In this document: piece by piece, positions 1 through 10,164 of the stretch | How positions within the stretch are numbered: position 1 is the first letter of the stretch | How the letters are laid out: each line of letters opens with the position of its first letter | IMG/VR virus record: IMGVR_UViG_3300009788_000100 | Source: a virus | Lineage: Duplodnaviria > Heunggongvirae > Uroviricota > Caudoviricetes | Direction: 5' to 3' (one strand) | DNA length: 10,164 bases | Translations under genes and position numbers: made by a program | Notes under the pieces: model-generated | Databases searched by the model: none | What the model saw: only the letters and a program-made list of their open reading frames with translations | Told to the model about the DNA's origin: nothing

Positions 1-630
1 GTAGATGCCTGCTATAGTATCTGACCCCATGAAGTTAACTAAGTGCGCAGCCCCGCCAATCATTGCTGATTCCTGGGAAGATACCCCCCGGCTTCCAAAG
101 TCATGTAGTTTGAAGGGCAGTTCAGCCGCAGCATTATCTGAGGTTTCCTTTAGGTAATGGTAGATCATTTGCTTGATGTACCACGATTGGGTGGCTACCG
201 TGATGGGGTACCATACGCGCAGAAGAAGGGTCTCTATGTAGGACACCAACCAGAAAACTTTAGGGTCAGTGGACTCCACTGACATGAGAATGTTATGCGT
301 CGGTACAACGGTTCCTTCCGGTACAGCCCGTATTCGAATAGGAAGCTTACCCTCTAGTTCCTCTGCGATGTACATCCATCCTTCGATGTTGAACGGGGTT
401 CCGTACAGTTTCGCGAAATCAGCTGTTTCGAGAACGTCTTCAACGGTCACGCGCTGGGATAGATACCGTTTTAAGTAGTACTGAAGCCCAAAGAAAACTG
501 TAAAGTCATACCTTCCGCCGGGTCTAGATTCCAGATAGCTAAACATCTTCGTAGTGTTCGGCGGATATTGTGAGAAGTGGCTAAACTTATATCCGTCTGT
601 ATCTAGTACTAGTGAAAGCAAATAGTTCAT
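1..630 (-). CDS. nadV: Nicotinamide phosphoribosyltransferase (NAMPT/NadV), N-terminal 210 aa; gene continues beyond the left edge
   Basis: Not in the ORF track; translated by hand from ATG 630 (SD AAGGAG at 643-638): MNYLLSLVLDTDGYKFSHFSQYPP...FFGLQYYLKRYL...LPIRIRAVPEGTVVP...WLVSYIETLLLRVWYPITVAT...KLHDFGSRGVSSQESAMIGGAAHLVNFMGSDTIAGIY. The motifs TDxYKxSH, AVPEG, LHDFGxRG and AHLVNFxG(S/T)DT are NAMPT hallmarks. Confidence 0.95.
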   Translation of the reverse strand, partial: MNYLLSLVLDTDGYKFSHFSQYPPNTTKMFSYLESRPGGRYDFTVFFGLQYYLKRYLSQRVTVEDVLETADFAKLYGTPFNIEGWMYIAEELEGKLPIRIRAVPEGTVVPTHNILMSVESTDPKVFWLVSYIETLLLRVWYPITVATQSWYIKQMIYHYLKETSDNAAAELPFKLHDFGSRGVSSQESAMIGGAAHLVNFMGSDTIAGIY

Positions 631-633
631 GGT

Positions 634-675
634 TCATCTCCTTGATGAGTTGTTTCGGGGACTTCCCTAGTCCCC
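634..675 (-). promoter_or_regulatory. Two tandem GGA-pentaloop hairpins in the nadV leader
   Basis: mRNA sense: GGGGACU-AGGGA-AGUCCCC (675-657) and UCAUC-AAGGA-GAUGA (648-634). The second loop is the nadV Shine-Dalgarno. Confidence 0.5.
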
Positions 676-1239
676 TAATAGATCTAAATTTTTAGCTACC
701 CTGCGTACCCAGTTTTTCCATTCTTCTAAGCCCATAACCGACTTGGAGGTATTACAGATCTTACAGCACGGCACGCAGTTGTTCTCCAAGTAACCCTTGC
801 TGTTGTCCACGCGGTCTATACCGTTATACATTATTTTACGGTCGCCCGATTTGCGTTTATACACAGTGCGCTCTGTACTGGGAAGAGTCCCGCAGTAGTA
901 ACAATTTTTGCCCACTTGTTGGCAGAAAAAGTCGAAGCTAAGATCAAATAAATACCCACGTATAGCCGCTTGCTTTTTATACTTTCTATACAACTCTCGC
1001 TTAGGCCCGCGGTTATCCGGTTGGCGGCGCCCCGGCCGCGGGCTTGAGTACCCGCATGAGCAAGACTGGTGTTTACCAGAACGGAGTGCGTAACTCCGGG
1101 CATAGGTTTCCCCTCCGCAGGCACACCTACAAAAATAAGCTTTCTTATCTTTATCTAGGTACACAACAGTAAGGCGACCAAAAACTTCGCCTGGCTTTAT
1201 AGGGTTTGTCTTTGCGATGACTCTCTCCCTCCTGCCCAT
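667..1239 (-). CDS. Free-standing HNH (His-Cys/Zn) homing endonuclease
   Basis: N-terminal GEVFGRLTV...CRCACG...LRSGKHQSCSC module, CYYC, and C-terminal GIDRVDNSKGYLENNCVPCCKICNTSK, typical of phage HNH endonucleases. Confidence 0.85.
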   Translation of the reverse strand: MGRRERVIAKTNPIKPGEVFGRLTVVYLDKDKKAYFCRCACGGETYARSYALRSGKHQSCSCGYSSPRPGRRQPDNRGPKRELYRKYKKQAAIRGYLFDLSFDFFCQQVGKNCYYCGTLPSTERTVYKRKSGDRKIMYNGIDRVDNSKGYLENNCVPCCKICNTSKSVMGLEEWKNWVRRVAKNLDLLGD

Positions 1240-1267
1240 TAGGTTCAGTTCCCTTCCTGGGAACCTA
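1240..1267 (-). promoter_or_regulatory. Hairpin sequestering the HNH ribosome-binding region
   Basis: mRNA UAGGUUCCCAGGAAGGGAACUGAACCUA-AUG has two alternative stems, GUUCCC/GGGAAC (loop AGGAA) or UAGGUUC/GAACCUA. Both enclose the purine-rich AGGAAGGG. Confidence 0.45.
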
Positions 1268-1269
1268 CA

Positions 1270-1833
1270 TTATAGTTTATATGCTGTTTCAAGAGCAGTA
1301 ATAATCTGGTCTTTATTATCCCCTGTGTATCGTGTGCTTCTTATGTGGTTGTGGTTCTTATTCCACGGTTGGTCTATGATAATGACCTGCCCTTCGGGCC
1401 AAGCTTCGAGCCAGGGTAGGTAGTAATCAGGCCAGTCTTCTACTAATAACGCACCACGAACTAAACTCTTATCCTCCGAGATAGTCATCTTTACTTCGGG
1501 GACCCACATGTTCCGCCACTCCAGCTTCTCCGACCAAGCATTTGGTGTGTCTTTTGGGGCTTTAGTCAGTATATGTCGTGTGAACCCTGCCGCTTTCGCC
1601 ATGTTGAACACGTCGAAGCCAGGTCCGTGGGGTGTGAGGTCGCGCCAGAAGCCAGGCGTACGCTGGATTTCTTTACGGCGCCGGTATAGGTGGTCGTTCT
1701 GACCAAGAGTGTCTTCAAATGTAACACTAGGCTCACCCGGGCTCTTCAAGAGGTTTAATCTTTCTAGCATTGCCGGCATGTACCTGACCAGGGTAGAATC
1801 CAAGTCAAATAGAGCTATCTTTTGTTCTTTCAT
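1270..1833 (-). CDS. HAD-superfamily 5'(3')-deoxyribonucleotidase (NT5C-like)
   Basis: Motif I FDLDSTL, PGFWRDL, ILTK, EKLEW, LLVEDWP and QPWN match the NT5C-type pattern. SD GGAGG upstream. Confidence 0.85.
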   Translation of the reverse strand: MKEQKIALFDLDSTLVRYMPAMLERLNLLKSPGEPSVTFEDTLGQNDHLYRRRKEIQRTPGFWRDLTPHGPGFDVFNMAKAAGFTRHILTKAPKDTPNAWSEKLEWRNMWVPEVKMTISEDKSLVRGALLVEDWPDYYLPWLEAWPEGQVIIIDQPWNKNHNHIRSTRYTGDNKDQIITALETAYKL

Positions 1834-1834
1834 T

Positions 1835-2887
1835 TTATACCTCCGGTAGTCTATTCGTCAGTATGCTATCGTTTAGTAGCTCTCTGCGCGTACCGAGCGT
1901 CGGGATGTTGGGATTGTGTTTGTGGCTGGTGGCCTTCTCGACATCATGCGCCGACTTGATAAAGGCGTCAACCTCTTCCTCCGAGTACTCAGAGAAGATC
2001 TGCCGTTCTACACAACGGTCTTCAATAATTTCTTTGGCTCGCGAGTGGGACATTCCAAAGCTAACACCAGTCGCTAGCTCTAACCGAACAGCATCCATAG
2101 CACGGGACATTCGCTCGATAGTGCCGACAGAAAGATAGCCCCCAGTTGTTAGGTTGAGCTTCGAATAGGTCCAGCCCACACCGTAGGTACTTTTGAGCTC
2201 GTCCTCGTCGTTATGCCCCACCTCTCCAACTCCATGCAGATCCGGAGAGGGAGCGGCCACGAGGATGCTGACTGGTACTCCAAGACCAAGACCGAGCTGA
2301 AGTACTTCGCCCTTGCTGAGCATGGCAATAGGATTGGTATCTACCTCACCGTCCCCTCCCTTCTGGTAGAAGCGGAGCCAACGGTCTTCACACTCGTTGC
2401 CGGTGCCGTGACGTATCCCATTCCCCATAAGACGGTTCATAAACCTTCCAATGGGTGCTCGTATGCAGGAACGGAACGAACCCAAGATGGTGGGATCTGC
2501 TTCTATGCGTTCCAGGATGCTATCCTTTGCATCTATATACTTGTTGTAGTTCTTCTCACCGCTAGAGGCCAGCTCTTGCGCTGCTATAGTGGTAATTTCA
2601 ACTAGGTTGTCGAAGTCAACGCCCAGGTCTAGGACAGCTAACTTAACACTGAACTTAGCAGCAACCTCCTCTGCTCTCTTCTCCGAATCTTCGGAGGAAT
2701 CAATGTCAGAGTAGACCGCAGTGATGTTTTCTGGGCCCACGGCTTTTGCCAGAAGGCCCAGCATAACAGCAGAATCCACTCCACCAGAGACATCTAGCTG
2801 GGCTCGGGGAATACCAGCTTTCTCGTGGTAGTTGCGAATGGCGGTTACTCTGTTTTCTATAAGTTTATCTACGTCGAGTACAGGCAT
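1835..2887 (-). CDS. nadE: NH3-dependent NAD+ synthetase-like protein (NadE family, no glutaminase domain)
   Basis: P-loop SGGVDS, GTGNECE, FYQKGGDGEVDTNPIAMLSKGEV, PSPDL and DEDEL. True start is probably ATG 2887 (SD GGAGG overlapping the nadM stop) rather than TTG 2899. Confidence 0.9.
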   Translation of the reverse strand: MPVLDVDKLIENRVTAIRNYHEKAGIPRAQLDVSGGVDSAVMLGLLAKAVGPENITAVYSDIDSSEDSEKRAEEVAAKFSVKLAVLDLGVDFDNLVEITTIAAQELASSGEKNYNKYIDAKDSILERIEADPTILGSFRSCIRAPIGRFMNRLMGNGIRHGTGNECEDRWLRFYQKGGDGEVDTNPIAMLSKGEVLQLGLGLGVPVSILVAAPSPDLHGVGEVGHNDEDELKSTYGVGWTYSKLNLTTGGYLSVGTIERMSRAMDAVRLELATGVSFGMSHSRAKEIIEDRCVERQIFSEYSEEEVDAFIKSAHDVEKATSHKHNPNIPTLGTRRELLNDSILTNRLPEV

Positions 2888-2889
2888 GG

Positions 2890-3945
2890 CTACCTCCAAT
2901 CCGAACGAATAAAGTAGTTGATTATGTGGAGGTGGTCTGAGAAGAAGTTCTCCTCATGTAGGGCTAAGTCACTGACTGGTAACCAGAAGGCCTCAGCTGC
3001 GTCGTCACCCCCTTTAACCGTCGGGAGGGGCCCGAGCCTATCGATCTGCATAAAGAAGGCATGCGTGATTGTACGGCCTCTCATGTCCCTTGAGGGGTGG
3101 TCGAAGACGTGGTCGCCCTTGAGCGCTCTCTTTAGCTCAGACTTAGGGAACCGGATATCGGTTTCCTCCTTCAGCTCTTCCATACAAGAATCAAAGATCT
3201 TTGTTCCTGTTTTAAGGAAGCCCCCGGGCAGTGCGAACATTCCCTTCCCCGGGTTTAGCTTACGTTTAACTAGGAGAACGTGTCCTGCTTGGATGATAAC
3301 AGCATCGGTTGTTACAAAGACCGGGGGGAAAGGTGCCGACTCCCAGCGCTTTTTATACTTTGTGAGATACGCCTGCTCCCTGACTAAATCCTCGAAGCGA
3401 CTCTCTTTGCTGTAGCCCTCCAGGTGTTTAAATACCTCAGGAGGGAGAATGCGAAAATTATTGAAGCTTGCCTTTCCTTTGGAAAAGAAGCCCTCCCCCA
3501 ACGAGAAAAGCTCTTCCCGTATATCAGTGGCGTTGGCGTCGAAGTAGTTAGGTTCCGACACTAGTTTCCACTGCGGAAAGAGCTTTAGGTAGTATGAGCT
3601 ATCGTCCTTAAAGTGTCCGATAATCTTGACATTTTTGGAGTCACCCACCTCTTGAGAGATGGCATTCTGGATTCCGGTGAGCCAAGTAAGGTCACTATAC
3701 AAATAATCCCGAGCTGGAGCGAAACTTACTCGGTCCAAGTACTCGGGAGGCAGCGCAGCGCGAATCATTTCGACTCGCTCTTCATATGTCCAAGGGTTGC
3801 GTAGACTTCTAGCGGCCCGGTAGCTTCCTACAACTATGACCAGGCGCTCCGCTTCTTCTTCCAGTGCGTTAGTGACTATCTTTAAGTGCGCTTTATGAAA
3901 AGGTTGGAATCGCCCGATGAATACACAGTATTCTGCTTTTGACAT
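2890..3945 (-). CDS. nadM: Bifunctional NMN adenylyltransferase / Nudix hydrolase (NadM-Nudix, NatV-like)
   Basis: [52 protein letters not shown], then [10 protein letters not shown]...LPGGF...EELKEET...RGRTITHAF...[10 protein letters not shown]...FFSDHLHII. Start ATG 3945 has SD AAGGAG at 3957-3952. Confidence 0.93.
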
Positions 3946-3964
3946 TCTTGTCTCCTTTGTTTCA

Positions 3965-3981
3965 GCCATCTCCCTGATGGC
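3965..3981 (-). promoter_or_regulatory. GGA-pentaloop hairpin at the predicted 5' end of the NAD operon mRNA
   Basis: GCCAUC-AGGGA-GAUGGC, located between the -10 box and the nadM SD. Confidence 0.5.
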
Positions 3982-3991
3982 CTACACTATT

Positions 3992-4020
3992 AATATAAGA
4001 TAACTCCGGCTGTTTGTCAG
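3992..4020 (-). promoter_or_regulatory. Sigma70-type promoter upstream of the NAD operon
   Basis: -35 CTGACA (4020-4015), 17-nt spacer, -10 TATATT (3997-3992). Each box matches consensus 5/6. Confidence 0.65.
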
Positions 4021-4472
4021 TCTAGTTTGAAGGGCAGCTTTGCTTGGCCCACCCCCCTTAAACTTGGCCCCCGCTCGCGCTCCTCCATCTCTCCCCACTC
4101 TTCTACGAGCTCGGCTTCTTCCCTAACATACTTGGTTATCTTTAGGGAGGCGCGGACTAGCTCACAGCCGCAGCGAACATGGTGGTCTCCGTAGAGGCTG
4201 AGGCGCTTCCAACCCCCGTTGAAAATTTCGTCGGCGCAGGCGAAGGAACATACGATGGCCGAAAAGGTGTTCCCTCGTCCGCTTCCAAGCTTGGTCGTGG
4301 CGACCTTGTCGAAGGTTCCAGACATCTCCGCCAGGTGCTGATCATTGCAGAACGCACCCATCTGGAAAAGTTTCTCGCAGCTATCACACTTGAGGGCCCG
4401 TAACTCTGGCTTGACCTCAACGGTTTGGGTCCTCTTCTTCCGAATGCTCCTCTTGAGGATTACTGTACTCAT
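4017..4472 (-). CDS. Hypothetical protein with CxxC...CSxxC (FCS/TRASH-like) zinc-binding motif
   Basis: LKCDSCEKLF...IVCSFACA; fits the packed minus-strand array. Confidence 0.6.
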   Translation of the reverse strand: MSTVILKRSIRKKRTQTVEVKPELRALKCDSCEKLFQMGAFCNDQHLAEMSGTFDKVATTKLGSGRGNTFSAIVCSFACADEIFNGGWKRLSLYGDHHVRCGCELVRASLKITKYVREEAELVEEWGEMEERERGPSLRGVGQAKLPFKLD

Positions 4473-4497
4473 CCCTAATCCTGTCCGCTCTTATTCA

Positions 4498-4752
4498 TCA
4501 CTGCGCCTCTGTATTGACAGTGGCGGCGAGGGCGTCAAGTAGGGGAGTGGTGTTCGGTATTTCCTCACCACTAAATGTTTTCAGGAGTTCCCGGTAGTTC
4601 TTGTCTTTACGAGTGTAGAAAACATAGTTGTCGCCTTCAATGTACTCGAACTTAATCTTTGGAACGATGACTCCGAGGCGCTGAGCGAACCCCTCAGCAC
4701 TGAAGGCAGTGTGGAACGTGAAGACTGTGGGAAGATTTACATTAGTAATCAT
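4498..4752 (-). CDS. Hypothetical protein (84 aa)
   Basis: ATG 3 nt after the upstream TAG; no recognisable motif. Confidence 0.55.
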   Translation of the reverse strand: MITNVNLPTVFTFHTAFSAEGFAQRLGVIVPKIKFEYIEGDNYVFYTRKDKNYRELLKTFSGEEIPNTTPLLDALAATVNTEAQ

Positions 4753-4755
4753 AGT

Positions 4756-5058
4756 CTATGTCTTTCTTTTAAAGTTAAATTTTTCTCGGATCGTTTTAAG
4801 AAATAGGGGCTCGTGACTTGATCTAATACCACAATAGGAACCCACCGCTCCGCCCAAAAGGTCAGGAAGCATAAGCCAGTGAGAGTCGGCAACAACCCAA
4901 ATAACAGAGAGCCACCCAATAGCGGCTAAAGTCACAGCAAGAATTGCCCCTCGTATAGGTTTGTTTGTTTCCCTTGCTTTTTGCCAGAACACGGACAGCC
5001 AGTCACTGCTTGTTGAAAACAGGAAGATGGCTAAAGCTTGCAGCGTAAAATAAAACAT
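4756..5058 (-). CDS. Small membrane protein (about 3 hydrophobic segments)
   Basis: FYFTLQALAIFLFS, GAILAVTLAAIGWLSVIWVV, WLMLPDLLGGAVGSYCGI; basic C-terminal tail. Confidence 0.65.
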   Translation of the reverse strand: MFYFTLQALAIFLFSTSSDWLSVFWQKARETNKPIRGAILAVTLAAIGWLSVIWVVADSHWLMLPDLLGGAVGSYCGIRSSHEPLFLKTIREKFNFKRKT

Positions 5059-5060
5059 CT

Positions 5061-5876
5061 TTAACCCAGACTGTTGGCGAGGTACATAAACGCGGTGCGG
5101 GTAGTAGTAGGAACAGCATAAGCTTGTTCTAGTTTTCTAACTTTGTTTATAATCTTTAATTTTTCTCCGCCTAGTACGGCAAAGCCGCAGCTCATGCGAT
5201 AGCTACTAGCTTGGGGAACTAAGTCGAGCAACAGTCTTATGTTTTTAAGCTGTTCGGTATCGCTACGTTCTTCCCGTTTGTAAGTTTTCCTAGGCAGGCC
5301 ATTTCGAAAGTGGCGCTTACAAGCCAGAGAGCCATCTTTATTCCAGTAAGTCGCCCAACCGTGGGGCCTCCCGTTGATTAGATACAAGCGACAGCGCTTC
5401 TTCTGATTAGCCCAGTAGTAAGTTGTATACCCGGTTAGTTGGCCTGCTTTATAGTAACAAGTTTCTGTAAGCTGTCTGTTGTGGTAGAACTTCCACAAAC
5501 CACAACGTTTACCCTTCTCGTACTGCCCCTTAATCCAGCCGGTAAGTTGGGAATCTCCGTGGTGTTTATTATCTTGCTTGTCGATTCGACTTATTCGTTT
5601 ACCGGAGGAAAACCCGAATATCTCTATGCGTCTTAGCTTTCCGAGCTTCGTTACCTTCTTTATTATATTTCCACCATCATACGTACCGATAGTTGTGCGC
5701 CCGTTCTTTTTGATCTCTATATCAGATACTATGTAACTCGAGTCCCAACTGGGTGTAATAGTAACTGTAACGAGCGCCCCCTCGATGTATCCAGCTTTTA
5801 CCCTAGATAGGGGGGTTTCGGTACATAGAGGTAAGGTGTCCCAGTCTTCCGAGCTCGTTTTCTGTGGAAGTTGCAT
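5061..5876 (-). CDS. MORN-like (YwqK-type) beta-hairpin repeat protein
   Basis: Repeats GQYEKGKRCGLWKFY / CYYKAGQLTGYTTYYW / YLINGRPHGWATYWNKDG; TAATG overlap with the upstream gene. Confidence 0.7.
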   Translation of the reverse strand: MQLPQKTSSEDWDTLPLCTETPLSRVKAGYIEGALVTVTITPSWDSSYIVSDIEIKKNGRTTIGTYDGGNIIKKVTKLGKLRRIEIFGFSSGKRISRIDKQDNKHHGDSQLTGWIKGQYEKGKRCGLWKFYHNRQLTETCYYKAGQLTGYTTYYWANQKKRCRLYLINGRPHGWATYWNKDGSLACKRHFRNGLPRKTYKREERSDTEQLKNIRLLLDLVPQASSYRMSCGFAVLGGEKLKIINKVRKLEQAYAVPTTTRTAFMYLANSLG

Positions 5877-6781
5877 TAGAAGTTATTCCTGCGTAGAAAA
5901 CTTGCCAGGTTTTTGTTTATTTTCGGCGGCTGTTTTTGTTCTTCAAGTCCGAGCATTTGTCCTATAGCTTTGGTATAGCGCTCCAGCGTAGTAGCGTGCT
6001 CATCCGTGAGGCAGGGAGTGGAGTTTATCTCTAAAACTAGGGGGCTGCCCTCGGGGGGCACCATGATATCTACAGCTCCCCAGTGTAGACCAAACTCAGC
6101 TATTGTTTGTTTACCCACTTGACGAAGGCTGGGTAGAACAGGGTCCTTGTGGTCTTTGGGGTAACCGAAGAACCAGCCGCTGTCGTGGTTCTTAACAATA
6201 GCGCTGTGCTGAACTCCGTCGCCTGGAAGCTTTTCCGAAATTTTTATCACCCTGTAGTCCTTGGCCTCAAGGCCGCCAAGCTGAGGGTTAGGAGCCATCA
6301 CATGAACGCGAAATTCTCGTGTATTGCGAATAAACTTTAAGAAGTGGGTTGCCCCCCTCGAAGTCGCTCTGTTGAGTTCTTGCAAAGTTTTACAATACCA
6401 CAACCCTCTTCCCCGCATATGGTGAGTTGTTCTCGCGATGACGGGGAGGTCGTGCTTTGAAACATTACTTGCCCTTAGCCACAACTGGGGAGCAGGAATA
6501 CCTAGCTGTTTAAATCGAATGCGCGCACCGCGCTTGTTTGAGCTACGAGCAACGGCTTCTGGGATGTTAAGGATATTGCTGTCATTAGCGTTGATTGGTT
6601 TATACCACCCAACATTAATAATGTGGTCGAATTTTTTTCCTTCTCTATAAAGTTTGTAAAGTCTTTCCTCTCGCCCCTTTAGGATAAGGTGACCGGCACT
6701 GGAAAATACTCTGGCTAAGTTATTTCCTAAAACCCTGCCAGACTGCAGGCCATTTTTTGCGTAGAGGATAAACAACTTCAT
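5876..6781 (-). CDS. ATP-grasp ligase (RimK-like / phage-type amidoligase)
   Basis: SSNKRGARIRFKQLGIPAP, LPVIAR, GRGLWYC, REFRVHV, KNHDSGWFF, FGLHWGAVDI, VLEINSTPCL. Start is probably ATG 6781 (ATGA overlap with the upstream stop). Confidence 0.8.
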   Translation of the reverse strand: MKLFILYAKNGLQSGRVLGNNLARVFSSAGHLILKGREERLYKLYREGKKFDHIINVGWYKPINANDSNILNIPEAVARSSNKRGARIRFKQLGIPAPQLWLRASNVSKHDLPVIARTTHHMRGRGLWYCKTLQELNRATSRGATHFLKFIRNTREFRVHVMAPNPQLGGLEAKDYRVIKISEKLPGDGVQHSAIVKNHDSGWFFGYPKDHKDPVLPSLRQVGKQTIAEFGLHWGAVDIMVPPEGSPLVLEINSTPCLTDEHATTLERYTKAIGQMLGLEEQKQPPKINKNLASFLRRNNF

Positions 6782-7551
6782 AAGTAACTCCGGTATTCTT
6801 CTGCGTTGGAGCAATAGAGATGTGCTGACCTGTCGGTGCCCTTGTATAGGCTAACATTGACTGCGCCCGGTTTAGTGTCTTCCTCCCAGTTATCCCAGTC
6901 GTTTGGTACTTCGTGCATGTCGCATATTGTTTGCATTCCCGCCGAAGCAAAAGGGTACGCTAAACAGTCGTGCATGGTGTCCTTTTCTATTCCTCGGGCA
7001 GCGCTAAAGCGGATACCGGTTACGTCACAACCCTTCAGCTTAGCTCCATAGAATTTAGTACCATGGTTGACGATAACATTTTCTAAAAGGGTTCCTTCAA
7101 TTAAAGCGTTCGAGAGGTTAGCGTTGCCAAAATTAGATCCTGACAAATGGCTAACAGTAATAAAGGCATTCTCCAGAAGAGCATTAGTAAAATCTACGGT
7201 ACCTATGCACCCATAGATCTGCAAGCTTGAAACATCGGCGCCATTAAACTCAGTTTTGTGGAAGGTACACTCGATAAAATGTAGTACGTCCGCGCCGATG
7301 TTGTCAAAACAAACTTTAGAAAGGTCACACCGGTTGAAGGTGGTGCCGCTGAAATCAGCAAGTGAAAAGTCCCAACCCTTTAACTTACAGTTTAAAAACT
7401 CACAGTCCTCAAAATACCCGCCGTCAAGGTGGCGTGCATTAGATTCGTTAATTTCTAAGCCTTCTATTCGTAGCCCTGCCCAACGCTGTCCCTCGAACGA
7501 TAAGCCTTGTTGGCACTGGTAGAAAAACTCTAACTCTCTACCTTTTTTCAC
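6778..7551 (-). CDS. Pentapeptide-repeat protein
   Basis: Long 5-residue periodicity (FEDCE FLNCK LKGWD FSLAD FSGTT FNRCD LSKVC ... LSGSN FGNAN LSNAL IEGTL LENVI); GTG start with GGAG SD. Confidence 0.88.
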   Translation of the reverse strand: MKKGRELEFFYQCQQGLSFEGQRWAGLRIEGLEINESNARHLDGGYFEDCEFLNCKLKGWDFSLADFSGTTFNRCDLSKVCFDNIGADVLHFIECTFHKTEFNGADVSSLQIYGCIGTVDFTNALLENAFITVSHLSGSNFGNANLSNALIEGTLLENVIVNHGTKFYGAKLKGCDVTGIRFSAARGIEKDTMHDCLAYPFASAGMQTICDMHEVPNDWDNWEEDTKPGAVNVSLYKGTDRSAHLYCSNAEEYRSYL

Positions 7552-8254
7552 TCAAGCTCCCCCGGAATTCATCAATGTTGGAGCACTCTAACACGGCACG
7601 TTCACCAAAGCCCCACAAGTGTTTACGGTAGTGGGTGGCAGCGGCTTCTCCGTAGTACCCTCCGCAGCTCCATTGTTCGTCGGCATCATCAAGGTGGCCG
7701 TATTTCTCCGCTGTTTCCTTCTTGGACTTTACAACCTGCTGGGCGGGGGAACGGTAGTGTTTAACAGTTTTTAGGGGTTTGGGGTCTACTAGTTCCCTTA
7801 GAGATGTTTTTATTTTTGACGGCGGAAGGGGGATTGGGTTATTCCCAACCTTCGAGTACTTAGGCGCTACTGTATAAGTGCCCCTTTCAAGGTCTAAGAT
7901 AGCCGAAATCCCTTTACTATTGCCGAGCAGTCCCTGGCAAGTCATCCCGAAATTACAGGTTGTTAAACCCTCTGTTGCCTCGAAATCAGTCCCATAAAAA
8001 CTACAACTGGAAAACTCGCATTTCCGGAAGCGCACCTTCGAGAGAAAAGCGTTATCGAAGTTACAGGCACTGAACTTGGTGTTTGTTATTAACATCTCAC
8101 GCATATCAGCGGTCACGAAGTCACAGTTGTAGTAAACACCCCCTGTGATTCGAGTTCCAACCATACGCGCTAGAAAGAAAGAAGCGTGGCGGTAGTCCCC
8201 GGTGAAGGTGTGCCCCACGGGGAAACGTTTTCGGCTGTGATTAGTATTGCTCAT
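7538..8254 (-). CDS. Pentapeptide-repeat protein with basic C-terminal extension
   Basis: YYNCD FVTAD MREML ITNTK FSACN FDNAF LSKVR FRKCE FSSCS FYGTD. Start is uncertain: ATG 8254 preferred over TTG 8341; neither has a clear SD. Confidence 0.75.
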   Translation of the reverse strand: MSNTNHSRKRFPVGHTFTGDYRHASFFLARMVGTRITGGVYYNCDFVTADMREMLITNTKFSACNFDNAFLSKVRFRKCEFSSCSFYGTDFEATEGLTTCNFGMTCQGLLGNSKGISAILDLERGTYTVAPKYSKVGNNPIPLPPSKIKTSLRELVDPKPLKTVKHYRSPAQQVVKSKKETAEKYGHLDDADEQWSCGGYYGEAAATHYRKHLWGFGERAVLECSNIDEFRGSLSEKR

Positions 8255-8271
8255 GGCTTTGTATTTAAAAG

Positions 8272-8859
8272 TTGAACGTCGGCCCCCCGGGGGCAGGCAA
8301 TGGTAACTTTCGGTATGGCCGTCCGGCGGCTTTATTAGCAATTCTCGTGGAGATACGACTGTTATCGATTAGACTGGCACTTGGACAGAATTACTGAGAG
8401 TTCTACCTTAGCTTTGTGTAACCATTGTTTCTCAGGGGGAGTAGTTCGCCCTCCGCCCGGCCAAGTATTGGGCAAGGTTTTCCTCGGTTGAGAACTAATG
8501 TTTCACAAACACAGCAGCTTCGCTCTAAGTAATTGCTGTTTAGTGCTTCACTAACATTCCCTCTAACTTCATCAAAAAAAAACGATGTCGTTAGGTTGCT
8601 TAGCCCTACAGTACATACACTGCCTGGAGGCTGCTTTTCGGTTTATGCTAAAGCATACCCCGGAAAGCATCCCATTTCCTTTTCTTAATAAAATTGCCAG
8701 GAGCGCCATGCGAGCTTGTTAGCATACAACACAAGCAGCATCTCCTTCGAGGATATGACAACACTTTCCCTTCCCGCGCTGTACATACACGTTCCAGTTG
8801 GTGTTAGCTAATCGCCGAAGTTACACATCTAACCAACCATAAAGGCGGCCGACGTTCAA
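8272..8859 (-). ncRNA. Candidate large structured ncRNA (~590 nt), unidentified
   Basis: Nested end-to-end complementarity: 8859-8847/8284-8272 (13 bp perfect), 8828-8815/8313-8300, 8814-8808/8372-8366 and 8798-8794/8377-8373, plus many local hairpins. No intact ORF of 60 aa or more inside. Confidence 0.5.
8272..8859. repeat. 13-bp perfect inverted repeat TTGAACGTCGGCC bounding a 588-bp segment
   Basis: Plus strand ttgaacgtcggcc at 8272-8284 and ggccgacgttcaa at 8847-8859. Confidence 0.95.
8403..8670 (-). pseudogene. Possible frameshifted CxxC...CxxC small protein (split at a T9 run)
   Basis: ATG 8670 with AGGA SD gives 32 aa ending TTT TTT TGA. The +1 frame continues 56 aa to TAG 8403. Overlaps the ncRNA candidate, so it may be spurious. 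Confidence 0.25.
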
Positions 8860-8862
8860 AAT

Positions 8863-9150
8863 TGGGGGCGCGGCGGGGATTTGAACCCCGCTCCACCGCA
8901 TTGTGGCTACAACAGCCAATGTTAACTAGGTCCGCACTCTGAAAATTTGTTCTCTTGTTACCGTTTTGGAGGCGGTATTCAAGTATTCCTTTTTAACAGA
9001 AGGGTCTCTAGTTTAGCCATTGGGGTGTAGCACGCGGTAAGACATATTCAGAGGGGACGGACATGCAGTCCCAATTGATTAGTGCCCTGAGGTACTCACG
9101 GAGAGGACGTGAGCAGCTCAACCTCTATAACCAGGCATGAGGTACGCGCC
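8863..9150 (-). ncRNA. tRNA-like RNA (288 nt) with ~230-nt internal expansion
   Basis: 5' GGCGCG-UA-CCUC-AUGCCUGGUUAUA-GAGG (acceptor strand plus D arm). 3' GCGGGG-UUCAAAU-CCCCGC-CGCGCC-C-CCA (T arm, complementary acceptor strand, encoded CCA). Confidence 0.55.
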
Positions 9151-9183
9151 GGGGAGATTCCACATACGAAGTGGTCACTCCCC
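9151..9183 (-). other. GC-rich hairpin immediately 5' of the tRNA-like RNA
   Basis: GGGGAG-UGA-CCAC-UUCGUAU-GUGG-AAU-CUCCCC ends exactly at the first G of the acceptor stem. No U-tract, so not called a terminator. Confidence 0.55.
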
Positions 9184-9197
9184 CCCTTCAACCTTTT

Positions 9198-10049
9198 CTA
9201 TCTCAGTTTCTTAATTATCCTCATTCTTTGTACGGCTCGCAGTGTTTCTTTTAGAATGGCCATCACTGCCTGCCGCGTAATCCTCTGATCTTGTTTGTTC
9301 GTATAGCCCAGCACCTCTAGCTGTTCTGATATTTCTTTCAGAGTGTAGTCTAGTGCTCGCATTGAAAGCACTGCGAAACGCTTTTCCCCAAGAGACTCCC
9401 GCAGCTGTTCGCTAAGCTGACGATTAGAGACTATTTCCTCTACGATTTCATTCTCTTTTGGGTACTTACTTAGGACGTCATCTGACACTACAAGAGATAG
9501 AGATTCCATTGCACGTTTGGCCAATGGGGCATACTTCATCTTTGAGTGGCCGGCGATGTTTCCTAACTTACGCTTTAGTTCTCTGAGATCCCTCAACACT
9601 AGAGGATTGAGTTCCGCTTCTATTTCATGCTCCTCTACAGCGATTATAGCTGTGATACTATCGGAGTCCTCCATAAAAAGTGGTTCTCTATCTAACAGGC
9701 GCTGCATTTGCTTAACGTACGAAGCGGCTTTAGCTACGTGCGTCGGTACATAGATAGGATTTTCATTACCGATGCAGTACTCATACATTTTACCTTTCAT
9801 ACGATAAATAGCATAGGTATGAAAGTCTGTTGAGCGCTCGGGGTTGAAGTCCCGGCAGGCAAGGACCAGCCCAAACAAAGCCTCTTGGACCAGATCGTCA
9901 TATTCCACACGAGTACGTTTGTACTTGTGAGCCATCTTTTGAATCAAGCGCAAGTACTCGTCATAGTGGCGCTCCACGTCTTTACGCGCTTGCTCGGGGA
10001 GCGCTTTAGTTTTGGTTAACAACGCCTTGTCCTCTTTGTTTTCTGCCAC
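9198..10049 (-). CDS. Sigma-70 family RNA polymerase sigma factor (group 3, FliA/SigF-like), probably phage-encoded
   Basis: Region 2 YDDLVQEALFGLVLACRDFNPERSTDFHTYAIYRMKGKM; region-4-like LGEKRFAVLSMRALDYTLKEISEQL; GTG start with GAGGG SD. Confidence 0.85.
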   Translation of the reverse strand: MAENKEDKALLTKTKALPEQARKDVERHYDEYLRLIQKMAHKYKRTRVEYDDLVQEALFGLVLACRDFNPERSTDFHTYAIYRMKGKMYEYCIGNENPIYVPTHVAKAASYVKQMQRLLDREPLFMEDSDSITAIIAVEEHEIEAELNPLVLRDLRELKRKLGNIAGHSKMKYAPLAKRAMESLSLVVSDDVLSKYPKENEIVEEIVSNRQLSEQLRESLGEKRFAVLSMRALDYTLKEISEQLEVLGYTNKQDQRITRQAVMAILKETLRAVQRMRIIKKLR

Positions 10050-10051
10050 GA

Positions 10052-10164
10052 CTATCCCTCTGTTCGGCGGATTATTCGTCCCCCTCCTTCAACTTTTTCG
10101 GGGGCTTCGATGAGCCCGCGTTGGGCCAAGTGTTGTGCCCCCTTATCCGTGATAACACGGCCCC
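10052..10164 (-). CDS. ruvB: 3' end of a RuvB-like Holliday-junction helicase (partial)
   Basis: The frame from 10162 reads (R)GRVITDKGAQHLAQRGLIEAPEKVEGGGRIIRRTEG*, resembling the RuvB C-terminal PRGRxxTxxGxxHL motif. The stop is 2 nt before the sigma start. Only about 37 codons are visible. Confidence 0.55.
   Translation of the reverse strand, partial: GRVITDKGAQHLAQRGLIEAPEKVEGGGRIIRRTEG

Follow-up and report, generated by a model that had tools for sequence, protein, structure and literature searches.

Gene Content and Organization of the Locus

The window analyzed in this study, that is, the whole stretch of 10,164 nucleotides, carries at its beginning a row of five genes, all of them located on the minus strand: nadM-Nudix, nadE, an NT5C-type HAD gene, an HNH-type endonuclease gene, and the first part of nadV. 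The sequence-only reading of this DNA had already placed five co-oriented genes here, and their identities were confirmed by profile matches. [quoted passage not shown] Its likely start is the second methionine at position 3945, with AAGGAG 6 nt ahead of the ATG; another in-frame ATG lies upstream at 3969. The nadE gene (1835..2887, 350 aa), encoding a member of the single-domain (ammonia-type) NAD synthetase family (PF02540, 5e-20), begins 2 nt past the NadM stop codon; its true start is the methionine of MPVL and not the TTG at 2899. It is followed by the gene for an NT5C-family HAD 5′-nucleotidase-like protein (1270..1833, 187 aa), a free-standing HNH-type homing endonuclease gene (667..1239), and the first 210 codons of nadV, encoding a NAMPT (1..630; PF18127 3e-28, PF04095 2e-8, and NF006629 2e-86). 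The intergenic gaps from nadM down to nadV measure 2, 1, 30, and 36 nt, and approximately 2.3 kb separate nadM from nadV, which lies downstream of it in the same orientation.

Upstream of nadM, seven further co-oriented and tightly packed genes reach position 8341. Genes for thymidylate synthase and DHFR adjoin the NAD module. In the gap before nadM, a sigma-70-like promoter candidate was found on the minus strand (CTGACA-17-TATATT, 3992..4020, 10/12 matches). It is regarded as a candidate only, because promoter-like matches in the window occur at chance level (10 found vs. 9.3 expected) and because a sigma factor is among the phage's own genes.

Of the five genes that the sequence-only reading placed behind one promoter, one is a mobile insert and another is only loosely linked to the NAD genes. 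The HNH-type gene matched the PHROG families HNH, endonuclease, and endonuclease VII (4e-14 to 3e-11), and its product obtained no Pfam match. It is missing from the contigs L004 and L005, which upstream of this site, up to position 1244, are 99.7% identical to the window at the nucleotide level (blastn), whereas downstream of approximately 1244, in nadV, their identity falls to about 70%. The junction past the HAD stop codon (1244..1269, minus strand; alignment and blastn) combines a mosaic breakpoint at the edge of the HNH gene with a GGTTCCC/GGGAACT hairpin at 1247-1265. In L031, L109 (two copies), L032, and L189, homologues of the HNH gene are inserted between other genes of the module. 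The gene is therefore best explained as a mobile insert, i.e., a selfish homing endonuclease that invaded the module, and not as a pathway component, since it is absent from near-identical contigs.

The HAD protein scored 33.2 bits against PF06941 (cut-off 24.8; 6e-8) and matched phrog_420 (2e-15); its motif I, DLDST, comprises residues 10-14, and in the ESM Atlas its closest clusters were NT5C families of viruses. Across lineages, its linkage to the NAD genes is loose: only the window lineage and L190 keep it next to them, and in L190 an ortholog with 45% identity lies two genes past NadE; it is distant in two other contigs, and in the syntenic L031 an unrelated gene takes its place. It is best described as a loosely linked, putative nucleotidase, and its proposed role as an extension of the NAD+ pathway is not supported.

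Phage Origin of the Locus

The NAD+ module is assigned to a large, uncultured phage, and its DNA comes from a subsurface metagenome. The sequence-only reading had considered that the contig might prove to be an ordinary bacterial chromosome; what was found is phage-like. An origin from cellular DNA or a non-viral mobile element, with the NAD genes being ordinary host salvage genes, would agree with the lack of any virion gene within the window or the 10 kb around it, and with the occurrence of the NadE subfamily as a native gene in Myxococcota and Planctomycetota. Such an origin is, however, highly improbable given that the gene row is dense and co-oriented with 4 of 11 genes lacking a Pfam match, that PHROG matches include a phage-type sigma factor, and that the homing-endonuclease gene is polymorphic. 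Moreover, sister contigs carry genes for an endolysin-type peptidase, Thg1, endonuclease VII, and GIY-YIG proteins, and the NadE clade of the window contains no MAG or isolate rows.

NadV and NadM as a NARP2-Type Core

The nadV gene extends beyond the start of the window; its complete product of 474 aa is encoded in L001 of the window lineage (L001:12258-13682). This complete NadV matched the bacterial NAMPT 7YQO over its full length (2e-161) and keeps the AEHST histidine. The claim that NadV retains the aspartate that reads nicotinamide held up in the alignment, in which Asp204 (GSDT, codon nt 21-19) corresponds to D219 of the human NAMPT chain 3DGR (GTDT). NadM-Nudix matched the enzymes of Synechocystis (2QJO, 2e-98) and Francisella (2QJT, 1e-68) from end to end.

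The genes of the window accordingly resemble NARP2, as represented by NadV/NatV of Vibrio phage KVP40 (Lee et al. 2017), in two respects: a NAMPT-clade NadV with the nicotinamide-reading aspartate is present, and NadM-Nudix is encoded in the same co-oriented phage gene row. An Adps (PRPS-like) partner, the mark of NARP1, was not found among the genes called in the 10 kb to each side. The suggested NARP2-type pair was thus recovered, and the locus appears to be a true NARP2-type pair with NadE added. It differs from NARP2 in that NadE lies between the two genes, an arrangement recurring in six lineages, and in that the NadM motif reads HKAH (HxAH) in place of HxGH. Furthermore, the Nudix box, weakened in the window's subclade, lacks its first Glu and its Arg in the window. 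Osterman et al. (10.1101/2024.02.11.579819) described how NARP2 functions and how it is employed against the Thoeris, DSR, and SIR2-HerA defences.

Family Assignment and Cellular Relatives of NadE

Window NadE reached 72 bits against PF02540 (cut-off 21), contains the SGGVDS PP-loop, and keeps more than 100 family-invariant columns; 967 homologues were found. It scored below every NCBIfam equivalog cut-off (TIGR00552, 63.6 vs. 63.65; NF010587, 86 vs. 255; NF002048, 63 vs. 313). No equivalog-level match to the curated NadE models was thus obtained, and the protein represents a distinct subfamily of approximately 335 aa. The AF2 model (pLDDT 84.5, pTM 0.87) retrieved the NH3-dependent NadE structures 2E18, 1XNG, and 3FIU as top Foldseek matches (probability 1.00), and the Francisella NMN synthetase 3FIU gave a TM value of 0.83 on target length; this fold search does not tell NAD synthetase from NMN synthetase activity.

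The subfamily occurs natively in Myxococcota and Planctomycetota. The genomes of Enhygromyxa, Plesiocystis, a Nannocystaceae isolate, and two members of the Planctomycetota contain it as their only full NAD_synthase match. These five cellular genomes contain NadD-like genes, and no fused glutamine-type NadE, NadM-type adenylyltransferase, or NAMPT was found in them; the NadD matches of the three Myxococcota genomes lie under the family cut-off (61-78 bits vs. 112). Of 96 columns conserved at ≥90% in 68 cellular NadE members, the phage clade retains 93, and clade-specific replacements at family-conserved columns were not found in the phage NadE sequences. The same subfamily also occurs in complete huge phages of IMG/VR, where its neighbours are one PncB-like and one NadD-like gene together with NrtR, and NAMPT is missing; this is a nicotinate-route context.

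Proposed Role of NadE

On balance, it appears somewhat probable that the module comprises a NARP2 core supplemented with a NadE of a phage-specific clade, which would act as an ordinary NaAD-amidating NAD synthetase fed by the host and sustain NAD+ during infection. NadV would convert nicotinamide and PRPP to NMN, and NadM-Nudix would adenylate NMN to NAD+. NadE, as a putative ammonia-dependent NAD synthetase, would form NAD+ from NaAD, ATP, and NH3. Among the called genes within 10 kb of the module, PncA, PncB, and NadD are missing, so NaAD would have to come from host reactions; this fits the earlier suggestion that NadE draws on deamidated intermediates made by the host. The host could form NaMN de novo, from nicotinamide through PncA followed by PncB, or by deamidation of NMN through PncC, and NaMN would then be converted to NaAD by host NadD, or by NadM if this enzyme also accepts NaMN. 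As the phage would control the final step of the amidated route as well as that of the deamidated one, pyridine leaking from the NadV/NadM arm should still become NAD+. The likely benefit would be a sustained NAD+ level in infected cells, also where the host has NAD+-depleting defences.

Alternatively, phage NadE may be an NMN synthetase of the Francisella type, converting NaMN to NMN for subsequent use by NadM, thereby bypassing host NadD and reversing the deamidation of NMN by PncC. The partner of NadM can be an NAD synthetase as well as an NMN synthetase, and in the absence of NadD, the NadM of Francisella works together with a NadE that is an NMN synthetase (PMC3376133). The solved NadM relatives are bacterial NadMs effectively using NMN (PMC3376133), which would fit such a partner. 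The start of nadE directly behind the NadM stop codon, the pairing of NadE with NadM in the phage itself, and the position of 3FIU as second-best PDB sequence match (1e-9) and as one of the top fold matches point in the same direction. However, the NAD synthetases 2E18 and 1XNG match equally well or better than 3FIU, and the co-occurrence of the cellular subfamily members with NadD-like genes and not with NadM is the opposite of the Francisella signature. NMN synthesis is thus considered quite unlikely for this protein. Ordinary NaAD amidation is favoured, because the cellular relatives are the sole NAD synthetase in genomes with NadD and without NadM, and because the phage clade shows no substitutions suggestive of a shift in specificity.

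Recurrence of the Gene Trio in Phage-Like Contigs

The co-occurrence of nadV, nadM, and nadE in phages, proposed as a check of the sequence-only reading, was found in six diverged lineages, namely L001-L005 (the window lineage), L030, L031/L108, L032, L109, and L189, all with the order NadM-NadE-NadV on one strand. Identities to the window across these lineages amount to 57-65% for NadE, 58-67% for NadM, and 67-68% for NadV. The NadE proteins of all six lineages fall into one clade of 12 rows (SH-aLRT 96), within which no MAG or isolate rows were found; NadE is hence a recurrent addition. Two further members of the clade, L188 and L190, carry neither NadM nor NadV within 8 kb.

These latter contigs would be in line with the view of the module as an auxiliary metabolic island of a general kind, raising NAD+ for replication in slow, nutrient-poor subsurface hosts and not serving counter-defence, with NadE being one more host-derived NAD gene. 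The adjoining thymidylate synthase and DHFR genes and the origin of the DNA from subsurface metagenomes also agree with it, and large phages combine NAD synthesis genes variously and together with NAD-consuming enzymes (PMC11662467, PMC11097641). On the other hand, NARP2 genes were shown to overcome NAD+-depleting defences (10.1101/2024.02.11.579819), and ADP-ribose-processing genes are interleaved with the trio, i.e., NADAR in L030 and ADP-ribosylglycohydrolase in L189. An exclusively metabolic island is therefore regarded as unlikely. The metabolic and counter-defence explanations are not mutually exclusive.

Comparison with Known Phage and Bacterial NAD+ Systems

Phage nadE genes and phage NAD gene clusters were already published for NAD-jumbo phages (PMC11662467) and snow viromes (PMC11097641). 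The trio modestly varies a strategy already known from phages, and phage nadE itself is not new; the novelty of the trio is lower than originally implied, also because a corresponding cluster is already annotated in Xanthomonas phage X1. The window resembles the Preiss-Handler clusters of NAD-jumbo phages (pncB-nadD-nadE, e.g., Kuafu_71; Li et al. 2024, PMC11662467) in that a phage NadE is encoded among NAD synthesis genes. Unlike in these clusters, its sole PRTase is a true NAMPT, and the partners of NadE are NadV and NadM, with no PncB or NadD within 10 kb, which leaves the nicotinate arm incomplete on the phage side. With Francisella tularensis, the window shares a single-domain NadE of similar fold (3FIU) paired with a NadM-Nudix enzyme; its NadE subfamily differs from the Francisella enzyme in co-occurring with NadD, and not NadM, in cells.

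The cluster of the cultured Xanthomonas phage X1 (OQ427096.1) consists of genes for a 2OG oxygenase, NAD(+) synthase, two hypothetical proteins, NMNAT, a further hypothetical protein, and NAMPT. As in the window, NadE, NadM-Nudix, and NAMPT are co-oriented, in X1 within 6 kb of the genome. In contrast to the window, NadE comes first in X1 and is short (276 aa, 27% identical to that of the window), and the X1 NadM retains the canonical HLGH motif and the Nudix box. The trio seems to have arisen independently in X1, since its NadE is unrelated to that of the window (27% identity).

A more far-reaching explanation would be that host deamidases (PncA acting on nicotinamide and PncC on NMN) drain NARP2, and that phages answered at least two times independently by adding NadE beside NadM and NadV. 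Combined with a dual-substrate NadM or a NaMN-acting NadE, this would yield an NAD+ pathway with two entry points that does not depend on host NadD. Such a scenario is speculative and rather improbable; if true, it would add a third level to the arms race over NAD+.

Bacterial immunity against phages commonly ends in the depletion of NAD+, and the pathways by which phages rebuild it (NARP1, NARP2, NARP3, and extended NARP1) are under active study. Recurrent and independent assembly of NadV, NadM, and NadE, with NadE proteins of two unrelated types, would show that phages often cannot rely on the nicotinamide route alone. The bottleneck removed at the phage's expense would then be deamidation by the host or the last amidation step. 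Should NadE bring no gain, the locus would be just another combination of NAD genes carried by a large phage. Since X1 is cultured, the role of NadE is directly testable.

Extended NARP1, in which the Adpp phosphatase is added (Osterman et al. 10.64898/2026.01.28.702374), differs from the window in its Adps/Namat core and its accessory enzyme, and was proven by experiment. Both systems nevertheless share the same layout, a core NAD+ reconstitution pair accompanied by one accessory enzyme that would widen the range of usable substrates.

Gene content and origin of the locus

All long reading frames of the window were found on the minus strand, and profile matches were obtained for each of the five co-oriented genes that the sequence-only reading had placed between 1 and 3945, which confirmed these genes as real and correctly located. 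NadM-Nudix occupies an open frame at 2890–3969 (NF003791, 5e-121; PF01467 and PF00293) and its alignment to two bifunctional enzymes of known structure, 2QJO of Synechocystis (2e-98) and 2QJT of Francisella (1e-68), spans the full length. Its start is most likely the second methionine, at 3945, because AAGGAG lies six bases upstream and relatives begin there; this position is also the end coordinate given in the earlier reading. NadE is encoded at 1835–2887 (PF02540, 5e-20; PP-loop SGGVDS), its start being reassigned, on the basis of conservation, to the MPVL methionine at 2887, and an upstream TTG being discarded. An NT5C-type HAD protein follows at 1270–1833 (PF06941 over the cut-off; motif I DLDST), then a 190-aa HNH-type protein at 667–1239, matching solely phage HNH and endonuclease PHROG families (4e-14 to 3e-11), and finally the first 210 residues of NadV at 1–630 (PF18127, 3e-28; NF006629, 2e-86). 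The complete NadV, taken from an identical contig, comprises 474 residues, keeps the histidine of AEHST and, at 2e-161, matches the structure of a bacterial NAMPT. Its residue 204 (codon at nt 21–19) aligns with D219 of human NAMPT, so that the aspartate reported earlier is indeed present.

No deposited phage was matched by megablast with the entire window as query. Features of the locus and its relatives nevertheless point to a large phage, namely the dense, co-oriented gene row (4 of 11 genes lacking a Pfam match), PHROG matches including a phage-type sigma factor, thymidylate synthase and DHFR as neighbors of the module, a polymorphic homing-endonuclease gene, and the endolysin-type peptidase, Thg1, endonuclease VII and GIY-YIG genes encoded on sister contigs. 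A small residual doubt remains, because no virion gene was found in the window or within 10 kb.

Recurrence of the NadM–NadE–NadV arrangement

In a large protein collection, 967 relatives of NadE were detected, the closest being 57–65% identical over the full length. To survey the trio of NadM-Nudix, NadE and NadV, the surroundings of the closest NadE relatives were inspected and 190 fetched loci were searched for homologues of the window's proteins. Querying viral contigs with NadE as a single protein recovered no relatives; an alignment-based scan did work. The order NadM, NadE and true NadV, all full-length and on the same strand, was identified in six lineages, represented by the window lineage (contigs L001–L005) and by contigs L030, L031 (identical to L108), L032, L109 and L189. 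The interleaved genes vary by lineage, HNH genes being found in several. In L030, these are a NADAR domain protein (8444–8917) and small frames, and in L189 an ADP-ribosylglycohydrolase (7130–8014), both proteins being ADP-ribose-processing.

Maximum-likelihood analysis of 94 NadE sequences placed the six trio NadEs together within one clade of 12 rows (SH-aLRT 96), which contains no MAG or isolate sequence. The linkage of NadE with NadM and NadV is strong but not absolute, because the clade members L188 and L190, both with good flanks, have neither partner within 8 kb. The L188 NadE (8001–9569; 522 aa in total) carries a C-terminal extension of approximately 170 residues; its 137 kb contig is binned as a Sulfurovum MAG and looks phage-like, featuring many small family-less frames and a DNA methylase. 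Co-occurrence of nadV, nadM and nadE, suggested earlier as a check, was seen in these six phage-like lineages and in an annotated cluster of the cultured Xanthomonas phage X1 (OQ427096.1).

Relation to known NAD+ pathways of phages

NARP2 consists of Nampt and Nmnat (Osterman et al. 10.1101/2024.02.11.579819), NARP3 of PnuC and NadR (PMC13464706), and extended NARP1 gains the phosphatase Adpp (10.64898/2026.01.28.702374). The latter two were ruled out as the identity of the window module. NadE is unmentioned in these three descriptions and in the survey by Iyer et al. (PMC9503650). Phage nadE genes have been published as part of the pncB-nadD-nadE clusters of NAD-jumbo phages (PMC11662467), and in snow viromes viral nadE was described as abundant, alongside NAMPT, nadM and nadR (PMC11097641).

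In huge phages from IMG/VR, some of them complete with terminal repeats, the same NadE subfamily adjoins PncB-like and NadD-like genes and an NrtR regulator, and NAMPT was not found in these genomes; such clusters correspond to the published Preiss-Handler type (PMC11662467). In two of them (L010, 8500–15329; L014, 8535–18041), likewise with no NAMPT in the genome, NadE directly follows a very divergent NAPRTase-like gene. An NrtR-type regulator lies close to NadE in both, a Nudix protein in the case of L010, where a NadD-like cytidylyltransferase and an ADP-ribosylglycohydrolase are also nearby.

Among the deposited NadE-bearing phage genomes checked, 2 out of 12 also encode NAMPT. The genes are far apart in megaphage LR756502, and in phage X1 the annotated genes for NAD(+) synthase, NMNAT and NAMPT form a cluster. 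The trio was thus assembled at least twice, since the NadE of X1 is a short form and only 27% identical to that of the window. In X1 (L191, 4151–5710), a 2OG-Fe(II) oxygenase gene stops 3 nt before the NadE gene. The locus is of value for the clear hypothesis that it offers, one open to test in a cultured phage, X1.

The HNH and HAD genes

From nadM to the end of the HAD gene and on to position 1244, five bases before the HNH start, the short sister contigs L004 and L005 share 99.7% nucleotide identity with the window. Beyond this point they proceed directly into nadV, which shows approximately 70% nucleotide and 84% protein identity to the window's gene. The HNH gene is therefore an insert, with a mosaic break at its edge, a pattern expected for homing with co-conversion or for recombination at the HNH site. 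In L031, L109 (two copies), L032 and L189, HNH homologues occupy different intergenic sites within the module. Short hairpins were observed after the HAD stop (1247–1265, GGTTCCC/GGGAACT), this one being common to the HNH-less contigs, and after the HNH stop (640–660, GGGGACT/AGTCCCC).

A HAD ortholog with 45% identity is located two genes after NadE in L190, and weaker orthologs (39% and 36%) lie 7–8 kb from NadE in the NadE-bearing contigs L032 and L020, respectively. L031 resembles the window most closely in gene order, but the 184-aa gene that it has in place of the HAD gene was considered as a counterpart and rejected as unrelated. Only two deposited phages, both huge uncultured genomes, have a relative of the HAD protein. 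Within the ESM Atlas, the clusters closest to this protein are viral NT5C families, and a search of the PDB gave no sequence match. The protein may be a deoxynucleotidase acting next to thymidylate synthase and DHFR, which is no less likely than a function on NMN or NaMN.

The claim of a NARP2-like operon extended with NadE and a HAD nucleotidase is accordingly supported in part. Gene identities were confirmed, and the locus combines a NARP2 pair with a NadE that recurs and is specific to one clade. The HNH gene, absent from near-identical contigs and with homologues at other sites, is a selfish element and not a pathway member, and the HAD gene, distant in L032 and L020 and replaced by an unrelated gene in L031, is only loosely linked and should likewise be left out of the pathway.

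Substrate of NadE and proposed pathway

The window NadE is a member of a distinct subfamily, approximately 335 residues long, in which more than 100 alignment columns are invariant. It reaches none of the NCBIfam equivalog cut-offs, the shortfall for TIGR00552 being 0.05 bits. Its alignment-based AlphaFold model is confident (pLDDT 84.5) and best matches the single-domain, ammonia-dependent NadE of Pyrococcus and Helicobacter, as well as the Francisella NMN synthetase. Since both enzyme types are among the best matches, the fold search does not separate the two activities, and amidation of NaMN to NMN, which would then feed NadM, had to be weighed against amidation of NaAD to NAD+.

Cellular members of the subfamily originate from isolates and MAGs of Nannocystaceae (Enhygromyxa, Plesiocystis) and Planctomycetota. 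In the five genomes examined (three Myxococcota, two Planctomycetota), the subfamily protein is the sole full NAD_synthase match, and neither a fused glutamine-dependent NadE nor a NadM-type adenylyltransferase nor NAMPT was found. NadD-like genes are present in all five, with clear matches for both Planctomycetota and matches under the cut-off for the Myxococcota. This context is the opposite of the Francisella signature, in which NadD is lost and NadM is present (PMC3376133), and is that of an ordinary NaAD-amidating enzyme. Furthermore, 93 of the 96 columns conserved to at least 90% in 68 cellular members hold the same residue in the phage clade, clade-specific replacements at these columns are lacking, and the sequences hence give no sign of a change of substrate. 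The NMN synthetase alternative, for which the fold matches and the accompanying NadM would speak, is considered improbable.

We infer that NadE amidates NaAD. NadV and NadM form the known NARP2 route starting from nicotinamide. As PncA, PncB and NadD are missing among the genes within 10 kb of the module, NadE would be restricted to deamidated intermediates supplied by the host. Host NadD would convert NaMN to NaAD, and this NaMN could derive from de novo synthesis or from the deamidation of nicotinamide or NMN by PncA and PncC of the host. The final step of both arms would then be phage-owned, in agreement with the second, deamidated arm inferred in the sequence-only reading. That reading also envisaged an anti-defence function; a general metabolic booster instead of counter-defence is compatible with everything seen here.

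Motif variants of NadM

All six NadE-linked NadMs (window, 3154–3897; L030, L031, L032, L109 and L189) feature HxAH in place of HxGH. This variant was rejected as a marker of NadE linkage, because the NadM of X1 has HLGH. The first Glu and the Arg of the Nudix box are missing in the window, L030 and L031. A canonical box is retained by L032, L109, L189, X1 and the structures 2QJO and 2QJT; ADP-ribose hydrolase activity may be weakened in one subclade.

Transcription and upstream gene row

Within 1–3945, the intergenic gaps measure 2, 1, 30 and 36 nt. A sigma-70-like candidate promoter (CTGACA-17 nt-TATATT; 4020–3992, minus strand) lies in the gap preceding nadM. Sigma-70-like matches in the window are at chance (10, compared to 9.3 in shuffled sequence), as is the outcome of a terminator scan; seven further co-oriented genes, equally tightly packed, extend upstream of nadM to 8341, and the phage's own sigma factor and RNA polymerase genes were seen on the identical contig. 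For these reasons, the single promoter proposed for the stretch is a possible candidate. Two sequencing runs, both of DNA, were listed as containing the stretch, and none of RNA.

The genes at 4017–8341 encode a Cys-rich 151-aa protein, family-less proteins of 84, 100 and 271 aa, a RimK-like ATP-grasp protein and two pentapeptide-repeat proteins, and 856 nt free of long reading frames (8342–9197) separate this row from the sigma factor gene. The order of ATP-grasp, pentapeptide pair and sigma factor is kept in L031, where the 100- and 84-aa proteins are also conserved, there downstream of nadV.

What the first reader, a model, noticed from the sequence alone, without database searches (positions are those of the whole stretch)
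8272..8859. ~590-nt element closed by four nested long-range helices: candidate novel large ornate ncRNA
Seen (minus strand): begins 3 nt after the CCA of the tRNA-like RNA. P1 UUGAACGUCGGCC/GGCCGACGUUCAA (13 bp). P2 AUG-U-GUAACUUCGG/CCGA-A-AGUUAC-CAU (8828-8815/8313-8300). P3 CGAUUAG/CUAAUCG. P4 ACUGG/CCAGU. All are in correct nested order, with P3 and P4 contiguous on the 3' side. Inner stems at 8632-8669, 8563-8594 (U-run loop), 8714-8736, 8466-8461/8384-8379 and 8435-8430/8399-8394. Rough chance of one 13-bp inverted match in 600 nt is about 0.003 (600^2/2 divided by 4^13). Established: ROOL, OLE and GOLLD are ornate RNAs of roughly 600-800 nt, and ROOL/GOLLD occur in phages near tRNAs. 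Inference: a member of, or a new class analogous to, these; I cannot show a sequence match.
Basis: partly seen in the sequence, partly recalled or inferred. Interest (0 to 1): 0.8.

Follow-up and report, generated by a model that had tools for sequence, protein, structure and literature searches.

The report
New large folded phage RNA family
The flagged stretch is a real, evolutionarily conserved, intricately folded non-coding RNA of about 590 bases that sits directly behind a tRNA look-alike in an uncultivated giant-phage lineage, matches no catalogued RNA family, and joins the small group of large "ornate" phage RNAs whose function is still unknown.

Summary
Confirmed as a real structured RNA, with a corrected fold. 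On the minus strand, 8859-8272 lies between a tRNA-like RNA (9150-8862) and a pentapeptide-repeat gene (ATG 8254).

- **Conservation:** the same sigma gene, tRNA-like RNA, large RNA and pentapeptide gene are found in 15 diverged metagenomic loci (sigma 51-77% identical). The RNA is 345-640 nt.
P1 and P2 are correct, and their sequences differ in every locus while staying complementary. P3 and P4 are chance matches (0 of 12 homologues).
- **Conserved fold:** a roughly 55-bp closing rod (P1, P2, P3, Pa/Pb) with side hairpins P4 and P9, ending in a four-way junction (Pc/P5/P6 arm, P7, P8).
- **Covariation:** the arm is 94% paired against 67% in shuffles.
- **Known families:** no Rfam family matches, in the window or the homologues. 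That includes ROOL, GOLLD, OLE, RNase P, introns, tmRNA and T-box.

Best reading: a new class of large phage ncRNA, analogous to ROOL and GOLLD but not a member. It is probably co-transcribed with the sigma gene and released by tRNA-type processing. Its function is unknown, and no expression data were available. The scan had not met this family on other DNA, though it has noted analogous unclassified phage RNAs elsewhere.

The parts
8272..8859 (-). Module B: the large structured ncRNA, from the first base of P1 to the last base of P1'
   Evidence: Homologous modules of 345-640 nt occur in 14 other loci.
8847..8859 (-). P1, 5' strand (UUGAACGUCGGCC)
   Evidence: Inverted repeat I3. A cognate duplex at the same place is found in every locus, with unrelated sequences.
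8272..8284 (-). P1, 3' strand (GGCCGACGUUCAA)
8815..8829 (-). P2, 5' strand
   Evidence: Counted within the P1+P2 cognate versus non-cognate duplex test.
8299..8313 (-). P2, 3' strand
8807..8812 (-). P3, 5' strand (AUUAGC), preceded by the conserved GGCG
   Evidence: Canonical in 78 of 78 cells, with three covarying positions, in 13 loci. Also present in the unconstrained MFE.
8334..8339 (-). P3, 3' strand (GCUAAU)
8760..8805 (-). P4 hairpin domain. The closing stem is AACAC/GUGUU. The inner hairpin is 8791-8775, and its 7-nt loop AUGUACA (8786-8780) holds the palindrome UGUACA. The conserved GUC follows at 8759-8757.
   Evidence: Isolated folds of the domain in 13 loci. The same 46-47-nt design is found in L005, L007 and L011, where the loop is GCGUACG.
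8727..8751 (-). Pa/Pb, 5' strand of the inner part of the closing rod
   Evidence: Cognate duplexes of -17 to -38 kcal/mol in 13 loci, with different sequences.
8344..8367 (-). Pa/Pb, 3' strand. It includes AUCUCC, the window's version of the conserved GAGCCCC block.
8596..8725 (-). Pc-P5-P6 arm, with conserved internal loops. Order: GCUAACAA, P5, AUGG, P6 ... P6', GUAUGUAC, P5', A, Pc'.
   Evidence: Covariance model R2, built without this sequence, hits exactly here at E = 2.5e-6.
8563..8594 (-). P7 hairpin (CUAAC/GUUAG plus CAUCG/UGAUG, with a U-run loop), followed by the conserved GAGGGAAUG
   Evidence: A hairpin with a different sequence sits at the same place in the homologues.
8368..8555 (-). 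P8: a long irregular arm holding the conserved UUGGCCGGG (8464-8456). It is present only in the long forms and is a short hairpin in the short forms.
   Evidence: The internal pairing is thermodynamic prediction only.
8312..8337 (-). Near-invariant 26-nt block: (P3')AAU-AAA, then P9 hairpin GCCG-CCGGA-CGGC (8330-8318), then CAUACC. This is the P2/P3/P9 three-way junction.
   Evidence: P9 covaries (GCCG/CGGC, GCUG/CAGC, GAUG/CAUC).
8267..8270 (-). U tract directly after P1'
   Evidence: About 10 of the 15 loci have a tract of three or more U within 0-2 nt after the outer duplex, and four more (L005, L008, L011, L015) carry one inside its 3' strand. L019 has its tract a few nt downstream, and L018's 3' end was cut off.
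8862..9150 (-). Module A: the tRNA-like RNA (acceptor, D arm, long arm in the anticodon position, extra arms, T arm, encoded CCA at 8865-8863). It lies immediately upstream and is context, not the finding itself.
   Evidence: Acceptor covariation in 15 loci, folds, no ARAGORN or Rfam call.
8252..8254 (-). ATG of the downstream pentapeptide-repeat gene, 17 nt after P1'

Best explanation
Module B is the gene for a stable, trans-acting, highly structured non-coding RNA. It is a new class, confined so far to one lineage of uncultivated jumbo phages.

Shown:
- It is non-coding.
- It lies on the minus strand.
- Its fold is conserved through compensatory changes. A roughly 55-bp rod pairs the 5' and 3' parts (P1, P2, P3, Pa, Pb). 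Two side hairpins (P4, P9) branch from three-way junctions. The rod ends in a four-way junction carrying the Pc/P5/P6 arm, P7 and P8.
- The most conserved nucleotides are unpaired junction and loop residues: GGCG, GUC, GCUAAUAA, AUAG, GUAUGUAC, GUAAGC, and the 26-nt P3'/P9 block.

Inferred:
- The RNA is made on the same transcript as the upstream sigma-factor gene and the tRNA-like RNA. The spacer between the sigma stop codon and the tRNA-like RNA is only 5-14 nt in the short forms.
- RNase P and a tRNA 3'-end nuclease (RNase Z or RNase E type) cut around the tRNA-like element, and this frees B's 5' end a few bases before P1.
- The 3' end is set by P1' plus the U tract.
- The long closing rod shields both ends, and it may additionally be an RNase III site.
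- The invariant junctions are then the working surfaces. They would bind a partner protein or further RNA copies, giving a particle in the manner of ROOL and GOLLD.

My odds:
- Conserved structured RNA on this strand: above 0.95.
- Not a member of any Rfam family: about 0.9.
- Released as a separate RNA by tRNA-type processing: about 0.5.
- Scaffold or self-assembling particle rather than catalyst or cis-regulator: about 0.35.
For: - **Synteny:** the sigma gene, a 545-1030-nt ORF-free gap and the pentapeptide gene are conserved in loci whose sigma proteins are 51-77% identical.
- **P1+P2:** cognate duplexes average -40.4 kcal/mol. Non-cognate 5'/3' combinations average -18.9 (sd 6.6). The cognate partner is the best in its column in 13 of 13 loci.
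- **Pa+Pb:** -24.3 against -16.0 kcal/mol.
- **P3:** canonical in 78 of 78 cells, with pair types AU/GC, GC/AU/GU/UG and CG/UA. **P5:** 72 of 77 canonical.
- **Pc/P5/P6 arm:** a model built from 5 short forms found it in 5 further loci. The rebuilt model R2 found it in all 15 loci, including window 8596-8725 at E = 2.5e-6, and found nothing in the locus that lacks B.
- **Pair counts on that alignment:** 94.2% of cells paired against 67.2% in shuffles. Covariation score 0.712 against 0.221, reached by 0 of 500 shuffles. Slid controls score 0.04-0.14. 14 of 18 pairs change on both sides.
- **Strand:** about 22 G-U cells occur in those helices (my tally from the table). They would be A-C mismatches on the other strand.
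- **Energy:** the window's fold scores z = -5.4. Imposing the comparative helices costs only 2.8 kcal/mol.
- **No conserved ORF:** the longest ORFs are 28-77 aa, at different places and frames.
- **Ends:** an AU/U-rich trailer of 0-16 nt separates the tRNA-like 3' end from P1, and a U tract follows P1' or lies inside its 3' strand in nearly all loci.
- **Precedent:** GOLLD and ROOL are large phage and prophage RNAs often beside tRNAs. GOLLD env-38 lies downstream of a tRNA-Met, and some GOLLDs carry covalently linked tRNAs (Kretsch et al., PMC5737381).
Against: - There are no expression data of any kind. Transcript ends, processing and abundance are all inferred.
- No sigma-70-type promoter or canonical intrinsic terminator is detected. 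The phage lineage is noted to have its own unusual RNA polymerase, whose signals are unknown.
- B always sits directly upstream of the same gene, so a cis role is not excluded.
- No partner for the invariant P9 loop could be found by complementarity.
- Self-association rests on one compensatory change in a palindromic loop seen in only 4 loci.
- The family is known from only 15 loci, all from metagenomes.
- The alignment used for the pair counts was fitted to the model's structure, which favours that structure.
Confidence: 0.6

Rival explanations
1. Modules A and B are never separated. The functional molecule is one RNA of about 880 nt, in which the tRNA-like head is covalently attached to the B body, as proposed for GOLLDs with linked tRNAs.
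For: - Only 0-16 nt separate the tRNA-like 3' end from P1.
- Many loci do not encode CCA after the discriminator, and the discriminator base itself varies among A, C, G and U. That argues against a conventionally charged, released tRNA.
- Some GOLLD RNAs carry tRNAs in their linker region.
Against: - Module A occurs alone in L032, so A works without B.
- The trailer between A and B is AU/U-rich, like tRNA 3' trailers that nucleases cut.
- I did not test for complementarity between A and B.
Confidence: 0.2
2. B is a giant cis-acting leader. P1' plus the U tract would form a conditional terminator, or an RBS-occluding switch, controlling the two pentapeptide-repeat genes downstream.
For: - B is always directly upstream of the pentapeptide gene.
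- P1' ends 17 nt before the ATG and is followed by a U tract.
- There is no room for a promoter between B and the gene.
Against: - L032 keeps the same gene order with no B.
- 345-640 nt, three multi-helix junctions and invariant nucleotides far from the 3' end are far more than an expression platform needs.
- No alternative (anti-terminator) pairing is conserved.
- T-box-like pairing of the P9 loop (CUGGA) with the NCCA end does not covary with the discriminator.
- No riboswitch or T-box model matches.
Confidence: 0.13
3. B is a ribozyme. It could be self-processing, or it could act on the 3' end of the adjacent tRNA-like RNA.
For: - The size, the multi-junction architecture and the near-invariant unpaired nucleotides are of the kind seen in large ribozymes.
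- The P2/P3/P9 junction is the most conserved part, and in sequence it lies next to the helices that abut the tRNA-like 3' end.
Against: - No match to RNase P, group I or II introns, or any small self-cleaving ribozyme model, even at E <= 10 in the window and in 8 homologous loci.
- The flanks are not exons.
- No chemistry can be inferred from sequence alone.
Confidence: 0.05
4. B is a DNA-level element (MITE-like, with terminal inverted repeats), or the helices are chance complementarity.
For: - The 13-16-bp terminal inverted repeat was the first thing seen.
- B is absent from one related locus (L032).
Against: - The terminal arms differ completely between loci while internal motifs are conserved. 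That is the reverse of a transposon's pattern.
- There is one copy per locus, always at the same site.
- By eye there is no target duplication: the flanks are AAUU and CUUU.
- G-U pairs make the helices strand-specific.
- A scan of IMG/VR and of GTDB genomes for the invariant block found no dispersed copies.
- The fold z-score and the shuffles exclude chance.
Confidence: 0.02

Closest known systems
ROOL RNA (Rfam RF03087; Weinberg et al. 2017, PMC5737381; Kretsch et al. 2025)
   Same: - Size class: ROOL averages 581 nt, and the window's RNA is about 590 nt.
- It is carried by phages and prophages and lies beside tRNA genes.
- It has many multi-stem junctions and no known protein partner or function.
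- Co-transcription with tRNAs has been proposed.
   Different: - No similarity to the ROOL covariance model, even at E <= 10, in the window and 8 homologous loci.
[quoted passage not shown] Here I find three junctions, no supported pseudoknot, and a long 5'/3' closing rod.
- The host range differs: an uncultivated jumbo-phage lineage from subsurface and sediment metagenomes.
- Nanocage assembly is shown for ROOL and untested here.
GOLLD RNA (Rfam RF01998; Weinberg et al. 2009; Kretsch et al. 2025)
   Same: - A large ornate phage RNA near tRNAs.
- One studied member lies directly downstream of a tRNA (env-38, after tRNA-Met), and some carry linked tRNAs.
- It has a variable part plus a conserved part.
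   Different: - No covariance-model match.
- GOLLD often exceeds 800 nt and has a universally conserved 3' half. Here conservation is spread over junction strands of both halves, which pair with each other.
- Here the neighbour is a non-canonical tRNA-like RNA, not a decoding tRNA.
tRNA-punctuated release of a non-coding RNA (MALAT1/mascRNA, gammaherpesvirus tRNA-miRNA transcripts). Named from my own knowledge, not tested here.
   Same: A tRNA-shaped element abuts a second non-coding RNA, so tRNA-processing enzymes can define the second RNA's end.
   Different: Those are eukaryotic and viral-eukaryotic systems. Processing at this locus is inferred only.
rRNA-operon processing stalks and end-paired stable RNAs (6S, RNase P RNA, tmRNA). 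Named from my own knowledge.
   Same: Long pairing of the 5' and 3' flanks encloses a structured RNA. Such a helix can be an RNase III substrate and protects the ends.
   Different: No sequence or model similarity to any of these RNAs. The interior fold is unrelated.

Membership tests
ROOL (RF03087) | Scores against the Rfam covariance model | tested here: not met
   No hit at the gathering score in the window or in 15 homologous loci. No hit at E <= 10 in window 7800-9600 or in 8 homologous loci.
ROOL (RF03087) | About 580 nt, phage or prophage context, next to tRNA genes | tested here: met
   About 590 nt in the window and 345-640 nt in homologues. The context is a jumbo phage. It lies directly after a tRNA-like RNA. 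These features are shared with other families and do not establish membership.
ROOL (RF03087) | [quoted passage not shown] | tested here: inconclusive
   The comparative model has two three-way junctions and one four-way junction, with no supported pseudoknot. The P8 arm of the long forms is unresolved.
GOLLD (RF01998) | Scores against the Rfam covariance model, with its conserved 3' domain | tested here: not met
   no hit.
OLE, RNase P RNA, group I and group II introns, tmRNA, 6S, T-box | Scores against the respective Rfam models | tested here: not met
   In the window, searches found only a 17-nt T-arm match to the tmRNA model and a weak mascRNA-like match, both inside the neighbouring tRNA-like RNA. 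In the homologues the only hits were two T-arm matches, again in the tRNA-like RNA, plus chance hits, none to these families. ARAGORN finds no tRNA or tmRNA.
T-box-like tRNA sensor | A conserved UGGN element that covaries with the tRNA's NCCA end | tested here: not met
   The P9 loop is CUGGA, CCGGA or CUAGA. It does not track the discriminator or tail of the adjacent tRNA-like RNA (for example CUAGA with ACCA, CUGGA with ACUA).
MITE or other inverted-repeat DNA element | Conserved termini, target-site duplication, multiple dispersed copies | tested here: not met
   Termini differ in every locus. There is no duplication at the flanks by eye and only a single fixed site. The invariant block is absent from IMG/VR and GTDB genomes.
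Intrinsic (rho-independent) terminator at the 3' end | A local G+C-rich hairpin with a loop of 3-8 nt, directly followed by a U tract | tested here: not met
   The scan finds none. The U tract follows the 3' strand of a helix whose partner strand lies 560 nt upstream.
Structured ncRNA in general | Base pairs maintained by compensatory changes across homologues, and no conserved ORF | tested here: met
   covariation; no conserved ORF.

The most novel reading that the evidence does not exclude
B could be a self-assembling RNA that forms a dimer or a higher-order RNA-only particle, as ROOL and GOLLD do. The contact would be the palindromic apical loop of P4: CGUACG in three loci and UGUACA in the window, with both ends changed together. 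The covalently or transiently attached tRNA-like RNA would be displayed on, or enclosed by, the particle. That would make this a third, structurally unrelated solution to the same phage RNA-particle problem, and it would tie such particles functionally to tRNA mimicry.
Probability: 0.15. Interest if true: 0.85.

Novelty: new variant of a known kind. Interest (0 to 1): 0.62.

Why it matters
Very few bacterial or phage RNAs of this size and complexity are known: ribosomal RNAs, group II introns, RNase P, OLE, GOLLD and ROOL. Each has turned out to be catalytic or architecturally remarkable. ROOL and GOLLD were recently shown to build RNA-only nanocages, and their biological role is still open.

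This RNA is an independent, unrelated large RNA that recreates the same genomic habit: a phage setting, placement directly behind a tRNA-shaped RNA, and no partner gene. That suggests the association with tRNAs is functional rather than accidental.

It also offers a compact test case. The short forms are only about 350 nt and have a well-defined core, which suits structural work and processing assays.

The family further shows that jumbo-phage lineages known only from metagenomes carry RNA genes that current annotation (Rfam, ARAGORN) misses entirely.

Tried and rejected
- **Rfam:** gathering thresholds on the window and on 15 loci, and E <= 10 on the window region and on 8 loci. Nothing relevant.
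- **ARAGORN:** nothing on the window or on 15 loci.
- **Phage GenBank collection:** blastn with the region gave no match.
- **Pattern scans:** the T-arm/acceptor string in IMG/VR, and the invariant 24-nt block in IMG/VR and GTDB genomes. No match.
- **Protein-guided locus searches:** IMG/VR gave none. GTDB genomes gave only two distant sigma hits with no relation to the RNA.
- **Whole-genome searches:** no genome is held for this window, and searching the long contigs behind my loci for further copies was not possible.
- **Sequencing runs:** no RNA holder is listed. Two DNA runs from subsurface metagenomes hold the stretch, so I did not lay reads.
- **Promoter and terminator scan:** nothing.
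- **MAFFT alone:** it could not align long and short forms in register. Iterated covariance models solved this. Structure-aware MAFFT modes are not installed.
- **P9 loop partner:** a search for a Watson-Crick partner found no consistent site.
- **Pairing of the P4 palindromic loop with the J6/5 GUAC motif:** checked by eye, possible in 3 of 4 loci, undecided.
- **Model R1:** it did not find the window's arm, even with filters off. The rebuilt R2 did.
- **Literature:** searches found no description of this RNA. One possibly relevant 2026 preprint on ncRNA mining could not be opened.
- **One script error:** an off-by-one in the Pa constraint was corrected.
Full report
**Where it lies**

All genes of the window are on the minus strand. 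A 943-nt stretch without a credible ORF (9197-8255) lies between two genes.
- Upstream is a gene with a sigma-70 region-2 domain (10049-9198).
- Downstream is a pentapeptide-repeat gene whose likely start is ATG 8254.

The surrounding genes are typical of large phages: NadM-Nudix, NadE, NAMPT, a RuvB-like ATPase and an amidoligase cassette. Their best matches, at about 40% identity, are in jumbo phages. No genome is held for the window. The same sequence occurs on metagenomic contigs of up to 56 kb, and the only runs that hold it are subsurface metagenomes.

The first 289 nt of the gap (9150-8862) form a tRNA-shaped RNA, which was a separate note of this scan. The finding itself is the remaining roughly 590 nt.

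- P1 (8859-8847 / 8284-8272) is the best inverted repeat of the region.
- P2 (8829-8815 / 8313-8299) follows it in nested order.
- The stretch folds at -210.5 kcal/mol, z = -5.4 against dinucleotide shuffles, 0 of 100 as good.

So the closing helices exist and exceed chance.

**Homologues**

- The sigma protein has 57 relatives in metagenomes, several on contigs of 80-315 kb.
- I fetched 14 further distinct loci, with sigma 51-77% identical.
- Every one has the same order: RuvB-like gene, sigma gene, ORF-free gap, two pentapeptide genes. The gaps are 545-1030 nt.
- One more distant locus (L032, 47% identity) has a gap of 175 nt that holds only the tRNA-like RNA.
- Still more distant relatives have no gap.

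**Module A (context)**

The tRNA-like RNA is conserved in all 16 loci. Its acceptor stem covaries cleanly: GGCGCG/CGCGCC, GACGUG/CACGUC, GGUGAG/CUCACC, GACAUG/CAUGUC, GGCACA/UGUGCC. Neither ARAGORN nor Rfam recognises it.

**Module B: the fold that comparison supports**

B starts 0-16 nt after the discriminator or CCA of module A. Nearly everywhere it ends at a U tract shortly before the next start codon.

*Outer rod.*
- The first 30-50 nt pair with the last 40-70 nt in every locus, at -18 to -65 kcal/mol, although the sequences are unrelated between loci.
- Cognate 5'/3' combinations average -40.4 kcal/mol. The 156 non-cognate combinations average -18.9 (sd 6.6).
- The cognate partner ranks first in its column in 13 of 13 loci.
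- This confirms P1 and P2 as conserved structure.

*P3 and the three-way junction.*
- A conserved GGCG-AUUrry follows P2. Its AUUrry pairs with the ryyAAU of a near-invariant 26-nt block near the 3' end. That block is CAAUAAAGCUGCUGGACAGCCAUACC in most loci and UAAUAAAGCCGCCGGACGGCCAUACC at 8337-8312 in the window.
- This P3 is canonical in 78 of 78 cells and covaries at three positions.
- The unconstrained minimum-energy fold of the window also contains it.
- Within the block, hairpin P9 (GCYG-CYGGA-CRGC) also covaries.

*P4.* After P3 comes a hairpin domain of variable size, then an invariant GUC.

*Inner rod.* A second long-range duplex, Pa/Pb, runs between the strand after GUC and the strand before CUG-P3'. 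It measures -17 to -38 kcal/mol, again with different sequences in each locus. Cognate pairs average -24.3 and non-cognate -16.0.

*Four-way junction.* The rod ends in a junction with three arms.
1. **Pc-P5-P6 arm.** Its internal loops are conserved: GCUAAUAA, AUAG, GUAUGUAC (GAAGGAC in the short forms) and GUAAGC.
2. **P7.** A hairpin followed by a conserved GAUG-type motif.
3. **P8.** A short hairpin in the short forms and a rod of 150-190 nt in the long forms, including the window.

**Formal test of the arm**

1. RNAalifold on five short forms predicted 21 pairs, 15 of them with double changes.
2. A covariance model built from these five (R1) found the arm at the expected coordinates in five loci it had not seen.
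3. The model rebuilt from those ten (R2) found the arm in all 15 loci, including five more that it had not seen. Among them is the window at 8596-8725, E = 2.5e-6. It found nothing in L032.
4. On that 15-row alignment:
   - 94.2% of cells are standard pairs, against 67.2% in shuffles.
   - The covariation score is 0.712 against 0.221, reached by 0 of 500 shuffles.
   - Sliding the partners by 1-3 columns gives 0.04-0.14.
   - 14 of 18 pairs change on both sides.
5. The alignment was fitted to the model, which favours the structure, but the margins are large. The anchored, alignment-free counts for P3 and P5 agree.
6. By my tally of the table, about 22 G-U cells occur in these helices. That fixes the RNA to the minus strand.

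Imposing all comparative helices on the window's sequence costs only 2.8 kcal/mol relative to the free minimum: -207.7 against -210.5.

**Not coding, not a DNA element**

- The longest ORFs in B are 28-77 aa and fall at different places and frames in different loci.
- The terminal arms differ in every locus while internal motifs are conserved.
- There is one copy at one fixed site, and I see no target duplication by eye.
- The invariant block occurs nowhere in IMG/VR or in GTDB genomes.

This is the opposite of a MITE's pattern.

**Known families**

No Rfam 15 family reaches its gathering score in the window or in 15 homologous loci. At E <= 10 nothing appears inside module B that would link it to a known family.
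- In the window the only hits near the finding are a 17-nt T-arm match to tmRNA and a weak mascRNA-like match, both inside module A.
- In the 8 homologues there are two more T-arm matches in module A, two weak chance hits outside the gap, and one chance match (E = 8, opposite strand) to an unrelated antisense RNA inside L010's module.

ROOL, GOLLD, OLE, RNase P, group I and II introns, 6S and T-box are therefore all excluded as families. A T-box-like reading of the P9 loop (UGG against CCA) fails, because the loop does not covary with the tRNA-like tail. My literature searches found no description of this RNA.

**How it most likely works**

*Shown:* a conserved, strand-specific, non-coding fold whose best-conserved residues are unpaired junction and loop nucleotides.

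*Inferred:*
- In the short forms only 5-14 nt separate the sigma stop codon from module A. So A and B are probably transcribed with the sigma gene, or from a promoter inside it.
- A tRNA-shaped element with an AU/U-rich trailer is a natural substrate for RNase P and a 3'-end nuclease. Cutting there would free B a few bases before P1.
- P1' plus the U tract would define or protect the 3' end.
- The continuous P1/P2 duplex of about 30 bp could also be an RNase III site.
- The invariant P2/P3/P9 junction and the internal loops of the Pc/P5/P6 arm are then the likely binding surfaces.

GOLLD and ROOL provide the precedent: they are carried by phages, lie beside or are linked to tRNAs, and form RNA-only cages. 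I therefore favour a stable trans-acting scaffold RNA.

One hint of self-association exists. In the four loci with the 46-47-nt form of P4, the apical 7-nt loop contains a 6-nt palindrome. It is CGUACG in three loci and UGUACA in the window, so both ends changed together. That is a single event and weak evidence.

**Rivals**

The rivals are a single A-B molecule, a cis-acting leader for the pentapeptide genes, a ribozyme, and a DNA element. They are weighed in their own sections. The cis reading is weakened by L032, which keeps the genes without B, and by the size and junction conservation. It is not excluded.

**Limits**

- There are no expression data, and no RNA run holds the sequence.
- The family has 15 members, all metagenomic.
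- The interior of P8 and any pseudoknots remain unresolved.

**Verdict**

This is a genuine new family of large structured phage RNA. It is analogous to ROOL and GOLLD but is not a member of either.

This scan had not met the family on other DNA. It has noted several analogous unclassified large phage RNAs elsewhere. That makes the general kind less surprising, though this family itself is new.

Noticed in passing
window 9150-8862 (minus), especially about 9107-9101: In the tRNA-like RNA, the arm in the anticodon position is a 10-13-bp stem. Its loop carries CCUC (UCCUCUC in the window, CCCUCA in L005 and L030, UCCUCUCC in L013), which resembles an anti-Shine-Dalgarno sequence. The discriminator base varies (A, C, G, U), and CCA is encoded in only some loci.
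   Followed up: partly
L032:3954-4124 and 4118-4153: The most distant locus that has the tRNA-like RNA (sigma 47% identical) lacks the large RNA altogether, and the next gene's ATG follows 27 nt after ACCA. The called GTG start at 4118 overlaps the tRNA-like 3' end and is probably a miscall.
   Followed up: partly
window 8254-8341: The mechanical ORF list starts the pentapeptide gene at TTG 8341, inside the structured RNA. ATG 8254 matches the gene called on the public contigs and is the likely start.
   Followed up: yes
window about 9184-9151 (minus): The long-form loci carry an extra hairpin between the sigma stop codon (TAG 9200-9198) and the tRNA-like RNA (GGGGAG...CUCCCC in the window). 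The short forms have only 5-14 nt there. It could be a processing or termination signal.
   Followed up: no
window 8786-8780; L005, L007, L011 P4 loops: The apical loop of P4 holds a 6-nt palindrome that changes at both ends together (CGUACG against UGUACA). A GUAC-type motif also sits in the J6/5 strand (8620-8613). Either loop-loop dimerisation or an internal tertiary contact is possible.
   Followed up: partly
window 8862-8858 and 8270-8267; homologous loci: Both RNA modules share one design: a helix that pairs the module's own 5' and 3' ends, followed by a U tract. This may reflect the termination or processing signals of the lineage's unusual RNA polymerase, which an earlier scan report notes.
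   Followed up: no
window 7538-8254 and 6778-7551: Two tandem pentapeptide-repeat genes always follow the RNA. The first gives a weak Pfam match to anti-CRISPR AcrF8 (E = 0.003, below the family cut-off).
   Followed up: no

Follow-up and report, generated by a model that had tools for sequence, protein, structure and literature searches.

What kind of RNA gene is represented by a tRNA-shaped element of 288 nt in a phage genome (Caudoviricetes; IMG/VR virus record IMGVR_UViG_3300009788_000100), and what might such an RNA do? The window, as we call the whole stretch of 10,164 nt that was analysed, has all of its long ORFs on the minus strand, and they resemble a section of a large phage genome. 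Pfam matches comprise NAD synthase, a cytidylyltransferase-like/Nudix fusion (by our reading, the two domains found together in NadR-type NMN adenylyltransferases), a 5'-nucleotidase, two pentapeptide-repeat proteins and a sigma-70-family protein, and for the partial ORF at the 3' end the matches are Synechococcus phage B3 and B23 genes that bear the annotation nicotinamide phosphoribosyltransferase. The element, hereafter the tRNA-like module (TLM), lies in the only long ORF-free stretch of the window, flanked by the sigma gene and the first of the pentapeptide genes. In relatives of that pentapeptide gene the alignment begins at residue 30 of the ORF as listed, so the gene probably starts at the ATG at 8254 and the gap is 8255–9197. 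The features of this region, in the direction of transcription, are the following.

9198–10049, minus strand: sigma-70-family gene (Pfam Sigma70_r2), with an orthologue directly upstream of the TLM at 13 of 13 loci
9151–9197, minus strand: 47-nt spacer after the sigma stop codon, with a stable hairpin (-16.7 kcal/mol) that ends one nucleotide before the TLM 5' end
8863–9150, minus strand: whole TLM, 288 nt, supported by its fold z-score and by 13 aligned homologues
9145–9150, minus strand: acceptor stem 5' strand GGCGCG, which pairs with CGCGCC at 8872–8867
9122–9144, minus strand: U8-A9 (9144–9143) and the D arm, CCUC / 13-nt loop with GG / GAGG
9088–9120, minus strand: arm H1, a 12-bp hairpin with loop UCCUCUC; a hairpin stands at the same place in 13 of 13 members
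9040–9087, minus strand: arm H2, an irregular hairpin whose 9-nt loop, UGCAUGUCC, is conserved and whose 3' strand is rich in pyrimidines; nine of its pairs show compensatory changes
8894–9039, minus strand: arm H3, a long irregular arm of 146 nt and ~45 predicted bp, whose base had earlier been described as helix D
8959–8977, minus strand: H3 tip, UACCG-CCUCCAAAA-CGGUA, an anticodon-like hairpin with U-CCA-AA; 8 of 13 members have NUCCAAN here, on stems that covary
8892–8894, minus strand: GGA (UGGA) linker from H3 to the T arm, at the variable-loop position; invariant in the alignment (T256 G257 G258 A259)
8873–8891, minus strand: T arm, 6-bp stem GCGGGG/CCCCGC and loop UUCAAAU; GGUUC-A-UCC invariant
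8863–8872, minus strand: acceptor 3' strand CGCGCC (8872–8867), then discriminator C and encoded CCA (8866–8863)
8255–8862, minus strand: conserved non-coding RNA region downstream of the TLM (DSR), with conserved blocks and separable from the TLM

Each of the tRNA-like features that an initial annotation had picked out from the letters alone is present in this element, at the coordinates given there. The unconstrained minimum-free-energy structure of the 288-nt TLM retains the 6-bp acceptor, the D arm and the 6-bp T arm, and its fold has z = -4.46 against 200 shuffled sequences, none of which folds as well. A covariance model built from only four short relatives recovered exactly 8863–9150, end to end (24.9 bits, E 5e-6), and found no second copy in the window.

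Relatives were gathered through the sigma protein, for which 57 homologues were found in metagenome-derived protein sets, some on contigs of at least 300 kb. In most of the 12 syntenic contigs retrieved in this way the gap between the sigma gene and the pentapeptide genes measures 570–1030 nt, and an alignment of nine gaps showed the 5' and 3' halves of the TLM to be conserved in all nine. A pattern scan of metagenome contigs returned five loci: three were chance matches within coding sequence and two were real members (L014 and L018), whose TLMs likewise lie directly after the sigma orthologue. The TLMs of L012 and L019 were identified by eye, and L011 yielded no copy with the four-member covariance model. 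With the window included, there are 13 distinct TLM sequences of 158–361 nt on metagenomic contigs of up to 315 kb, and the window and the 12 others share all family features: a 6-bp acceptor, U-A, a 4-bp D stem, H1/H2/H3, UGGA, a 5–6-bp T stem and the position after the sigma gene. No relative was found among INPHARED phages, searched by DNA and by sigma protein, and no TLM member in IMG/VR, searched by sigma protein and three RNA patterns; one IMG/VR locus fetched by a looser 3' pattern (L020) proved not to be a member. Two patterns gave no match in GTDB representative genome contigs, and literature searches returned no description of the TLM. We conclude that the TLM is a genuine RNA gene, conserved within an uncultured lineage of jumbo phages.

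The tRNA frame is preserved as pairing. In the acceptor stem, 78 of 78 cells are canonical across the 13 sequences, with changes on both sides at each of the six pairs (variants among homologues include GACGUG/CACGUC, GGCACA/UGUGCC and AGUGUG/CGCACU). All 52 cells of the D stem are canonical as well, CCUC/GAGG becoming GCUC/GAGC through a CG-to-GC exchange in L010, and the T stem differs in sequence at nearly every locus with its pairing kept. The outermost (sixth) T pair is G-C, U-A or C-G in 13/13, and two members (L013 and L001) have only five good T pairs. Invariant or nearly so in the alignment are the equivalents of U8, A9, A14, G18G19 and A21, the D-stem strand GAGG and the T-loop region GGUUCRAAUCC. 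The elements of a canonical tRNA elbow are present: a 12-bp acceptor/T stack (6+6, covarying), G18G19 in the D arm, a UUCRANY T loop, U8 and A14. Nucleotide 7 (tRNA numbering) is absent and the last linker nucleotide pairs with position 66, replacing 7:66, so that the stack becomes 6+6 and ~12 bp are kept. The initial annotation had proposed this 6+6 arrangement for the window and asked whether homologues retain the acceptor, T and D pairing; compensatory changes in the 13 sequences bear out the former and answer the latter affirmatively. A 12-bp stack with its pairs redistributed between the stems also occurs in the 8/4 or 9/3 allo-tRNAs (PMC5389517), whereas the shift in the TLM is in the opposite direction (6/6) and allo-tRNAs decode and are of normal size. 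The frame is under selection as a structure.

At the 3' end, the discriminator C and encoded CCA noted at the outset hold for the window but not for the family. NCCA is encoded in 7 of the 13 members, the others ending in CUA (three times), UCA, GCG or UCU, and the discriminator varies among all four bases (C, A, G, U). The NCCA frequency is far above chance and the remaining ends are near-variants; a mix of encoded and non-encoded CCA is usual for ordinary tRNA genes. The variable discriminator argues against charging by any one synthetase. The Ala, Ser, Leu and His enzymes ignore the anticodon and have their determinants in the acceptor and discriminator, and charging by these also seems unlikely because such determinants are absent or not conserved. 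The third acceptor pair is C-G in 12 members and U-A in one, and the lack of a G3-U70 alanine identity, already remarked on for the window, is confirmed throughout the family (0/13).

Three arms take the place of the anticodon arm in 13 of 13 members. Constrained folding gives the same order for every sequence (acceptor, U-A, D arm, H1, H2, H3, (U)GGA, T arm), with almost no linker nucleotides between the helices and with H1 and H2 placed after tRNA position 26. Among six long members, both-sides compensatory changes occur at eight pairs of H1 and nine pairs of H2. H1 corresponds to the hairpin with a UCCUCUC loop that had been recognised at 9120–9088, and the motif CCUC(A/U)C recurs in the H1 loop of 9/13 members. 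The H2 loop is a feature of long members, identical in the window, L001, L018 and L008, and has no target beyond chance within the window. The base of H3 covaries across the 13 (CCGC/GCGG, CUGC/GCAG, CCGU/ACGG, CUUGG/CCAGG, CGAU/AUCG), following an AC-NN.../...NN-GU pattern of pairs.

These arms change the picture of the insert as first drawn, in which two long-range helices crossed. The longer of them, helix D (9039–9018/8921–8894), survives as the covarying base of H3 but its role in a crossing pseudoknot is unsupported. The other, helix B (9062–9047/8943–8930), is abandoned: its CUCUGAA/UUCAGAG pairing is specific to the window, and the strand 9062–9047 belongs to the 3' strand of the local hairpin H2, whose mid-stem instead covaries in relatives (UCA/UGA, CCGA/UCGG, UCGG/CCGA, UUAG/CUAA, CCAG/CUGG). 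No pseudoknot in the insert is supported by the alignment. The three-arm architecture, and the tRNA-Trp-type loop on a lengthened arm described below, are new observations that the initial annotation had missed.

The hairpin at the tip of H3 came to notice through a weak tRNA-Sec-like Rfam match in L010. In 8 of the 13 members it carries a 7-nt loop of the form N-U-C-C-A-A-N on stems of differing, covarying sequence: CUCCAAA in L018, L008 and L006 and, as C-CUCCAAA-A, in the window (8972–8964, minus strand); GUCCAAA in L010 and L014; UUCCAAC in L003; and GUCCAAU in L009. The loop is absent or unclear in the other five (L001, L005, L013, L012 and L019), and is therefore not indispensable to every member. 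CUCCAAA is the exact anticodon loop of E. coli tRNA-Trp (trpT). When the 5' frame, the tip hairpin and the segment from UGGA to the 3' end were joined in silico for the eight members with the loop, ARAGORN called tRNA-Trp(CCA) for three of them (L018, L008 and L006) at default settings and for the window's join at a relaxed threshold only. Together, the loop and these calls make descent from a tRNA-Trp gene the simplest origin, and the TLM most likely derives from a tRNA-Trp(CCA) gene. With bacterial tRNA-Trp(CCA) it shares the acceptor stem, U8, a D arm with GG, a T arm with GGUUCGAAUCC and an NCCA tail, as well as the trpT loop in its hairpin. The differences are its length of 158–361 nt, the 6-bp acceptor and 6-bp T stems, the two extra arms after position 26, a variable discriminator, the failure of ARAGORN and the Rfam tRNA model to detect it, and the placement of the anticodon hairpin on a 17–57-bp arm.

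The last of these bears on decoding. In a tRNA the anticodon stem has 5 bp and is stacked on the D stem. In the TLM no anticodon loop lies at that fixed distance; the Trp-like loop, where present (8/13), ends a predicted arm of 17–18 bp in short members and 44–57 bp in long ones, too long and variable for the loop to serve ribosomal decoding. The loop could also be a relic or an unrelated motif. Its UCCA is complementary to the invariant UGGA linker, and a UCCA/UGGA tertiary contact offers an alternative reading for which covariation is uninformative, both partners being invariant. No UUUGGAG target for the H3 loop was found within the window.

ARAGORN at default settings, including its tmRNA and intron modes, called no gene in the window or in 10 related loci, and none of these sequences matched Rfam 15 at gathering scores; both searches had been proposed by the initial annotation, and no known class emerged from them. 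At E <= 10, with two regions searched, Rfam returned only weak echoes of mascRNA, tRNA-Sec and the tmRNA T arm. YrlA, skipping-rope, DUF2693-FD, salivarius-1, GOLLD and ROOL, each of which presumably has an Rfam 15 model, gave no match at gathering scores and none at E <= 10 in the two regions. A canonical tRNA was rejected, as members of 158–361 nt compare with a cloverleaf of ~70–95 nt and neither ARAGORN nor Rfam made a tRNA call. The earlier proposal of an undescribed tRNA mimic thus holds up, with a frame that covaries in 13 loci, nothing at Rfam 15 gathering scores and no ARAGORN call. The family is so far undescribed and fits no described RNA family.

The position of the TLM offers a view of how it may be made. 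At all 13 loci it begins 8–57 nt past the sigma stop codon, which in most leaves no room for a separate promoter, and a scan of 8200–9400 found no sigma-70-type promoter or intrinsic-terminator pattern (the phage sigma factor's own promoters lie outside such a scan). Spacers of 40–57 nt form a stable hairpin of -11 to -18 kcal/mol that ends 0–2 nt before the first acceptor G, and such hairpins are similar but unalignable in L001, L003, L018, L006, L005 and L019; loci with spacers of 8–23 nt have none. From the spacing, the missing promoter and terminator patterns and the spacer hairpins, we infer that the TLM is transcribed along with the sigma gene and freed by RNase P. A processing handle, as first suggested, is accordingly plausible on circumstantial grounds, namely the fixed post-sigma position and the spacer hairpins at the 5' end. 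On the other hand, a leader hairpin whose pairing reaches position -1 might impede RNase P instead of helping it.

Taken together, these data suggest, with moderate confidence, that the TLM represents an undescribed family of expanded tRNA-like RNAs: a non-decoding mimic derived from tRNA-Trp, cut out of a sigma co-transcript by tRNA enzymes, in which the frame serves as a scaffold for arms. The top half and elbow of the tRNA are intact, including the nucleotides through which the D loop and T loop touch, and three arms from the same junction replace the single anticodon arm. H3 would be the anticodon arm lengthened to 17–57 predicted bp, its end in most members retaining the tRNA-Trp loop N-U-CCA-A-N. 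For recognition, RNase P, the CCA-adding enzyme and the enzymes of 3' processing depend on the acceptor/T stack and elbow rather than on the anticodon arm. Transcribed together with the upstream sigma-factor gene, the RNA would be cut by RNase P at 9150/9151, leaving the sigma mRNA with a protective 3' hairpin, and its 3' end would be trimmed to, or completed with, CCA. What accumulates would be a stable, L-shaped RNA with no part in decoding and probably with no amino acid attached. In such an RNA the frame would act as a processing and stability scaffold that presents the arms to a partner, among them the CU-rich loops of H1 and H2 and the tRNA-Trp anticodon-loop mimic on H3. The three conserved arms far exceed what a processing signal needs, and for this reason the excised RNA most likely has a function of its own.

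As to what that function might be, a rather unlikely extension of this reading has a tRNA-Trp gene, enlarged by expansion segments in the manner of rRNA, yield a stable, non-decoding mimic that is made by tRNA-processing enzymes of the host and acts in trans, either soaking up a host factor that recognises tRNA-Trp or tRNA 3' ends or docking the neighbouring large RNA on tRNA-binding machinery. Speculative examples of such a factor would be anticodon nucleases, toxins that modify tRNA ends, synthetases and modification enzymes.

Among the alternatives, we give a minor but appreciable likelihood to a purely cis-acting role, in which the TLM punctuates the transcript by recruiting RNase P and 3' enzymes, thereby separating the sigma mRNA, the DSR and the pentapeptide mRNA, and the excised piece has no function. 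The fixed position right after the sigma stop in 13/13 would be expected of such a device, as would leader hairpins that abut the TLM 5' end and the locus L012, where the sigma and pentapeptide genes have the TLM directly between them and no further RNA. The weak mascRNA-like matches point the same way. Like mascRNA and menRNA, the 3'-end elements of MALAT1 and NEAT1, the TLM would be a tRNA-like fold inside a longer transcript, with a predicted stabilising structure just upstream of the RNase P site, and shows weak similarity to that Rfam family; mascRNA and menRNA are, however, eukaryotic, ~60 nt long and without large arms, and the scores of 22.8 bits (in the window) and 19.3 bits are far below the gathering threshold of 42.5 bits. 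Yet a tRNA-like fold of 60–75 nt would be enough for processing, whereas the TLM keeps three extra arms of 95–270 nt whose architecture is maintained through many compensatory changes and which bear the conserved loops UGCAUGUCC, CCUCAC and NUCCAAN.

A further possibility, which we consider improbable, is that the TLM forms the 5' domain of a single large and ornate phage RNA of ~850–950 nt that includes the DSR and resembles GOLLD or ROOL. The DSR, of ~370–640 nt, follows the TLM in 10–11 of 13 loci and contains conserved blocks (GGCGAUUG; GCUAAUAA..AUAGC; GUAUGUAC..UAAGC; CAAUAAAGCYGCYGGACRGCCAU) with hairpins that covary (GCUG/CAGC becoming GCCG/CGGC); no Rfam family matches it. GOLLD and ROOL, which are also phage RNAs, occur near tRNA islands, with tRNAs sometimes in the GOLLD linker (bioRxiv 10.1101/2024.12.08.627333), and here too a large conserved phage non-coding RNA lies directly beside a tRNA or tRNA-like gene. 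The two modules are nevertheless separable, since L012 has the TLM without the DSR and L011 the DSR motif without the TLM. Rfam gave no GOLLD or ROOL match in sequence or structure even at E <= 10, and the tRNA partner is here the remodelled TLM. No covarying contact between TLM and DSR was found: a kissing interaction between the UCCA loop of H3 and a DSR hairpin loop was rejected, as the latter varies (CUGGA, CCGGA, CUAGA, UUAACC) with no matching changes, and the M4 loop (CUGGA, CCGGA, CUAGA) does not track the invariant UCCA. The DSR was also considered as a CsrA-type GGA sponge and this was rejected, GGA not being enriched.

It is very unlikely, in our view, that the locus is a genuine tRNA-Trp gene whose unusual intervening sequences are removed to yield a decoding tRNA. 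All tRNA parts are there, including a CCA anticodon hairpin in 8/13, the in-silico joins are called tRNA-Trp, and the 'enigmatic introns' of Lak megaphage tRNAs are a precedent for oversized tRNA-shaped genes in very large phage genomes (PMC6784885). Those introns are predicted insertions within normal tRNAs with assignable anticodons, whereas in the TLM an intact anticodon-like hairpin has insertions on both sides and the frame itself is altered. Maturation would need two separate excisions on either side of that hairpin. We know of no bacterial mechanism for such a pair of excisions. A group I core (P3–P9) in an anticodon loop takes ~200 nt or more. The smallest excess in the family is ~82 nt (L019), too small for a group I intron, no intron family matched at E <= 10 in Rfam in the two regions searched, and nothing interrupts the anticodon-like loop; on these grounds a tRNA with a group I intron was rejected, in line with the initial annotation, which had seen no group I core. 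ARAGORN's intron mode, empty at default settings, gave twelve different anticodons for 13 sequences when relaxed, with no common solution. The acceptor stem has 6 bp, several members have lost the anticodon hairpin with the frame kept, and the discriminator is not conserved, although a tRNA for one amino acid normally keeps its own.

A tmRNA-like ribosome-rescue RNA, another of the early suggestions, has next to no chance of being correct: the TLM resembles tmRNA in its tRNA-like ends, which close a large internal domain with the acceptor/T domain, in the purine linker before the T arm and in a weak Rfam match that is limited to the T arm (12 bits), but it has a true D-stem helix, a varying discriminator, no G3-U70 in any of 13 members, no supported pseudoknots and no conserved tag frame, ARAGORN's tmRNA mode (-m) finding nothing at default settings and, when relaxed, unrelated and inconsistent 'tags' in 5/13, and with an internal domain of ~95–270 nt its short members (~95 nt from D arm to linker in the smallest) have no room for a tag frame and pseudoknots.

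The preferred reading, a tRNA-Trp-derived scaffold for arms, places the TLM in a wider context. tRNA mimicry is a recurring viral and cellular route to hijack tRNA-handling enzymes, and tmRNA, Y-like RNAs and viral 3' tRNA-like structures each revealed new biology; to our knowledge, very few mimics are known from bacteria or phages. In the engineered 'tRNA scaffold' an RNA of interest replaces the anticodon arm, and cellular enzymes process and stabilise the product. Unlike that artificial design, the arrangement in the TLM is natural and conserved, and the family amounts to a natural 'tRNA scaffold', a frame with large, structured and evolving arms. It is found in huge phages of almost unknown biology, next to a phage sigma factor gene and another large conserved RNA, and standard tRNA and tmRNA finders and Rfam miss genes of this kind. 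The TLM provides a testable case of how tRNA genes turn into other RNAs, of what large phage non-coding RNAs do and of whether phages turn RNA decoys against tRNA-directed defences. Were the reading as a trans-acting mimic true, the TLM would represent a novel type of RNA used by phages for counter-defence or takeover.

Three features of the window, all on the minus strand, were noted besides the tRNA-like module and the sigma-70-family (sigma) gene immediately upstream of it:
8255–8862, minus strand: second conserved non-coding RNA region, directly 3′ of the tRNA-like module
9151–9197, minus strand: stable leader hairpin, between the sigma gene and the tRNA-like module
1–3969, minus strand: NAD-metabolism-like gene cluster

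Counterparts of the RNA region downstream of the module were identified in related metagenomic loci L001, L003, L005, L006, L008, L009, L010, L013, L014 and L018, with conserved blocks GGCGAUUG; GCUAAUAA..AUAGC; GUAUGUAC..UAAGC; and CAAUAAAGCYGCYGGACRGCCAU. Its hairpins covary (GCUG/CAGC to GCCG/CGGC). The region had no match in Rfam and was not enriched in GGA. The mechanically called pentapeptide-repeat ORF (7538–8341) starts at a TTG within the conserved RNA motif. Because alignment with relatives begins only at residue 30 (MSNTNH...), the ATG at 8254 is the probable start of the gene.

Each of the two RNA elements was also seen without the other. Locus L011 (4871–5300), whose sigma protein is 56% identical, lacks the tRNA-like module and retains the downstream motif CAAUAAAGCUGCUGGACAG. 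In locus L012 (4943–5160; sigma protein 46% identical), the sigma gene and the pentapeptide gene leave just enough room for the module, and the downstream RNA is absent. A gene call at 5118 in L012, which is probably too long, runs over the 3′ end of the module.

The gene order upstream of sigma was conserved in all relatives (loci L001–L013), running towards sigma as COOH-NH2 ligase-type protein, ~330-aa protein, GNAT acetyltransferase, small protein and RuvB-like AAA+ ATPase. The ~330-aa protein is unannotated, with a faint RimK/ATP-grasp match. The cluster at 1–3969 looks like NAD metabolism: it holds a 3′ partial ORF matching genes of Synechococcus phages B3 and B23 that carry a nicotinamide phosphoribosyltransferase annotation. 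A cytidylyltransferase-like/Nudix fusion is also encoded there, as is an NAD synthase, and a 5′-nucleotidase gene lies nearby. Auxiliary metabolism of this type is typical of large phages.

A looser 3′ pattern also fetched an IMG/VR contig, L020 (IMGVR_UViG_3300005613_000001, 527 kb), with the following feature:
L020, about 7812–8285, minus strand: three tRNA-shaped genes of ~80 nt

These genes, which were not called by ARAGORN, have an oversized D loop, a short variable loop of 5 nt (UGGAU) and loops UUUAGAA, CUUAAAA and UUCAAAA, giving Leu anticodons UAG, UAA and CAA. Next to them are normal class II tRNA-Leu genes that share these anticodons. They are not members of the tRNA-like module family.

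Leader hairpins, at 9151–9197 in the window and in L001, L003, L018, L006, L005 and L019, have stabilities of −9 to −18 kcal/mol and ends 0–2 nt 5′ of the module start. A hairpin occurs whenever the spacer between the sigma gene and the module is long, and is kept across loci although the sequences are unalignable. Following the proposed RNase P cleavage, this hairpin may serve as a protective 3′ end of the sigma mRNA.
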